Both the position numbers and the translations under genes were made by a program. The notes beneath the pieces are model-generated. The model ran no database searches and was not told the DNA's origin. It worked only from the letters and a program-made list of their open reading frames with translations. 64,000 bases of DNA from a virus, in IMG/VR virus record IMGVR_UViG_3300042197_003344, positions 13,299 to 77,298 of that record. One strand, 5' to 3'. Shown piece by piece: positions 1 through 64,000 of this stretch (position 1 is the stretch's first letter; every line of letters begins with the position of its first letter).

Positions 1-219
1 TTGGTCTTCCAAATCAAAACAGGGCTTGCACACTTTTGGTCGTTCGTTGGATAATATCTGTCTACGAACTTCTCGCATAGTATCATTGTTCCATAGTTCT
101 TCTAAACTATTGTTTTGTATGAATCCAATTGGAGCACTGCGACAACAAACTTTAACAGCACCGTCTTCCCTAGTTGCTAATCCTGTAAAAGGATGCATAC
201 AAAATGTTTTACTTGTCAT
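1..219 (-). CDS. SPASM/twitch-domain radical SAM protein, N-terminal part (runs off window)
   Basis: Manual translation MTSKTFCMHPFTGLATREDGAVKVCCRS...CKPCFDLED; same C-x-x-P..CC..CxxC pattern as neighbouring rSAMs. Confidence 0.8.
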   Translation of the reverse strand, partial: MTSKTFCMHPFTGLATREDGAVKVCCRSAPIGFIQNNSLEELWNNDTMREVRRQILSNERPKVCKPCFDLEDQ

Positions 220-1409
220 AAGTACTTTTTAATTTCTTGATAATAGTCGGGAAACGTTTTACCGAAGCTTTCGTTTCGATATTCGTCTCTCTGTTTTACT
301 TCTCGCCAAAATAGTTTCCATTTAACATAATTAAATTTACTATTTTGTAAAAGTTTTATTACAGAATCTCGATCGATCTCCCATTGAGGATTTTTACTTT
401 TATGTTCTAACAATCTTTTTATTATAACTAGTTTTAATTTATTCGGCATAAATTTTATACTTCTTCCATCATGAACATTGTTTAATATTACCAAAGAACT
501 ATTATTTGTACAATATTCATACGTTTCGGCTAAATCCCAGATACTAAACATAGACACAGATATCACAGTATTAATTTGCCAAGAAGGATCAAATTTTTTA
601 ATTCTCTGTAAATTTTTTTCCCATGTTATAAAATTTCCCGGATGCCGAATATACGTAAATTTTTCATTAACAGCATCTATACTAAAATTTAAAACTACAT
701 GATCAAATTCTTTTAGATAATGAATAGTTTTTTCAGGATACAAAGTTCCATTAGTATTATAAGTAATTTCCATATTTTTTGAATATCCCAAATCTATTAT
801 TTTTGTTATAAATTGTTGATTGTACTTAACATACATAGGTTCCCCACCGGAAAATTGCAGTCGAATTACTTCAGGAAAAATTTTTAAAACATCTTTCCAA
901 AAATAATCATTTTCGGGATGAAAACTTTCTTCTCTAATTTTAGAACTGTTGTCTAATAAAACTTTAATTTTACTAACTGTTGATCTTTTTAATTCTTCAA
1001 TTTCGAATTGACTGGATCTATTTTCCCAACATATTCTGCATTTCAAATTACAGGTATTTCCTAATGCTATGTAAGCTAATTTAGGAAGCTGATTATTATC
1101 GGATACTAAATGTCCCCATACTCTGTTACTAATCATTCTAAGACTTTCTTTTCCAGAATCTTCGTCTTCCCAGCATTGATGGCAACTTTTTACTCTTATT
1201 CCAGAATCTAAATTTTTAATGAGTTTTTTTCTATCTTCGCTATTCCAAAAATTTATTATAGATTCTTTGTTTATTGTTGAATTCTTTTTTGCTGTGAGAT
1301 AACTATAGGTAGGATTTTTACAACACGGAGTAACTCGACCGTCTGACTCGACATTAAGATTAAGATACGGATTTACACACCAAGTATTGCTTTTATTTTC
1401 AATGTTCAT
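216..1409 (-). CDS. Radical SAM protein with N-terminal SPASM/twitch domain
   Basis: CNLKCRIC, GGEP, TNGT; likely start MNIENK at 1409. Confidence 0.9.
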   Translation of the reverse strand: MNIENKSNTWCVNPYLNLNVESDGRVTPCCKNPTYSYLTAKKNSTINKESIINFWNSEDRKKLIKNLDSGIRVKSCHQCWEDEDSGKESLRMISNRVWGHLVSDNNQLPKLAYIALGNTCNLKCRICWENRSSQFEIEELKRSTVSKIKVLLDNSSKIREESFHPENDYFWKDVLKIFPEVIRLQFSGGEPMYVKYNQQFITKIIDLGYSKNMEITYNTNGTLYPEKTIHYLKEFDHVVLNFSIDAVNEKFTYIRHPGNFITWEKNLQRIKKFDPSWQINTVISVSMFSIWDLAETYEYCTNNSSLVILNNVHDGRSIKFMPNKLKLVIIKRLLEHKSKNPQWEIDRDSVIKLLQNSKFNYVKWKLFWREVKQRDEYRNESFGKTFPDYYQEIKKYL

Positions 1410-2082
1410 TTTTTTTAATTGCCCATTCTCTTTCTTTACACCAGAAACATTTTCCGCATAATGGAATGTGTTGTCCTGACTTATAAGTTTTATAGTTAAT
1501 ACCTTCAAATTCTCCTTCGCAACTTCTAGTTAAATTTAAAAGGTCTTTTATACGGTATTTGTAATATTGTTTTATAATCCAATCTTTTCTAGTACGAACA
1601 AAAGGATGACAGATATGTATTCCGTCATGAATAAAGTGAGGAGGGATATGTCCTTCGTCCCGATCACTTAGCGATCCTTCAATTTTAATATCCGGGTTTC
1701 GATTAATTCCGCCGTAAATTGCATCTAACTTATATTTGTGAGCGATATATTCGTTGTGTGATCTTAAAATAATTTGATTACCACTCTTTAATTTTCCGTA
1801 TTCGTCCACGATTGTAGGACCTTTATCTGCCCACTCTAATTCGGGGGGAATAAGATTTCGATGAACATAAAATTTATTTTTGAAGTGACTTTTAAACCAA
1901 TCTATTACTTGATCGGCAATGTATTCTTGCCACGGTCTAGTTCTCCATAAGCGGATCTGATTTGTAAAGTGTATTTCTGCATCAGTCTCGGAACAAATTA
2001 AGAAGGCTAAAAGAGTACTGTCAGCACCACCGCTAATGCTTATTCCAATTCTTTTCCAATTTTTATCTATAAAAAGGTTCAT
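1399..2082 (-). CDS. QueC-like PP-loop ATPase
   Basis: SGGADS PP-loop; C-terminal TRSC...CGKCFWC Zn motif. Confidence 0.7.
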   Translation of the reverse strand: MNLFIDKNWKRIGISISGGADSTLLAFLICSETDAEIHFTNQIRLWRTRPWQEYIADQVIDWFKSHFKNKFYVHRNLIPPELEWADKGPTIVDEYGKLKSGNQIILRSHNEYIAHKYKLDAIYGGINRNPDIKIEGSLSDRDEGHIPPHFIHDGIHICHPFVRTRKDWIIKQYYKYRIKDLLNLTRSCEGEFEGINYKTYKSGQHIPLCGKCFWCKEREWAIKKNEH

Positions 2083-2125
2083 AAATATATTTACACTATA
2101 ATATTAGCATATAAATATTTCGCCG

Positions 2126-2794
2126 ATGTTAAATCAATTATCTCATTATGTGGAATCTGATATAGTCGATAAATGTATTGAGTTATGTTCAGATTTCAAC
2201 GAATGTACTTCGCTTAATCAACCAACAGGAAATTTTTTTTACGACACTTGGAAAATTAAAAATGAGTACACAGGTACCGCTTGGCAAAAATTATTAGAAT
2301 CTTTACCTTATAATTTAGGAGAAGCTAGGATAATTAAACTGGTTCCGGGCGAAACCTATATGTCACACGCAGACATAGATAATAGATGGCACCTGAATCT
2401 AACAGGAGAACAATCTTATTTGATCGATTTAGAAAGTAAATCTATGCATCATTTACAAAAAGATTATAAATGGTATAGTATGGATGCAAGTAAGATCCAT
2501 GTTGCAGCAAATTTTGGATCTAAAAATCGTTTTCAGGTAGTGATAAGACAACTATTAACTAAATCATCGTTATCTAAATTTGTATTTGTAAAAATAGAAC
2601 CTAGTCGCGAACAACACGACTATAGATATAAGTTTGATCAGATCATAAGCCCTTTTCTAAATAAGGCAAATAAGAACAATTTTTTAAGAAATTTTCAATT
2701 TGAAAAAAACACCGTGACTTTTGAAATAGCAGAACAAGAAATAGAAAATTTTAAAAAAATAATTACAAAAGACTTTGGAGTTTTTTATGCCTAA
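2126..2794 (+). CDS. Fe(II)/2OG dioxygenase-like protein (Asp/Asn beta-hydroxylase family)
   Basis: HADID...H(VAANFG)...R facial-triad pattern. Confidence 0.7.
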   Translation: MLNQLSHYVESDIVDKCIELCSDFNECTSLNQPTGNFFYDTWKIKNEYTGTAWQKLLESLPYNLGEARIIKLVPGETYMSHADIDNRWHLNLTGEQSYLIDLESKSMHHLQKDYKWYSMDASKIHVAANFGSKNRFQVVIRQLLTKSSLSKFVFVKIEPSREQHDYRYKFDQIISPFLNKANKNNFLRNFQFEKNTVTFEIAEQEIENFKKIITKDFGVFYA

Positions 2795-3248
2795 GGTAAT
2801 CATCACTGGGAACACCAGAGGTATAGGACTAGAGTTCTCTAATTATTTTTTAAAAAAGGAATGGACTGTTGTTGGCTTTAACAGAAAAACTAGTTTAGAT
2901 AAAGTAATCATTGAATCAGAAAATTGTGATTTGTTTATAAACAATGCTTACGCTGACGGGATTCAAATTAAATTTTTAAATGAACTCCATGACAAGGTAA
3001 AAAAAATGATAGTTTGTGGGAGTGTGGCAGCATTTTATCCTGATTCAAGAATGATTGAATATTCAGAAAACAAAAAAAAATTAGCACAACGAGTTAGAGA
3101 ATTATCTAAATCTAATATTCTTATGCTTCACTTAAGTGCCAAGGGATATAACAACACAGATGCTATTTTTAAAATATTAGACCTATGGTTAGAGCATCCT
3201 CATATCGTTGAAATAATGTTTGATCCTACCGGAGAACCTAATGGATAA
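2787..3248 (+). CDS. Short-chain dehydrogenase/reductase-like (compact)
   Basis: ITGNTRGIG, INNA, YxxxK (YSENK). Confidence 0.75.
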   Translation: MPKVIITGNTRGIGLEFSNYFLKKEWTVVGFNRKTSLDKVIIESENCDLFINNAYADGIQIKFLNELHDKVKKMIVCGSVAAFYPDSRMIEYSENKKKLAQRVRELSKSNILMLHLSAKGYNNTDAIFKILDLWLEHPHIVEIMFDPTGEPNG

Positions 3249-3840
3249 AAAAATAATAATCACCGGACATACTCAGGGCTTAGGTAAATCTATTTACGAC
3301 AAATTTAAAGAAATTAGCTGTCGAGAAATTATAGGTATGAGTCGTAGTAACGGTTACGATATCGATAAAAATTTTGATCGAATTGTCGAAGAGGCAACTG
3401 GTGCAGAACTGTTTATTAACAATGCTTATCGTGATAAACAGCAGTTAAAATTGTTTAATGCCCTTAAGAACAAGGTAGACATGATGGTAGTTATGGGCAG
3501 TGTTAGTAGATTTTATCCAGAATTAATACCCACTCAATATGTACACGATAAACAAGAATTAGCAGAAGCATGTAGATTAGAAAGTTTAAAACCTAATGGT
3601 ATTCCTATACTACATTTAGATCTAGGATTTATAGAAGGAACAGAAATAAACGAAAACGACTCTACTTCGTTTGTCAGTGATTTTAATACCAGTAAAAACG
3701 ATATCGTTGATACTATTATATTTTGGGCACAAAAACCTTGTATACGTCAAATAGAATTTCGATGGAAGTTAACCGATCATGTGTACTCTGAATTAAAAAG
3801 AATTAATCCTAATTTAGATCCATCTAGGGTAACGTTCTAA
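3241..3840 (+). CDS. Short-chain dehydrogenase/reductase-like
   Basis: ITGHTQGLG, INNA, YVHDK. Confidence 0.75.
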   Translation: MDKKIIITGHTQGLGKSIYDKFKEISCREIIGMSRSNGYDIDKNFDRIVEEATGAELFINNAYRDKQQLKLFNALKNKVDMMVVMGSVSRFYPELIPTQYVHDKQELAEACRLESLKPNGIPILHLDLGFIEGTEINENDSTSFVSDFNTSKNDIVDTIIFWAQKPCIRQIEFRWKLTDHVYSELKRINPNLDPSRVTF

Positions 3841-4371
3841 ATTTTCTAAAAATCTATCACCATAAATTTTCCACACTGTCTGGTTGGTATATCTGTAATA
3901 TACTTCTTTTACACGTTCAACGATACCTAATTTTTCTAAAGTAGGAAAATAATATCTATGAACTAATCGTTGACTGGCAGCTTTGCTGTCATTGGAGGTA
4001 GCATAGATATTTTCAGTACCGGTCCAAGAAATACAGGCAGGTAATAAAAATTGATCAGTAAGATTTTGATGTTCAGCGATAAGACGTTGAGGAGTTATTA
4101 AACCGTAATTAGGTCGAGCAGTACCAAAGGTACAGGTTCTAGCTAGAACTCTATAACTACCGTACCCCATAACATCGTCAAATGTATGAGCTACTACACT
4201 GCCTATAGCTTTGTCGTCTTGATACAGTATCCACGCTTTCCATAACTTTTCATTCTTAAAGCAATCTATCATTGCTTTTTGACTTAGGTTATTAACAAAG
4301 CCTCGTTGTTCAGCTTCTTTATAAAAGTCGGTAAGATCTAACTCCGGGTTCCATTCAACGATATTATACAT
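3814..4371 (-). CDS. GNAT-like acyltransferase (putative)
   Basis: WILYQDDKAIGSVVAH...YRVLARTC strand pattern; likely start MYNIVEW. Confidence 0.45.
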   Translation of the reverse strand: MYNIVEWNPELDLTDFYKEAEQRGFVNNLSQKAMIDCFKNEKLWKAWILYQDDKAIGSVVAHTFDDVMGYGSYRVLARTCTFGTARPNYGLITPQRLIAEHQNLTDQFLLPACISWTGTENIYATSNDSKAASQRLVHRYYFPTLEKLGIVERVKEVYYRYTNQTVWKIYGDRFLENLERYPRWI

Positions 4372-5059
4372 ATAATTTCTTACATTCGTCCATGAAGTCT
4401 GTAGGAAAGTTTGTTTTAAAACTCTCAAATGCTAATAGTTGTATATCTTTAAAAGGTGTAGGCTGATCTACATTTATGCCAGCAGCCTTCATTTTAGGAA
4501 ATAGATCTGCTTGTCTGTCTTCGCTGATGTGACTCATGACATCACGCAGACTAATTTGTGTGTCGTTATCTTTATAACAGAAGAAGTAATTAATACTTTT
4601 TAGTTGTCCGTCTACAATAAAATAGCTGCTGGGATGTAGACTATATTTGTATATACCTAAACTTTTATGCGCGATAAAAATACGCATCATTTGTTCTCGC
4701 CAATTAGGCAGAACACTATCGTAATCTTGTTTTATAGGATCGGCCCTTTGCCAAAAATCGTCTCCGTCGATTTTTAGGTATAACTTCCTTTCTTCGTGAT
4801 TAATTTCTAAAATCTTTGGAGCCATATCAGGATACTTCCATGCCATTTCAATTAAAAATTTTACTTCGCGATCCCATTTTTCTTGCATTAATTCAGGATC
4901 CACGACCTGATTCTGACCTCGATGATAATCGGTATCATTATGGTACCATTGACAAAACGTTTTCTTATCTTTGCTGATAAGACTTGTATAAATTAAATTA
5001 TTTCTACATAAACCCTTTCCGGGAACATTATTGTAGTAGTATTCGAATTCCGTTTTCAT
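4364..5059 (-). CDS. Kinase-fold (APH/protein kinase-like) protein, degenerate
   Basis: REVKFL..APKILE..SLHPSSYFIVDGQLKSINY resembles catalytic-loop and DFG regions. Confidence 0.45.
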   Translation of the reverse strand: MKTEFEYYYNNVPGKGLCRNNLIYTSLISKDKKTFCQWYHNDTDYHRGQNQVVDPELMQEKWDREVKFLIEMAWKYPDMAPKILEINHEERKLYLKIDGDDFWQRADPIKQDYDSVLPNWREQMMRIFIAHKSLGIYKYSLHPSSYFIVDGQLKSINYFFCYKDNDTQISLRDVMSHISEDRQADLFPKMKAAGINVDQPTPFKDIQLLAFESFKTNFPTDFMDECKKLYV

Positions 5060-5086
5060 GCACATACTTAGTAGATAAGTAGTTGT

Positions 5087-5902
5087 ATGATTAGAGGTAT
5101 TGGCGGAAAGCCTTATATAAATTTAGATCCGTTTTTGGATATAAAAAGTTTCATAGATTTGCATGCAGAAATGTGTAAAGGTTTTGCTTTGGCTAGAGAT
5201 TATGCCAAAGAGGGAACTTGGATGAAACCTGGATTTGATCAAGGCAGAGGCAGTTATACATGGGATTGGAAACCAATCTATAAAGCACACGAAGAATATC
5301 TAGCATTACCTGAAGACCATCCAATAAAGATACAGGGCAAAGAAATCTATCCTACAGATTTTAAAGATTACAAACAACGTAATTTATTCACACGATATTT
5401 AAAAAGTGCTCTTGGTGCTAACGATCCATACATCTATTACTTCCTATGGAACGAAGGCGATTGGAATGAACGAAACGCCGAAAGACAAAAGACTGAAGAA
5501 AGTCGATTTTTTCCAAGTGTTGTCCGTTGGGTAGAGAATTTACAACAACAGAATATTATTGACCGTATTGGCCGTGTTATATTTTTCTTGTGCGATCATA
5601 ACGGAAAGGCTTTTGAACATAGAGACCTCGATGCTAAGAATGGTGTTTTTGAAAACGATTATTATACACCGCACAATAATGAATTTATACATATAAGATA
5701 TCGAACTAAACGAGGATTTTATATATGGGATCCTGACACACAGAACAAACATTATGTAAATTCGCACTCTGCTTTTTGGAACGATCAAGATTGGCACGGC
5801 GGCGAATCTAGTTTAGAACAAGAGTACGGTCTAAGAATAGATTGTAAGTTTACTGATAGTTTTCGTCAAACTTTAGGAATCGATCATCTGGAGAGTTATT
5901 AA
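5087..5902 (+). CDS. Fe(II)/2OG dioxygenase-like protein
   Basis: HRD ... WHGG ... R motif. Confidence 0.6.
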   Translation: MIRGIGGKPYINLDPFLDIKSFIDLHAEMCKGFALARDYAKEGTWMKPGFDQGRGSYTWDWKPIYKAHEEYLALPEDHPIKIQGKEIYPTDFKDYKQRNLFTRYLKSALGANDPYIYYFLWNEGDWNERNAERQKTEESRFFPSVVRWVENLQQQNIIDRIGRVIFFLCDHNGKAFEHRDLDAKNGVFENDYYTPHNNEFIHIRYRTKRGFYIWDPDTQNKHYVNSHSAFWNDQDWHGGESSLEQEYGLRIDCKFTDSFRQTLGIDHLESY

Positions 5903-7062
5903 TGTCTGAATCTTATTGCCCCTTACCGTGGTTAGGATTAAATGTTTTACCCGATGGAATAATTAACCCATGCTGTCAATGGTCGGGCGAATATAAAAAG
6001 GTTGACTTGCAAAATATTAAACGATCTGATATCACTAGTATGTTTGATGAGATTAGACATGATATGATCTTGGGCAAAGAAATCAAAGGATGTTTTCAAT
6101 GTAAATCAGCTGAACAAGCCGGAGCAATATCTAGAAGACAAGAAGCTTTAAAACAGTACGGGATAGTAAACACTGTAAAAACGAAGGTGTTAGATATTAA
6201 TTTTGATAATGTTTGTAATTTAAAATGCAGAGGTTGTTGTAGTTCATCTAGTCATTTATGGTTCAATGATGAACTAGAAATATACGGAAAAACTTTTGCC
6301 GATAAAAAATATCGAGAAAATTATTTGAACATCGAATACGATGATTTAGAAGTGTTAAACATTAGCGGAGGAGAACCTTTTCTGTCTAAAGAATTTAATA
6401 ATCTCTCATCGAAATTATTAGAAAAAAATATAGCAAATAATTTACAACTAATTATTTCTACCAATGGAACAATTTTACCTTCGGAAAATATTTTTAGATT
6501 ATTTAAAGAAGTAAAACAACTAAATCTTAATATCAGTATTGACGGTATTGGTTATCTTAATCAATACTTTAGAAGTGGCGCGGAATTTAATATTTGTTTA
6601 AATACTCTAAATTATTTAAAAATTTTAAAGGAATTAAGAAAAAATAAAGTAACTAAGTTAAATGTTCATACTACTGTTTCAATTTATAACGTTAACTTGT
6701 TAGGTGAAATTAAAAGTTTTTTTGAAACTCATTTTCCTGAGTTTAGTTACAGTCATAGAATCTTATATTGGCCTGAGCAATTATGCATTCGATATATGCC
6801 GTCTGATCTAAAAAAATTAGTTAGGCCGTATGTGATTGATTTAGGCAACGATTACATCGACGTAATTAATGAATTAGATACAGACGCTGAAGATTATTTT
6901 AATCATTTTTTGAATTTTCACCATACGCTAGATAGAATACGTTTAGAAAATTTAAGAGACGCTAACAAACTTCTTTCTGACTATATTTCTAATAAAAATA
7001 CAAAAATAAACAGTAAGACATTTTTTGTCAAGCAAATGAATTTATTAAAATGCGGTATGTAG
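5902..7062 (+). CDS. Radical SAM protein with N-terminal SPASM/twitch domain
   Basis: CPLPW..PCC, CNLKCRGC, GGEP, TNGT. Confidence 0.9.
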   Translation: MSESYCPLPWLGLNVLPDGIINPCCQWSGEYKKVDLQNIKRSDITSMFDEIRHDMILGKEIKGCFQCKSAEQAGAISRRQEALKQYGIVNTVKTKVLDINFDNVCNLKCRGCCSSSSHLWFNDELEIYGKTFADKKYRENYLNIEYDDLEVLNISGGEPFLSKEFNNLSSKLLEKNIANNLQLIISTNGTILPSENIFRLFKEVKQLNLNISIDGIGYLNQYFRSGAEFNICLNTLNYLKILKELRKNKVTKLNVHTTVSIYNVNLLGEIKSFFETHFPEFSYSHRILYWPEQLCIRYMPSDLKKLVRPYVIDLGNDYIDVINELDTDAEDYFNHFLNFHHTLDRIRLENLRDANKLLSDYISNKNTKINSKTFFVKQMNLLKCGM

Positions 7063-7544
7063 GAAATTACTCTCATTGGATTGATCCATTATGGGAACAT
7101 CTAATTTTATCTAAAGATGGTCAAGCCCGTCCTAGAGATTGGCCACCGTCGAGCGCCGCCGAATCTTCTGAATATTTAAAATATCAAACAGCCGGATATG
7201 ATTTAACTGCTGTTAATTGGTGGGTGTATGAAGAAAAAGATCTAAACATCAATATTGATTTGCCTTGGGATCACTCTAAAATTCATTGGTGGTTTGTAAA
7301 AATGATGCCGGGACAATTTATGCCCGTACACACTGATCCGCATACACATTATGATAAATGTAAAAGATATTGGATCCCTTTACAAGATTATCAATTAGGT
7401 CACATATTTCTTTATGAAGATGAAATGATAAAAAATTATAAAGCGGGAGATGTTTTTATATTTGAAAACGCAATGGCAAATCATGGGGCGGCTAATATAG
7501 GACACTCTCCTAGAATAACTTTGTTAATAACTGAGTATTTATAA
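7050..7544 (+). CDS. Fe(II)/2OG dioxygenase-like protein
   Basis: HTD...HGAANIG..R. Confidence 0.75.
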   Translation: MRYVGNYSHWIDPLWEHLILSKDGQARPRDWPPSSAAESSEYLKYQTAGYDLTAVNWWVYEEKDLNINIDLPWDHSKIHWWFVKMMPGQFMPVHTDPHTHYDKCKRYWIPLQDYQLGHIFLYEDEMIKNYKAGDVFIFENAMANHGAANIGHSPRITLLITEYL

Positions 7545-8666
7545 ATCAGCATTTTCAGCAGGATGCCCATCGTTTGCTTTCATAGTAAAGTTAATATCGA
7601 TATTTTTAACTTTATTTTTTAAAGTATCTACTAATCTATTTTGAGAGTTTAATCTATATTCTAATGAGTATTTTGATGCTGTGCCTTCATAGCAAAAAAT
7701 ATTTGATAAATTTATAAAAGTTGATAAATCTAAATTTAAATGATCTAATAGATTTAAGTCATGGAGTAGATCTGTTTTTATAAATTTGTATTCTATATTA
7801 TTTTTTCTAATACAGTTTTCTTTATAATAGTCTAATGCTTTTTGATTATAATCATAAAAAATTACAATTCCTTCTTTTATTAAATCAAGATACAATGTGC
7901 CGCTTGCCGGAATTACTATTTGATTGTAGATTTTTGTTACACCAGTAGACCATTCTGTATTTTTAGTGTGGATTAGCTCATTTTTACAAAAATCTAATTT
8001 ATAATCAATATAATTTTTATGTTTGTTGAATTCCTCTTCAACTTCTGGATAATAATGTTTTTTACTATTCCTTATATTGTCATCAAAAACCAAGACGGGA
8101 AGATCGTTTTCAAACGCCAGTTTTAAAATATTCCATCCGTGGCATTTATGATCATAGGTTTTGAGTTCATTACCTTTGGTTACTATTATCGGAGTATAAT
8201 CGTCATGAAAATTATTCGAACTTCGCAACGGTTCTATCTGTATGTGAGATTCGTTGAGCATTGATTTTCCGATCTCAGGACATCCCAATGCACGATAGTA
8301 TTTTAAATTAATAACATAACATTGATGGTGTAGTTCGTAGTAGGCATTATGTTTCGTTCTATCTAAAATATGGCCTGCGATAAAGAAATCTTTATCTAGT
8401 AAATTATTGAGGGCGTTAAAAAAATTAAAACCATTTATGTATTCTGTTCCGGGACTCATTACTATAGCATAATCATATTCGTTTGCTTTTTTTAAAAGAA
8501 GATCTTCGTCTTTGCCAATTAGTACTTTATATCCTTTAATGTAGAGGTTAGATATTGTGAAGTCTAAAATATTTTGTATTGTTTCTTTTATTTCTTTAGT
8601 TGCGTAGGATGAAATATCGTTAACAATACAAAAAACAATATTGTGTTTATTTTTTGTATTATTCAT
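7539..8666 (-). CDS. Hypothetical protein (possible glycosyltransferase-like N-terminus plus methyltransferase-like C-terminus)
   Basis: 375-aa ORF; ELHHQC motif; C-terminal FYDYN..INLSNIF Rossmann-like pattern. Confidence 0.4.
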   Translation of the reverse strand: MNNTKNKHNIVFCIVNDISSYATKEIKETIQNILDFTISNLYIKGYKVLIGKDEDLLLKKANEYDYAIVMSPGTEYINGFNFFNALNNLLDKDFFIAGHILDRTKHNAYYELHHQCYVINLKYYRALGCPEIGKSMLNESHIQIEPLRSSNNFHDDYTPIIVTKGNELKTYDHKCHGWNILKLAFENDLPVLVFDDNIRNSKKHYYPEVEEEFNKHKNYIDYKLDFCKNELIHTKNTEWSTGVTKIYNQIVIPASGTLYLDLIKEGIVIFYDYNQKALDYYKENCIRKNNIEYKFIKTDLLHDLNLLDHLNLDLSTFINLSNIFCYEGTASKYSLEYRLNSQNRLVDTLKNKVKNIDINFTMKANDGHPAENADL

Positions 8667-9673
8667 TTTCTTTGAAATTTTATTGGAAGAACGTTTTTTT
8701 CGGTTAATAATACTTCATGAATACTTGAAGGACACATCGAACATTCTTCTATTGGTTTAAATTTAGAAATAGAAAATTTTAGAGTATCGTCGTAAGAGCA
8801 TGATGTTAAATCTAAAGGCCTATATCTTATAAATTTCCCCCATTCGATATCGTTGATAGAATCATGTTTTGTAAGAAATTGTTTAAGTGTTCCTAGAGCT
8901 GCACATTTATATAATTTTTTATCATACATAAATGTACAGTAACAGCTAGGACAATTATTAAAATATGACTTATTAATATCTTCTGAAAGAAAAGGCTTTG
9001 GGTTATTATCTTTCATATAGTAATGTTTTACGTGAATAGGTTGTTCGTGTAAAAAGATTCCGTAATTGCCGTTCCAAAATAAGATATTATCAGTTGGTTG
9101 TTTTAATTTATTTTCCTTTGCTGAATAATTTACCTCTTTATAGTTTTCAATTTCTTCCCAATAATTTTTCCAATCGTTGTCGTTTGGTCGTTTGTACATT
9201 ATTTCAGTCCAAAATAAATCACTGTTTACCTTGCTGATATTCATAGATTTGGCTAACTGGATACAAGAATCAAGGATCGACAAAGATTTTTTGTTATTTT
9301 CAAAGAGTTTGAAATGATCACTTACCATTAGTAAAACTTTGTATTTGGGTAATATTGAAGATAAAAACTCTATATTTTTTGAAATAAGTTCGCCATTTGT
9401 GGGTAAAAATATCAACGTGTCATTATCAATACTTCTAATATAATCTAATATAGATACAATTTTATCTTTATAAAGTAAAGGTTCTCCTCCTAGTAGACTA
9501 AAGATTTCAATATCAAATTTTTTTGATGCTAACAGAATACCTTCTTTGATAGATAAAATATTCGGATCAAACTCGCCCTTCCTGAAATCATCGCTTCTTG
9601 TATCGCATTGATCACAGGCAAGCTGGCATCTGCTTCCATAAAAAATATCAAGAATTTTTATACTGGGTTTCAT
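8663..9673 (-). CDS. Radical SAM protein
   Basis: CQLACDQC, LLGGEPLL, TNG, C-terminal KC..CSMCP. Confidence 0.9.
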   Translation of the reverse strand: MKPSIKILDIFYGSRCQLACDQCDTRSDDFRKGEFDPNILSIKEGILLASKKFDIEIFSLLGGEPLLYKDKIVSILDYIRSIDNDTLIFLPTNGELISKNIEFLSSILPKYKVLLMVSDHFKLFENNKKSLSILDSCIQLAKSMNISKVNSDLFWTEIMYKRPNDNDWKNYWEEIENYKEVNYSAKENKLKQPTDNILFWNGNYGIFLHEQPIHVKHYYMKDNNPKPFLSEDINKSYFNNCPSCYCTFMYDKKLYKCAALGTLKQFLTKHDSINDIEWGKFIRYRPLDLTSCSYDDTLKFSISKFKPIEECSMCPSSIHEVLLTEKNVLPIKFQRK

Positions 9674-10406
9674 AAGATTTTTTATAACTTTTTGCAATTA
9701 ACTTAACGAAATCATTTAATCGTTGACCGGGTATTCCGTGAGCTATTAAATGTATTCTTGAATCATTATTAAAATTTATAACACTATGATAATTTCTTAT
9801 GTTGACAATAAAAAATTTACCTTCTTTCCACGGAACACAACCGAGACCTTGTAGTGTCATGTAACAATCAGGAGGGTGTGAGATGGCCACGTTAATGGGC
9901 ACACCAAATTCTAATGCATCAAAATTTTCCTCACCTGGAAGTTTACCGGGCATATCACTATGAGGTACGATAGCACTGTTTGATTCCAACTCCATAAAAC
10001 GAATTCGACGATAAGATTCATATGGAAAATTTTCCCAAAAAGATTTAATCATCGGTGTAAATTGTGATATTTCAGTCCAACGATACGGAACATCAATTTC
10101 GTTATTAAAACCGTATTTGGTCCAAGCTCCGGTTTTGTCAACATCTATACCGTGTATGCAACAGCTATTCCAGCCGTCATTATTTTCTTCTCTATGAGGT
10201 ACCAAATACTTATGTGCATAAGCAGCTTCATATTTCCAAGAATCGATGTCTATTTCGATATCTAATTCTAACCAACTAAAATTGCTTTTGTTTAATAACC
10301 AATCTGCAATTTCAAAATCAGATACAATATTTTCTGGTAATTTAGGCAAAGAACTTTTATATTCTTTATTTGAATTATAAAAATCAAGAGATTGGAAACT
10401 TATCAT
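9648..10406 (-). CDS. Asp/Asn beta-hydroxylase-like Fe(II)/2OG dioxygenase
   Basis: PHSD...HSVIN...RIHLI. Confidence 0.8.
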   Translation of the reverse strand: MISFQSLDFYNSNKEYKSSLPKLPENIVSDFEIADWLLNKSNFSWLELDIEIDIDSWKYEAAYAHKYLVPHREENNDGWNSCCIHGIDVDKTGAWTKYGFNNEIDVPYRWTEISQFTPMIKSFWENFPYESYRRIRFMELESNSAIVPHSDMPGKLPGEENFDALEFGVPINVAISHPPDCYMTLQGLGCVPWKEGKFFIVNIRNYHSVINFNNDSRIHLIAHGIPGQRLNDFVKLIAKSYKKSYETQYKNS

Positions 10407-10445
10407 AATAATAATTATCCTTAAAAAAAGCAGTTAAATACAGTC

Positions 10446-11267
10446 ATGGCAAAATTAGTAATACCTCATATTGAATGGCATTTGGCACATTCTTGTAATT
10501 TTACCTGCGAATCTTGCGCCCATTTTTCTAATCACGGTCATTCGGGAATAGTATCTAAAAAAACTTTAATCGAATGGTATTCGCATTGGAATCAACGGTT
10601 GCTCCCAAAAGAGATAGATCTCTTAGGCGGAGAACCTCTATTGAATAAAGAAGTATTAGACATTGTGTTAACTACTAGACAGATGTGGCCCGATAGTCAA
10701 ATTCGATTAATAACTAATGGTATACTATTGTCAAAATTTCCAGACCTTCCAAAAATATTGAAAGAAACCAACACAGTGCTGATCATATCGATGCACAGTG
10801 ATCACGAAGATTATCTACATAAAATGTCTAAAGTTTTTGATATTGTCAATGTCTGGATCAGAGAATTTGATATCGACGTAAAGACATTCGATTCGTATAC
10901 TAACTGGTCAAAATTGTATACAGGATACGGAAATAATATCGAACCGTATACTGATAATGATCCCGAACAAAGTTGGAACAACTGTATTACAGGACAAGAT
11001 TGTTTTCAATTATATGAAGGTAACATTTATAAATGTTCTCCTTTAGCGTATTTAAAATTGCAAAAACAAAAATATAAATTATCTAGCAAGTGGGATCCAT
11101 ATTTAAATTATGAACCGTTAAGACCTACAGCTTCAGACAATGAAGTAGAAGAATTTTTCAATAAAAAAGCTGAACGGTATTGCGGAATGTGTCCTAGTCG
11201 TCCAACAAGCTTTTTAAAAAATAATCCGCTGATATCTAGAAAATTTTATAGGATAAAGCAACAATGA
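10446..11267 (+). CDS. Radical SAM protein
   Basis: CNFTCESC, LLGGEPLL, TNG, YKC..CGMCP. Confidence 0.9.
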   Translation: MAKLVIPHIEWHLAHSCNFTCESCAHFSNHGHSGIVSKKTLIEWYSHWNQRLLPKEIDLLGGEPLLNKEVLDIVLTTRQMWPDSQIRLITNGILLSKFPDLPKILKETNTVLIISMHSDHEDYLHKMSKVFDIVNVWIREFDIDVKTFDSYTNWSKLYTGYGNNIEPYTDNDPEQSWNNCITGQDCFQLYEGNIYKCSPLAYLKLQKQKYKLSSKWDPYLNYEPLRPTASDNEVEEFFNKKAERYCGMCPSRPTSFLKNNPLISRKFYRIKQQ

Positions 11268-12124
11268 TAGATTTGCCTTATAAAAATGCAGGCCCGATTA
11301 AAGATCCCGAAGTGCTTGATTTTCTAAAACAATGTCTATCAGAAGGATTTAATTCTCTGTACGATAATCAAATACACGATAATTTTCTATCTAACTATGT
11401 GACTTGGATAAAATCAACAAAGAATAATCAAATAATAGGTATTGACTCTTTTACTAAACTTTGTTTTTCTAACGGAACGTCGGAATCTTTTGACAAGTTT
11501 TACATAAAAAATAAAAATAGAAGATTTAGATGTTTTAAAGCAGAATATATCTATCATAGATTAGCCTGGAGAAATTGTTGGCCGGACTGGCAATACATAG
11601 AGGATTCATCGCTATCAGAAAATGATGCTGTTGTAATAAGTCTTCCTTTTTCGGATACAGGTAATGAACATCGTGATATGAAAATTGTTTTAGATCAATG
11701 CGATAGATTAGGAATACCTGTTTTAATTGACTGTGCTTATTTTGGAGCCTGTAGTAATGTGATTTTTGATTTTGATCACCCCTGTATTACTGATATAGTT
11801 TTTAGCTTATCAAAAACTTTTCCAGTCGCTCATCTTAGAATAGGAATGAGAATGACAAGAACAGATGATGATGATACCTTATTTGTGCATAATAAGATAG
11901 GGTATGTTTCGAGACTGTCGTCTTTTATTGGTAATCAATTAGTCACAAGATTTGATTCTGACTATATCTATAACAAATATCAAATCAAGCAGATTGATCT
12001 TTGTAACAATCTTTCTATAACACCTAGTAAATGTGTTTTGTTTGGTATTGGAGATAACTCTTGGATTCAATATAATAGGGGAGGAATAACAAATAGATTA
12101 TGTTTAAATTCATATCTCATTTGA
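11264..12124 (+). CDS. PLP-dependent enzyme (fold type I, aminotransferase-like)
   Basis: IDCAY, SLSK (PLP lysine), LRIG. Confidence 0.8.
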   Translation: MIDLPYKNAGPIKDPEVLDFLKQCLSEGFNSLYDNQIHDNFLSNYVTWIKSTKNNQIIGIDSFTKLCFSNGTSESFDKFYIKNKNRRFRCFKAEYIYHRLAWRNCWPDWQYIEDSSLSENDAVVISLPFSDTGNEHRDMKIVLDQCDRLGIPVLIDCAYFGACSNVIFDFDHPCITDIVFSLSKTFPVAHLRIGMRMTRTDDDDTLFVHNKIGYVSRLSSFIGNQLVTRFDSDYIYNKYQIKQIDLCNNLSITPSKCVLFGIGDNSWIQYNRGGITNRLCLNSYLI

Positions 12125-12136
12125 GATTTTTATATT

Positions 12137-13309
12137 ATGAAAAAAGGTAAAATTATAAATTTTGAATTACTATGGGATACACAAGATGATCCATGGCCGA
12201 TTAACCTTAAATTAATATCAGAGGACATGAGAAAAGCCGCTGAGGAAGGATATAATTTAATTGTCGGAATTATGTTAGTTGAAGGAATACGACCAATAGA
12301 CGAACCCGGTTTTCTTACATTCATGAATTCTTTAGAATCTTTGGGAAAAAAGATAGGAATCGAAGAAATAATATTGGTTACAGGGTCTTCTGAAAAATTT
12401 AAAAATATCAATGTTCCTTACAAGTTGTATCACGTAAATTGTAATTTAATTATTGCTTACAATAGCTATAAAAACTTGTTATCAGATCTTCCGTTCTATA
12501 ATTCGATTAATAAACAATTTTTATTTCTTACAGGCATAGCTACTCGTCCAAACAGAGTAGGATTATTAAGCAAATTTTATGATAATAAATTGTTAGAAAA
12601 TTCAGTTTGGTCATTCTTTTATCCTGCTACAGATGGTGACAGACAGTGGTGTAGAAATTATCTTTCTCATTATGATGATTCGGAATATGAAAAATTTATT
12701 ACAGATTGTCAGAGGTCGGTTGATGATAGATATACTGAATACAATAAATTTCAAAGAGATGATTTTCAAAATCAAACTGATATAAATTGGATAGACATAC
12801 GGCACACAGAATTTTGTAAAAATGAAACTTTTATCGATCCTGAAATATTTAGAGATACAGCTTTTAGCATAATAAGCGAAAGCACAAATTATTGGAATGA
12901 AAATTTTGATTTTGTCACAGAAAAAACTTGGAGAACAATAATTCATAGACATCCTTTTATATTCGCAGGTCATCCAGATCAATTTATGTATTTGAAAAAT
13001 TTAGGACTTAAAACTTTCGAAGACTATATGAAAATAAAGGATTATTGTTACATCAAAGATGAAAATACAAGATTAGATGCTATTGTAGAAAATACCAAAG
13101 ATTTTTTAATTAACCATAAAAAATATTCGGAAAACATACAGAAAGATGTTCAACATAACTTTTCTTTATTTTTAAGTCTAGCAAATGAAGAATTAAAAAA
13201 TCTCAAAACACTAATGTCAAGTTACGGTGTTGATGTGCAAGATGTTGAACATTATTTTGATTGCACAGGATTTGATCATTTAATAAGGATTCCGAATGAG
13301 CAAAGGTAA
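12137..13309 (+). CDS. Glycosyltransferase-like protein (TEKT motif), paralog 1
   Basis: FSIISES...FVTEKTWR...HPF...GLKTF. Confidence 0.55.
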   Translation: MKKGKIINFELLWDTQDDPWPINLKLISEDMRKAAEEGYNLIVGIMLVEGIRPIDEPGFLTFMNSLESLGKKIGIEEIILVTGSSEKFKNINVPYKLYHVNCNLIIAYNSYKNLLSDLPFYNSINKQFLFLTGIATRPNRVGLLSKFYDNKLLENSVWSFFYPATDGDRQWCRNYLSHYDDSEYEKFITDCQRSVDDRYTEYNKFQRDDFQNQTDINWIDIRHTEFCKNETFIDPEIFRDTAFSIISESTNYWNENFDFVTEKTWRTIIHRHPFIFAGHPDQFMYLKNLGLKTFEDYMKIKDYCYIKDENTRLDAIVENTKDFLINHKKYSENIQKDVQHNFSLFLSLANEELKNLKTLMSSYGVDVQDVEHYFDCTGFDHLIRIPNEQR

Positions 13310-14477
13310 AGTAATTAATCTTGAATGGTTACGAGACTGCAATTACTATGAAGAAAAAGAATTTAAAAATTTAAAATTGCAGTTGATAGAAAAAGAAATT
13401 CAACAGGCATGTGGAAATGGTTGTAATATAATTGTTGGAATTTACCTTATGGATGGTTTTTTGCCTTATAGCAAAGAACAGTTTTCCTTAGAAATGACAG
13501 AAATAAAAAATATTGCAGAAAAATATGATATAAAAAAAATATTAATTGTTTCGGGACATGGAGAAACGATAGGAGATATTGGATTACCTTATTGTTATTT
13601 TGATTATACTCTTAGAATGACTTACAACGGTTATAGGAATATCTTGGACAGTATACCAAAATATAAAAAAGAAAAAAATAAAAAATTTTTATTGTTAGGA
13701 GGAAATTCTGCCAGACCTAATAGAATTGGGTTGTATAGTAAATTTTACGAAGAAAGAATGTTTGATAGATGTGTATGGACATTTTTTCCTCCTGATACAA
13801 TTAATGATAAAAAATATTGTAGAAATTATCTTTCTCATTGGAATGATAATCAATACCAAGAATTTTTAAAATTTTGTCAAAGGTCTTTAGACGACACGTA
13901 TGTCAAAGCGTCTTGTTATTTAGGTGATTATGCCAATCAATCAGAAAATAAAATTTTTTATGATTTAGCCAATGAAGAGTGGACTAGAAATATAGTCTAT
14001 TTAGATCCGAACGTGTTTGCTGAAACAAGTTTTAGTGTGATTACAGAAGGTCCAAATTATTGGAGAGATAATCATAATTTTGTCACAGAAAAAACATGGA
14101 GAACAATACTTCATCAACACCCTTTTATTCTAGTAGGTCATCCGGAACAACTCATATATCTAGAAAAATTAGGATTTAAAACTTTTTTAAATTATATGAA
14201 AATTTCCGACTATGCCAATATATATTCAGACGCCGAAAAATTTCAAGCAGTTGTAGAAAATACAAAACATTTTCTAGAAATTCAGGATAAGTTTTCTGAT
14301 CAAATAGAACAAGATGTTATGCACAATTATGATCTTCTTTTAGAAAAAATTAAAGATCAAGAAATATTTTTTGATTTTTTAAAAACTGAATATTATATTT
14401 CAAAAGAAGATATAGATTATTATTTTGATCGAACAGGCTACGATCAACTCATAAGGAATCCTGCTAATGGAATCTAA
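13296..14477 (+). CDS. Glycosyltransferase-like protein (TEKT motif), paralog 2
   Basis: FSVITEG...FVTEKTWR...HPF...GFKTF; collinear with upstream paralog. Confidence 0.55.
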   Translation: MSKGKVINLEWLRDCNYYEEKEFKNLKLQLIEKEIQQACGNGCNIIVGIYLMDGFLPYSKEQFSLEMTEIKNIAEKYDIKKILIVSGHGETIGDIGLPYCYFDYTLRMTYNGYRNILDSIPKYKKEKNKKFLLLGGNSARPNRIGLYSKFYEERMFDRCVWTFFPPDTINDKKYCRNYLSHWNDNQYQEFLKFCQRSLDDTYVKASCYLGDYANQSENKIFYDLANEEWTRNIVYLDPNVFAETSFSVITEGPNYWRDNHNFVTEKTWRTILHQHPFILVGHPEQLIYLEKLGFKTFLNYMKISDYANIYSDAEKFQAVVENTKHFLEIQDKFSDQIEQDVMHNYDLLLEKIKDQEIFFDFLKTEYYISKEDIDYYFDRTGYDQLIRNPANGI

Positions 14478-15393
14478 ATGTGCAGCATTTTGGCATCACA
14501 CTAATATTCGAAGCGACGATAGGATTTTTCCTTGTTGTAGATTTAAAAGTCCTATTGCTAAATTTGATGGAAATGTTTCACAGGTGCTATTCTTAAAAGA
14601 ATACAACGAGCTAAGAAAACAAAGTGTCGATAATATACCTATCAAAGGTTGCGAAAAGTGTTATTACGAAGAAGCTATAGGGAAGAAAAGTCTTAGACAA
14701 GAATTTAATGAAACTTATGATTGTGAAACGATTTCGATAGAATATTTAGAAATTGGTTTTGATAACATCTGCAATTTAACTTGTGATGGCTGCTATGAGG
14801 AATTTAGTTCTTCTTGGAGTAAATTAAAATATCCCAATGCAGAAAAATCAGTACATATTAAATCCACTAAAGAAATTATTGAAATTCCTAATTCTTTAAA
14901 AAAAGTTTTATTTTTAGGTGGTGAGCCTTTAATGACTAATCGACATCAAAAATTTTTAAATGTTGTTAAAGATAAGTCTAATGTAGAAATCGTATACAAT
15001 ACTAATGGTACTTTTTTATTAGATAAAGATACAATAATACTTCTTGAACAATTTAAAAAAGTTTCATTCATCGTCAGTTTAGATGGTTTCAAAGATCTAA
15101 ATGAGCAGGTTCGTAGAGGAAGTAAATGGAATCAAATAGATGAGTTTATTAAACAAATTAAAACAACAAAATTTGATCTTTCCGTAAATACAGTTTTACA
15201 CATTAATAATTGGTTTGGTTTAAAAGAATTAGAAAAATACATAAAAGAAATAAATGTTCTTTGGAGTGTTAATTTTGTAACATATCCTAAACATTTAGAT
15301 ATTATAAATGTAAAAGAAAAACAAATTCTTATCGATCTATTGAAATCGATAAAAACTGTAAATCTTGAATATATTATAAAACATGTTAGTTAA
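14467..15393 (+). CDS. Radical SAM protein with N-terminal SPASM/twitch domain
   Basis: PCC, CEKC, CNLTCDGC, GGEP, TNGT. Confidence 0.9.
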   Translation: MESKCAAFWHHTNIRSDDRIFPCCRFKSPIAKFDGNVSQVLFLKEYNELRKQSVDNIPIKGCEKCYYEEAIGKKSLRQEFNETYDCETISIEYLEIGFDNICNLTCDGCYEEFSSSWSKLKYPNAEKSVHIKSTKEIIEIPNSLKKVLFLGGEPLMTNRHQKFLNVVKDKSNVEIVYNTNGTFLLDKDTIILLEQFKKVSFIVSLDGFKDLNEQVRRGSKWNQIDEFIKQIKTTKFDLSVNTVLHINNWFGLKELEKYIKEINVLWSVNFVTYPKHLDIINVKEKQILIDLLKSIKTVNLEYIIKHVS

Positions 15394-15420
15394 AATAGAA
15401 CAATATAAGGATTTTATAAA

Positions 15421-16014
15421 ATGAACACGACAGTATCTCAAGATTATTATGTCGCACCTTGGATGATTACGGAATGTGTAAAAATTTTTAGAGACGAGAT
15501 GAAAAATTTTCAAAATATTAAAGAGCATTTAATAAATGTTTTAGATTTTGACGATTCTCCCGATCTTACAGAAGTTCATCCGAAAGATAGAACCAATGTT
15601 TCGATATATGTTATTTTTTTATACGATCACATGTATGCTGCCACAGAGGAAATACAGAAAAAATTTTCTAAAACTAGAAATTATGTTCAAACTATGCCCG
15701 GAGTTAACACTTTAAAGTGTATAGCTATAGGTCCCAATTCTATAGTTCCTTTACATCTAGATGATATGAATCGAGAACCTTATGATTTAAACAATTGGTA
15801 TAGTGTGTTTACCGGAGTAATAGTTCCTAGCGAAGATGCAAATTTAATTGGTATCAAAATAGATAATGATATATACAGTCATGCTGAAGAAAAATCTATT
15901 ATTTTTGATACACAGATTCCTCATTGTGCTTGGAATAATACAGATCAATGGTGGATTAGCTTAAGATTTAGTACAAGTAAAGAAAATTTTCAAAATGTTA
16001 ATATCATCAAATAA
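15421..16014 (+). CDS. Asp/Asn beta-hydroxylase-like dioxygenase
   Basis: LHLD...FDTQIPHCAWN. Confidence 0.75.
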   Translation: MNTTVSQDYYVAPWMITECVKIFRDEMKNFQNIKEHLINVLDFDDSPDLTEVHPKDRTNVSIYVIFLYDHMYAATEEIQKKFSKTRNYVQTMPGVNTLKCIAIGPNSIVPLHLDDMNREPYDLNNWYSVFTGVIVPSEDANLIGIKIDNDIYSHAEEKSIIFDTQIPHCAWNNTDQWWISLRFSTSKENFQNVNIIK

Positions 16015-17056
16015 TCATTGGGATCAGTTAGAGGAGATTGTTGTTGGAGTAGCCACTAACGCCCGGGTGCCTACTGTAGATTCGAGTACCATGAATATGT
16101 GCTATAGTAATTATTCTATAGATCAAATAAAAAAACTAGAGGGTCGATATCCTCAATGGTTGATAGACGAAGCAAATGAAGATATGCAAGTGTTAGCAGA
16201 TACTCTGTCTTCTATAGGAATAAAAGTTCATCGACCGAGAATAATCGATCATAGCAAAGAATTTAGTACTCCAGAATGGAAAACAACAGGATGGTATACT
16301 TGGTGCCCAAGAGATTTGTTGTTACCTCTCGATAATTTGATGATAGAAACACCGAGTCCTTGCAGAGCAAGATATTTCGAAACTCGTGCCTATCACGACA
16401 TCATGTTAGAAGCAGTGAATGATGGAGTAGAATGGATATCTGCTCCGAAACCTATATTGACAGATGATAATTATCAATTTGTAGACATAAAAGAAAAACC
16501 AAGTCTTCGAAATTTAGAACCGATCTTCGATGCTCCCAATTGTGTAAGATTGGGTAAAGACATTCTTTTTCAAATTAGCAATACCGGAAATCATCTTGGT
16601 ATGAAATGGTTAAAGAACGTATTAGAAAAAAGAGGATACAGAGTTCACGCAGCAGAACATATATACAGTTTCGCTCATATGGACAGTACCATAATTCCTT
16701 TAAGGCCTGGATTAGTACTGTTAAATAGTACTAGAGTTACTCCAGAAAACTGTCCTAAATTATTTGATAAATGGGATAAAATTTATTTTCAAGATGTGGC
16801 TCAAACTCCGGTTCCGACAAGTGGTCCAGGATCGGTAAGTCCTTGTAGTCCTTATATAGGAATGAATATACTAAGCATAAATCCTAATACTGTGGTAGTA
16901 GGAAAAGATCAACTATCTCTAATTAAAGTCCTAGAATCAAAAGGATTTACAGTAATTCCGATGCCAATGAGACACGCTCGTACACTTAGTGGAGGGTTTC
17001 ATTGTGCTACGTTAGATCTTAGAAGAACAGGTCCTTTAGAGGATTATTTTCAATGA
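15995..17056 (+). CDS. Amidinotransferase (glycine/inosamine-phosphate amidinotransferase family)
   Basis: WDQLEEIVVG, CPRD, FDAPN, HMDST, GGFHC catalytic motifs. Confidence 0.9.
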   Translation: MLISSNNHWDQLEEIVVGVATNARVPTVDSSTMNMCYSNYSIDQIKKLEGRYPQWLIDEANEDMQVLADTLSSIGIKVHRPRIIDHSKEFSTPEWKTTGWYTWCPRDLLLPLDNLMIETPSPCRARYFETRAYHDIMLEAVNDGVEWISAPKPILTDDNYQFVDIKEKPSLRNLEPIFDAPNCVRLGKDILFQISNTGNHLGMKWLKNVLEKRGYRVHAAEHIYSFAHMDSTIIPLRPGLVLLNSTRVTPENCPKLFDKWDKIYFQDVAQTPVPTSGPGSVSPCSPYIGMNILSINPNTVVVGKDQLSLIKVLESKGFTVIPMPMRHARTLSGGFHCATLDLRRTGPLEDYFQ

Positions 17057-17535
17057 AGGGATATCACGGACAAATAGAAGATTTTTGGTCTGACTATTTG
17101 CAAAGCTATGTTTACCAACAACAGATACCTTATTCGGGAATGAGAGAATCATGGCACGAAAATTTCAATAACGGTCATCTTTTACAAAGCTTTGATGATC
17201 AGTTACCTCCAATATGGAAAAAATTTCAATCTTCTTTAAACGTATATAACGGCACTGTGGGTTGGATTAACATTCGACCTAATCAAATCATTGCACCTCA
17301 TTTTGATCATTTTTATACACTGAAACAAAAACTAGGGACTACAGTCGAAAAATGTATAAGATATTTAATATTTTTAGAAGATTGGAAATTTGGCCAATAC
17401 GTAGAGTTTGAAAATCTTTCTATTAGAAAATGGAAAAAGGGAGATGTTTGGTACTTTGATCATACCGAAGAGCATTGGGCTGTTAATGCAAGTAATTTTG
17501 ATTTTCATACTTGTCAGGTTAATACAATAAGATGA
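17053..17535 (+). CDS. Fe(II)/2OG dioxygenase-like protein
   Basis: PHFD...HWAVNAS...CQV. Confidence 0.7.
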   Translation: MKGYHGQIEDFWSDYLQSYVYQQQIPYSGMRESWHENFNNGHLLQSFDDQLPPIWKKFQSSLNVYNGTVGWINIRPNQIIAPHFDHFYTLKQKLGTTVEKCIRYLIFLEDWKFGQYVEFENLSIRKWKKGDVWYFDHTEEHWAVNASNFDFHTCQVNTIR

Positions 17536-19340
17536 AATCTATATATTTTTTTCAGTGTAACTATTCTGCTAAATTCGGCGAAAGAACACAGTATTGGTTA
17601 CCATATTCGGTTGGTTGTCTTTGGGCTTATGCTCAGCAGTTCGATGATATAAAATTAAATTGGGAAGTAAAAGGAAAAATTTATAGGAGAGATCCTATTG
17701 ATACCGTATTAAAAAAAATAGAAGACCCTACCGTATGTGTTTTTAGTTGCTACTGTTGGAATGAACAATATAATTTAACGGCTGCAAAAAAAATTAAGGA
17801 ATTATGGCCTGAGACACATATAGTATTTGGAGGACCTCAATCAGGAAGTAATCATTTAAAATATGATTTTATTGATTCTATTGTTTTCGGAGAAGGTGAA
17901 GAAAGTTTTTTAGAAATTCTTAGAACTATAGATGCAGGCAACAAACTTCAAGAGTTATATACGAAAAAAAGATTAGAGAATTTAGAAATTCCTAGTCCCT
18001 ACCTTATTGGTTTTTTTGACGATATCATTGCCGAATCTCCAGAAGATTTTTTTCAAGGAGTACTAGAAACTAATAGAGGATGTCCGTATTCTTGTACTTT
18101 TTGCGATTGGGGTAGTACTACCTACGGCAAGGTAAAAAGATTTAATTTAGAACGGGTAAAAGATGAAATAGAATGGGTAACAAAGAATCCTATTACTACT
18201 CTGTTTATTACAGATGCAAATTTTGGGGCGTTCAAAGAAAGAGATTTAGAAATAGCTACTATATTAGAGAAATATAGTAAAAATTCATGTTTAGAATATG
18301 TAAATGTTACCTATGCAAAAAATAGTAATGAACACATATTTAAAGTTGCTAAGGCCCTGGGTCCTTTGGGTCGAGGAGTTACTCTTAGTGTACAGAGCAT
18401 GAATCCAAAGACTCTTGAGGTTATAAAAAGAGATAATATGGCCAGTAACGATCTGAAAAATATGTATGCGTTGAGTCATCAATATGGAGTTACAACATAC
18501 ACTGAAGTAATACTAGGGTTACCTGAAGAAACACTAGAAAGTTTTATAGATGGTATATCCGAATTATTAGAGCTAGGTCAGCATACTCAATGTGAAATGT
18601 ATCTTGCAAATGTAATGGAGAATACTGAATTAAATCAGGTTCAAAAATTTAAGTACGGTATAAAAACAATTAGATGCGAAAATTATCAACCATTCTCTTT
18701 TAATGATTTAAGCAATATTCCGGAATATACAGATTTAGTATGTGAAACTAACACGATGAGTAAAAATGATCTAACCGATGCTTATATGTTTCATTGGACC
18801 GTACAAAATTTTCATTATCTAGGTTGGAGTCAAATAATTTCTAAATATTGTAGAAATGTGTTAGATATACCTTATAAAAAATTCTACAGCAAACTTTTAA
18901 ATTCGTTGAAACAAGATCAAGGAATCTTAGGAAATGAGTATAGAGAAGTAGAAAAAAATATTAGATATTTATTTGATACAGGGACCTTAATGGTTGATAT
19001 TCCTGTTCATCATTATAACGGAAAAAGTCATTCATTGATCTATGATAATTTAGAAACAGTTTTAATTTTTATAATTGAGTTTTCTAAATCTCTCGGTTAT
19101 ATAGATCCTACAATAATCGAAATTCAAAAAAGATTTGTTATGAATCCTAAATATTTGCCTCTTGACTATATCGAATCAAATTATAATTTAGAAAATTGGC
19201 AAGAAAAGAAAACAGCTTACAAGATAGAATGCCAGTTCAAAGATTTTGTACCTACTTATACAAATATTTGGGTTTTAAGAAGATCGGGAAAATTAAAAAA
19301 TAAAATTATAGAACTCAATGCGGAAGTATTTATAAAATAA
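17532..19340 (+). CDS. Cobalamin-binding radical SAM protein (class B methyltransferase-like)
   Basis: B12-domain motifs SCYCWN, GGPQ, GEGE; RGCPYSCTFC. Confidence 0.9.
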   Translation: MKSIYFFQCNYSAKFGERTQYWLPYSVGCLWAYAQQFDDIKLNWEVKGKIYRRDPIDTVLKKIEDPTVCVFSCYCWNEQYNLTAAKKIKELWPETHIVFGGPQSGSNHLKYDFIDSIVFGEGEESFLEILRTIDAGNKLQELYTKKRLENLEIPSPYLIGFFDDIIAESPEDFFQGVLETNRGCPYSCTFCDWGSTTYGKVKRFNLERVKDEIEWVTKNPITTLFITDANFGAFKERDLEIATILEKYSKNSCLEYVNVTYAKNSNEHIFKVAKALGPLGRGVTLSVQSMNPKTLEVIKRDNMASNDLKNMYALSHQYGVTTYTEVILGLPEETLESFIDGISELLELGQHTQCEMYLANVMENTELNQVQKFKYGIKTIRCENYQPFSFNDLSNIPEYTDLVCETNTMSKNDLTDAYMFHWTVQNFHYLGWSQIISKYCRNVLDIPYKKFYSKLLNSLKQDQGILGNEYREVEKNIRYLFDTGTLMVDIPVHHYNGKSHSLIYDNLETVLIFIIEFSKSLGYIDPTIIEIQKRFVMNPKYLPLDYIESNYNLENWQEKKTAYKIECQFKDFVPTYTNIWVLRRSGKLKNKIIELNAEVFIK

Positions 19341-19363
19341 AAGCCCTTAACGGGCTTTTATTT
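19335..19363. terminator. Bidirectional intrinsic terminator between convergent genes
   Basis: aaataaaagccc-ttaac-gggcttttattt. Confidence 0.8.
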
Positions 19364-21014
19364 AAGGATTTAAACCATAATACGGAATAGCATAATCTGT
19401 TCCGCCAATATTTAATTTGAGATAACCAACTACTCCGCCGCCGACATTTACTTGACCTGATCCTCCTCCGGCCGCCACACTGTTATTTGCTACATGAACT
19501 AATTGTGTATGATCTACTTTAAATGCCGATACTAGAGATCCGGCATTATTAAGTGTCGATATTTCGAAAGCTCCTGGAACAGCTCCTCCTGTAGTAACAG
19601 TTCCGCTAGCTTTCGCTGTGACAAGTACCGCAGGAATGTGTGTAGTGCCGTTATATCCCATATAGTAATCTGAGGCAATCGCATCACCGGTTAAAATCAC
19701 AGTTGGACTATTTATAGTTCCTCTAGATCTGAGTTGTAGTTTAGGAGATCCGTCAACTTCGCTATTAGCTAGCTTTATAGTAAATAAATCATAGGAATCA
19801 TTTACATCCCCTTCCGATTCTATTAATATACCACCTAGGTTTTTATCTATCAAAATAGAATTAGTTTCTATTGGTCCTACGATTTTCCCATCTACACCGT
19901 TAACAAGAAGGGTAGAATCTTGTGCGAACACAGATCCTATAGCATCACCAATATGTAATCCTGTTAGGTTACCTGTAACATTACCTGTTAGGTTACCTGT
20001 AACATTACCTGTTAGGTTACCTGTAACATTACCTGTTAGGTTACCTGTAACATTACCTGTTAGGTTACCTGTAACATTACCTGTTAGGTTACCTGTAACA
20101 TTACCTACTAGATTGCCTGTAAATCCTCCTGATGCATTCACCGATTGATTCAATTGATCTACGATCACGGTGCTGTCTTCAGCTAATACCGAACCGTAAA
20201 TATCACCGGTAACAATACCAACAAACGAAGCATCATCTCCTGTGGTGCCTGAATTCAACACAGTAACGCCATTAGTAGATCTTACATTACCAAAGACAGC
20301 ACCGGTCATAGCACCAGTAACATTGCCAGTGAGATTACCAACAAATCCTCCCGGAGCAGTAATAATACCTGTTCCTGAATTTAATAAAACGGTACTGTCG
20401 TCTGCTACGATGTTTATATTGTAATTACTGCCGGTTATTACACCGTCGCCTGATCCCGAACCAATAGCTACACCGCCAACCGTGGAGCCAGCTGGTAAAT
20501 TAATAGCTGAGCCTGTAGCTGTTATTACAGCGTTTCCCACATAAAGACTGGAACCGCTCAAATATAAATCTTTAAATCTTTTAGCAGCACTGCCGAGATC
20601 ATAGGTTGAATCTACATAAGGTATTACATTGCTTCTAATAGTATTATCTAAATTTATAGCACCTAATACACTATCTACTAACACTGTGCTAGTATCATCT
20701 GTGAATACAGAACCTTTGATATCTAGGACAACGACCCCACCCCCTACAGTAGCAGAAATTTTATTAGCAGCGTCGTCGTAGGTAAACGAAATACCGGTAT
20801 GTGTACCAGAGGAAAGAACACTGGCTACAGCGTCTTGTGCATCTTCTGTTCCGAAAGCTGTAACAGCAGTTCCGCCAAGGGTGCCAGTAACGCCCCCGTC
20901 TGTGCTGTCACCGACAAAAACTTGTTTGAGTGTTGTATCATAGATCAATTCGCCTATGATGGGCCTAATTGACGTTCTTTCCGCTGTTGTTCCTCTGCGA
21001 ATTTGTAAAGGCAT
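19362..21014 (-). CDS. Virion fibre/structural protein with Mtd-like N-terminal domain and GNVTGNLT repeats
   Basis: MPLQIRRGT..GELIYDT..VFVGD N-terminus; Gly/Thr-rich beta repeats. Confidence 0.75.
   Translation of the reverse strand: MPLQIRRGTTAERTSIRPIIGELIYDTTLKQVFVGDSTDGGVTGTLGGTAVTAFGTEDAQDAVASVLSSGTHTGISFTYDDAANKISATVGGGVVVLDIKGSVFTDDTSTVLVDSVLGAINLDNTIRSNVIPYVDSTYDLGSAAKRFKDLYLSGSSLYVGNAVITATGSAINLPAGSTVGGVAIGSGSGDGVITGSNYNINIVADDSTVLLNSGTGIITAPGGFVGNLTGNVTGAMTGAVFGNVRSTNGVTVLNSGTTGDDASFVGIVTGDIYGSVLAEDSTVIVDQLNQSVNASGGFTGNLVGNVTGNLTGNVTGNLTGNVTGNLTGNVTGNLTGNVTGNLTGNVTGNLTGLHIGDAIGSVFAQDSTLLVNGVDGKIVGPIETNSILIDKNLGGILIESEGDVNDSYDLFTIKLANSEVDGSPKLQLRSRGTINSPTVILTGDAIASDYYMGYNGTTHIPAVLVTAKASGTVTTGGAVPGAFEISTLNNAGSLVSAFKVDHTQLVHVANNSVAAGGGSGQVNVGGGVVGYLKLNIGGTDYAIPYYGLNP
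19960..20103. repeat. Perfect 24-bp tandem repeat x6 (GNVTGNLT)
   Basis: cctgttaggttacctgtaacatta at 19960, 19984, 20008, 20032, 20056, 20080. Confidence 0.95.
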
Positions 21015-21080
21015 AGTAATCGACTCCTGGAGCTATCTCTTGTTGTATTATTTATGCCGTCTGTTTGATAACCTATAGCC

Positions 21081-21110
21081 AAAAAAATAGGGCTCCGAAG
21101 AGCCCTAAAA
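21081..21110 (-). terminator. Intrinsic terminator
   Basis: tagggct-cttcgg-agcccta followed by T tract on minus strand. Confidence 0.75.
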
Positions 21111-21124
21111 GTACGTAGATAATG

Positions 21125-21730
21125 TCACATTGTAGGACCGTTGCCGTTCCTAAACCCTACTTGCCCACCTTCTGCTTCGATACGCTTTAACACGTCTTCA
21201 AACAAGATAGGTGCAAAGTCAGGTGTTTGTTCTACGCAAACACAGTGGTAACGAGGATCGATTTCGTCTCCGTACAATATTGCACCTGTTCTAGCGTCTA
21301 CACCACGAGCTTTTTTTACACGGCCTGCGTGTAAGTGTCCGTGTATGTTTACACCAAAACGTCCCAACGATGCTTCGTGGACAGGAATATGGCTCAATAT
21401 CATACCATTCATGACGTGATAGGCTCTTAACTCACGAAAGTATTGGTTGTAATCTGTATCACGAAAAATATCGTGATTTCCACGTATCAATACTTTGTCG
21501 CCGTTTAACCGACCTAATGTGGCTAAGGCTTTTCTGTTGATCACAACATCGCCTAAATGGTAGACTTTGTCTGTGGGCTTGACTCGATCGTTCCAGGCCT
21601 TGATCATAGCTTCGTCCATTTCCGCAGGATCGTCCCACGGACGCAACTTTGTAAAGCCATCGTCCCGTGTAAAACGGCAAACGCCAGCGTGTCCAAAGTG
21701 CGTATCGCTTACTAAAAATACGCTAGGCAT
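21125..21730 (-). CDS. Calcineurin-like metallophosphoesterase
   Basis: SDTHFGH, HLGD, GNHD, HGHLH. Confidence 0.9.
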   Translation of the reverse strand: MPSVFLVSDTHFGHAGVCRFTRDDGFTKLRPWDDPAEMDEAMIKAWNDRVKPTDKVYHLGDVVINRKALATLGRLNGDKVLIRGNHDIFRDTDYNQYFRELRAYHVMNGMILSHIPVHEASLGRFGVNIHGHLHAGRVKKARGVDARTGAILYGDEIDPRYHCVCVEQTPDFAPILFEDVLKRIEAEGGQVGFRNGNGPTM

Positions 21731-21743
21731 ATTGCCCTCCTTT

Positions 21744-22148
21744 CTATTCTATTGATTTGCGAAACAGTAATTCCTGTCGAGAAAATGCTTCGATTTCCCA
21801 CGGTAGATTCAGATACTTGTGATTTTTACGATAGCGTCGACCATTCCAATAATTTACACCGTTGACCTGCTTCAATGTTCCTTTAGCCAATTGCTTGACA
21901 TGAACCATTTCGTGAGCTAGTGTTATGCCCATGTCTTTCAAACTTCTAGGTTTAATTAATACCACATAACTGTCGATCACATCTAACGGAACAGTAGCAC
22001 CTTCATGATCTCCAACTTCTGTATTGGTCACTTTGATCATTACAGTTTTACGACTACTAGTTAATTTGAGCTCTTTGATCATTCTAGGAACAATGCGCTC
22101 AAAAAAAGCCTTAGTTTGTTTGCTTCGAGTTACAATAGCGTATTCCAA
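21744..22148 (-). CDS. Zn-metallopeptidase-like protein
   Basis: AHEMVH (HExxH), PWEIEA. Confidence 0.65.
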   Translation of the reverse strand: MEYAIVTRSKQTKAFFERIVPRMIKELKLTSSRKTVMIKVTNTEVGDHEGATVPLDVIDSYVVLIKPRSLKDMGITLAHEMVHVKQLAKGTLKQVNGVNYWNGRRYRKNHKYLNLPWEIEAFSRQELLFRKSIE

Positions 22149-22688
22149 TTAGATATCTCCTTCACTCTGTCTACGCTCACGACGAGCTGCTGCCAAAGTA
22201 AAAACCTTTTCGTTATCGTTGGTCCAATCTTCTTCGACAGGAGCCCCATTAATTGTGTGAGGCTCCTGCTCGTCATAGGTCCAACCCAAGCACTTCATCA
22301 TCTTGTGCTTGACTAAGAGATTAGGCGAACGAAATACTTCAGTATCACGGAAGCCCATCATAACACCAATCTCGCAGACAGCACCACTGCGACAAACACC
22401 AGCCACACAATGAACTACAACGTTCATATGATTATCAAATGCTCGTTGTAGCAGTTGAATAAGTTGCTCAGCCTGTGCGTCAGAGATTTTCCAAGCATCG
22501 TTGATGGTGTCGTCTGACTTTTCTAGATCAAGAAATTCAAACTGATGAATTTCTTTGAACTGATAGCCGGGAGTAGGAAACTCCATATCAGGATCGACAA
22601 TTTGAATCAGCATGGAATTAATACCTGCATCGATATGATGACCTTTTTTAATATCGCTCAGCGATACATTTTGGATCCACGGATTCAT
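22149..22688 (-). CDS. Protein-tyrosine/dual-specificity phosphatase-like
   Basis: VHCVAGVCRS (CX5R); likely start MNPW. Confidence 0.8.
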   Translation of the reverse strand: MNPWIQNVSLSDIKKGHHIDAGINSMLIQIVDPDMEFPTPGYQFKEIHQFEFLDLEKSDDTINDAWKISDAQAEQLIQLLQRAFDNHMNVVVHCVAGVCRSGAVCEIGVMMGFRDTEVFRSPNLLVKHKMMKCLGWTYDEQEPHTINGAPVEEDWTNDNEKVFTLAAARRERRQSEGDI

Positions 22689-22698
22689 CTCGATTTCC

Positions 22699-22917
22699 TT
22701 ATAAACGATATGTGACACGACCTTTGGTTAGATCATAGGCACTGACTTCTACCTTTACTTTATCACCTAAAATTATTTTAATTTTATGCTGTTTCAATTT
22801 ACCGCCTGTATAGCAAACAATAGGTTTAGACATCTGCTCTAATTTAATCCTATACATACTGCCCGGCAGCACTTCTTCTACTACACCAACTAGTTCTATA
22901 ATATCAGTTTTTGACAT
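22699..22917 (-). CDS. infA: Translation initiation factor IF-1
   Basis: MSKTDIIELVGVVEEVLP..GDKVKVEVSAYDLTKGRVTYR. Confidence 0.95.
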   Translation of the reverse strand: MSKTDIIELVGVVEEVLPGSMYRIKLEQMSKPIVCYTGGKLKQHKIKIILGDKVKVEVSAYDLTKGRVTYRL

Positions 22918-22955
22918 ATACGTCCTTGATCATAAATTATAATCTCCTTTGTATT

Positions 22956-22984
22956 ATTATAGTTTATTTTTTAATTACTGTCAA
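22956..22984 (-). promoter_or_regulatory. sigma70-type promoter for infA
   Basis: TTGACA-17-TATAAT. Confidence 0.85.
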
Positions 22985-22985
22985 A

Positions 22986-23059
22986 TGGTGCCCCATGGCA
23001 GAATCGAACTGCCAATTGATCATTACGAGGGACCTGTTATACCATTTAACTAAAGGGGC
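22986..23059 (-). tRNA. tRNA-Thr(CGT)
   Basis: Cloverleaf, loop CTCGTAA, encoded CCA; stem mismatches. Confidence 0.8.
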
Positions 23060-23063
23060 AGTT

Positions 23064-23137
23064 TGGAGCGGGTAGCGAGAATCGAACTCGCAAATCAACT
23101 TTGGCAAAGTTGTAGGTTACCATTACATCATACCCGC
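23064..23137 (-). tRNA. tRNA-Gly(GCC)
   Basis: GCGGGTA acceptor, loop TTGCCAA, TCCA. Confidence 0.9.
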
Positions 23138-23138
23138 A

Positions 23139-23711
23139 TTAGAGATATTCAACGTCCGCAGCTAATATAAACCTGTATTCATTACTCTGCACTATTCCCG
23201 GTCTGTGCCATTTATCACCAGGGTAAATCAGCCAATTGTATTTGGAAGGTCTTACAAAAAATTTCACATCGGATTCTAAACCTTCCGGAGCGAATTCTGT
23301 TCCGCAGTAATCTAGATCTTTTACATCGTTGGGAATATCAAGATAAAAGATCCCGCTCATAATTTTAGATTCGGGTTTAGATGGATGCCAATGATGATGC
23401 CAAAGATTTTCTCGATTTTCGGCACCCTCAAGATTAGTCATAAATGACCAGGCCATCATATTAGAAACTTTAACTTCACGACCTAGATATAAGAAAACAC
23501 TGAATAAAAAACTCATTCTATATTTTAACCAGATGTCTTCTGCTCTAGCAAAAATATTTTCTTTGGTTTGATACTTAGGAGAATTTGCAAAGTAATTTCC
23601 GTCAGCGATAATTTCTTTAATAATGCCTATGGCGATATTATTATCCTGCTCAGTAATTACAGAGCTAAAGTCAAACTTCCGGAAGGTATCGTTTTGATCT
23701 ATTACTTGCAT
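23139..23711 (-). CDS. Fe(II)/2OG oxygenase-like protein
   Basis: WHHHWH...SGIFYL...WHRPG...R. Confidence 0.55.
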   Translation of the reverse strand: MQVIDQNDTFRKFDFSSVITEQDNNIAIGIIKEIIADGNYFANSPKYQTKENIFARAEDIWLKYRMSFLFSVFLYLGREVKVSNMMAWSFMTNLEGAENRENLWHHHWHPSKPESKIMSGIFYLDIPNDVKDLDYCGTEFAPEGLESDVKFFVRPSKYNWLIYPGDKWHRPGIVQSNEYRFILAADVEYL

Positions 23712-23717
23712 TTATTA

Positions 23718-23795
23718 TGGAGCGGGTAGGGAGAGTCGAACTCCGCGATCTTCAGCTTGGAAGGCTGCTGGACGCCCCTTGTCCTGTCTACCCGC
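23718..23795 (-). tRNA. tRNA-Gly(TCC), atypical D arm
   Basis: GCGGGTA acceptor, loop CTTCCAA, TCCA. Confidence 0.8.
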
Positions 23796-23813
23796 ATAAA
23801 ACTATTTAACACT

Positions 23814-23888
23814 TGGCCTCGCTACCAGGAATCGAACCTGGATCTAGTTCTTAGGAGGAACTCGTTCTGTCCATTGAACTACAGCGAG
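23814..23888 (-). tRNA. tRNA-Arg(CCT)
   Basis: Loop CTCCTAA, GCCA. Confidence 0.9.
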
Positions 23889-23892
23889 TAAA

Positions 23893-23971
23893 TGGTCCGA
23901 GTGGCAAGATTCGAACTTGCGACATCCTGCTCCCAAAGCAGGCGGAATGAACCAGGCTATCCTACACTCGG
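23893..23971 (-). tRNA. tRNA-Pro(TGG)
   Basis: Loop TTTGGGA, ACCA. Confidence 0.9.
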
Positions 23972-23976
23972 ATGAT

Positions 23977-24050
23977 TGGTTGCGGAGGAGGGAGTCGAAC
24001 CCCCAACGTCAGCTTATGAGACTGACAAGATACCATTTCTATACTCCGCG
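23977..24050 (-). tRNA. tRNA-Met(CAT), initiator-like acceptor (C1:A72)
   Basis: CGCGGAG/CTCCGCA acceptor, loop CTCATAA. Confidence 0.85.
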
Positions 24051-24054
24051 TCAA

Positions 24055-24223
24055 ACTTTTATTGATAGTACTCAAGCCTTATAGGACTGAGCGAATTTCT
24101 GAGTGGAGTTCGATTCTCCTCATAAGCCATTGCTCACGGTTTTATCAGAAGAGTAAGATGGCCCTATTCCTCATGAGTCTGTGCGTCCACAAACGATACC
24201 CGCTGAATGCTATCAATAAAAGT
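24055..24223 (-). ncRNA. Candidate structured RNA closed by a long terminal stem
   Basis: acttttattgatag...ctatcaataaaagt 14-bp inverted repeat, extendable, with internal hairpins. Confidence 0.5.
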
Positions 24224-24428
24224 GTCTAGCCACAGTTCCCTGTTCCGCCCTAGACTGAGTTGTCTACCCTGTCGATCAGTATTTAGGTTTTTGTCGTCAG
24301 TTCTGCTTCTGCCGCCACGGTGTCTCAAGTCGCCCCTAAAGAGGGCCTTGGGGTCGTTACCGTTTGCACCCTGACATTCTGGTGAAGTCAATTACCCCCT
24401 TTAATAACGAGGAAGGGACCCCGGGGTC
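24224..24428 (-). ncRNA. Candidate structured RNA(s)
   Basis: GC-rich intergenic region; ggggtc/gacccc, gccc/gggc, gtctag/ctagac stems. Confidence 0.4.
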
Positions 24429-24430
24429 TG

Positions 24431-25003
24431 TTAGAGCAAGCCTTCTTCTTGAAGGACTTGAACAACTTCATCGCTGAGCGGAATCTCAGTTTTAATGTTC
24501 AACTCTAAAATTTCATCATTGAGTTTTTGCTTTTGCTTTTTCAGGTTAAGGATTTCTGCCTTGGCCTGAGCGATTTGCTCCTTGCTAACCACAGTAGTAC
24601 TTACTGTATCGCCGTAGCCGTAAATTCTGCTACGAGCTTCGTCCTTGAGACTCTTGATCTTCTCAAGTTTACCTTTGATCACATCGAGATCAGTGTAAGG
24701 CTTCAATGTAGCCAGCTGTTCCAATTGACCAATCCTCTTGTCAATAAACGCAGCTTTAGCTAGTGTAGTATCAATATCACTAGCGGCATTAGCAGTACCA
24801 ACCAAAGCTCTGATATTATATAGAGCCATCGTCAGTTTCTGTCTACGGGCATCTGCCGTAAACAAGGCTTCGTTGGCCTTGGTCAACTCTACACCGGGAT
24901 CTTGGAACTCGTTCAGTTCTACAGTGGTGTCGAAGCTGATGTTTTTAATTACATCATTGATGCTGTTCTGTACAGCATTAGCCTTGCGCAGTGTGATATT
25001 CAT
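24431..25003 (-). CDS. Coiled-coil hypothetical protein (possibly DIP1984/DUF6847-like)
   Basis: Helical hairpin pattern ending [17 protein letters not shown]; start overlaps rpoZ stop. Confidence 0.6.
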
Positions 25004-25230
25004 TCCCATTTTGCCTTTTCCTTTTTCTTTAATTTTGTTAGATATTCTGCTTTGGTATACTTACCTTGTTCGATTTCTCTAAGAGCTGTAATAGTAGGAG
25101 ATGCATCCTTGCCGTCTACTCTTTGTAGAGAACCATTTTTAAGTTCTCTGGCACGTTGACTAGCTATCAGTACAAGATCAAATCTATTACCAATTTGCTT
25201 CACTGCTTCTTCTGACGAAATTCTTGCCAT
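25000..25230 (-). CDS. rpoZ: RNA polymerase omega subunit
   Basis: [32 protein letters not shown]. Confidence 0.92.
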
Positions 25231-25243
25231 CTTGCTTCCTTAT

Positions 25244-25272
25244 ATTATACTGACGGATCAATGAAAGGTCAA
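25244..25272 (-). promoter_or_regulatory. sigma70-type promoter for rpoZ
   Basis: TTGACC-17-TATAAT. Confidence 0.75.
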
Positions 25273-25274
25273 GT

Positions 25275-25513
25275 AATAGACCGGACAAATGACAAACGGA
25301 TTTTATCAATCCTTGACAACGTGCAATAGACAGGCGACAGTGGCCTGAATATTTCCGATCAGCAATTGACAGGTATGTAAGAATCGGTTCACTCAAGCAC
25401 GAAGACTTTTCAAGAGTCTTTGCCAGATAAGTTCGGATTAGGTATAAAACCTAAGCCTAGTGTCTATCCTCATCTACCTTTCACCTCACCGGTTGAGTTA
25501 TTTCTAACTCAAC
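25275..25513 (-). ncRNA. Candidate ~240-nt RNA with UGUC repeats
   Basis: Own promoter; several hairpins; six TGTC in about 90 nt. Confidence 0.45.
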
Positions 25514-25520
25514 AAAACTT

Positions 25521-25548
25521 ATTATACACTGTTTTATGTCTTTGTCAA
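25521..25548 (-). promoter_or_regulatory. sigma70-type promoter
   Basis: TTGACA-16-TATAAT. Confidence 0.75.
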
Positions 25549-25564
25549 GACATTTTGATAATCT

Positions 25565-25638
25565 TGGTGCCCCTTGACAGAATCGAACTGCCAATTGATG
25601 ATTACAAATCAACTGTTATACCATTTAACTAAAAGGGC
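25565..25638 (-). tRNA. tRNA-Thr(TGT)
   Basis: Loop TTTGTAA, ACCA. Confidence 0.9.
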
Positions 25639-25642
25639 ATAT

Positions 25643-25716
25643 TGGTGGAGGATAACAGAATCGAACTGTTAATCACGGCTTGCAAAGCCGTTGTTATCCC
25701 ATTTAACTAATCCCCC
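25643..25716 (-). tRNA. tRNA-Ala(TGC)
   Basis: G3:U70, loop TTTGCAA. Confidence 0.92.
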
Positions 25717-25722
25717 AATACG

Positions 25723-25878
25723 TTAATTATTTTTCTTTTCTTCTTCTGCTAGGTATTCTTGAAGTTTGGCTTGGAACTCTGATTCACTTAATCCGTGCCA
25801 ACCAATACAATCTCCGGTTGGGCTACGACCACAGCCGCAGGTTCCAATTTTTTCTGTTGTATTAACTCTAACTTGCAT
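25723..25878 (-). CDS. Small CDGSH-like Fe-S/Zn-finger protein
   Basis: CGCGRSPTGDCIGWH; RBS GGAG; start MQVRV. Confidence 0.65.
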   Translation of the reverse strand: MQVRVNTTEKIGTCGCGRSPTGDCIGWHGLSESEFQAKLQEYLAEEEKKNN

Positions 25879-25879
25879 A

Positions 25880-26059
25880 TTATTCTCCCTTGTCCTCTCT
25901 ACGATTTTTCTCTCTCTTAGGTTGGATCGCGGCAGCAAGTTCTGCACCAATCATGGCACGTTTCCAATCATTACGTTGTTGTGTGCTAGAAAATTTACTC
26001 AGTGCTAAACTGGTCTTTAAAGCCTTTGACATCTTATAATTTGCGGTAGGTTTCAACAT
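25880..26059 (-). CDS. Small basic hypothetical protein (59 aa, not in ORF track)
   Basis: MLKPTANYKMSKALK...EDKGE; RBS AAGGA. Confidence 0.65.
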   Translation of the reverse strand: MLKPTANYKMSKALKTSLALSKFSSTQQRNDWKRAMIGAELAAAIQPKREKNRREDKGE

Positions 26060-26079
26060 TTAGTTTCCTTTTTTAAACT

Positions 26080-26172
26080 TGGTGGAAGGAGAGGGATTCG
26101 AACCCTCGGACCACTTTTACAGAGATCGACGGTTTAGCAAACCGCTGCCTTCAGCCTCTCAGCCATCCTTCC
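26080..26172 (-). tRNA. tRNA-Ser(GCT)
   Basis: Loop TTGCTAA, long V arm. Confidence 0.9.
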
Positions 26173-26178
26173 TAAATC

Positions 26179-26253
26179 TGGTGCATCGTAATGGAGTCGA
26201 ACCACTGACATTCGCCTTGTAAGGGCGACGTTCTACCGCTGAACTAACGATGC
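26179..26253 (-). tRNA. tRNA-Val(TAC)
   Basis: Loop CTTACAA. Confidence 0.9.
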
Positions 26254-26256
26254 ATT

Positions 26257-26339
26257 TGGTGCCCCAGGTCGGACTCGAACCGACACGCACTAGGCACTGG
26301 CTTCTAAGACCAGCGTGGCTACCATTACACCACCGGGGC
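26257..26339 (-). tRNA. tRNA-Leu(TAG)
   Basis: Loop CTTAGAA, V arm. Confidence 0.9.
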
Positions 26340-26350
26340 AAACAATGTAT

Positions 26351-26379
26351 ATTATGTATTCTTTGTTGACAAATGTCAA
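26351..26379 (-). promoter_or_regulatory. Internal sigma70-type promoter in tRNA array
   Basis: TTGACA-17-CATAAT. Confidence 0.65.
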
Positions 26380-26387
26380 CTATATTC

Positions 26388-26459
26388 TGGCGCCTCTGGA
26401 GAGATTCGAACTCCCATAACCTGGTTTAGAAGACCTGGCACCGCTCCATCGGCAGAGGC
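26388..26459 (-). tRNA. tRNA-Arg(TCT), atypical (shortened D region)
   Basis: GCCTCTG/CAGAGGC acceptor, loop CTTCTAA, normal T arm, GCCA. Confidence 0.7.
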
Positions 26460-26464
26460 GTGTT

Positions 26465-26541
26465 TGGTACGGATGGTGGGATTCGAACCCACGAAACTCA
26501 GATTTTAAGTCTGATACGTATACCTATTCCGTCACATCCGT
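26465..26541 (-). tRNA. tRNA-Leu(TAA), short variable loop
   Basis: Loop CTTAAAA, ACCA. Confidence 0.85.
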
Positions 26542-26544
26542 ATA

Positions 26545-26620
26545 TGGTGCCAACTCCTGGGATCGAACCAGGTTCTACCGCTCTTCAGGCGGCTGCAATG
26601 ACCACATTTGCTAAGTTGGC
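26545..26620 (-). tRNA. tRNA-Phe(GAA)
   Basis: Loop CTGAAGA. Confidence 0.9.
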
Positions 26621-26625
26621 ATATT

Positions 26626-26699
26626 TGGGGTGAAGCCGGGAATCGAACCCTGCCTTACTGTTTCACAGACAGCCGTGCAACCATTACACTAGCAACACC
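26626..26699 (-). tRNA. tRNA-His(GTG)
   Basis: G-1:C73, loop CTGTGAA; two U:U pairs in acceptor. Confidence 0.85.
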
Positions 26700-26714
26700 A
26701 TTGATGGTATCGTC

Positions 26715-26900
26715 TTATTTTGCAGGTTCTTTAATTCTTTCAATTTTCTCTAATGCATCGCGACGCATTTTAAATTCACGATGCTCATTCGGACGATGAA
26801 CTATGATGTATTCTACACCATCAATGTTTTCGGTCACACGGATATCGTCACAGACAAAACGCTCATTATTAAAACGATTTTTAAGCATAGTTGCTTTCAT
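26715..26900 (-). CDS. Small hypothetical protein
   Basis: 61-aa ORF with AAGGAG RBS. Confidence 0.7.
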   Translation of the reverse strand: MKATMLKNRFNNERFVCDDIRVTENIDGVEYIIVHRPNEHREFKMRRDALEKIERIKEPAK

Positions 26901-26916
26901 AACAATCTCCTTGAAA

Positions 26917-26991
26917 TGGCCGGTCCGGAGAGATTCGAACTCCCGACTGCTGGTTTCGAAGACCAGAACTCTTCCACTGAGCTACGGACCG
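26917..26991 (-). tRNA. tRNA-Arg(TCG)
   Basis: Loop CTTCGAA. Confidence 0.88.
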
Positions 26992-26996
26992 GTGTA

Positions 26997-27070
26997 TGGT
27001 GCTCTAGACAAGAATTGAACTTGTGATTCTGTCTTACCAAGACAGTGTTATACCACTTAACTACAAGAGC
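26997..27070 (-). tRNA. tRNA-Thr(GGT)
   Basis: Loop TTGGTAA. Confidence 0.88.
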
Positions 27071-27071
27071 T

Positions 27072-27145
27072 TGGCAGGCGTGCTAGGGCTCGAACCTAGA
27101 ATAACAGAGTCAAAGTCTGTGGTGTTACCATTACACTACACGCCA
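27072..27145 (-). tRNA. tRNA-Gln(TTG)
   Basis: Loop CTTTGAC, U1:U72. Confidence 0.88.
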
Positions 27146-27149
27146 ACAG

Positions 27150-27392
27150 TTATAGATCTTTAGCGTCCACACAGGTGCCGCCTTTGAACACATAGACATC
27201 GCTGTCTAATCTTAGTTGTTCAAAAACGTGATTATTTACACACTTGTAAGGATCTTTGCGATTTTGTACTAGGTAGACTGCTCCGAAACCTAGGCCTGCA
27301 AGGATCATTAGAATTGGAATGTATTTCAGGTACTTTACTAGTTCTGGCATCGCAGCTAATATCTGCGGCAGATTTTTCAGTAGCTCTTTCAT
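27150..27392 (-). CDS. Small membrane protein
   Basis: One TM segment; TAAATA 5 nt upstream of ATG. Confidence 0.65.
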   Translation of the reverse strand: MKELLKNLPQILAAMPELVKYLKYIPILMILAGLGFGAVYLVQNRKDPYKCVNNHVFEQLRLDSDVYVFKGGTCVDAKDL

Positions 27393-27407
27393 ACACTTAT
27401 TTAAGTC

Positions 27408-27482
27408 TGGTGGTAATGGAAAGAGTTGAACTTTCACTGGGCACCGTATGAAGGTGTTGCACTACCATTATGCTACATTACC
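27408..27482 (-). tRNA. tRNA-Met(CAT), elongator Met or Ile2
   Basis: Loop TTCATAC, ACCA. Confidence 0.8.
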
Positions 27483-27568
27483 ATATAGAAACACACTTAT
27501 GCCTTTTTCCTAGAAGGTGGCCTTTCCCAGTACTCTAACTATGTTTGGAGTTAAGTGTGTTTTTATAT
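27483..27568 (-). ncRNA. Candidate stem-closed small RNA between tRNAs
   Basis: atataaaaacacactta...taagtgtgtttctatat inverted repeat enclosing two small hairpins. Confidence 0.45.
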
Positions 27569-27642
27569 GGTAGGAGCACAGGGATTTGAACCCTGGACCA
27601 ACGGATTAAAAGTCCGCTGCTCTACCGCTGAGCTATACTCCC
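27568..27642 (-). tRNA. tRNA-Lys(TTT)
   Basis: Loop CTTTTAA. Confidence 0.92.
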
Positions 27643-27647
27643 ATATA

Positions 27648-27737
27648 GTCCGTATTAAGTTGATTTACTGTGCCAACCTGGACCATACGGGATTCCAGGC
27701 GACACTAAGGTTTACCTCGCTTCATGTCTTTCTCCTT
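27648..27737 (-). other. RBS + 6-codon mini-ORF (MKRGKP-amber) + H-type pseudoknot
   Basis: AAGGAG, ATG AAG CGA GGT AAA CCT TAG; S1 gtgtcgcctgga/tccaggttggcac; S2 ccgtat/atacgg. Confidence 0.6.
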
Positions 27738-27746
27738 AGTGTTTGT

Positions 27747-27775
27747 ATTATATGTTCACTTCAATGTTTTGTCAA
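27747..27775 (-). promoter_or_regulatory. sigma70-type promoter upstream of mini-ORF/pseudoknot
   Basis: TTGACA-17-TATAAT. Confidence 0.85.
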
Positions 27776-27842
27776 TCCAAATCAACCCTATGATAACCAA
27801 AATAATAACTGCGACCGCCCCATTTTGTTTTCTCCTTATAGT

Positions 27843-27917
27843 TGGTAGCCTATCTTGGGAACGATCCAAGGACCCCCGCCTTATCAAGACGGTGCTCTAC
27901 CACTGAGCTAATAGGCT
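27843..27917 (-). tRNA. tRNA-Ile(GAT)
   Basis: Loop TTGATAA; T loop ATCGTTC. Confidence 0.88.
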
Positions 27918-27922
27918 ATATT

Positions 27923-28012
27923 TGGTGGAAGCGGTGAGATTCGAACTCACGGACCCTTTCGGATCGTCTGTTTTCAAGACAGGTGCATTCAGCCAGGCTC
28001 TGCCACACTTCC
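27923..28012 (-). tRNA. tRNA-Ser(TGA)
   Basis: Loop CTTGAAA, V arm. Confidence 0.9.
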
Positions 28013-28020
28013 ATAATCTT

Positions 28021-28098
28021 TGGTACCCCTCGTCGGATTCGAACCGACACGATTCTCCTTTTGAGAGAGACGCCTCATACCAATTGGGCTAGAGGGGC
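28021..28098 (-). tRNA. tRNA-Leu(CAA), short variable loop
   Basis: Loop CTCAAAA. Confidence 0.82.
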
Positions 28099-28102
28099 AT
28101 AC

Positions 28103-28180
28103 TGGAGCACAGGGTGAGATTTGAACTCACGGTTTTAGGGATTTGCAGTCCCTTGCATTGGGCCACTCTGCCACCTGTGC
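28103..28180 (-). tRNA. tRNA-Cys(GCA)
   Basis: Loop CTGCAAA, U73. Confidence 0.9.
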
Positions 28181-28186
28181 ATTGTT

Positions 28187-28260
28187 TGGCGTACCCTGAG
28201 GGATTTGAACCCCCACCGACAGTTTTGGAGACTGTAATGCTGCCGTTACACTAAGGATAC
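28187..28260 (-). tRNA. tRNA-Trp(CCA)
   Basis: Loop CTCCAAA, G73. Confidence 0.9.
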
Positions 28261-28264
28261 ATAT

Positions 28265-28363
28265 TGGTGCCTCTGGCAGGACTCGAACCTGCACACGCCG
28301 GCTTATCTGGCCGGTGCTTTGACGAGGTATAAGCTCGTTTCTTTACCATTAAGCTACAGAGGC
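28265..28363 (-). tRNA. tRNA-Ile(TAT) with long extra arm
   Basis: Loop CTTATAC; about 29-nt variable region with ccggc/gccgg stem. Confidence 0.75.
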
Positions 28364-28369
28364 AAAACT

Positions 28370-28445
28370 TGGAGCGGGTGAACAGTCTCGAACTGTCGAC
28401 CTTAACTTTGGCAAAGTTACGCTCTACCAACTGAGCTACACCCGC
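28370..28445 (-). tRNA. tRNA-Gly(GCC), second copy
   Basis: Loop TTGCCAA. Confidence 0.92.
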
Positions 28446-28446
28446 A

Positions 28447-28521
28447 TGGTACACGGTACGAGAATCGAACTCGTCTTTCCGCCTTGAAAGGGCAGCGTCC
28501 TTACCGATAGACGAACCGTGC
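28447..28521 (-). tRNA. tRNA-Glu(TTC)
   Basis: Loop CTTTCAA. Confidence 0.9.
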
Positions 28522-28527
28522 ATTATT

Positions 28528-28602
28528 TGGCTCCGAGAGTAGGGATCGAACCTACGACCAATTGGTTAACAGCCAACTGCACTACCGCTGTGCTATCTCG
28601 GA
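28528..28602 (-). tRNA. tRNA-Asn(GTT)
   Basis: Loop CTGTTAA. Confidence 0.92.
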
Positions 28603-28611
28603 ATAAAACTT

Positions 28612-28686
28612 TGGCGGTCCCAGGGGGTAACGATCCCCCTCCTTCGGCGTGACAAGCCGGTATGCGTCCATGAACACCTTGAGACC
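28612..28686 (-). tRNA. tRNA-Asp(GTC)
   Basis: Loop TTGTCAC; T loop ATCGTTA. Confidence 0.85.
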
Positions 28687-28691
28687 AAATT

Positions 28692-28780
28692 TGGTGGACC
28701 CTGAAGGAATCGAACCTAATCGCCAGCCACCCAACATATCAAGGCAACAGATTTACAGTCTGCCGTTGGGAACAGGATCC
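28692..28780 (-). tRNA. tRNA-Tyr(GTA)-like RNA lacking a canonical D arm
   Basis: 8-bp acceptor GGATCCTG/CAGGGTCC, GCAGA-CTGTAAA-TCTGT, TTCGATT loop, ACCA. Confidence 0.7.
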
Positions 28781-28790
28781 AAAATTTGTA

Positions 28791-29006
28791 ACACTCTCCG
28801 ACTATGTCTGTCAACCGCTTACAAGGCAGTAAGGAGAGTGTGTAATTAAGCATTCTCCTTTATGATTTTAGACGCCGTCGCAGGGCGAATGGTGAATGCT
28901 TAATTACGCTAGTTTTTTTAGTCCCACAAGAGGGATTCCATCCACTAGGCCGCCCGTTTACGTTTTTATTACAGTGTGTCGCTAGGACCTCGTTCCCTAT
29001 CCACAC
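28791..29006 (-). ncRNA. Cluster of candidate structured RNAs at 5' end of tRNA array
   Basis: acactctcc/ggagagtgt; gtaattaagcattc/gaatgcttaattac; gtgtg/cacac with tagg/ccta. Confidence 0.4.
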
Positions 29007-29013
29007 TTGAGTC

Positions 29014-29190
29014 TTAGTCTTCGTAGACTGGACTCATTTGTTGAGCTTCGTATAAAACACGGGCTCTATCGATCTTATCTTGAATAAGTTTGCGTTTCTG
29101 TTCTTCATCTAGTACCTGACTAGCAGAAGCGTAAGCCTGTTCAACTATGTGTTGACTCAACTGATTAAATTCTTTTTCGTTCAAATACAT
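29014..29190 (-). CDS. Small hypothetical protein (58 aa, not in ORF track); first gene after attenuator
   Basis: MYLNEKEFNQ...SPVYED; RBS AAGGAG. Confidence 0.7.
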   Translation of the reverse strand: MYLNEKEFNQLSQHIVEQAYASASQVLDEEQKRKLIQDKIDRARVLYEAQQMSPVYED

Positions 29191-29204
29191 ATTTCTCCTT
29201 ATAT

Positions 29205-29238
29205 AAACAAAAACCCCAGGGTTTTTAGTCCTGGGGTC
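29205..29238 (-). terminator. Intrinsic terminator of putative attenuator
   Basis: accccagg-actaaaaac-cctggggt followed by ttttgttt. Confidence 0.85.
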
Positions 29239-29289
29239 CTTTTGTGGTTTGAGTTACTTTTTGCTTAACTCACAGCCTCCACGGACCCC
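29233..29289 (-). promoter_or_regulatory. Antiterminator hairpin overlapping leader stop and terminator 5' arm
   Basis: Nested ggggtcc/ggacccc, gtgg/ccac, tgagtta/taactca. Confidence 0.7.
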
Positions 29290-29405
29290 GGATATAGCTC
29301 TGGTGTACGATCATTATTAAAGAGACTAATCGCAGACCAAGAGATGGACATGCCTACCTGTTTGGCTATACAATAATGTCTTGATAACGATCTTACTGTG
29401 TTCAT
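29265..29405 (-). CDS. Putative attenuator leader peptide (46 aa, all 20 amino acids)
   Basis: MNTVRSLSRHYCIAKQVGMSISWSAISLFNNDRTPELYPGSVEAVS; upstream AAGGA. Confidence 0.65.
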   Translation of the reverse strand: MNTVRSLSRHYCIAKQVGMSISWSAISLFNNDRTPELYPGSVEAVS

Positions 29406-29455
29406 TTGCTTTGTTTTTTCCTTTAAATTATGCGCTATCTCTAACGCATATGTCT

Positions 29456-29484
29456 ATTGTATAGTTATTTAGTCTCGCTGTCAA
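29456..29484 (-). promoter_or_regulatory. sigma70-type promoter P1 of tRNA operon leader
   Basis: TTGACA-17-TACAAT. Confidence 0.8.
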
Positions 29485-29550
29485 CCACTTTTGGTAAAAT
29501 TGATTACAAGCTCTGTTGCTTGTTTTGCAAGACAATTTAACTATGCACTA

Positions 29551-29579
29551 ATTGTATTGTCTGTTTATTTATATGTCAA
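29551..29579 (-). promoter_or_regulatory. sigma70-type promoter P2, with TATAAATA in spacer
   Basis: TTGACA-17-TACAAT; spacer begins TATAAATA. Confidence 0.75.
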
Positions 29580-29607
29580 CTAAAAATACCCAGATAATGT
29601 GGCATTT

Positions 29608-29850
29608 TTACAACAGTTTATCAGATTCGATTAGTAAGTGCTTACCAACTTCGAACATACCTACTCCGCCTACGAGATCAAGACAACTGGCGTGAACCTG
29701 TGCTTCGCCGCAGTCATCCATCGAACAGGCTACGAATTCTTTTATCTTTCCTTCCTCGATCTGTCGTTGCATTTCTCGCAACACTTCTAGCATCGAGATT
29801 TTTCTTTCTTCATCTTTTTTAGCTTTTGGATCAAGTGTAACTACATTCAT
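29608..29850 (-). CDS. Hypothetical protein
   Basis: 80-aa ORF in operon context. Confidence 0.7.
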   Translation of the reverse strand: MNVVTLDPKAKKDEERKISMLEVLREMQRQIEEGKIKEFVACSMDDCGEAQVHASCLDLVGGVGMFEVGKHLLIESDKLL

Positions 29851-29859
29851 AAAAAATCC

Positions 29860-30420
29860 TTAGGTAATATGGTCTGCCACATTAAGATCTACACATTCTT
29901 CTGCTGTCAGATAAACATCAGACGGTGGCAGCAATTTTTTCTTGATCACGCCGGCAGCTAATCCGGTGGCTTCTTTCAATATCACTACCATTTTTTCATT
30001 ACAGATATCATTTTCTTTCATGGTCGCTTTGAGATCATGATATTTGTCACTCATAGTTTCGCTGAATTGATGACACATAAAACTGGTATTTCTGGCAGCA
30101 TATCTTTCGCCTTTGGTTCCTGCTGCAAAGATTAAAAATGCTGCACTCATCACTGAACCCAGGGCTATAGTTCTTACAGAATGACGACTATTTCTAATCA
30201 CATCGATCAGTGCAAATGCTTCGTAGAGATTACCGCCCGTTGAGTTTATGTACAGAGTAAGAACTTTTTCTTTGGCATCTAGATTTTCGTATAAAATCCA
30301 TTTGATGCATTCTGAAATATTGCTCTCTTCAATTTCCCCAAAAAGATAATGTATGTTGCTTTCGAGTAATTTAATGTTGACGCGATCTTCCGCATTAAAA
30401 TCATCTGCTTTTTTGGTCAC
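29860..30420 (-). CDS. clpP: ClpP-like protease
   Basis: LYINSTGG, MSAA (Ser), MCHQ (His), DVYLTAEEC; likely GTG start after GGAG. Confidence 0.85.
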   Translation of the reverse strand: MTKKADDFNAEDRVNIKLLESNIHYLFGEIEESNISECIKWILYENLDAKEKVLTLYINSTGGNLYEAFALIDVIRNSRHSVRTIALGSVMSAAFLIFAAGTKGERYAARNTSFMCHQFSETMSDKYHDLKATMKENDICNEKMVVILKEATGLAAGVIKKKLLPPSDVYLTAEECVDLNVADHIT

Positions 30421-30468
30421 GTTTGCTCCTCTGGATTCACTATTACTTATCATATATTATAGCATCAG

Positions 30469-30738
30469 TTAATTCCAGCGACCGTTTTCATAATCCCAAT
30501 GTCTGTTATCGTATATCCTAAAACACACTCCGTAGCCCAAAATGCCTAAAACAAGTTCTAAACCTGCGTGATCTTGTTTGGTAGTGAACTTACATTCTGC
30601 GTCTAAAATCATTCCGTCGTAAAAAGTGTGTTCTAATTCCCAACTTTTATTTTGGGTGATTTTACCAAAAATGGAACCTAGATTTTTAAATCTATCTCGG
30701 CTCCAGGGATTTTGAATTTCAAACCGTAGATTTATCAT
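30469..30738 (-). CDS. Hypothetical phage protein
   Basis: Coupled small ORF. Confidence 0.7.
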   Translation of the reverse strand: MINLRFEIQNPWSRDRFKNLGSIFGKITQNKSWELEHTFYDGMILDAECKFTTKQDHAGLELVLGILGYGVCFRIYDNRHWDYENGRWN

Positions 30739-30923
30739 TCGGGTAAGGGAGTAAATCTACTCAAAAAGCTTTCTTGATAACAGCTATATTCTTTAGGCTG
30801 ATCGTCAACAGGTTGTTCCATTCTGTAGTAGACCCAATCTTTGCCTTCTACTATCATAGTTCCTATAACAACAAAAACTCTGCCCTGTCCACTCCACCAT
30901 CTTGATCCGTTTTTTATTTCCAT
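30735..30923 (-). CDS. Hypothetical phage protein
   Basis: RBS GGAGG; coupled. Confidence 0.7.
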   Translation of the reverse strand: MEIKNGSRWWSGQGRVFVVIGTMIVEGKDWVYYRMEQPVDDQPKEYSCYQESFLSRFTPLPE

Positions 30924-30931
30924 ACACCCTC

Positions 30932-31336
30932 CTATGTTTTAAAAACTTCCGTAGCCTCCGTGTCTACATTCTCTACCATATGTAGCATAAATCTATATGC
31001 ATCCCAGGCTGTCTTGACAGACTCGTTATCACTGAGAGCTGTGGGGAAAATATCGACCCAGATTGAACTCTCAGGTTGCATATGACGATGCATACCCTGT
31101 GCTCTGGGCTGTAGCACACGATTGGTATTCCACAGTGCCAATGCTACTGCTAAACATTGATCGTAGTCTAGACCCATTAGGTAGGTAGATTCATCCATAT
31201 ATGTGCCGATGACCTGCGCAATATGTTCTTGATCTCTGATACGGGTGGCAGTGATGAGGAATGCCACATCGTCGATGCTGACTTCGCCGTTGACGATATC
31301 ACGAACACAACGACCAAAACTAAAACCAATCTTCAT
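30932..31336 (-). CDS. Hypothetical phage protein
   Basis: MKIGFSFGRCVRDIV; coupled. Confidence 0.75.
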   Translation of the reverse strand: MKIGFSFGRCVRDIVNGEVSIDDVAFLITATRIRDQEHIAQVIGTYMDESTYLMGLDYDQCLAVALALWNTNRVLQPRAQGMHRHMQPESSIWVDIFPTALSDNESVKTAWDAYRFMLHMVENVDTEATEVFKT

Positions 31337-31803
31337 TCTTCGAGCCCTGACTGTTTCATTTCTCGTTGGCGCTGATCTTCGTCGATGAGATCTTCTTCTT
31401 TAGCGTGTGCATCACAGGCAGTATAGATCCAACCTCGACCACGTATCTGACCAGGACTACCACATTCTTCGCAGGTCACTGCACTCATACTTTCAGCCAT
31501 ACGGATCATACCATAGATAGTATCGTCAACGCCACTGGTATAAAAACGCAGTGTACCAAACTTTTCTTTGACCTGCATGGCTATGACCTGCGAGCAGCCT
31601 TCCCCACGTCCATACTTTTCTTTCTGCTCTTGCTTCCAATCAACGTGATGCTGGATATTTGAGCAGAGCTGATTGATGATATTAAACCAACCATCTCCGC
31701 ATTCAAATCCCCAACACATAGCAGTTTCTGCCATAGGAGCGTGTCTATCCTTGAAAATCTTAGGATAGCGTTCACACAGCAGTTCGTCTAGTTCTCGTTT
31801 CAT
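31333..31803 (-). CDS. Conserved hypothetical phage protein (QVKEKFG motif, Zn ribbon)
   Basis: GDGW, QVKEKFGTLRFY, CEECG..C..H. Confidence 0.75.
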   Translation of the reverse strand: MKRELDELLCERYPKIFKDRHAPMAETAMCWGFECGDGWFNIINQLCSNIQHHVDWKQEQKEKYGRGEGCSQVIAMQVKEKFGTLRFYTSGVDDTIYGMIRMAESMSAVTCEECGSPGQIRGRGWIYTACDAHAKEEDLIDEDQRQREMKQSGLEE

Positions 31804-32255
31804 TTTGAAATCAACCAATTCAAATGTGCTTTAAGAAAACGGACCAAACCGTAGAGTTCTTTACTGTTTTCAGGACAGAGTTTGCTTCGCCAATCGTGCT
31901 TTAAGTTTACAGACTTCTTTTGTAGATAGCGGGTTTTAAACGCAGTACCTGGTTTAGAAATGGTAACATTGTAGTCCCAAGAAGTATCATAGTACTGACT
32001 GCGACCAGTTTTGCCTTTGACAAACTTGCAGACATAACCATCGGATGTACGAATAGTCCAATGATTCTTTTCATCTTTACTCCAACTGTAGCCTTCGATA
32101 GTATCAGCGATCTCTCGCATATCGTCAGCTTCTTTTTGTAGAGCTACCAATCTGTTAGAAATTTTAGTCATATCGCTGGGAGTCAAACCCATTAGTTGAG
32201 CCTGTACTAGGATACGTTCTTGTTTGTCAGTGAGTTTTGCTCTTTCTCTGGGCAT
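31800..32255 (-). CDS. Hypothetical protein
   Basis: Follows sigma70 promoter 32288-32316. Confidence 0.7.
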   Translation of the reverse strand: MPRERAKLTDKQERILVQAQLMGLTPSDMTKISNRLVALQKEADDMREIADTIEGYSWSKDEKNHWTIRTSDGYVCKFVKGKTGRSQYYDTSWDYNVTISKPGTAFKTRYLQKKSVNLKHDWRSKLCPENSKELYGLVRFLKAHLNWLISK

Positions 32256-32287
32256 AATACACTCGCTATTTCAATTAATGATACACT

Positions 32288-32316
32288 ATTATAGCATATC
32301 TTCTTAAGAAAGTCAA
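32288..32316 (-). promoter_or_regulatory. sigma70-type promoter
   Basis: TTGACT-17-TATAAT with extended -10 TG. Confidence 0.75.
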
Positions 32317-32434
32317 TGAGGTTTTGTCAATGATTTTGATATTTCTACCACACCGCCATAGGCTAAACTAACCATAATAATCGCTAATGGCGGAACTACA
32401 AAGATTATATAACACCATATTAGTATTTTGGCTA

Positions 32435-33964
32435 TCATCCCCACCTCAGCAGAAACATAGTAATTTCTTTTTTATTTTTAAATTGAAAAGTATCAAAACT
32501 TAATCGGCGGCCGCAGTTGTGTTCTTCACACCATTGTTGTATTGGATCTATGTCTTTTTCGCTGAGTCCTGTGACAAAATGATTTTCATTATCTGCAGAA
32601 ATTACCCGCATTCTTGCTGATAGTGCATATCGCCTAGCAGTATCTATCCAATAAATTTTGGTATTGGGTAGTTCGGTCATTTCATCGATCCATATTTGAT
32701 TATATCTCATGCCCATCTCATAGCAAACATACTAGCATCTTGCTCGTTTTGGAAATACCAAGCTCGACAACTAGATTCTTTTATGTCTCGAAATTTACTT
32801 TGGCAATGCTCCATACACCAGGTCAATTTTTCTGCAAAGTCATCATCATTGATTAATCTCACCACATGATAAGATTCAAGGATCTGCATCAATCTTTCGT
32901 GTTCCAATAAAATTGCCCCTACTTGTTTATGGGCCATATTGGCAAATAATTTTGGATATTCTTTACTTGCCATACTTTAACAACCATTCTGTCAATGCTG
33001 GTCCCATAAATTTTGCTCTTATTACGTACTTATGTCCCATATCGGCAAAATCTGCCTGATGATAGTACACAGGAACTTCATAGGCATTTTTCATTACCCA
33101 TTGTCCTCGTTCACTCTGTTGCCATTCCCATATAGGTTGGGCAGCGTATATTTCCGGATCGTCAACATCGCCTACTTTAAATTCATAAACAGTTACTCCG
33201 CGAATTTCTTCGACTCTGTCTCCTACGATTTTGTATTTTATGTCCATTTTAATGTAAAGTTCACAGCGTCTCCTTTGTTTTCAAAAACAAAGGTGGTACC
33301 TCTATGCTCAAAAGGATGTTTGATATGTTCTTCGCACCACATCAAAATGTCTACAGAATGTTTGCGACTGAAGAATCTAGTAAGAACTACTTTCTTCCAT
33401 CCTAGTTGTACCAGCATGTCTGATAGTATGTGAAAATCCATTTCACTCTGCATGCCACTGGCTAACTCATTGGCGATTTCTTCTTCTAGGTTTGCGGCCA
33501 TATTGATTTTTTAAAGTACTCTCACATCCACCTCAGTGCGAACATCACATGATCGTAATCATTGTTGAAGAAGAAGAATAGTCTAGGACCTACACTGTCA
33601 TAGGTCCATCGCTTGTCTCCTACAAGTCCACGAGGATCTGGTTCGCTGTGTCCAAATCTCTGCACACACCATCGGACCATTTCTTTCTTGTGTTCTGCCT
33701 GTAGTTTGTCAAAGCTGATTTTAATCACATCCACCTCAGAGAAAACAATAGATAATCTCGTTCTTCTTTAAACCAGAACTGGGTACTTCCAAACATTGAA
33801 TCGACCCGCCAGCGATTATCACCTAAGACCAGAGAACATTGCCAACCACCGGTTCCGAGATTCTTTTGACACCAACGTATCATGTCCTCTTGTTCATGAT
33901 ATCTGTCTTTGCCAAAAGAAACCTTAGTGATTAACTCCAGGTCCTGTGTGCTTCCGCTACCCAT
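32435..33964 (-). CDS. Tandem array of six small paralogous proteins (32435-32716, 32707-32973, 32963-33247, 33238-33501, 33522-33734, 33725-33964)
   Basis: Shared WC motif and C-terminal F-x-L-R/K-W (MFLLRW, MFAMRW, WLLKY, FTLKW, MFALRW, LFSLRW). Confidence 0.7.
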
Positions 33965-34257
33965 TCTGCACCATCATATTCTTGTATGATCCATTCAACA
34001 TCACCAGGGATCTCCACTATTTTAAGATTGGAATGGGGACCGTTGGCTCCCATTCCTAGTTGCTTGACGATTTTTACTAGATAGGGATCATCTCTAGCGA
34101 TTTCCCTATCGTAAAATTCAGGATCGGTGATACAGGCCAAACGACGATACTCATCGATAGCTTTAGAACTTAATCCAAAGCCACCATAGCAGTCATTGAT
34201 AACCACAGAACGCACACCTGTTTTTAGATCTTCTAGAAACTTTTGTTTATCGTTCAT
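33931..34257 (-). CDS. Conserved hypothetical phage protein
   Basis: VINDCYGGFGLS..RDDP..EYDGAEWV. Confidence 0.75.
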   Translation of the reverse strand: MNDKQKFLEDLKTGVRSVVINDCYGGFGLSSKAIDEYRRLACITDPEFYDREIARDDPYLVKIVKQLGMGANGPHSNLKIVEIPGDVEWIIQEYDGAEWVAEAHRTWS

Positions 34258-35057
34258 ATTTCCACCGTTAAGTTAGGGTTCCAACCAGTATCCTCACTCC
34301 ACCCACTGGTCTGTTCATAGCCTCTGGGATTACAGATAACACGGCAATCACCGACTGAGTAGTCAAATGGATGATGTGTATGACCGTGCGTCCACAGTTT
34401 TATCTGAGGATGATCTAACATTATGTCTGTGAGATCACTGTGATATGCACCGTTCATTACGTGATCACTTCTGTACATTTCGTGGCAGCTCTGATAAGAA
34501 GGAGTGTGGTGACCAACTACCACTACCTTTTTATCTGGATTTTCTTTTACTACCAGTTTTATATAATCTACGGTATCACGATGTCGTTTAGCAGTTTCTA
34601 CAGGCTTTAATTTTGTATAGCCCAAGTTATCATCCGTGATAGCACGAAAATCGTTCATCATATCACGAACGGCGTGAAGTGTCAGAGGATCACCTTTGTT
34701 CATATCTGTCCAAAGGGTTCCGCCAACAAAAACTACATCGTTGATGATTTTGGTATCTCTTTCTAAGAAATAGACATTATCGTGAACTGCGCAGGCAGCA
34801 CGAAGCTTGTCTATACTCTTAGACCAATATCCGCCATAGAATTCGTGATTACCTGCGATATAAATCACGTGAGGGAACTGAAAACTTACTCTCTTTAAAA
34901 AGTCTCTAAAACGGATTCCAAGCTCACTTTCTGGCAGAAGAATTTTTTCAGCCAGCATAATATCACCGCCGAGTATTAAGACGTCAGCATTGTTTTCATT
35001 TTTTATGAAATAATCCGAAAACTCTAAATGCAGATCGGAAACAATTTGGATACGCAT
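34254..35057 (-). CDS. Calcineurin-like metallophosphoesterase
   Basis: SDLHLE, GD, GNHE, HH, HGHTH, NPRGY. Confidence 0.9.
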   Translation of the reverse strand: MRIQIVSDLHLEFSDYFIKNENNADVLILGGDIMLAEKILLPESELGIRFRDFLKRVSFQFPHVIYIAGNHEFYGGYWSKSIDKLRAACAVHDNVYFLERDTKIINDVVFVGGTLWTDMNKGDPLTLHAVRDMMNDFRAITDDNLGYTKLKPVETAKRHRDTVDYIKLVVKENPDKKVVVVGHHTPSYQSCHEMYRSDHVMNGAYHSDLTDIMLDHPQIKLWTHGHTHHPFDYSVGDCRVICNPRGYEQTSGWSEDTGWNPNLTVEI

Positions 35058-35085
35058 AATTTCTCTTTCTTAGAAAAGTATGTAT

Positions 35086-35114
35086 ATTATAGCACCACTT
35101 AATTGAAAAGTCAA
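35086..35114 (-). promoter_or_regulatory. sigma70-type promoter
   Basis: TTGACT-17-TATAAT with extended -10 TG. Confidence 0.75.
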
Positions 35115-35152
35115 TCAGTTAAATACATGTATATAAACCCGGGGGCGAAACG

Positions 35153-35434
35153 ATGGGAGATTTTTTCAAACTGGTCGCAGAATTGGGCTTTCCAATCGCG
35201 GCTGCAATGGGGGCAGGATACTTTGTATTCCTAACGCTCAAATTTATTTTGGCTGGTGTTACATCTAGTGTAAAAGGTATGGCTGGTATTATTAACGCAC
35301 TGGATAATCGAGTCAAAACCATGAATCACGATGTGATTCGCATCGACACAGTAGTTTCGAATGCATTAGGTCTTAGGCCCGATGTAGATCGTATTGCTCG
35401 TGCCGATGGAAAAAATGATGCTAGAAGAGACTGA
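35153..35434 (+). CDS. Membrane protein (GFPI motif, holin-like candidate)
   Basis: ELGFPIAAA TM then coiled coil LDNRVKTMNHDVIRID. Confidence 0.6.
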   Translation: MGDFFKLVAELGFPIAAAMGAGYFVFLTLKFILAGVTSSVKGMAGIINALDNRVKTMNHDVIRIDTVVSNALGLRPDVDRIARADGKNDARRD

Positions 35435-35436
35435 TT

Positions 35437-35583
35437 ATGGAAGCTGGTCTTCTATTTGAGTCTTTTTTGGTATTTTATCTCTTAGAGTGCTTGGTTTTGA
35501 TTTTAGCAGCAGTGTATTATTACCACGAGCCTAAAACACAAACAAAAAAAGTTTGGGATCCGTGGGGATTTTTTAAGGAATAA
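35437..35583 (+). CDS. Small membrane protein (48 aa, not in ORF track)
   Basis: MEAGLLFESFLVFYLLECLVLILAAVYYY... Confidence 0.5.
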   Translation: MEAGLLFESFLVFYLLECLVLILAAVYYYHEPKTQTKKVWDPWGFFKE

Positions 35584-35585
35584 AA

Positions 35586-35783
35586 ATGTTATATGTTGAT
35601 TATACCTGGGATTGTAGTGAAAGAGGAATCCTTCTTGATGAAGAATTTAACAGCGACAAGCTGGGCTGGAAAAGCGGAGATTATTTTCAGTTAATCAACA
35701 TAAACGGAAGGCAGATATTAAGAAAAGTAGGAAATGTTCAGCAGTTCATACTAGAAGGAGCGGATAAAAATGAACAAGAATGA
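35586..35783 (+). CDS. Hypothetical protein
   Basis: RBS AAGGA. Confidence 0.65.
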   Translation: MLYVDYTWDCSERGILLDEEFNSDKLGWKSGDYFQLININGRQILRKVGNVQQFILEGADKNEQE

Positions 35784-35970
35784 AGCCTGGTGGGATTCGT
35801 TATCTCCACAGATGCAGAAGTATCTCAAAGAACAACCAATTTGGAGAGACAGAGATTTATATAAATCTCTAGTTATAGGAGTGGTCTTAGGATTTTTCGT
35901 TGGTCTCGTTGTAGGATACGAGTGGGCATGGAGACCGTTGGAACAATCTATTAGACCGTTGATCGGATAA
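35770..35970 (+). CDS. Small membrane protein
   Basis: One TM segment. Confidence 0.65.
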   Translation: MNKNEAWWDSLSPQMQKYLKEQPIWRDRDLYKSLVIGVVLGFFVGLVVGYEWAWRPLEQSIRPLIG

Positions 35971-36173
35971 TGGATTCTACTTTAATACTATTTGGATTGA
36001 CCTATACCGTGGCCGTGATAGCATTATTGTTTGCCATTTATTCTTTTCTAACTTTGAGAGAAGTAGAAAGAGAATTGAATGATTCTAAAAAACGACAGAC
36101 AATGAGTGCATGGAATTATTATCACGACAAAGCGGAAAAAGTATCAAAGCCATCACCTTTCAAAAATTTATAA
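35970..36173 (+). CDS. Small membrane protein
   Basis: N-terminal TM. Confidence 0.6.
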   Translation: MDSTLILFGLTYTVAVIALLFAIYSFLTLREVERELNDSKKRQTMSAWNYYHDKAEKVSKPSPFKNL

Positions 36174-36183
36174 GGGGAAATAA

Positions 36184-36510
36184 ATGGATCCAGTAGAATT
36201 AGTCAACAAATATGGTTTTCCCATAGTCGCCGCAGGCGGCATGGGATATCTCATCTTTTACGTATGGGAATGGGCCACAAAGGAAGTTAAACCAGTACTC
36301 AGCGAAGCAAATACAACTCTAATAGCCCTGATCGATCGTATCCGTATGTTAGACAATGATCTTATTCGATTACAACAAAAAGTTAATACAACACTACATC
36401 TACGTGGTAAAATTATTGAAAGTGAGCGTGTTTTAGAACAGGTCAAAGTCGACAACGAAGCCAATAAAAAATTCGACGAAGCTGCTCACATAGATGACAA
36501 AAAAGTCTAA
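36184..36510 (+). CDS. Membrane protein (GFPI motif), paralog of 35153 gene
   Basis: KYGFPIVAA TM; LIDRIRMLDNDLIRL. Confidence 0.6.
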   Translation: MDPVELVNKYGFPIVAAGGMGYLIFYVWEWATKEVKPVLSEANTTLIALIDRIRMLDNDLIRLQQKVNTTLHLRGKIIESERVLEQVKVDNEANKKFDEAAHIDDKKV

Positions 36511-37220
36511 TAACTGCTGGCCAACTTATAGGCTTCGGGAATTCGAGTCTTAGTATTTTTACTATTCAATAGGACGACAATACGTCGTCCTATTTTTGTA
36601 TCCAGCATCATTACAATACATCCGCCCGATGCTCTGATATAACCTGTCTTGCTGATAATAAAATCTTTATGTGCCACTAACGGATTGGTATTTTTGAAAA
36701 CCAGATACTTTTTCTTCTTGTAAGGAATCTTCACCACAGACATGTTACTGGCCGCTACTATTTCTTCGTAGTGTTCTGCAGCCTTGACTAATTTTATTAG
36801 ATCGTAGGCTGTACTAGAATTCATTACCCCCAATCCTGTAGGATCAACAAAACTGGTATCTAACATGCCGAGATACTTTGCTTTGGCATTCATAGCGTTC
36901 ACACAGGCAGTACGTCCTCCGTGATAATGGTTACATAATGCTTCGGAAGCTCTGTTATCGGAATGCACTATGGCTAACTGTATCAATTCTTTTCTCGTAT
37001 AGGGTTTGAAGAATTGATCCAAATCCTGTTTGGCATCTAAAATTACCATAACAGTCATTAATTTGGTTATGCTGGCGATACTACGACGCTCGTGCATGTT
37101 TTCACTTTGAATGATATCCCCATCGCCGTTGGCCACTAGCCATGCGGTAGCTGTAATATCTTTGGCCTGAGTGCTGAAAGACAGCGATACTAATAAAATA
37201 AAAGAAAAAAATCTCAACAT
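36507..37220 (-). CDS. Serine D,D-peptidase (S11; PBP7/PbpG-like)
   Basis: Signal peptide; SITK, SDN, KTG. Confidence 0.9.
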   Translation of the reverse strand: MLRFFSFILLVSLSFSTQAKDITATAWLVANGDGDIIQSENMHERRSIASITKLMTVMVILDAKQDLDQFFKPYTRKELIQLAIVHSDNRASEALCNHYHGGRTACVNAMNAKAKYLGMLDTSFVDPTGLGVMNSSTAYDLIKLVKAAEHYEEIVAASNMSVVKIPYKKKKYLVFKNTNPLVAHKDFIISKTGYIRASGGCIVMMLDTKIGRRIVVLLNSKNTKTRIPEAYKLASSY

Positions 37221-37384
37221 GGTTTGCAAATATTAAAAGACTTAATACCATTTAGGCTAAAAGTTTGTATAAACTTAGCCATATCGTCGTTGACGCTGAT
37301 CATCTGTGCCGGGGCCATGAACTAATATTGTAGCATCAGCCACACAGAATAGTCAATCCACCAATCTAGAGGAGTATATATCAT
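37214..37384 (-). pseudogene. Small ORF with in-frame TAG at 37322-37324
   Basis: MIYTPLDWWIDYSVWLMLQY*FMAPAQ...CKPC; overlaps both neighbours. Confidence 0.4.
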
Positions 37385-39441
37385 TTTTCGTGAGCGATAA
37401 ATTCGCCATTCCAGTCAGGACCTAGATCTTGCTGTTTCATAAAGTCACAGCGTTCAATCCACATCTTGTAATACTTGTCCATCTGGCCGTCGAAGGAACC
37501 TTTTAATTCTCCGCAGAGAATTTTAGCCGCATCAAATTGTTTTTCTTTGTATAGTTGATGCATCTTATTGTGTGTTTCCAGTGACTTATAGTAGGCTGTT
37601 TCATTGCCTCTGATTCTTAGCACAGTGTAGATGCTGTCCGCTACTGTCTTGCCTTTTGGTTGTAGGTTATCCAAGTATAGGTAGAAGAAATCGTTGGCTG
37701 TTCTATTGTATGTTTCTGCTCCGATGATGGCCAACACACCATAGGCCTTACAACGTGCTTCTAGTCGTGCAGCAGTTGAAACCATATCGCCTAAGATATC
37801 ATATCCGTGCCTAGCAGTCGAACCCATCTCACCAATATATCCATCACCGGTATTGCAACCCCAGCCCATCGCGGCAGGAGGTAAGCCTAGTGCTTCTTTT
37901 TCTTTAGTAAACGTCTGCACAGCATCTAACATTTCTAAACCAACTTTGACGATAGTATGAGCATGATTGGGATCATCCAACGGAGCACCATGCATGTGCA
38001 TACTAGCATCGCCTACATACTTGATGACCATACCGTTGGCATTGATGATAGGAATAGTAATAGCATCCATGTAGCCGTTCATATATTTGGCTAGTCCTTC
38101 TGGTCCACCATTACCTGGTTTATCAAAGTGTTCCCCAATTGGGGTGAATCCACGTAGATCGCTGAACATAACTGATACATCTTTTTTAACACCTTTCTTG
38201 ATTAAATCTGGATTCTCTTGTAACAGTCTCACGACTTCTGGAGAACAATAGCCAGCGAACTGTTTCTTTATGGCCTGCTTCTGTAAGAACTCTGAGACGA
38301 ACTTGATACCGTAGGCATGCAGAGCGACCAAGAGTAGGCCAACTGCAGGGGCAGTAGCGTCAAGTAACCATAGATTGAAATCGAACATAAGCCAACTGCC
38401 AACAGCACTACCAGCCACGATAATAATCGTTGTTGCCAAACCTGCATACACATACCTCGTTAAGAAAATTAATAATACACCCGCCACTGCCAGTATTAAA
38501 ATTTCAAGACCATCTGCATAGTCGGGTCTTTGTATAGTAACACCGTTAAACATAGTACCTAGCACAGCGGCCTGTACTTCGTGCGGCCAAACACTACCCA
38601 CTGCTGTGGGCACAGGATTACCTAACCCTGCTGCTGCTACTCCCACTATTACCACAGCACCCCCAAAATCTTTTGGTAGTTCTGTCATCGACACACTTTT
38701 AGATTGTTGGCTCCAGTCAATCCACACACGACCTAGATTGTCTGTGCTGATAGGACCAAACTTGGGTATACGCATTTTTTCTACGCCGTTGTCGTTCAAT
38801 TTAATTTGAACAGTTGAATCCTGTGCCGCCACACGCAGAGCTTCCATGGCCAAGCTAGGATATATCTTACCGTCTACAGCTACCAATAAAGGCATCCTAC
38901 GATTAACACCATCCACTTCTGGTAGAGTATTGACTACGCCCACGCCAGCAGCCTTTTGTTCTATGCTAGCGATATTGGCCATGATACCAGGATATTGAAT
39001 TATTCTATCCTGATAGTCTGATCCTATGACTGCGGTTCCTGGTTGCTTTGCTTCGTTTTTATTTCTATCCGCAGGCATATTAGGCAGTATCACAGGGTAC
39101 CTAGACAGTGTGTCTGCTAGAGCTCGATCTCCGCCTTGTCTATCCTTTTCTGTCATCAGCACATTGAAAACCACTAGCCCAGCATTTCTTAGATAAAGAT
39201 TTTCTATAAGTGCTGCATATATTTCACGGTTAAATGGCCATTGTCCGTATTTGTCTAGAGCATTTTCATCTATGTTTACCGTGACAATGTTATTTTCTGT
39301 GGGAATTTTGTTGACTATGAGTGTGTCAAAATATCTTAATCTTATACTTTCTACAAAGACAGGATCGGCTATTCTTATACTTACTATAAGTGCCAATGTT
39401 ATAATAGCAGTCCAAGGACTTAAGAGTATTTTTTTCATCAT
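37381..39441 (-). CDS. CHASE2-domain class III adenylate/guanylate cyclase
   Basis: CHASE2 (YGQWPFNR, DGVNRR), 3 TM, FSDLRGFT, KYVGD, GDMVSTAARLE. Confidence 0.92.
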   Translation of the reverse strand: MMKKILLSPWTAIITLALIVSIRIADPVFVESIRLRYFDTLIVNKIPTENNIVTVNIDENALDKYGQWPFNREIYAALIENLYLRNAGLVVFNVLMTEKDRQGGDRALADTLSRYPVILPNMPADRNKNEAKQPGTAVIGSDYQDRIIQYPGIMANIASIEQKAAGVGVVNTLPEVDGVNRRMPLLVAVDGKIYPSLAMEALRVAAQDSTVQIKLNDNGVEKMRIPKFGPISTDNLGRVWIDWSQQSKSVSMTELPKDFGGAVVIVGVAAAGLGNPVPTAVGSVWPHEVQAAVLGTMFNGVTIQRPDYADGLEILILAVAGVLLIFLTRYVYAGLATTIIIVAGSAVGSWLMFDFNLWLLDATAPAVGLLLVALHAYGIKFVSEFLQKQAIKKQFAGYCSPEVVRLLQENPDLIKKGVKKDVSVMFSDLRGFTPIGEHFDKPGNGGPEGLAKYMNGYMDAITIPIINANGMVIKYVGDASMHMHGAPLDDPNHAHTIVKVGLEMLDAVQTFTKEKEALGLPPAAMGWGCNTGDGYIGEMGSTARHGYDILGDMVSTAARLEARCKAYGVLAIIGAETYNRTANDFFYLYLDNLQPKGKTVADSIYTVLRIRGNETAYYKSLETHNKMHQLYKEKQFDAAKILCGELKGSFDGQMDKYYKMWIERCDFMKQQDLGPDWNGEFIAHEK

Positions 39442-39477
39442 TGAGTATTTAACTAACTATTTGAGGTGATTAGCTAG

Positions 39478-39771
39478 TTAAATCTTCTCAAAAATAAATT
39501 TAGAATTGTTGCCCACTCCAAGGATACAGGCAAACTCTTTATTACTTTTTAAAAGAGTCCAGCTGTTGCCCTTGAGATCAACCCATAGACTGTATACTGA
39601 GCCGTCATTATCGTGGTTTCCGGCCCAACTTAGTTTTTCTTGATAATTTTTATTTAGACTCTCTATCACTGTTTGTGTGGAATCACACAATACAGGGTAA
39701 TCATATCTAAATTGAGCGTTGGCTATAGAGCTAGTTAGGCAGAATAGGAACGCCACGGAATACAGACGCAT
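39478..39771 (-). CDS. Small exported protein
   Basis: Signal peptide; PVLC..SWTL..ACILG. Confidence 0.7.
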   Translation of the reverse strand: MRLYSVAFLFCLTSSIANAQFRYDYPVLCDSTQTVIESLNKNYQEKLSWAGNHDNDGSVYSLWVDLKGNSWTLLKSNKEFACILGVGNNSKFIFEKI

Positions 39772-39789
39772 GGCATACTCCTTAAAACA

Positions 39790-40041
39790 CTATTTATTTT
39801 TGAATCTGTCTTTGATCAACATACCTGCATATGTTCCTGAAAATGCCCCCATCAGTGCAGGTATAAGAGCCATGTTATCTTGTGTATAATTTATTACAGC
39901 AACACTGGCAGTGAATGTTACAAATGCTGACCAGAAACTGGCAGTTAGCGGTTTGTTGTTTTGAATAGAATTCACAAAACATACATAGATTATATCTGTT
40001 ACAAAAATTGCAAGAAACGTGATCAGATAAGTCAGCATCAA
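39790..40041 (-). CDS. Small multi-TM membrane protein
   Basis: Three hydrophobic segments, GAFSGTY. Confidence 0.7.
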   Translation of the reverse strand: MMLTYLITFLAIFVTDIIYVCFVNSIQNNKPLTASFWSAFVTFTASVAVINYTQDNMALIPALMGAFSGTYAGMLIKDRFKNK

Positions 40042-40175
40042 TTTTGTTGCTTATCCTGCTTTTCTGTCTGTACCTGTGGAACAGGTTCGGGAGGCCATAC
40101 TCGGTCCTTGATATAACTAGCACCAAACCAACCCCAGGCAGAAAAGAATCCCCACATCATTATTTCTAATATCAT
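40038..40175 (-). CDS. Small membrane peptide (45 aa, not in ORF track)
   Basis: MILEIMMWGFFSAWGWFGASY...; RBS AAGGA. Confidence 0.55.
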   Translation of the reverse strand: MILEIMMWGFFSAWGWFGASYIKDRVWPPEPVPQVQTEKQDKQQN

Positions 40176-40214
40176 AGCTTGTCCTTAAAAAAACACAGCT
40201 ATTTAGTGAGAGAA

Positions 40215-41894
40215 TTATTGCCCCTGTGTTACAGTGATTGCAGCGCAGCTGATCTGGGCGCAGTTGTAATTGATTGAATAATGCTGCTGAGTGCTACCAG
40301 ATTGTGATGTTGTGATAGAAGTAGTTCCGCCACTTAGTGTTATATTGGCCATGTGTGCAGCACTTCCGCTCTGTGTTAGATTGACAGTTTTATTTCCGCC
40401 GCTTAGATTAATTTCTGAATAGTGATTACCGCTGCCGCTTTGATTTATAGTTAGACTATTAGCTGTATTATCGATAGTAGCCATTATTCCTTTGGTACCT
40501 CCGGTACTGCTCTGTGTAAGATTTACAGTATTAGAACTGCCTATAACATCTAGTTCTATATAGTTTGTAGCACTGGCACTGGTACTGGTTTGTGTAGTAT
40601 TGGTTGTATTATTGCTTCCGCTGACATAAATTTCACTATAGTTATTTTTTGTTCCGCTTTGTATAACCGTAGCAGAATTATTGTTACCTATTTGTGTAAT
40701 GATAACCTTAGTATCCTGTAGTGGTCTGTTCTGGAATGTTGTAACTCTATTAGTAAATTGTGTGTCAGCATTAAACGGTGCATTAGTTCCACCGCAGCAG
40801 AAACTGCCGGGATTAGACACTGAGCCGGAACCTGCGTCTGCAGATGTCGTTGCATTATTATAGTCATAGTAAAAAGTTATTTCTGCTATCTGCATCGAGT
40901 CGCAGTTTAATCCGCAACCATCTCCTGCTTTGGTTGTAGGGAAGAATATGTAGTAATAGATATATGATGTAGAATTGGTCACGGTGATCATTGCGCTGGT
41001 ATTATATCTACTGTCGCTGAGATTTAGATTACCGTCTTGTATCAGCGTCCAAGTAGTACCATTATTACTACCATATAATTTGTAACTGGTAGGATCTCTA
41101 CCTGGAAAATCGTTGGCGGTGGTTAAAGTAAATCCTGTGACAATACGACCCTCATTTAATTTCACAGTCACTCCAGCATTGTACTTGTCAAAGTTTAGAT
41201 ATTTGGTATAGGGGTTGTTGTCAAATGCGTTAGCGGCACCTTCGCCTGCAGGACTATTATTACTGGTAGGATAATGATTGGTGATCCAAACATTACTGCT
41301 GTTGTTGTAGATGGCAGTGGGCACAGGGCTAGGAGTAGAATTGCTGGGCGTTTGTGTGGCAGTTTGACCCTGACTTAGTGGTACAGTTGAGTAATTGGCA
41401 TCAGCATAGGTGTTGGCCTGCGCTGTGGTGGGATTCAATGTGCCGGTCCAAGATACACCGGCTGTGTTGTTCATACCTGAACTGCCACTAAAAAGTTGAC
41501 CGGTGTCGTTGTCGCTGCCTACGAAAAAGAAATAATCAGGACCCATATTGACGATTTTACCTAGGCCAATGGTTCCAGCCACACTTCCGTCGCTGTTGTA
41601 GACTTTGCCTTCATAGGGAAAACTGGCATTGCCAGAAAGACTGAATTTCACATACTGTCCTGCTTGCCACGACCATTGTCCACTGGTCCAGGGTATCTTA
41701 TACATCACACCTGGATTCTTACTGTAGATCTGGCAGGTCGTGGTGTTCAAACAAGCACTTACATTCCATTGACTATCTGCTATCTGGTATCGACCAAATT
41801 GTATATCTGTAAGAGCAGCCCAAGTCTTAGGGCTGAGAAGTATCAAAAGAAATAAGATGATGGCTGCATCAAGCCAAAGTTTAAATTTGTTCAT
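40215..41894 (-). CDS. Secreted protein with discoidin/F5-8-like domain and C-terminal curlin-like repeats
   Basis: Signal peptide; AFDNNP.TKY..RDP..LYGSN; QxGxxN repeats. Confidence 0.75.
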   Translation of the reverse strand: MNKFKLWLDAAIILFLLILLSPKTWAALTDIQFGRYQIADSQWNVSACLNTTTCQIYSKNPGVMYKIPWTSGQWSWQAGQYVKFSLSGNASFPYEGKVYNSDGSVAGTIGLGKIVNMGPDYFFFVGSDNDTGQLFSGSSGMNNTAGVSWTGTLNPTTAQANTYADANYSTVPLSQGQTATQTPSNSTPSPVPTAIYNNSSNVWITNHYPTSNNSPAGEGAANAFDNNPYTKYLNFDKYNAGVTVKLNEGRIVTGFTLTTANDFPGRDPTSYKLYGSNNGTTWTLIQDGNLNLSDSRYNTSAMITVTNSTSYIYYYIFFPTTKAGDGCGLNCDSMQIAEITFYYDYNNATTSADAGSGSVSNPGSFCCGGTNAPFNADTQFTNRVTTFQNRPLQDTKVIITQIGNNNSATVIQSGTKNNYSEIYVSGSNNTTNTTQTSTSASATNYIELDVIGSSNTVNLTQSSTGGTKGIMATIDNTANSLTINQSGSGNHYSEINLSGGNKTVNLTQSGSAAHMANITLSGGTTSITTSQSGSTQQHYSINYNCAQISCAAITVTQGQ

Positions 41895-42976
41895 CGGTTC
41901 CAGATCCTTACTGTTACTTTGTTAGATCCATCGCCTACTGTTTTAGTCTCAATATCGTTAGAATTAATAGAAATACTATAGGTAGTGTTGTCCATCTTTT
42001 CACCACTTCTAATTACTATTGTATTGCCTCGATCGTCGTCTTTTCTATAATACCAATTTAGACCTTTTTCGTTGCCGCAGTCATTAAAAGGCCAACAGGG
42101 ATTAGACCTAGGGTCGCCTAATGCTCCGTTGGCTCCTGCGTTCAAACCTATTAACTTTGTTTCTTCATGGGCCTGTGCTAGTCTAGAGACCGCATTTTTA
42201 TCACTACTTTCTCTAGAGGTTTTCTTTTCATCATCATTGGTTCTGCTTTTATCCTTGTCTCGATCTTTTTTATCATCTCTTTCTGTTTCAGATTTTAGAA
42301 TAGATTCGGGTTTTTTCAAGTTGCTGTCATTGCTTACAACTGCAGGATCAACCTTTACAGGTGGGAGTGGAGGTTGTTGCGCATCAGTAACATAAGTAGC
42401 GGTGTAGGCTTCTCTCAGCGATACGCTTCCTCCAAGAGTTTCAACTTCAATTGCACCCACAGTGCAATTTCCGGATATTTGTGTATGAGTTACTAATCTA
42501 GATTCATCATCGCAACTAGGAAGTAAAACTACAAGACTTCTTCCTACTTCATCTACGGTCATGGCAAAATCGGTTCCTCTTACGGCAATAGATGCCGTAG
42601 GAGTTTTGATGTTAACATTTTGTGGATTATTTTTTGCTACCTGACCGCTGGCATACCTAACTGTACCTAGAGCAACTTTCATTCCTAGTTTTCCAGCGTC
42701 TTTGATATTTGGATCAAAGACAAAATCATCTATAACTAATCTTGAGTTTTCTGTGATTTTTACTTTGGTATTATCTATAAATGTAATGCCTGTGCTAGTT
42801 TTTGAACCAACTATAACAGTATCCATCGATTCAACGATGCTTTTATCTTGTGCTTTGATTGATTGATTTTTTCTTTTTATTTCAATGGCTGTGCCCTGGA
42901 GTTCAGTCAAATTTCCTATGTTTGCTTGAACTCCAGTGCAAAATAACATGCTGACAAGCAGCCATACCGTTTTCAT
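41891..42976 (-). CDS. FecR-domain exported protein
   Basis: ITFIDNT..ENS..GTVRY..TPTASIAVRGTDF. Confidence 0.85.
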   Translation of the reverse strand: MKTVWLLVSMLFCTGVQANIGNLTELQGTAIEIKRKNQSIKAQDKSIVESMDTVIVGSKTSTGITFIDNTKVKITENSRLVIDDFVFDPNIKDAGKLGMKVALGTVRYASGQVAKNNPQNVNIKTPTASIAVRGTDFAMTVDEVGRSLVVLLPSCDDESRLVTHTQISGNCTVGAIEVETLGGSVSLREAYTATYVTDAQQPPLPPVKVDPAVVSNDSNLKKPESILKSETERDDKKDRDKDKSRTNDDEKKTSRESSDKNAVSRLAQAHEETKLIGLNAGANGALGDPRSNPCWPFNDCGNEKGLNWYYRKDDDRGNTIVIRSGEKMDNTTYSISINSNDIETKTVGDGSNKVTVRIWNR

Positions 42977-43659
42977 TAATTACCTGTAGAAACGTTTACA
43001 TTGTTACTGTTGCCATTGGTTGTAATATTCACTGTTGTATTAACAGTTCCGGACTGAGTCACAGTATGTGTGTTAGAAGTTCCTGTCACACTGGCTACTA
43101 ATGTATGTCCGCTACCTGCACTGGCACCACTCATAGTTGAAGTAAATGTGTTAGAGTCTCCTAATATTGTAATCGTGCTAGAACTATTATTAGTTGTAAT
43201 AGTTTGTGTTACAGTATTGCTGTCACCGGTAATATTTAAAAGATTACTAATATTTGATCCTTTAATAGTACTGGTAACAATATTAAGATCACCTGTAATA
43301 TTCATAGTACTAGTGACATTAGTACAACCTGTTGTTCCGTCACCGCAAACAAAAGTAATCTGATTTGTATCACCGACAACAGTCTTGCTGATAGTATTGC
43401 TACTACCTACTACTGTATAATCAATAATATTTCCGTCGCCAGTTTGTGATGCAGTTAGAGTATTTGTAGAACCTGTGATTTTACTTTGTTGATTTAATCC
43501 GCTGTTTCCTACTCTATTATTAGCACCTATTTGTGTTATCGTAACCGTGTTGGTTGATCCGACTTGTTCAATGTAAACCCCATTGTTTGCGTAGGCGCCT
43601 GAACCCCAGAACACGGCCGCTATTACAAAGGCGAAACCACTTCTAGAATTTTTTAACAT
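42976..43659 (-). CDS. Curlin-like repeat protein (CsgA/CsgB-like)
   Basis: Signal peptide; YIEQVG..N, QIG.NN, QTGDGN, G.SN repeats. Confidence 0.75.
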   Translation of the reverse strand: MLKNSRSGFAFVIAAVFWGSGAYANNGVYIEQVGSTNTVTITQIGANNRVGNSGLNQQSKITGSTNTLTASQTGDGNIIDYTVVGSSNTISKTVVGDTNQITFVCGDGTTGCTNVTSTMNITGDLNIVTSTIKGSNISNLLNITGDSNTVTQTITTNNSSSTITILGDSNTFTSTMSGASAGSGHTLVASVTGTSNTHTVTQSGTVNTTVNITTNGNSNNVNVSTGN

Positions 43660-43753
43660 TTTTCGCTCCTTGGTATTTTATTATACCTTGTTATTTTATT
43701 TTTAACTAATCTAAGCCTTACTTTTTGCCTGTGTATCTATAATCTTTATTTTC

Positions 43754-44680
43754 TCACTTTGTTCCAACTGCTTCTTGTCTCTCAACAGACTGCTCTTGTG
43801 GAGTTTCTGTTTTCGGGGTTTCCGAAGGTGCGGAGTTCGTTTGAACCAACTCATTTTTCTTCTCCTCGTTTTTTACAGCGACCGTTTCAGACTTAAAGGC
43901 CCAGTGTCCTTTTCTAACACCATCATTGATCATCTCGATAACAGCAGCATGAATGGCTAATTGTACTGCCTTGTTCATTGATTCGTTAGTTGCTGACCCT
44001 GTTTCTATTTCTAAAGCCTGTGTTCCTGCATCGTAAAATCTAAGAACTCCTAGTTTATCCATAAAACTAATAACTTTTTTATTAGTATTAACAACTACTA
44101 AGACTTCTCCGGTAGCCACAGAAACTGCTCTTAAACTAACAGTTACTTCGTCTTGTTGATACTGTGTTGTAGCACCAATACCTAATAATCTAGCGCCACT
44201 ACCTCCGCTCATTGTATTAGAATCGTAGCCAATAATACCACCTTCTACAAGTATTCCAGCGAACAACATAGGAGGTAAAGGCTGTGCTTTATCTCCTTGA
44301 TAAAGTTCTCTCATTTGACGAATTAACTGACGTTCTTTTACAAGATTATCTAATCCGCCTCTTTCTAAAACTTTGAACCATTTGCCGCTTCCAACATCTT
44401 GTAAACTTTTAACAAGATAAGCATCTGCACCTTGTGTGACAGCAGAACTAAGGCTAGCAATGACCTGGCTAGATTTTCTTTGTCCGGTCATATCCCTAAA
44501 ATTATAAACTGCTACAGTGATAGCGCCTGTAGAAGGTTCTGGAAGTTTTACTTCATTCTTAAGTTTAGGTGCGATGACTACAGGATCTTCAAAACTTCTT
44601 ACAGCATTTCCCATCGTTCCGCAACCTGCTAATAAAATAGCCAGTACTATAGGTGTTATTTTTGTTATGGTACTAGCCAT
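43754..44680 (-). CDS. csgG: Curli secretion channel CsgG
   Basis: Lipobox LLAGC; AVYNFRDMTGQRK, SSAVTQG, ERGGLDNL, EGGIIGYD. Confidence 0.92.
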   Translation of the reverse strand: MASTITKITPIVLAILLAGCGTMGNAVRSFEDPVVIAPKLKNEVKLPEPSTGAITVAVYNFRDMTGQRKSSQVIASLSSAVTQGADAYLVKSLQDVGSGKWFKVLERGGLDNLVKERQLIRQMRELYQGDKAQPLPPMLFAGILVEGGIIGYDSNTMSGGSGARLLGIGATTQYQQDEVTVSLRAVSVATGEVLVVVNTNKKVISFMDKLGVLRFYDAGTQALEIETGSATNESMNKAVQLAIHAAVIEMINDGVRKGHWAFKSETVAVKNEEKKNELVQTNSAPSETPKTETPQEQSVERQEAVGTK

Positions 44681-45123
44681 CCGAAGTCTCCTATTGGTAC
44701 GGTCATCGTAGTAACATTACCGTTAGCATCTCTAATGGTTATTTCAATCATATTACCTGCTTTGGTGTATGTGATTGTTCCGCCATTGAATACAAATGTT
44801 CCGGTGGCTTGAGTTCCCTGGCCCTCAAATAATTTTTCAGTTATCTGTCTTGCTAGTTCATTGTAAACACGACTTTCTAAGTTTGCCACAAACTTGGCCA
44901 TTGTGGTGTTTTTAGCATCGTTTTCTGCTTTCAATTCATCGGCTTTTTTCTCTGCGGCAATTGCAAGTTTTCGACTTAGTTCTTGACTGTAGATAGTTAA
45001 GGCATGACTTGAAAACCCAATGCCTGAAAAGGAAGGACTGTTGAATTGATGGACAAGTTCGGCAGCTTGTCCTGCTGTCGATAAGGATAAAAATATCCCT
45101 AAAGATACTAACGTTTTCTTCAT
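44665..45123 (-). CDS. csgF: Curli assembly factor CsgF
   Basis: Signal peptide then ELVHQFNSPSFSG; NLESRVY; adjacent to csgG. Confidence 0.85.
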   Translation of the reverse strand: MKKTLVSLGIFLSLSTAGQAAELVHQFNSPSFSGIGFSSHALTIYSQELSRKLAIAAEKKADELKAENDAKNTTMAKFVANLESRVYNELARQITEKLFEGQGTQATGTFVFNGGTITYTKAGNMIEITIRDANGNVTTMTVPIGDFGWLVP

Positions 45124-45182
45124 CGGTTCGCTCCCGGTTACCTAATTATTTAGTGAACCGGTAATTCCGATAATAGTATGAG

Positions 45183-45551
45183 TTAAACCAATAGAATGTA
45201 AGCGATACCTAGATAGGTGGCCTGATGTGCAAGTTGATCTAAACCAAATTGATTCCAAAATTGTGGCTTAGTGTTGTCTTTACAACCATATTTTACTTTT
45301 ACAAAATCTATTATGTAATGTAAAATTCCTTCAACAAATGCGATTATTAAAATTGCCAATCCCGATAATGGATGTATTAGGCTGAACAATAATAAAGCTA
45401 CTAATGTGCATAACACATGATCTGCACTGTGACTTATGCCAATGGGATCTAACCAAACGCCTTTTTTAACAGTCTGTAAATAGGTTTGGATTTTGAAATC
45501 TGCGTACCAATGTTTGATCTGAAGAAATAATAAAAGTAGCAGTATTTCCAT
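45183..45551 (-). CDS. DUF3307-like membrane protein
   Basis: KHWYADF..Q, H..IDF.K, GLDQLAH. Confidence 0.75.
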   Translation of the reverse strand: MEILLLLLFLQIKHWYADFKIQTYLQTVKKGVWLDPIGISHSADHVLCTLVALLLFSLIHPLSGLAILIIAFVEGILHYIIDFVKVKYGCKDNTKPQFWNQFGLDQLAHQATYLGIAYILLV

Positions 45552-45665
45552 TTATTCTATTTATATAGCATTTTCCCTAGATTTCAGGAAAAAGGCAGTC
45601 TTGAATAAAAACTCTTACATCTTCCTTATTTACTGAGGATCGATGACGGATTAATGCTGCGAGAA

Positions 45666-46724
45666 TTATTTTGCAATAGCAGATATTTTTGGAAATGCTT
45701 CTGCTGGTCTTGGAGAAATAGGATACGCAGCACTAACACTGATATTACTCACAGAAAGTAAATCTCCTAAACTATCTGCATAGTTTGTTCTAGCCGGGCG
45801 TTTACCTGCATGAACGAATAATATACCCATTCCTGCCGCTTTGGCACCAAAATATAATTCTAAATTGGCTAGCCCGTGATAATACAAAGCATCTTTTGCA
45901 TTTTTGCTTTTAAGAGATTCTTCTATCTGAGGTAGATATTTGTTATTAGAACCCCACAATGCTCCTATAGTAGCAACAGCATCTTTAACTATTTGATCCG
46001 CCTTATCTGGATTAGAATTCATTCCTGCTACTATATGTTCCATAGAGTAACCGCTTTTACCCGCACCGGTAATCAAATTTCCGTATTTTTGTAAAAATTT
46101 TGATACTTCTGCTGAGTATGGTGCAATATTTGTTTTCACATCATCATCGCTGAATCTACCTGCGGTTTTTCCGCCCTTGACTTCTATTTCGCGGTTATCG
46201 CTGATGACAGTTAGGTCACCTTTGCTTCCTTTAGTTAAATTTTTACTATGTGTGGAAAATAAAATTTCGCCGGGACCAATACGCTGTCCTGGTTGATACA
46301 TCAACATATCATCAAAATAATGGGCTACTTCGGCAGATGTATTATAGTAGGGAATAATCTTTGAAAGATCACTAGATGTTGCTTTCAATGCATTTAAATT
46401 CACAAGGCTGTCATCTTCTAACTTTAAGATAATATCTTTTATCTCTTTTGAAGTGAGCCCGTTTCCTATCATAAACTTAGCCATTTCCTTATAATGCGAT
46501 TTAGTATCTCTATCATCTACATTCGATAATGGGGTGGCAACAGCACCGTATGTTGAAGGTGTTTTGGGTTTAGTTTTGGTTCCTGGGCCATTAATGGCTA
46601 GATCTATTAAATCTTGAAGTTTTTGTAACAGTCGTGGGTCCGTATTTGGTGATAGTTTTTGCACACCTTGGGCGATCTGATTGATTTGCTGCGGAGTTTC
46701 AGTTATTAATTCAAATGCTCTCAT
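45666..46724 (-). CDS. Hypothetical protein with possible PD-(D/E)xK nuclease-like motif
   Basis: GPGE..GDL..EIEVKG; TAAATA 5 nt before ATG (MRAFELITE). Confidence 0.5.
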   Translation of the reverse strand: MRAFELITETPQQINQIAQGVQKLSPNTDPRLLQKLQDLIDLAINGPGTKTKPKTPSTYGAVATPLSNVDDRDTKSHYKEMAKFMIGNGLTSKEIKDIILKLEDDSLVNLNALKATSSDLSKIIPYYNTSAEVAHYFDDMLMYQPGQRIGPGEILFSTHSKNLTKGSKGDLTVISDNREIEVKGGKTAGRFSDDDVKTNIAPYSAEVSKFLQKYGNLITGAGKSGYSMEHIVAGMNSNPDKADQIVKDAVATIGALWGSNNKYLPQIEESLKSKNAKDALYYHGLANLELYFGAKAAGMGILFVHAGKRPARTNYADSLGDLLSVSNISVSAAYPISPRPAEAFPKISAIAK

Positions 46725-46735
46725 GCCAATATTTA

Positions 46736-47416
46736 TCAGATTTCTGGGAATAGACAATCCTGTATAAACACCCTAACATCCTCTTCAGAAAGGCCTAAAC
46801 TGACCATTACACGCGGTGTATGGGGGTTTTGCTTTTGATTTTGAGCATAGAAATTCTGTTCAAATGTAGTGTCTGCTACTTTATGGTTAGTTTCACCTAC
46901 TGTTTCTATGTAATGGTTTATTAGTATGTGTGCTAGATTTTCTATTTGATTTAATTCGTGTTCATCACTGACATTTCCTGCAGCTATCATACTCGAACTG
47001 AAAATACGCTGTGCCCAATCAGGAAGATCGCGTTTTTTAATCCATTCATATCTGCTGACTTCTTCAGCAAAATATTCTATCATCGGATGATTTCGATCAG
47101 TTGTGGGACTGTAATCTATGAAACAGCCTGTGATCTTGTTTTTGCCTGCGATTACGTCAAAGCCAAATATGGGAGCCGGGTTATGGGTATGCGGAAAGAC
47201 GCAGCAGTGCATCATCCAGAGACCCTTTGTGGATCGGGAATCGACTACATCGATATGGGCTCTGCGATAATTGCCGCTGCTCCAAACACGATTTACCCAA
47301 CCCGACTGATTAAATCTTTCCATGCCAGGTTCAAAAGCTTCTACACCTGTTTCTGAAAATTTATTTTCTAGTAGCTGTTGTATTTCTATTAGGGTGTCCC
47401 ATACTTTACTGTTCAA
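46736..47416 (-). CDS. Ferredoxin-dependent bilin reductase (PcyX/PcyA-like)
   Basis: RRAHID, MHCCVFP, PIFGFD, DYSP, LPDWAQRIFS, QKQNPHT. Confidence 0.85.
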   Translation of the reverse strand: MNSKVWDTLIEIQQLLENKFSETGVEAFEPGMERFNQSGWVNRVWSSGNYRRAHIDVVDSRSTKGLWMMHCCVFPHTHNPAPIFGFDVIAGKNKITGCFIDYSPTTDRNHPMIEYFAEEVSRYEWIKKRDLPDWAQRIFSSSMIAAGNVSDEHELNQIENLAHILINHYIETVGETNHKVADTTFEQNFYAQNQKQNPHTPRVMVSLGLSEEDVRVFIQDCLFPEI

Positions 47417-47900
47417 GTGGTTCTCCTTGATCGTTCACTTCGATCCAAGTGTAGTCTCCCAACCATTTTACTCTGCAGATATATTCATACCAATCTGGTG
47501 CTCCGGTACTCCAGTCATTAGGACCATGAAGTGTAAGAAGTGTACCACCTTTTCTATTATCATATGCTAACCAATATATCTGTCCGTGGTAGGTTTGAAA
47601 TTGATATTTGGCCGCGTGGACTAGATCTGTAATCTCTAATCTACGTTTTATGCTGGCTGCTTGTTTTTGGAGCACAGCCACCAACTCCATTATGCGATTA
47701 TACTCTTGTTGCCCGTGCATACGAGCAACATTGACCATTATATCTTTTTGTTTTTCGACAGGTATAAGATCAAATGCTGGACCGCCAACTTCGGTTGGAT
47801 AAGGGGTAACGTTTCTATTAAAAAATTGTACGAGAGAATCACCGACTTGACTGTCGTAACTGTCCTTGCCTTTGGCTCGATTACTTTTGTGATCCGTCAT
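47406..47900 (-). CDS. DUF2452-like protein
   Basis: TPYPTEVGGPAF..A.YQF..GQIYWL..GPNDW. Confidence 0.7.
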   Translation of the reverse strand: MTDHKSNRAKGKDSYDSQVGDSLVQFFNRNVTPYPTEVGGPAFDLIPVEKQKDIMVNVARMHGQQEYNRIMELVAVLQKQAASIKRRLEITDLVHAAKYQFQTYHGQIYWLAYDNRKGGTLLTLHGPNDWSTGAPDWYEYICRVKWLGDYTWIEVNDQGEPLEQ

Positions 47901-48429
47901 TTAGGTCTTTCATAATTCGGATAGCCCATTCAAAGGCTACGCGAGCTTCGTCGCCTAAATCATCTGTTAGTTCTGCACGAATCTGTTCTTTAAGTTTTTC
48001 CGGATCTTTAAATTTGTAAAAACGACCTTGGCCAGGTACACGTTTAGCTATCATCTGACCTCCGTACAGGTCGCCCATATGTCGACAGTAAAGATGTGCT
48101 TTGATTAAATTCTTTCTTTCTGGATCATTGGATAGTTCTAGTAGATAATTATGATACTCGATAGTAGAAGGTAACCATTTAAAATTATGATCTTTGCCTG
48201 CTAGTTCAATAAAATCTTGATAAATCGGCCAGGCTCTTTCTATATCCGGTAGGTTAGTGAAATTGCCTAGTATTTTGTTACCCATTTCAATAGGTTGATA
48301 AATCAAAACCATTTGCCATAGATAGTTGGCATAATCTTCTTTGGATATAGATCCGCTTAGAAGTTTCTTAGCGAATTCTGTGCGTTCTGCATCTGAATGC
48401 AAGTCTTTGGTTATTTCTCGTAAGCTCAT
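47881..48429 (-). CDS. hemO: Heme oxygenase
   Basis: LREITKDLHSDAE, AHLYCRHMGDLYGGQMI, EARVAF. Confidence 0.9.
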   Translation of the reverse strand: MSLREITKDLHSDAERTEFAKKLLSGSISKEDYANYLWQMVLIYQPIEMGNKILGNFTNLPDIERAWPIYQDFIELAGKDHNFKWLPSTIEYHNYLLELSNDPERKNLIKAHLYCRHMGDLYGGQMIAKRVPGQGRFYKFKDPEKLKEQIRAELTDDLGDEARVAFEWAIRIMKDLNDGSQK

Positions 48430-48439
48430 AGTGAGTTAT

Positions 48440-48706
48440 TTACACTTTAGAAATTTTCAATAACAATAATAAGAGATCTTTTTCGTTGTCAAATTTAATG
48501 AAAAAGGTGTTTCCGTTATTTTTTTGATATTGCCATTTAGCACCTAATTTTCCGAAGGACTGTTCTATTGTTTTGATAAAATCCAATCTACCTAATCTTC
48601 CTAAAGTAGCTGCCGGAGTTCTGTAATCTTTGATCAACGCCCAATGTCCAAATCTTTTCGATCCCACATTTTGATAAGAAACTATTTTGTAATTTTCTTG
48701 TATCAT
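48440..48706 (-). CDS. Hypothetical protein (related to small F-x-L-K paralogs)
   Basis: FG..W..FIKFDNEKDLLLLLLK. Confidence 0.55.
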   Translation of the reverse strand: MIQENYKIVSYQNVGSKRFGHWALIKDYRTPAATLGRLGRLDFIKTIEQSFGKLGAKWQYQKNNGNTFFIKFDNEKDLLLLLLKISKV

Positions 48707-49002
48707 TCTCTTTCTAAATTAATCTGTAACGGAAAACCGTTCAGTCTAGAAAGTTTAGTTGATTCTACTGATTTATGTTCAGCGATTTCATAATTGAAAA
48801 CCCCTACTACAGCAGAACCTGTGTTATGGATTTCTAAGGTAAGATCCTTGGCCACATCTTCTTTGTGTTTGAAAATCGATGTCAAAAGTTCGATGACAAA
48901 TTCCATTGGAGTTTGGTCATCATTTAAAAAAACCACTTTCCATAAAGAAGGAGGTTGTAAATTAACTTTAACTTTTTCTTCTGTTTTGATTTCTGTGCTC
49001 AT
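48703..49002 (-). CDS. clpS: N-degron adaptor ClpS
   Basis: KVVFLNDDQTPMEFV..IHNTG..EIAE.K..FPL. Confidence 0.92.
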   Translation of the reverse strand: MSTEIKTEEKVKVNLQPPSLWKVVFLNDDQTPMEFVIELLTSIFKHKEDVAKDLTLEIHNTGSAVVGVFNYEIAEHKSVESTKLSRLNGFPLQINLERE

Positions 49003-49044
49003 TCGATGCTCCGGTATCAGTGGGGGATTTCTCCCCCACTATTA

Positions 49045-49482
49045 TTACTTAACCTCTACGATATCGATTACTTTAGGTTTGGCAGACTCTGGAATATTTC
49101 TTGTCAATTTAATAGACAGCATTCCGTTTTGTGTCTCTGCACCTACTACTTCGATATGTTCAGCCAAAGGAAATTCTTTGCAGAAATCTCTGGTAGCCAG
49201 TCCTCGATGTAGATATACGATTTCTGCACTTTCGTTCGGTGTTTCGCTTTCTCCTTTAACGATTAATACATTATCCTCTACAGTTACTGAAATTTCTTCT
49301 TTCTTAAATCCGGTAACAGCAATCTGGATTTCGTATTGATTCTCGCCAGTTTTGAGAATGTTATGTGGTGGGTAGTTATTGGATACACTATTAGCGAAGC
49401 GTCGTTCCATTTGATCGAACATCGTGTCGAAACCAATAAGTGCTCTGTTGATAGCATCAAGTCTTGCTAGTGCGTTATTCAT
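49045..49482 (-). CDS. Small heat-shock protein Hsp20 (IbpA-like)
   Basis: IGFD, NYPPHNI, YLHRGLA.R.F, NGML. Confidence 0.92.
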   Translation of the reverse strand: MNNALARLDAINRALIGFDTMFDQMERRFANSVSNNYPPHNILKTGENQYEIQIAVTGFKKEEISVTVEDNVLIVKGESETPNESAEIVYLHRGLATRDFCKEFPLAEHIEVVGAETQNGMLSIKLTRNIPESAKPKVIDIVEVK

Positions 49483-49486
49483 AATG

Positions 49487-49525
49487 ATCTCCTTATAAAG
49501 TAAGATAAACTGGGCCCTATGCCCT
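49487..49525 (-). promoter_or_regulatory. ROSE-like RNA thermometer candidate (hsp20 leader)
   Basis: atcttacttt/ataaggagat sequesters SD; blocks identical to dnaK leader. Confidence 0.6.
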
Positions 49526-49537
49526 TATTACCGATCC

Positions 49538-49717
49538 TCACCCGAGTGACCTGTAATTCTTTTTTTCTGTTTCTTGAAGAGTTTCTTCTGCGATTAGTTT
49601 AGAAACTTCTTCAATTGCAGATTGTTCTTTTTTAAAGATAGTATCCCAATTAGAATCGAAAGTTTTTTGATCGACACTGAACGGGCGAGCTCTACTACCT
49701 TTACCTGCTTCAGCCAT
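49538..49717 (-). CDS. Small phage protein (59 aa, not in ORF track)
   Basis: MAEAGKGSRARPFSVDQKTFDSNWDTIF... Confidence 0.65.
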   Translation of the reverse strand: MAEAGKGSRARPFSVDQKTFDSNWDTIFKKEQSAIEEVSKLIAEETLQETEKKNYRSLG

Positions 49718-49720
49718 CGC

Positions 49721-51622
49721 TCATTCCTTTTTTTCTGTAAACGTAGCATCCACTACATTATCATCTGTAGGACCTTCGCTGGCTGCTGTTTCCTGAGATG
49801 CTTGCTGTTTAGATTGCTTCTTTTCTAACAGTGTTTTCATTGCAGGATAAACTTTATTCAATTCTTCGGTAATTTTATCCTTGTCGTCACTCTTGAGAGA
49901 TTCTTCCACTGATTTTAATGCAGACTCTAATTCGTTGATTTCGGATTCAGAAAGTTCGTTACGATGTTCCTCGAGATCTTTCTTGACTTCGTGAATTTGA
50001 GCTTCTGCAGAGTTCTTAGTATCGATTAGTTCTCTAGCTTTTTTATCAGCTTCTGCATTTATTTCAGCATCTTGAATCATTTGTTCAATCTGTTCTTTGC
50101 TCAGACCGCTATCTGATTTGATAGTGATCTTATTTTCTTTACCTGTGTTTTTGTCTTTGGCAGAGATATTCATAATACCATTGGCATCAATATCAAAGGT
50201 AACTTCGATCTGAGGTAGTCCTCGACGTGCCGGGGCAATGCCTTCGAGATTAAATTCACCTAATAGCTTGTTGTGCTGAACAAGCTCGCGCTCGCCTTGG
50301 AATACTTTGATAGTAACAGCAGGCTGATTGTCTTCAGCTGTTGAGAATGTCTGTTGACCTTTGGTAGGAATGGTAGTGTTCTTTTGAATGATCTTTGCCA
50401 TAACACCACCCAAGGTCTCAATACCCAAGCTCAGTGGAGTTACATCCAATAAAAGAACATCGGTTCTATCTCCGCCTAGCACAGCGCCTTGGATAGCAGC
50501 ACCTACAGCAACAGCTTCGTCTGGATTCACATCCTTACGCGGGGCTTTGCCAAATAGCTTTTCTACTTCTTCTTGTACCTTAGGCATACGTGTTTGGCCG
50601 CCAACAAGAATAACTTCGTCGATGTCTGTGGCAGTAACACCTGCATCTTGCATGGCCGTGCGACAAGGAGCAAGGCTGCGTTGGATTAGATCCTCCACCA
50701 GGCTTTCTAGTTTGGCCTTGGTTAGCTTAACTACTAAATGTTTAGGACCGCTAGCATCAGCAGTGATGTAAGGTAAATTTACTTCAGTTTGTGTAGAATT
50801 TGAAAGTTCGATTTTAGCTTTTTCAGCTGAGTCTTTCAATCTTTGTAAGGCCAACACATCTTTGGTTAAATCAACACCTTGTTCTTTTCTAAATTCTTCA
50901 ACAAGGTAATCCATAATACGTTGATCAAAGTCTTCACCGCCTAGGAAGGTATCTCCGTTAGTGGAAAGAACTTCGATTTGTTTGTCTCCATCGACATTAG
51001 CGATTTCGATAATCGACACATCGAACGTGCCGCCACCCAGGTCATAAACAGCGATTTTACGATCTGCCTTATCCTGCTTATCAACACCGTAGGCCAATGC
51101 GGCTGCTGTGGGCTCGTTGATAATACGCAGAACTTCTAATCCCGCAATCTGTCCAGCATCTTTAGTTGCTTGTCGTTGGCTGTCGTTGAAGTAAGCAGGA
51201 ACTGTGATAACTGCCTGAGTGACCGTAGTGCCAAGATAGTCTTCGGCGGTCTTCTTCATCTTGCGCAGTACTTCAGCAGAAATCTGTGGTGGTGCTAGTT
51301 CTTTACCTTGTGTTCTAACCCATGCATCTCCGTTTTTACTTTCCATAATTTCATATGGCATTAGGTCAATATCTTTCTGCACAGCTTGTTCTTTGAACTT
51401 GCGTCCAATTAGACGTTTAGCTGCATAAATTGTATTTTTAGGATTAGTGATTGATTGACGTTTTGCACTGGCGCCAACTAGAACTTCTTCGTTGGTATAG
51501 GCAACAATACTTGGTGTAGTGCGAGCACCTTCAGAATTTTCAATGACTTTGGGAGTTCCATTTTCGACGATTGCCACGCATGAATTGGTGGTGCCGAGGT
51601 CAATACCGATGATTTTAGACAT
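49721..51622 (-). CDS. dnaK: Chaperone DnaK (Hsp70)
   Basis: [25 protein letters not shown]; full length. Confidence 0.98.
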
Positions 51623-51626
51623 ACAT

Positions 51627-51670
51627 ATCTCCTTATAAAGTAAGATCTAATTGTTTGGGCCCTATGCCCT
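51627..51670 (-). promoter_or_regulatory. ROSE-like RNA thermometer candidate (dnaK leader)
   Basis: Same 20-nt and 15-nt blocks as hsp20 leader. Confidence 0.6.
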
Positions 51671-51706
51671 ATAAACTGCCCGTTTGGTACAGTTTACGAA
51701 TTTTAT

Positions 51707-52291
51707 TTATCTTTGATTAGCCAGAGGCATAAACAATTTTCCGTCTAATCCAGAACTGGCTGTTCTTAGTGCTTTAAAAACGTTTTGAACTCCAACTGCT
51801 TGATTCCAGGCATCTTCTAGAGCGTGATGTTTTAGCACGGGTGGACGTTTTGGATCTATTCCTAGATCAAACAAAGTTCGAGTATCGCGAACTTCCCAAA
51901 ATTGCCAAGGAACAGCTTTTCCTATTTTACGGAATAAATTTTCACAGATGATGACATCAAAGCCTGCACCGTGACTCCAAACACGTTTAGCACCCCAGCA
52001 GAACTTATACAGTTGATTCATAGCATCAACGATATCGATCCTACCATTGGGATCAAAGGCTTCGTCCTGCGCTGCTTGACTTTGACTAGCCCACCAATCT
52101 AATGTGGCTTGACTGACTGTGCATCCTAATCGATCGCAACTGTCCAAATCAACTTTAACGTAAAACTTTTCACAAGACGGATCTTTTACATCGTCACCAA
52201 AAGGATCAAATTTTACAGCACCTATGGTTAGTATAGTAGCGGAGGGGAGAACATCTAAGGTCTCCATGTCAATCATGATATCTGTATTCAT
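51707..52291 (-). CDS. DEDDh 3'-5' exonuclease (RNase AS/DUF5051-like)
   Basis: IDMET, FD, RDTRT, HHALEDA. Confidence 0.85.
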   Translation of the reverse strand: MNTDIMIDMETLDVLPSATILTIGAVKFDPFGDDVKDPSCEKFYVKVDLDSCDRLGCTVSQATLDWWASQSQAAQDEAFDPNGRIDIVDAMNQLYKFCWGAKRVWSHGAGFDVIICENLFRKIGKAVPWQFWEVRDTRTLFDLGIDPKRPPVLKHHALEDAWNQAVGVQNVFKALRTASSGLDGKLFMPLANQR

Positions 52292-52329
52292 ACTACTATT
52301 ATACTTTCTCTTATTATATAAATCAAGTA

Positions 52330-53349
52330 TTATTTTACGAATACGTCATTGATTTGTCTATTGACTCTGATAAATGTTGTACACTTACTCAATTGTTTTA
52401 AACTAGATGCACCTACATATGTACAGGAACTACGTAGACCTCCCAACAGATCTAATACGGTATCTTCTACAGCACCTTTATATTTTATTTCCACTGTTCT
52501 TCCTTCTGAACTGCGATAGCTAGCCATGCCGCCGCTGTGTTTGTTCATAGCGGTATCTGAACTCATACCGTAGAATGTGACCTTACCGTCCTTGACCTCG
52601 CCACCGCCTTCGTCGTGTCCTGCCAGCATACCGCCTAGCATCACAAAGTCTGCACCAGCGCCGAAAGCTTTAGCAACATCGCCAGGGCATACACATCCGC
52701 CATCAGCGATAATATGCCCACCGAGACCATGAGCGGCATCGGCACATTCAATAATGGCAGAAAGCTGAGGGTAACCCACACCAGTTTGAATACGAGTAGT
52801 GCAAACGCTGCCAGGGCCAATCCCCACTTTAATAATATCTGCGCCACGTAAAATTAACTCCTGTGTCATATCCGCGGTAACCACATTACCGGCGATAATA
52901 GTTTTATCTGGCCAAGCATCACGAACGTCGGCTACATAATCGCCGAATGATTCACTATATCCGTTGGCTACATCGATGCAGATAAAATGAATTTCTGGAT
53001 AGGCGTTGATAATTCTGCTGAGTCTACGAAAATCATTTTCGTTAGTTCCTGTGCTGACAGCAAAATAGTTACCTCCTATTTTTCCTGGAAGATCAAATAA
53101 ATCATCTTCGTCGTATGTTTTTACTAGACAAGTGAAAAGTCTATGATTGTAGAGAGCCTCAGCCATAGCTAGGGTACCAACACCGTCCATATTACTGGCC
53201 ATAATAGGGACACCAGTCCATTCTGTTTTACTGTGTCGGAATTTATATGTTCTTTTGAGATCTACTTCTTTGCGACTTGAAAGAGTAGAACGCTTGGGAC
53301 GGATGAGCACATCACGGAAGTCTAATTTGACTTCATCTTCGATACGCAT
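52330..53349 (-). CDS. guaC: GMP reductase
   Basis: [36 protein letters not shown]. Confidence 0.93.
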
Positions 53350-53361
53350 TTGATACCTTTC

Positions 53362-53589
53362 TTAGAAATTCTTGGGAGGAAGTTGTTGTTCGCGAAGTTT
53401 CTTTTGCCAACGTGCTTTGGCAGCGCCGGCCTTGCGTTTTCTTGTCGTAGTTGGTTTTTCGTAGAATTCTTTCTTGCGTAATGTATCAAGAATTCCCGAT
53501 TCTTCTACTTTCTTTTTAAATCTTCTTAGAGCCTGATTGATATTTTCGTGCTCTTTTACAAATACTTTTGATCCTTTGATATTATCCAT
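53362..53589 (-). CDS. rpsU: 30S ribosomal protein bS21
   Basis: [21 protein letters not shown]. Confidence 0.92.
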
Positions 53590-53597
53590 ATGTTATA

Positions 53598-53969
53598 TTA
53601 TAATGTTAAATTTAAGATTTTTGTAACATCGTCTGCATTGTATATATTCCTATTATTGGCAGGCGATAAAATTTTTAATATTCCGAAATAATAAGAATAC
53701 TTCTGTGCAGCCATATATCCTATTATAATATCGTTTTCGCTATCTGCATTGAAAATTATTAGATCACTTTTATGTTTTTTGTCCAATAACCAGTCTACAG
53801 AATCCCCGGATCTCCAAATATAAGAAACGATACTGCCAAAGCCATCTGATCGTGCCAGAGCGTCTGAAACTATCTGATTTTGATCTATATTTAGATCTAC
53901 TAGCAATAACCTTAAACCATCTACTTGAACATCATCGGGGTCTGTAACTAATATTACACTGTCTGTCAT
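53598..53969 (-). CDS. Hypothetical protein
   Basis: Coupled ORF. Confidence 0.7.
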   Translation of the reverse strand: MTDSVILVTDPDDVQVDGLRLLLVDLNIDQNQIVSDALARSDGFGSIVSYIWRSGDSVDWLLDKKHKSDLIIFNADSENDIIIGYMAAQKYSYYFGILKILSPANNRNIYNADDVTKILNLTL

Positions 53970-55453
53970 TTTTTACTTTCTTGTATCCGACTCCAAATGG
54001 TATTTTCATTCTGTTCGGCATTTTGTTTGTATCCGCTCAGAGTTCTTTGGTTTTCTTCACTTGCTGAAGACCGTCCCTCTCCATCCAAGTCATTGTCTTT
54101 TTTTTTGAGATTAAGTTGCTCTTCAGCCCATTTGGCTGCTTCTATAGCGGCTTCATCGTCTTCGTTGACAAAATCTGGTTTTGGTTCTAGATATTCTTCC
54201 CAGGGTAGTTTATCTATCACTCCCTTTTCCAGGAGTTTTCTTTGCATCTTTAAAGAACTTTCTGGATTATCAGCCTTCCATCGAGCCATCGCTTCTTTTT
54301 CTGAGTGATGTGCGTTCTCTAAGATTTCAATATCTTCTATTTCTTTTTCTTCTTCTACAGCCTTTTCGGCTTCCTCTAGCATCTTATTCCATTTATCAAG
54401 ATCTGATTCTTTTTCGTTATTAGGAATTTCGGCAGAAGGAGATTGTTGATTATCTTCCCAAGGTTTTCCATCTGGGTATAGATCTTTATCGTCGGCTAAA
54501 AATTTGAAATCTTCTTCTTTAGTTTCTTCTTTAGGTTCTGCGACAGGAAAAGGCCATGGGGAATGTACATAATCATTTTCCAGCGGCTCTGGCATATTAT
54601 TCAATTCGTGTATGTCGCTTGCCATTTCGTCGTCAAGAAAATCAGTTGACGTTTTTTCTAGATCCTGTTCTTCTTTTTGTCTAAACCAAGAAAAGCTGTA
54701 TTGACTGGCTAGTAATAAAATGATTGCCAGCGGATCGAACACTAGAACTATGGTGATGATGACCCATCTCACTGCTCGTTCTAATAGATTACTATCCGGA
54801 TTATCTCCGTAGATCAAAGCAGCGATGTATTTAATCGGGCCGACTTCGGCCTCAACTTTTCTTAATTCTTTGGCGATTGGTGCTCGTTCTTCGTTGAGTT
54901 TACTAATGTTACTCTGTGCAGTAGCAATATCTTTTTGCAGTCTTGCTCGTTCTGCCTGTTGATTTCGTCTAATTTGTACAGCTCGCTGAGCTGCCTGTTC
55001 TGAATCAGATCTGGACATTGTTTGGTCCACAGCCTCGTCCATTTGTTTAAGAGCACGTCTAGACGCATCGATGTTCTCCCTTTCAGTTTTGATCTTTTCA
55101 TCGATTAACGCGACCTTATCGGCAACGTCACCCGTGGGCACTGCCTGGTCGAGGTGTGCCTTTGAAAGATAACCAAAAATACCCATTGAGGTTATCAGCA
55201 TTAAAACTGTGATAGCTATCAACAGATATGTTTTTAAGAATCTAGGGGCAATTAGCCAATTTTGCTTCAACCAAACTGTAGCAGATAATTTGCCTACTTC
55301 TAACACTACTCCCATAACCATAATAGGAATGGCGGCTGCGGCGAATATACTGACTAGACCCGCTACAGAATAATAAATGGCCACAGCGGAAATTGATAAT
55401 CCGCTGAGTAAAGCCAACCAGGCTATGATTTTATCGCTGATATTGATTTTCAT
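53966..55453 (-). CDS. Membrane protein with coiled coil (DUF4407-like) and acidic tail
   Basis: TM segments, TSMGIFGYLSKAH, EVGPIKY, VFDPLA. Confidence 0.75.
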   Translation of the reverse strand: MKINISDKIIAWLALLSGLSISAVAIYYSVAGLVSIFAAAAIPIMVMGVVLEVGKLSATVWLKQNWLIAPRFLKTYLLIAITVLMLITSMGIFGYLSKAHLDQAVPTGDVADKVALIDEKIKTERENIDASRRALKQMDEAVDQTMSRSDSEQAAQRAVQIRRNQQAERARLQKDIATAQSNISKLNEERAPIAKELRKVEAEVGPIKYIAALIYGDNPDSNLLERAVRWVIITIVLVFDPLAIILLLASQYSFSWFRQKEEQDLEKTSTDFLDDEMASDIHELNNMPEPLENDYVHSPWPFPVAEPKEETKEEDFKFLADDKDLYPDGKPWEDNQQSPSAEIPNNEKESDLDKWNKMLEEAEKAVEEEKEIEDIEILENAHHSEKEAMARWKADNPESSLKMQRKLLEKGVIDKLPWEEYLEPKPDFVNEDDEAAIEAAKWAEEQLNLKKKDNDLDGEGRSSASEENQRTLSGYKQNAEQNENTIWSRIQESKK

Positions 55454-55457
55454 TGAA

Positions 55458-55865
55458 TTAATATTTATCGACCAACCATCTCCAATTATTATGCGCATTT
55501 TCAAAACAAGCAGTCTGCGTCATAACTTTCTCAGTGTCATATGCGATAACCTGCATATGAATCCTTCTACAATAGCCAGAACCTGTGGGCCAAGTCATAA
55601 CCGGCACCGCAAGACCGCTGGCCTTATTTTGGTACCATTTTACTGTTTGTCCGTTTTCTGCGAACATTACTGCGTGTGTGACAGCCTGGTTATGTGCTGC
55701 CTTTTCCTGGGTATCTAAAGTTTTAAACCATCCGAAAGAAAAATCTATCATATGGTTTACAAAGTTTCCACCTTGGTAATTGAAAAATTTTGGATTATCT
55801 ATATCATTGGCGTTGGCATTATTGCACAATATGGCCAATGGTATTAACAATTTCCCAACTGCCAT
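55458..55865 (-). CDS. Exported surface-antigen-like protein (RT0821/Lpp0805-like)
   Basis: W....G..P..GYCR...TAC...W; start uncertain. Confidence 0.6.
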   Translation of the reverse strand: MAVGKLLIPLAILCNNANANDIDNPKFFNYQGGNFVNHMIDFSFGWFKTLDTQEKAAHNQAVTHAVMFAENGQTVKWYQNKASGLAVPVMTWPTGSGYCRRIHMQVIAYDTEKVMTQTACFENAHNNWRWLVDKY

Positions 55866-56148
55866 CAGGTTTTTGACAGCTGATACCCTTGCGTTGAACA
55901 TTTCGTCCTCCAATTTGCATATAGTATGAGAATTCTCCACAATTAGGAGACATTCCTAAACGCTTAGAAGTTAGCCGCTCGATCTGGTCGTCAGTGCATT
56001 CTACTCGAACTTTACTGTTTACCTGTTCCCTATTTTCAGTTTCAATAGTTTGATAGGTATAACAGTATTGTGGTTTTTCTGCTGCAATTTTAGGAGCCGA
56101 ACTACAGCCTGCCGCTAACAATGAGACGGCTAAGATAGCCGTCCTCAT
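55819..56148 (-). CDS. Lipoprotein
   Basis: Lipobox LAAGC. Confidence 0.75.
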   Translation of the reverse strand: MRTAILAVSLLAAGCSSAPKIAAEKPQYCYTYQTIETENREQVNSKVRVECTDDQIERLTSKRLGMSPNCGEFSYYMQIGGRNVQRKGISCQKPDGSWEIVNTIGHIVQ

Positions 56149-56630
56149 TATCGAGATGCTTTCTGCTCTTTGGCTTCAGCGATCAATTGATCGAATACTG
56201 ACTTAGGCATCTTTAGTCGAACGAATGTGTAGTGACGTCCGTTCATTGTAAAATGCCCTACTTCTCGATTGATGTGTTCACGAATAGTGGTATCTCTTAC
56301 AACATAAGAAATTTTAGTAAATGTCTTTTTCTTATCATTGTCAAACACAATTTCAGTATTGCTGTTTACTTCACTGTTAATGCGTTTGGCGAAGTTATTC
56401 ATGGCAATGGCATACATCTGTTCTTCAGCGGCCTGTGCGTGAATACTTTCACCGGCACCGCAGGCATATGCGAATTCTTTACTCCACCAGAACCAGCCTT
56501 CTGTTCCAGCCTGAGCGCAATCCTGATACCAGCTGGGCTGTGCGTAGGTCTTGCGTTCTTCGATACCTTTCATTGATGAACAGCCAGTAATAGCCGCAGC
56601 TATCAAACCAACTACTAGAGCCTTTTTCAT
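56148..56630 (-). CDS. Lipoprotein (LPP20-like)
   Basis: Lipobox ITGC; QPSWY..YACGAGES. Confidence 0.7.
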   Translation of the reverse strand: MKKALVVGLIAAAITGCSSMKGIEERKTYAQPSWYQDCAQAGTEGWFWWSKEFAYACGAGESIHAQAAEEQMYAIAMNNFAKRINSEVNSNTEIVFDNDKKKTFTKISYVVRDTTIREHINREVGHFTMNGRHYTFVRLKMPKSVFDQLIAEAKEQKASR

Positions 56631-56665
56631 ATTTGCCTTTCTGTGTGTGAATTACGACAATATAA

Positions 56666-56694
56666 ATTGTAACAGGACCCGAAGGTCCTGTCAA
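56666..56694 (-). promoter_or_regulatory. sigma70 promoter whose spacer is a perfect cUUCGg hairpin
   Basis: TTGACA-17-TACAAT; acaggacc-ttcg-ggtcctgt. Confidence 0.65.
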
Positions 56695-56710
56695 GGTTTT
56701 GATTTGCCAA

Positions 56711-57016
56711 TTATTTGAAAAAGATCAATGCCATCATAATGGCTTGAATGATAAACCCAAAACCAATAGTGATCACATTCAACATATCTTTTTGGACTGC
56801 GGCTTTAACAAACAACAATGAAAGACCGCTCCAAACTAACAATACCAAATCTACTGCCGGCAATCGATCAGTTAATCCTGCCATCACTGCAAGTAGACTG
56901 GGCATAGTGCTAGCGTGCAGGGTAATAATCGCTAGCCAACCGAATGTTTCTGCTGAAATGTGACTGATTTTATTCTGAACGAAATCTTTAAAATCTTTAA
57001 GTTCAAAGTTTGGCAT
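56711..57016 (-). CDS. Membrane protein (3 TM)
   Basis: Hydrophobic segments. Confidence 0.7.
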   Translation of the reverse strand: MPNFELKDFKDFVQNKISHISAETFGWLAIITLHASTMPSLLAVMAGLTDRLPAVDLVLLVWSGLSLLFVKAAVQKDMLNVITIGFGFIIQAIMMALIFFK

Positions 57017-57569
57017 AATTTTCCTTTTCTTTTCCGCGATAAAAAATGTGTTGTCCGATCTTACCTATCTTTTCCAGAGGCCATCTCGGGTTAACGTAGG
57101 TGGCATGATAATATAGAGCATCTTTGAGAATGTCCAATCGGAAGTTTTCCAAAAGAACTTTTTTAGCAACAGCGTAACTTTCATTATAGGCCTCCTTGTT
57201 CACTGGTCTAGTTTTGGTAGCAGAATCACAATGCCAACTAAATTGACAGATGACTTTTTCCATCACTACCGTTTTTTGATGCACAACTGCACAGACATCT
57301 TTGGGAAATGCAGGGTGGGCTACTCTGTTCAGAGTAACTTGTGCAACTGCTACTTTACCTTCAAATGGTTCATAGCCAGCTTCGCGATAGATGTTCATCG
57401 CTAGGCATTCTAGTTGGCGCTCTCTGGTTTTGATTGAAACAACGTCTTGAGAATATAGAGCGTTGTCTTCTTTCAATTTTTCAAATTTATTTTGAGTAAG
57501 CGCACTTAAACTATAGGCAAGAAAATACAGGCCTACAATACAGGTTAAAAACTTAATTGACTTTTCCAT
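57003..57569 (-). CDS. Cell wall hydrolase (SleB/Hydrolase_2)
   Basis: CLAMNIYREA, AVAQVTLNRV, CQFSW, YYHA..P.W, IGQHIFY. Confidence 0.9.
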   Translation of the reverse strand: MEKSIKFLTCIVGLYFLAYSLSALTQNKFEKLKEDNALYSQDVVSIKTRERQLECLAMNIYREAGYEPFEGKVAVAQVTLNRVAHPAFPKDVCAVVHQKTVVMEKVICQFSWHCDSATKTRPVNKEAYNESYAVAKKVLLENFRLDILKDALYYHATYVNPRWPLEKIGKIGQHIFYRGKEKENYAKL

Positions 57570-57628
57570 AAGTCCTCCTTTCATTTGGTGTTGCGATCGA
57601 TTGCAACATTACATTAAGGGAGTAAACT

Positions 57629-57766
57629 TTCACGAGGCTCTAAATGAAGAACCCTGGGTTCGTGTAGTTTGTCTCCATTGGACGCAGAATCTCATAACTT
57701 CTGTGCCTTTGGAGCCTTGACCGCCCGAATCTCACGGGTTTCTCATAGGCCAAGACTCGCGGAACC
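57629..57766 (-). ncRNA. Candidate structured cis-regulatory RNA upstream of SleB hydrolase
   Basis: cgcgag/ctcgtg, ttggcc/ggtcaa, cccg/cggg, cagaa/ttctg, ggctc/gagcc; three TGAGA loops. Confidence 0.5.
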
Positions 57767-57865
57767 TGTTCGTCTAGTGAGTACTTAGATTCAACTATCT
57801 TAGTTTCTTTGCGAAACGTAGTAATATATAGTTCAACTTTCATATTATAGCACGAAAATAGGCAA

Positions 57866-58261
57866 TTATCGACGCATTTTGGCGATATCTTGCGCTTCTT
57901 CGTCCGAAAAAATTGGTACAGCATTGCTCTTGTGCATAGTGCCGATCCCTTTTATCTTAGTACCAGTATAGACTTTTTGTTCTGGTTTAGTACAAGGACT
58001 CATATCTGTAGGATTCAAACTAGGAATCCTAGGACCAGTATCTCGTCGATACGGTGCAGATTGAGTAGGTAGCATCACAGCCGCAACCATAGCACGTTTT
58101 CGTTTACGTTCTTCTTGTTCGATGCCCCATTTTTTCTGTAGAGCCTTCCAATCTTCGTCCAATTGTCTAGCCTTTCTGGCTTCATCTGCATTACGAAACT
58201 TACGTTTGCCTTTTTTCTTGCCTGTGGTACTGAGCCACGGACCTTCCAAATGCATACTCAT
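57866..58261 (-). CDS. Conserved basic phage protein
   Basis: YTGT..GIGTMHKSNAVP..IAKMRR. Confidence 0.75.
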   Translation of the reverse strand: MSMHLEGPWLSTTGKKKGKRKFRNADEARKARQLDEDWKALQKKWGIEQEERKRKRAMVAAVMLPTQSAPYRRDTGPRIPSLNPTDMSPCTKPEQKVYTGTKIKGIGTMHKSNAVPIFSDEEAQDIAKMRR

Positions 58262-58292
58262 TGCAGTCTCCAAAAACTGTTACTGATGTAAT

Positions 58293-58321
58293 ACTATAAC
58301 ATCTTTATAACAGACTGTCAA
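58293..58321 (-). promoter_or_regulatory. sigma70-type promoter
   Basis: TTGACA-17-TATAGT. Confidence 0.7.
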
Positions 58322-58322
58322 G

Positions 58323-58349
58323 AAAAAGCCCACCGAAGTGAGCCTTTTT
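58323..58349 (-). terminator. Intrinsic terminator after pqqA
   Basis: ggctcac-ttcg-gtgggct then T tract. Confidence 0.75.
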
Positions 58350-58365
58350 GGTTTTTACCGATTAA

Positions 58366-58437
58366 TTAACGGTTCATAACGTAAAGCGTCACTTCAAACC
58401 CATAACGCATTTCAACTGCTTCTGGTTTGGTCCACAT
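58366..58437 (-). CDS. pqqA: PQQ precursor peptide PqqA (23 aa, not in ORF track)
   Basis: MWTKPEAVEMRYGFEVTLYVMNR with ExxxY; RBS AAGGAG. Confidence 0.92.
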   Translation of the reverse strand: MWTKPEAVEMRYGFEVTLYVMNR

Positions 58438-58548
58438 AGTGTTTCTCCTTTCTAACAATAAAACATACTTGTATTGCAACAGTATGTATCACTATTATAA
58501 TACGTAAACTACCTGAAAACCATACGCAAAATCATTAAAAGCCACTAA

Positions 58549-59751
58549 TCACTGACGCTTGAACTTGGCTGCTTCTTCCGAACCGCCAGTGGCATTGCCC
58601 TTGCTGTAGCTGTGAGCACCGACACCTGCGAGATTACCACCCTGTACCACTAGATACTCGTTTCGTATAGGGCGATTTTCAAAATAGCATTCCAGCACTT
58701 CTCGAACACCTGCGGCATATCTAGTCTGTGCCGAAAGGCTGGTTCCGGAGATATGCGGTGTCATACCGTGCCAAGGCATAGTCCTCCAAGGGTGATCCTG
58801 AGGTGCAGGCTGAGGGAACCAAACGTCACCAGCATAGCCTGCCAGCTGACCAGATTCTAAGGCGCGGGCCACAGCATCTCGGTCACAGATCTTTCCGCGA
58901 GCAGTGTTGACGATGTAGGAACCTCTCTTCATCTTAGAGATCATTTCCTCGTTGAACAGATGCTCGGTTTCTGGGTGAAGAGGGCAATTGATGGTTACGA
59001 TGTCCACGGCCTTGACCATATCTTCCACAGTGGGATGCCAGGTTAGATTCAGTTCCTCCTCTACTGATTCGGGCAAGCGATGGCGATCATAGTAGTGTAG
59101 ATGCACGTCAAATGGTTTCAACAGCCTCAGTACTCTCAACCCAATGCGACCTGCAGCCACAGTTCCTACGTGCATACCTTCGATGTCATAGCTACGACTC
59201 ACACAGTCGGCGATGTTCCAACCACCGGCCACTACCTGTTGATAGCTGGGGATGTAGTTGCGAACCAGACTCAGCATCTGCATAACCACGTGTTCTGCCA
59301 CTGAGTTGGAGTTACAGTAGGTGATCTCAGCCACTGTGATATTTTTCTCCATAGCCGCTTGGAGATCCACGTGATCGCTGCCGATACCTGCGGTCAATGC
59401 CATCTTGAGCTTGGGAGCTCGGGCGATGCGGTCTGCGGTGAGATAAGCGGGCCAAAACGGTTGGCTGATCACGATTTCTGCATCGTGTAGATGTTTTTCA
59501 AATTCCGAATCAGCCCCATCCTTGTCTGAGGTTACCACTAGCTCGTGTCCGAGACTCTCAAGGAACTTTCTCAGGCCTAGCTCTCCGGTAACGCTGCCCA
59601 ACAGCTGGCCTCTATCAAAGTCCACACTGCGAGGATTAGGTAATGTCTGTCCGTCGGGATATTTTGTAATTACTGGAATATCATCTCTTGCATAGCTTGT
59701 GGGATGTCCTTGAACTGGATCATCATAAAGCACACATAAAACCTTTGCCAT
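58549..59751 (-). CDS. fdh: NAD-dependent formate dehydrogenase
   Basis: MAKVLCVLYDDP, ISQPFWP, AGIGSDH, AAGRIG, YYDRH, PQPAP.DHPWR, TPHISG. Confidence 0.96.
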   Translation of the reverse strand: MAKVLCVLYDDPVQGHPTSYARDDIPVITKYPDGQTLPNPRSVDFDRGQLLGSVTGELGLRKFLESLGHELVVTSDKDGADSEFEKHLHDAEIVISQPFWPAYLTADRIARAPKLKMALTAGIGSDHVDLQAAMEKNITVAEITYCNSNSVAEHVVMQMLSLVRNYIPSYQQVVAGGWNIADCVSRSYDIEGMHVGTVAAGRIGLRVLRLLKPFDVHLHYYDRHRLPESVEEELNLTWHPTVEDMVKAVDIVTINCPLHPETEHLFNEEMISKMKRGSYIVNTARGKICDRDAVARALESGQLAGYAGDVWFPQPAPQDHPWRTMPWHGMTPHISGTSLSAQTRYAAGVREVLECYFENRPIRNEYLVVQGGNLAGVGAHSYSKGNATGGSEEAAKFKRQ

Positions 59752-59866
59752 ATTTCCTCCATAAAAAAATAGCTGGTACAATACTTAGTACTAATTTTTT
59801 TTTATTATCAATAAAGTGAAAGATGTGCAATGAAATAAGCAATATCGATTTCTTATTAAATACCAT

Positions 59867-60100
59867 ATGAAAATCGCAGACCTAGATAATACCAGAGAAA
59901 TAATTGCTCATCTTACACATCATGGATATTATTCCGAGGATTTGATATCGTCAGCGATGAAAGGGTTTACCTTTTATGAATTCGATCTCAACGATCTAGG
60001 ATTTCCCGAACCACAAGAATTGTTAGCAGCGTGGCTGGCAGTAAAAAATCAAATTGTGCTTGAAAATCTGCCAACAATGTTCCCAAGTCCATTTTTCTGA
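59867..60100 (+). CDS. Possible small late gene
   Basis: TAAATA 4 nt before ATG; overlaps 3' end of GT gene. Confidence 0.35.
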   Translation: MKIADLDNTREIIAHLTHHGYYSEDLISSAMKGFTFYEFDLNDLGFPEPQELLAAWLAVKNQIVLENLPTMFPSPFF

Positions 60101-61045
60101 AGATTCTCTTACACGATCTCTGTTATAGTTGGCAGCTATGCGGATACTCAAGGCTAAATTTTCACTCATATGTCCATTTGTTCCCTGCTCTAAGATATCT
60201 ATTGGACCGGGAACCGGATAAGCAGCCACTGGGGTACCTAAACTTAAACTTTCTATAATAACTATCCCAAAGGTGTCTGTGCGACTAGGAAAACAAAATA
60301 CATCCGCTTGTGCATAACAATTTGCCAAATCGCTTCCTGATTGATATCCTAAAAATTTAACCTTAGAATATTTCTTTTCTAGTTCGTTTCTGTAAGGCCC
60401 ATCTCCAACTATTGTAATATCAAATTCATTTTCTAGACAGCACAAGTCGTCAAGATTTTTTTCTTTACTAACACGGCCAACATATAACACTGAAAGATTT
60501 AAATGTAGATATTTGTTATGACTCCATTTAATACTAGTTGAAAGAGTTTCTCGATCGACTCCTCTAGTCCAAGGTATGATGTCTCCCTTGAATCCATTTT
60601 TTTTGAGATCATTGACCATAGTATCTGTAGTGGTTAAAACGCGACCTGAATGTTTATGAAACCAGCGCACATAGGCATAGGTCCAACTCGTAGGAATATG
60701 ATATATTTCTTTTATAAATTCAGGAAATTTAGTGTGGTAACTAGTATTGTAACGATAGCCGCGTTGGTCAAGATAAAGTCTAGCACACAGACCAATAGGA
60801 CCCTCCGTGGCGATATGTATATAATCCGGAGATATCTCCTCAATCTTCTTGCCGATCTTCCAAGGAAGGCTAAGTTTAACCTCAGGGTAGCCTGGGCAAC
60901 TAAAATGTAGGAACTGCCCGGGATCAAGGTATAAAATGCTATACCCGTCCAGAACAGCGTGTTTCTCAATATTCTTGAAAGTCGTAACCACGCCATTTAT
61001 CTGCTCCCGGAGGTTATCTGTTATAACTAAGATTGTTTTTGTCAT
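60023..61045 (-). CDS. GT4 glycosyltransferase (Agt-like)
   Basis: TD..QINGVV.T, HIATEGPIG, YHTKFPE, VGRVSKEKN, TDTFG..E. Confidence 0.9.
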   Translation of the reverse strand: MTKTILVITDNLREQINGVVTTFKNIEKHAVLDGYSILYLDPGQFLHFSCPGYPEVKLSLPWKIGKKIEEISPDYIHIATEGPIGLCARLYLDQRGYRYNTSYHTKFPEFIKEIYHIPTSWTYAYVRWFHKHSGRVLTTTDTMVNDLKKNGFKGDIIPWTRGVDRETLSTSIKWSHNKYLHLNLSVLYVGRVSKEKNLDDLCCLENEFDITIVGDGPYRNELEKKYSKVKFLGYQSGSDLANCYAQADVFCFPSRTDTFGIVIIESLSLGTPVAAYPVPGPIDILEQGTNGHMSENLALSIRIAANYNRDRVRESSEKWTWEHCWQIFKHNLIFYCQPRC

Positions 61046-61932
61046 TGAATCTTTAACTTGATAAAATCCACAATACGCTGGGCCATGTCCTGTCCGCAGT
61101 ACTGGTCCATGCCTTCAAAGCCTGGGCTTGAATTGGCTTCACAAATTTTGTAACCATCCTTGTCAAACAACAAATCAACACCTGCTATCTGCAGGCCCAG
61201 CACACGGGCAGTTTCACGGGCTAGATAATCTACTTCATCTGTTATCTCAAACAGTTCAGCAGTGCCGCCTTGGCTGATATTGGCACGAAAGTCTCCTTCC
61301 GCGCCTGTGCGTTTCATTGCTACTACTGTCTTGCCGCCTATGACCCATACTCGAAGATCGGTGCCAGGTTGTGCATCCACAAACTCCTGTATGATCATAG
61401 TTTTCTTTAGACTTATGCTGGCCAGCAGGCTCATCAAACCTGCAAAGTCTTTTTTGTTATGGCACAGGTGAACTGTTTTGCCCTTGCTACCGCTAGTGGC
61501 TTTGACCACACAAGGGAATCCTATCTCTTTCTCAATTAGTTCAATGTCAACATCACCGTTGACCAATATGGTTTTGGGTATTGGCAAGTTTTCTTTTACC
61601 AACAGTTGACTGGTCAATAACTTGTCAGACACACGACTGATACTGTCAGCATCGTCGATTACAGGAATGCCAAACTTTTCAATTTGACGCATCACTGAAC
61701 GTGTAAAATAATTAGTACCAGCGCCTGTTCTACTTAACACTAGGTCTGGTAGTTCAATTTTTTCGCCTTTGTAACGTATGCTCTTCACACTGTTACGACT
61801 CACAATGATGTCAAAATACTTGGGTTCCAGCACATGACCTTGCATGCCGTTTTTTTTCAAACAGCTCAAAAGGCGTTGATTTTCATAAGAATCTATGTTG
61901 GCAGCATAATGCAAGATCCAAATATGTTTCAT
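61042..61932 (-). CDS. RimK-family ATP-grasp ligase
   Basis: DKL, GSKG, IQEF, DLRV, FRANISQGG, GVDLL, EANSSPGF. Confidence 0.92.
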   Translation of the reverse strand: MKHIWILHYAANIDSYENQRLLSCLKKNGMQGHVLEPKYFDIIVSRNSVKSIRYKGEKIELPDLVLSRTGAGTNYFTRSVMRQIEKFGIPVIDDADSISRVSDKLLTSQLLVKENLPIPKTILVNGDVDIELIEKEIGFPCVVKATSGSKGKTVHLCHNKKDFAGLMSLLASISLKKTMIIQEFVDAQPGTDLRVWVIGGKTVVAMKRTGAEGDFRANISQGGTAELFEITDEVDYLARETARVLGLQIAGVDLLFDKDGYKICEANSSPGFEGMDQYCGQDMAQRIVDFIKLKIQ

Positions 61933-62084
61933 TACTCTGCCGTTTCTTCAAGATCTTCATCAATTTCCAAATTGAAATCTTCTGGCAAGTCTTCTTCATC
62001 TACTGGCGCCGCTACCTCAGGACGAGCAGGCGGATTAAACATGCTGAACCAAACCCACGGATTGAAAATATTAAACCACATCAT
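61932..62084 (-). CDS. Acidic 50-aa peptide coupled to RimK-like gene (not in ORF track)
   Basis: MMWFNIFNPWVWFSMFNPPARPEVAAPVDEEDLPEDFNLEIDEDLEETAE; TAATG overlap. Confidence 0.65.
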   Translation of the reverse strand: MMWFNIFNPWVWFSMFNPPARPEVAAPVDEEDLPEDFNLEIDEDLEETAE

Positions 62085-62220
62085 CTTTCTCCTTTGTCCA
62101 AGTAATTATCTCCCATCGACCGTTATGGTGCTCAACTAAGGCTGTATTCTTAAAGGTCGTAACCACGCCATTTATCTGATCCGGTAAGTTATCGGTAACT
62201 ATTAAGATTTTTTTATGCAT
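62071..62220 (-). pseudogene. In-frame chimera of GT4 N-terminus and phosphoesterase C-terminus
   Basis: MHKKILIVTDNLPDQINGVVTTFKN + TALVEHHNGRWEIITWTKEKDDVV. Confidence 0.8.
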
Positions 62221-62378
62221 TCCCCTTTTACCCTAAAACTTTCAAACTTGAGCCAATATGTCATAGATGATAGTACTTTTTCACATTGTTCTTGGCTATC
62301 AAAGTTTAGAAACACTCTTCCCGGTACGTCCTGCGGATTGTTTATGTGTACCGCTATCAATATCATCAACCACATCAT
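62202..62378 (-). CDS. Small protein (58 aa, not in ORF track)
   Basis: MMWLMILIAVHINNPQDVPGR..C..C; RBS AAGGAG. Confidence 0.6.
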   Translation of the reverse strand: MMWLMILIAVHINNPQDVPGRVFLNFDSQEQCEKVLSSMTYWLKFESFRVKGECIKKS

Positions 62379-63129
62379 CTCGCTCCTTGGTCCATGTTAC
62401 GATCTTCCAACGACCATCCCAATGTTCGACTAGAGCAGTACATGACTCTACCCAGTCGCCGTCATTCATATATATGATACCGTCTATATCTTTGATCTCT
62501 GCGTGATGTATATGTCCGCAGATCACTCCATCAAATCCACGCTTCTTACAGTGTGCGGCTAGATTACGTTCAAACTGAAATATAAAATCAACTGCTTTTT
62601 TTACTCTGTGTTTGAGAAACTTACTAAGAGACCAATAACCAAAACCAAACCTATGCCTAATCCAATTAAATCTTGAATTGAGAGCGAGTACAAAGTCATA
62701 TGCTTTATCTCCTAAGAATGAAATCCAAGGTGCTAGTCTTGTTATACCATCAAACAAGTCACCGTGCACCACAAGATAATGTTTGTTATCAATACCTATG
62801 TGCTCTATTTGATTTACGATTTCTATATTGCCAAAGCCGATGCCGTAAGGCATCAAGGGTCTTAAGAATTCATCGTGATTACCTGATACATAAATCACAC
62901 GAGTTCCACGCTTGGCGTGGCCCATAACTCTACGAACTACATTGGTGTGACTTTGTTTCCAACGCCATTTGTTTTGTTGGATTTTCCATGCGTCAATGAT
63001 GTCACCTACCAGGTAAAGAGTGTCGCAGGTGTTGTGTTTGAGAAAATTGTTTAGAGCCTCGGCTTTGCAATCTCTTGTACCAAGGTGAACATCAGAGATA
63101 AAAATAGAGCGATAAGTTTTGGCCGACAT
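62299..63129 (-). CDS. UDP-2,3-diacylglucosamine hydrolase-like/PlcP-like metallophosphoesterase
   Basis: FISDVHLG, VGDIID, GNHD, HGD, CGHIH, NDGDWVESCTAL. Confidence 0.88.
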   Translation of the reverse strand: MSAKTYRSIFISDVHLGTRDCKAEALNNFLKHNTCDTLYLVGDIIDAWKIQQNKWRWKQSHTNVVRRVMGHAKRGTRVIYVSGNHDEFLRPLMPYGIGFGNIEIVNQIEHIGIDNKHYLVVHGDLFDGITRLAPWISFLGDKAYDFVLALNSRFNWIRHRFGFGYWSLSKFLKHRVKKAVDFIFQFERNLAAHCKKRGFDGVICGHIHHAEIKDIDGIIYMNDGDWVESCTALVEHWDGRWKIVTWTKERDDVVDDIDSGTHKQSAGRTGKSVSKL

Positions 63130-63191
63130 AGCCATATTTATCGCTCTTGGGTGTGTGTAAGATTACAGATCAGTTACAAGTCCTACCCAAC

Positions 63192-63617
63192 TCATTGTGT
63201 GTCTCCTTGTGTTTGTTTTGCTATGGATTTGTAGCCCTTATAGGTGGGGTGAACACCATCGGGGCTAATATCGTGAGAACGGCTATCGATAACGAAATCG
63301 TTGAATTTGTCTGCTACTTTCTTTACGTTGTTTCTTTTCGTATCTTTGATAGCAGGCAATATCCAATAGACTCTATCTGCTTTGACTAACTGCCTAAGAG
63401 TTAACAATTCTTCGTAAGTGTTAATACTCTTATAATCATTTGATCCAAGGCTGATAATTACTGTTTTGGCCTCTTTGTAATTAGATCGCGTATAAAGTAT
63501 ATGTCTATTCACATAATCATAACTGTTAATACCGCTAACAGCATAGGTAGTACAATCTTTTCGAATCTGTCCAACTCCAACTGCTAGGCTATCGCCTAAG
63601 ATCAAACATTCTAACAT
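63192..63617 (-). CDS. SGNH/GDSL hydrolase-like
   Basis: GDSL, LGSND, DGVHP. Confidence 0.8.
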   Translation of the reverse strand: MLECLILGDSLAVGVGQIRKDCTTYAVSGINSYDYVNRHILYTRSNYKEAKTVIISLGSNDYKSINTYEELLTLRQLVKADRVYWILPAIKDTKRNNVKKVADKFNDFVIDSRSHDISPDGVHPTYKGYKSIAKQTQGDTQ

Positions 63618-64000
63618 TATAGTGTCTCGCCGCCTACTGTGCGGTTGCAGGCACAGAGTTCACCAGTTTGTAACGCATCTAACACACGAAGTGTTTCTTC
63701 TGGGCTACGGCCAACGTTCAAGTTGTTGACAGTAACGTGTTGGATAACGTTGTCCGGGTCAACAATAAATGTAGCACGAAGTGCGGCACCTGCTGGGGCA
63801 AAGAATACACCCAACTGCTCAACAAGACTTAGTTCCCCGCGCTGTGTGTCAGCGAATTGAATGTGTTTGATCCTAGCAAGATCGCTGTGAGCTTTTTGCC
63901 AACCTAGTTTGCAGAACTCATTGTCTGTTGAGCCAGTTAGCAATACTGCATCACGGTCGGCGAAGTCGCTATTCAACTTGTCGTAGGCAACAATTTCTGT
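63617..64000 (-). CDS. ahpC: Peroxiredoxin AhpC-type, C-terminal part (5' end beyond window)
   Basis: STDNEF, LRATFIVDP, VGRSPEETLRVLDALQTGELC. Confidence 0.85.
   Translation of the reverse strand, partial: TEIVAYDKLNSDFADRDAVLLTGSTDNEFCKLGWQKAHSDLARIKHIQFADTQRGELSLVEQLGVFFAPAGAALRATFIVDPDNVIQHVTVNNLNVGRSPEETLRVLDALQTGELCACNRTVGGETL

Follow-up and report, generated by a model that had tools for sequence, protein, structure and literature searches.

In an uncultured freshwater phage, represented by a 77-kb piece, a large tRNA array is headed by a leader that is likely to be a ribosome-mediated transcription attenuator reading general decoding capacity, through which slow decoding of any codon by ribosomes probably switches on transcription of the phage's own tRNAs. 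The whole basis of this reading is comparative and thermodynamic. The leader combines a promoter-near ORF, a predicted terminator, a covarying alternative fold and an attenuator-like placement of the stop codon, and its regulatory codons take a modified form, with 20 amino acids and extra codon boxes sampled and no codon runs. Here we describe the anatomy of this element, its conservation across a family of viral relatives, the selection for a complete amino-acid set in its peptide, the covariation of its helices and its link to tRNA arrays.

Arrays of tRNA genes in phages have come to be regarded as a safeguard against mismatched codon usage, shut-off of the host and defences that cut tRNAs, the last of these including anti-phage anticodon nucleases such as PrrC, which cleave host tRNAs. 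To our knowledge, next to nothing has been described of their control. A switch driven by demand, if true, would give phage tRNA arrays a control logic of their own, and the leader peptide would be the first with comparative evidence of selection for the complete amino-acid alphabet, a signature of completeness that can be searched for elsewhere. If it works as proposed, the element could report a shortage of any aminoacyl-tRNA, and with promoters and a terminator of ordinary bacterial type in about 250 nt it is compact and portable. Its ORF is easily overlooked, being missed by gene callers almost everywhere; proteins similar to the leader peptide have been predicted only four times among 5.8 billion.

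Anatomy of the leader and of the genes behind it

The window, by which we mean the whole stretch of 64,000 nucleotides analysed, carries all the features described below on its minus strand, and the element is present in a single copy in the source contig. This contig also codes for ClpP-like and DnaK-like proteins. Two sigma-70-type promoters, both TTGACA-17-TACAAT and both scoring 11/12, lie at 29551..29579 (upstream) and 29456..29484 (proximal), and the leader ORF (29265..29405; 46 codons plus TAA) starts 50 nt past the proximal −10 box. An earlier sequence-only reading of this DNA had placed two sigma-70 promoters before an unannotated 46-codon ORF whose peptide holds 20 amino acids in 35 different codons; the promoters and the ORF are where it put them, and a direct codon count agrees, giving 20/20 amino acids and 35 distinct codons, including ATA, ATC and ATT for Ile and five Ser codons. 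Its caution about a long Shine-Dalgarno (SD) spacing also holds, as the SD-like AAGGA is 14 nt from the leader ATG. A small hairpin (ATGCG...CGCAT, 29430..29449) can be read from the sequence where the proximal transcript is predicted to begin, and by eye the relatives L006, L011 and L015 have a hairpin of another sequence at this position.

The last codons of the ORF run into a three-tier hairpin, the putative antiterminator (29233..29289; −22.1 kcal/mol in RNAfold), composed of an outer helix GGGGTCC/GGACCCC, a middle helix GTGG/CCAC and an inner helix TGAGTTA/TAACTCA, with the leader stop codon (29267-29265) paired inside the inner stem. It is followed by a predicted intrinsic terminator (29205..29237; −14.6 kcal/mol) with a GC-rich stem of 8 bp, ACCCCAGG/CCTGGGGT, a 9-nt loop and a U tract. 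RNAfold thus returns both of the structures that had been claimed from the sequence, a nested hairpin and a competing terminator, and since ACCCC is common to the outer 3' arm of the antiterminator and the 5' arm of the terminator, the two are mutually exclusive. Folded as one piece, the 226-nt leader has a z-score of −3.6. The minimum free energy structure of the leader also contains a possible hairpin inside the ORF (29298..29343), in which the Trp-codon region pairs with GATCGYACACCAGAG, the DRTPE codons, and not with the antiterminator 5' arm; it is moderately supported by its family means (ΔG −12.5, z −1.4) and is perhaps a pause hairpin or pause element. No GGACC-like upstream partner for the antiterminator 5' arm was seen by eye in the window's ORF. 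An SD-like GGAG near the end of the ORF was considered as a pausing site and rejected, since it supplies the 5' side of the middle helix, opposite CUCC or CUUC.

Beyond the terminator, the first product of read-through would be a 58-aa ORF (29014..29190) with a strong SD and no known family in Pfam or PHROG, whose homologues follow the terminator directly in L006, L011 and L015; many relatives lack it, their tRNAs starting ∼230 nt past the terminator. The next ∼220 nt (28790..29010) form a conserved, apparently structured non-coding spacer, as judged from sequence comparison by eye, with no match to any Rfam family. Near 28800, just before tRNA-Tyr, the spacer holds a promoter-like TTGACA-18-TACAAA that is not conserved in the same three relatives. 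A search of 28500-29900 for an Rfam leader or T-box gave, tRNA matches aside, only weak chance-level matches at E values up to 10. The first tRNA block (27843..28781; ARAGORN and Rfam) comprises Tyr, Asp, Asn, Glu, Gly, a probable Ile-UAU, Trp, Cys, Leu, Ser and Ile, and the remainder of the array (22986..27775; ARAGORN and promoter scan) has consensus promoters of its own. ARAGORN finds 29 tRNAs on the leader strand, to which an aberrant tRNA-Tyr (28781-28695) is added; the latter is a weak Rfam match (a weak tRNA-Sec hit falls on this gene), and its homologues in relatives are called Tyr. Together these tRNAs serve all 20 amino acids, as had been claimed for this strand, and the probable tRNA-Ile-UAU (∼28265-28363) would bring the number to the 31 claimed. 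Every codon box is covered by the array, so that a comparison of leader codons with phage anticodons cannot discriminate.

Strong internal promoters lie at 27775, 26379, 25548, 25272 and 22984, that at 27775-27747 scoring 12/12. The caveat that internal promoters restrict the reach of any control is therefore well placed, with about 11 tRNAs between the terminator and this next 12/12 promoter. Within the arrays, a mini-ORF reading M-K-R-x-K-x-amber is conserved 81-95 nt before tRNA-Lys in 45 of 75 loci.

A family of leaders ahead of viral tRNA arrays

The element belongs to a family in viral contigs with at least about 140 distinct variants at more than 170 loci, counts that overstate the number of independent events because the members are related. 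The family was built from two independent anchors, a 17-nt ORF motif, which matched at least 119 stretches in viral contigs, and a terminator-anchored pattern without dependence on the ORF, which added further members including far more divergent leaders. Relatives reached by way of the neighbouring ClpP-like gene (L006-L010, L011 and L015) have the same layout. Among 175 matches to the antiterminator-terminator structure only six have no called ORF, five of them being cut by contig ends, so just one complete copy is without an ATG ORF. At all but two of the loci with at least 700 nt of downstream sequence, the motif is followed after 320-1090 nt by a tRNA array on the same strand; the two exceptions, which have no ATG, are probably chance matches. 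By comparison, 0-4 tRNAs per locus lie upstream of the element. The median distance from terminator to first tRNA is 441 nt, the median count of tRNAs ahead of the next strong promoter is 11 (109 relatives), and arrays with at least 25 detected tRNAs cover 16-20 amino acids.

Nearly all relatives (131 of 133) have at least one promoter site of 10/12 or better within 230 nt upstream, and 85 of the 133 have tandem promoters, ∼50-60 and 140-160 nt before the ATG. In a subclass the −10 box is only 7-10 nt from the ATG, a spacing that suggests leaderless mRNAs. As the SD is weak or distant across the family and some relatives look leaderless, efficient translation of the ORF is an assumption. In full length, the stretch turned up only in freshwater metagenomes, possibly the ones it came from. 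Short contigs of relatives extend over leader and terminator in two libraries labelled metatranscriptomic, one of which is probably DNA, and contigs of this sort do not resolve RNA ends.

No cultured phage with the element came up when the locus was compared by megablast and blastn with the phage records of GenBank. A scan of 185,579 species genomes gave three matches, two by chance and one a genuine copy, carried by a 6.2-kb contig that had been binned into a Polynucleobacter MAG, which is a weak hint that Polynucleobacter is the host. We also considered the Moraphage lineage, which comprises different phages with predicted Bacteroidota hosts, and saw nothing tying it to this one (PMC12619734).

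The alternative folds are kept throughout the family. When the stretch spanning both antiterminator arms is folded, the outer stem is closed in 95% of 138 variants; the mean energy of the antiterminator is −23.8 kcal/mol, compared with −13.4 kcal/mol for the terminator hairpin, and the inner segment has a mean z-score of −3.6. The stop codon is base-paired in ∼88% of the folded variants, with the antiterminator 5' arm ending 8-26 nt (median 15) upstream of it and the 3' arm beginning 22-34 nt downstream. The terminator is the most conserved part of the element.

Covariation of the hairpin in relatives, which the sequence-only reading had put forward as a check, is found in all three helices. 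In the outer helix, the Y of GGACCCY forms G-C with its upstream partner in 50 variants, A-U in 74 and G.U in seven, with two mismatches, and the same Y, needed by both structures, also keeps its pairing with the terminator partner; GGGTTC/GAACCC variants of this stem are present as well. The innermost helix exists in no fewer than 56 distinct versions, and native inner hairpins have a mean energy of −9.9 kcal/mol, against −6.1 kcal/mol for chimeras in which the 5' half of one variant is joined to the 3' half of another, and the native form is the more stable in 94% of variants. In a covariance-model alignment of 109 matches, made to fit the structure and containing some matches to the reverse strand of the near-palindromic hairpin, 90.5% of pairing cells are paired compared with 82% after shuffling and 33-56% after sliding, 14 of 20 pairs have changes on both sides, and compensatory cells number 195 against 71 in shuffled alignments, a count reached in none of 500 shuffles. 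MAFFT followed by RNAalifold gave no consensus structure for the antiterminator, because MAFFT misaligns the 3' arms. Furthermore, subfamilies translate GGGTCC differently, some as Arg-Val-Arg and others as Gly-Ser, and its preservation in two reading frames argues that conservation acts on the RNA.

The peptide itself is under a different kind of constraint. All 20 amino acids occur in 84 of 90 distinct core peptides (43-55 aa) and, among the matches listed, in 113 of 138 distinct peptides (41-55 aa), with 19 in a further 20 and 18 in five. Chance had been raised as a possible source of the complete set, yet only 2.6% of random peptides attain the full 20 when generated with the residue composition of the family, itself already flattened, as do 1.6% of control ATG-to-stop ORFs of 41-52 aa from the same contigs, some of which are leaders that escaped the filter. 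For each of Cys, His, Trp and Tyr, 81-90% of peptides contain one residue and no more (variance-to-mean ratios 0.08-0.20). These residues move: the single Cys of the core family is spread over 18 alignment columns and His over 14. The same is seen in 17 lineages with less than 40% pairwise identity, ten of which have all 20 amino acids and six 19, with Cys in 15 of the 17 in 13 columns and His in all 17 in 14 columns. On the evidence of these alignments, completeness is more than the inheritance of fixed positions.

The set is also completed early. In 86% of the 112 complete peptides every amino acid has appeared before the antiterminator 5' arm, compared with 26% when the order of residues is permuted, and the tail from the 5' arm onwards (∼7.6 codons) adds only redundant residues; where Cys falls in the tail, a second Cys stands upstream in the same peptide. 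All sensing codons would therefore sit where a stalled ribosome still allows antitermination. Codon diversity is raised as well, at 35.6 distinct codons per leader where the codon usage of the phages predicts 32.8. Both boxes are used for Ser in 99% of leaders (93% expected), for Leu in 81% (66%) and for Arg in 81% (59%), and Ile AUA occurs together with AUY in 78% (51%), although some leader codons are also shaped by the constraints of RNA structure. ORF length, the 20-amino-acid set and codon diversity are thus kept in relatives while the N-terminal peptide drifts, which is the pattern of conservation that had been proposed as diagnostic.

Freedom to vary is unevenly distributed along the peptide. 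In the N-terminal third all three codon positions are free to vary, yet no stop codon arises, and the conserved part consists of a Trp followed by DRTPE, together with an AKQAG-like segment, with some synonymous change. Third positions of the DRTPE codons are nearly fixed across the family, and such a fixed Trp...DRTPE part with fixed third positions appears unusual for a pure sensor. The leader peptide has no match in Pfam or PHROG.

Proposed mechanism and alternatives

In the mechanism we propose, host RNA polymerase would start at either strong promoter and transcribe the leader ORF of about 46 codons. A ribosome arriving promptly at the last codons and stop would melt and occupy the inner and middle helices and separate the outer arms, and the terminator, lying beyond its reach, would be free to fold and stop transcription. 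If instead the ribosome were delayed at any earlier codon, or never loaded, the antiterminator would fold first, and polymerase would read through into the small ORF, the structured spacer and the first tRNA block (∼11 genes in the window). We infer this direction of switching from the energies and from the order of transcription: the antiterminator is ∼10 kcal/mol more stable than the terminator and is fully transcribed before the terminator 3' arm, so that read-through is expected when no ribosome is present. Since the 5' arm has no upstream partner that could be seen by eye, the no-translation state should be on, unlike that of trp.

As a codon for each of the 20 amino acids precedes the antiterminator, a shortage of any charged tRNA, whether caused by starvation, by high late-infection demand or, more speculatively, by nucleases such as PrrC that cut host tRNAs, should induce the phage tRNAs, and once supply was restored they would be shut off again. 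The sequence-only reading had seen here a general sensor of translation health, and completeness, geometry, covariation and the link to tRNA arrays all speak in its favour. A bolder extension, which we regard as possible but on balance doubtful, is a homeostat for the whole decoding apparatus, in which the leader would sample every amino acid and most isoacceptor classes and call up replacement tRNAs on any failure (e.g. through anticodon nucleases), with mini-leaders inside the array, such as the candidate ORF before tRNA-Lys, as a second layer.

Because the expected default without a ribosome is read-through, a global block of translation would also induce the tRNAs, and antibiotic-responsive leader attenuators and whiB7 act in this way; the switch could then report overall translation or its coupling to transcription (ribosome availability, host shut-off or inhibitors) and not each tRNA, with the full set adding little. 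We think this unlikely, as it leaves unexplained that the lone codons for Cys, His, Trp and Tyr persist although they change position, and offers no reason for completeness ahead of the antiterminator arm or for the over-sampling of codon boxes. What lies between the terminator and tRNA-Tyr raises the question of which genes are controlled. The 58-aa ORF and its spacer occupy this interval in the window, the site before tRNA-Tyr resembles a promoter, and a strong promoter-like site (≥11/12) falls in the gap in 29 of 109 relatives, as would be expected if the attenuator controlled the small ORF and the structured RNAs after it and the tRNAs were transcribed from their own promoters. This is improbable in our judgement, and somewhat more so than a report on overall translation: in 67 of the 109 relatives the gap is free of promoter-like sites, the window's own site is not shared by the three relatives compared, the small ORF is missing in many relatives in which tRNAs follow closely on the terminator, and the tRNA array is the one constant downstream feature.

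About equally improbable is a further account. Promoter, ORF and terminator make up a complete gene cassette, which could encode a small functional peptide kept beside the array by conserved gene order, or yield a terminated leader RNA acting in trans. The Trp...DRTPE and AKQAG-like segments, conserved as amino acids with some synonymous change, fit such a role, yet Pfam and PHROG offer no match, a functional peptide needs no set of 20 amino acids at shifting positions, and the N-terminal third is almost free to vary. Nor would such a gene call for a stop codon within a covarying hairpin that overlaps the terminator, or for GGGTCC to be kept across two reading frames. We therefore favour ribosome-mediated attenuation responding to decoding of the individual codons, and compare it below with systems that share its parts.

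Relation to known leader attenuators and tRNA sensors

The leaders of amino-acid operons (trpL, hisL, pheL, leuL, thrL, the multivalent ilv leaders and pheM of pheST) sense one to three amino acids through codon runs; a ribosome at the stop codon favours the terminator, and the output is tied to what is sensed. With trpL-type leaders the phage element shares a short translated leader, as we take its ORF to be, and alternative antiterminator and terminator hairpins, and it differs in that most amino acids occur once to a few times without runs, in place of runs of one codon. The classical four-segment attenuator terminates when there is no translation, whereas read-through would be expected of the phage leader. 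In antibiotic-responsive leaders (vmlR, msrD and PA5471.1, the leader of the MexXY regulator), stalling in a short ORF relieves termination, drug-bound ribosomes being held at particular peptide motifs, and the genes controlled are those of resistance. They and the phage leader would be alike as sensors of translation trouble through stalling in a short ORF, and we know of no report in which one depends on all 20 amino acids or regulates tRNA genes. In T-box riboswitches, which have no ORF, a single specific uncharged tRNA is bound directly, with the charging state deciding read-through of a terminator; both systems would tie tRNA charging to read-through, the sensing in the phage passing by way of the ribosome.

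The closest known system is the uORF attenuator of whiB7 / wblC in mycobacteria and other Actinobacteria. There a promoter-proximal uORF precedes two folds, an antiterminator and a terminator, that exclude each other; ribosomes stalled in the uORF allow read-through, and basal expression rises when the start codon is lost (PMC10274678). The amino-acid content of the uORF decides which starvations induce: in M. smegmatis it contains 19 of the 20 amino acids, and starvation pathways for 18 of the 20 activate the system (PMC10274678). The length of the whiB7 uORF varies, it is enriched in alanine, and in M. tuberculosis its amino-acid set is incomplete (PMC10274678). The sequence-only reading knew of no description of such a system, and this stands for the element itself, of which full-text searches of the literature gave no published description; sensing of many amino acids has a precedent in the whiB7 uORF. 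A uORF and mutually exclusive folds are common to both systems, and by analogy the default-on logic inferred for the phage leader would be too, with no sequence similarity between them. The whiB7 attenuator is cellular and controls a transcription factor, whereas the phage leader is viral and heads a tRNA array, so that sensor and output would close a direct supply loop; the phage leader is also short (41-55 codons) and, unlike that of whiB7, selected for completeness at shifting positions. The phage element would be a new form of a known kind of regulator, completeness-selected, compact, viral and placed before tRNA genes.

Conservation and expression of the leader ORF

One segment of the leader ORF, GATCGYACACCAGAG (window 29298-29312, minus strand), which encodes DRTPE and recurs family-wide, is almost invariant across the family at its third codon positions, with GAT, ACA, CCA and GAG predominating and the only alternation being that between CGC and CGT. 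The Trp codon upstream of this segment is likewise conserved, at 98% across the family. Such conservation of DRTPE and Trp exceeds what would be required of a pure sensor peptide, and could reflect a binding site, a hairpin that causes pausing or an effect of the nascent chain. One subclass of leaders (L132, L136, L138, L144, L154 and similar related loci) is distinguished by a -10 box that ends only 7–10 nt upstream of the ATG, with no SD, and the mRNAs from which these leader ORFs are translated are probably leaderless or almost so.

Elements downstream of the switch

Comparison with three related loci, L006, L011 and L015, reveals a conserved non-coding spacer between the small ORF and tRNA-Tyr (window 28790-29010, minus strand; equivalent to 7440-7626, 7545-7797 and 7410-7654, respectively). 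The spacer has long closing stems, and GAAACGAGGTCC and AACGGGCGGC are among the blocks common to the window and its relatives. It matched no Rfam family and may represent either a small RNA released by processing or the leader of a pre-tRNA. The tRNA-Tyr (GUA) itself (28695-28781, minus strand), the first tRNA 3′ of the switch, was not called by ARAGORN and gave a weak Rfam match, scored as tRNA-Sec at 24 bits; its D region is odd and its extra arm long. Its counterparts in L006, L011 and L015 are called as tRNA-Tyr.

Within the tRNA array, a six-codon ORF, M-K-R-G-K-P, ending in an amber stop and preceded by a 12-of-12 promoter and AAGGAG (window 27704-27775 including the promoter, minus strand), lies upstream of tRNA-Lys(UUU) (27642-27568), with ∼60 nt of structured RNA between the two. 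A mini-ORF with the pattern M-K-R-x(1-3)-K-x followed by TAG recurs in 45 of the 75 distinct loci among relatives, mostly 81–95 nt upstream of the first tRNA-Lys, and may be a Lys-specific leader.

Host hint and phage chaperone and protease genes

The leader and switch also occur as a genuine copy at L231, on a short, 6.2 kb contig (JBBAKF010000113.1) that binning assigned to a Polynucleobacter MAG. The likeliest explanation is that this contig is phage DNA that entered the bin either together with its host or by chance, and Polynucleobacter is therefore no more than a weak indication of the host. The phage encodes a ClpP-family protease immediately upstream of the leader region (window 29860-30453, minus strand). 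It also carries a full-length DnaK/Hsp70 homologue (49721-51622, minus strand), which by tblastn is ∼65% identical to proteobacterial-type DnaK.
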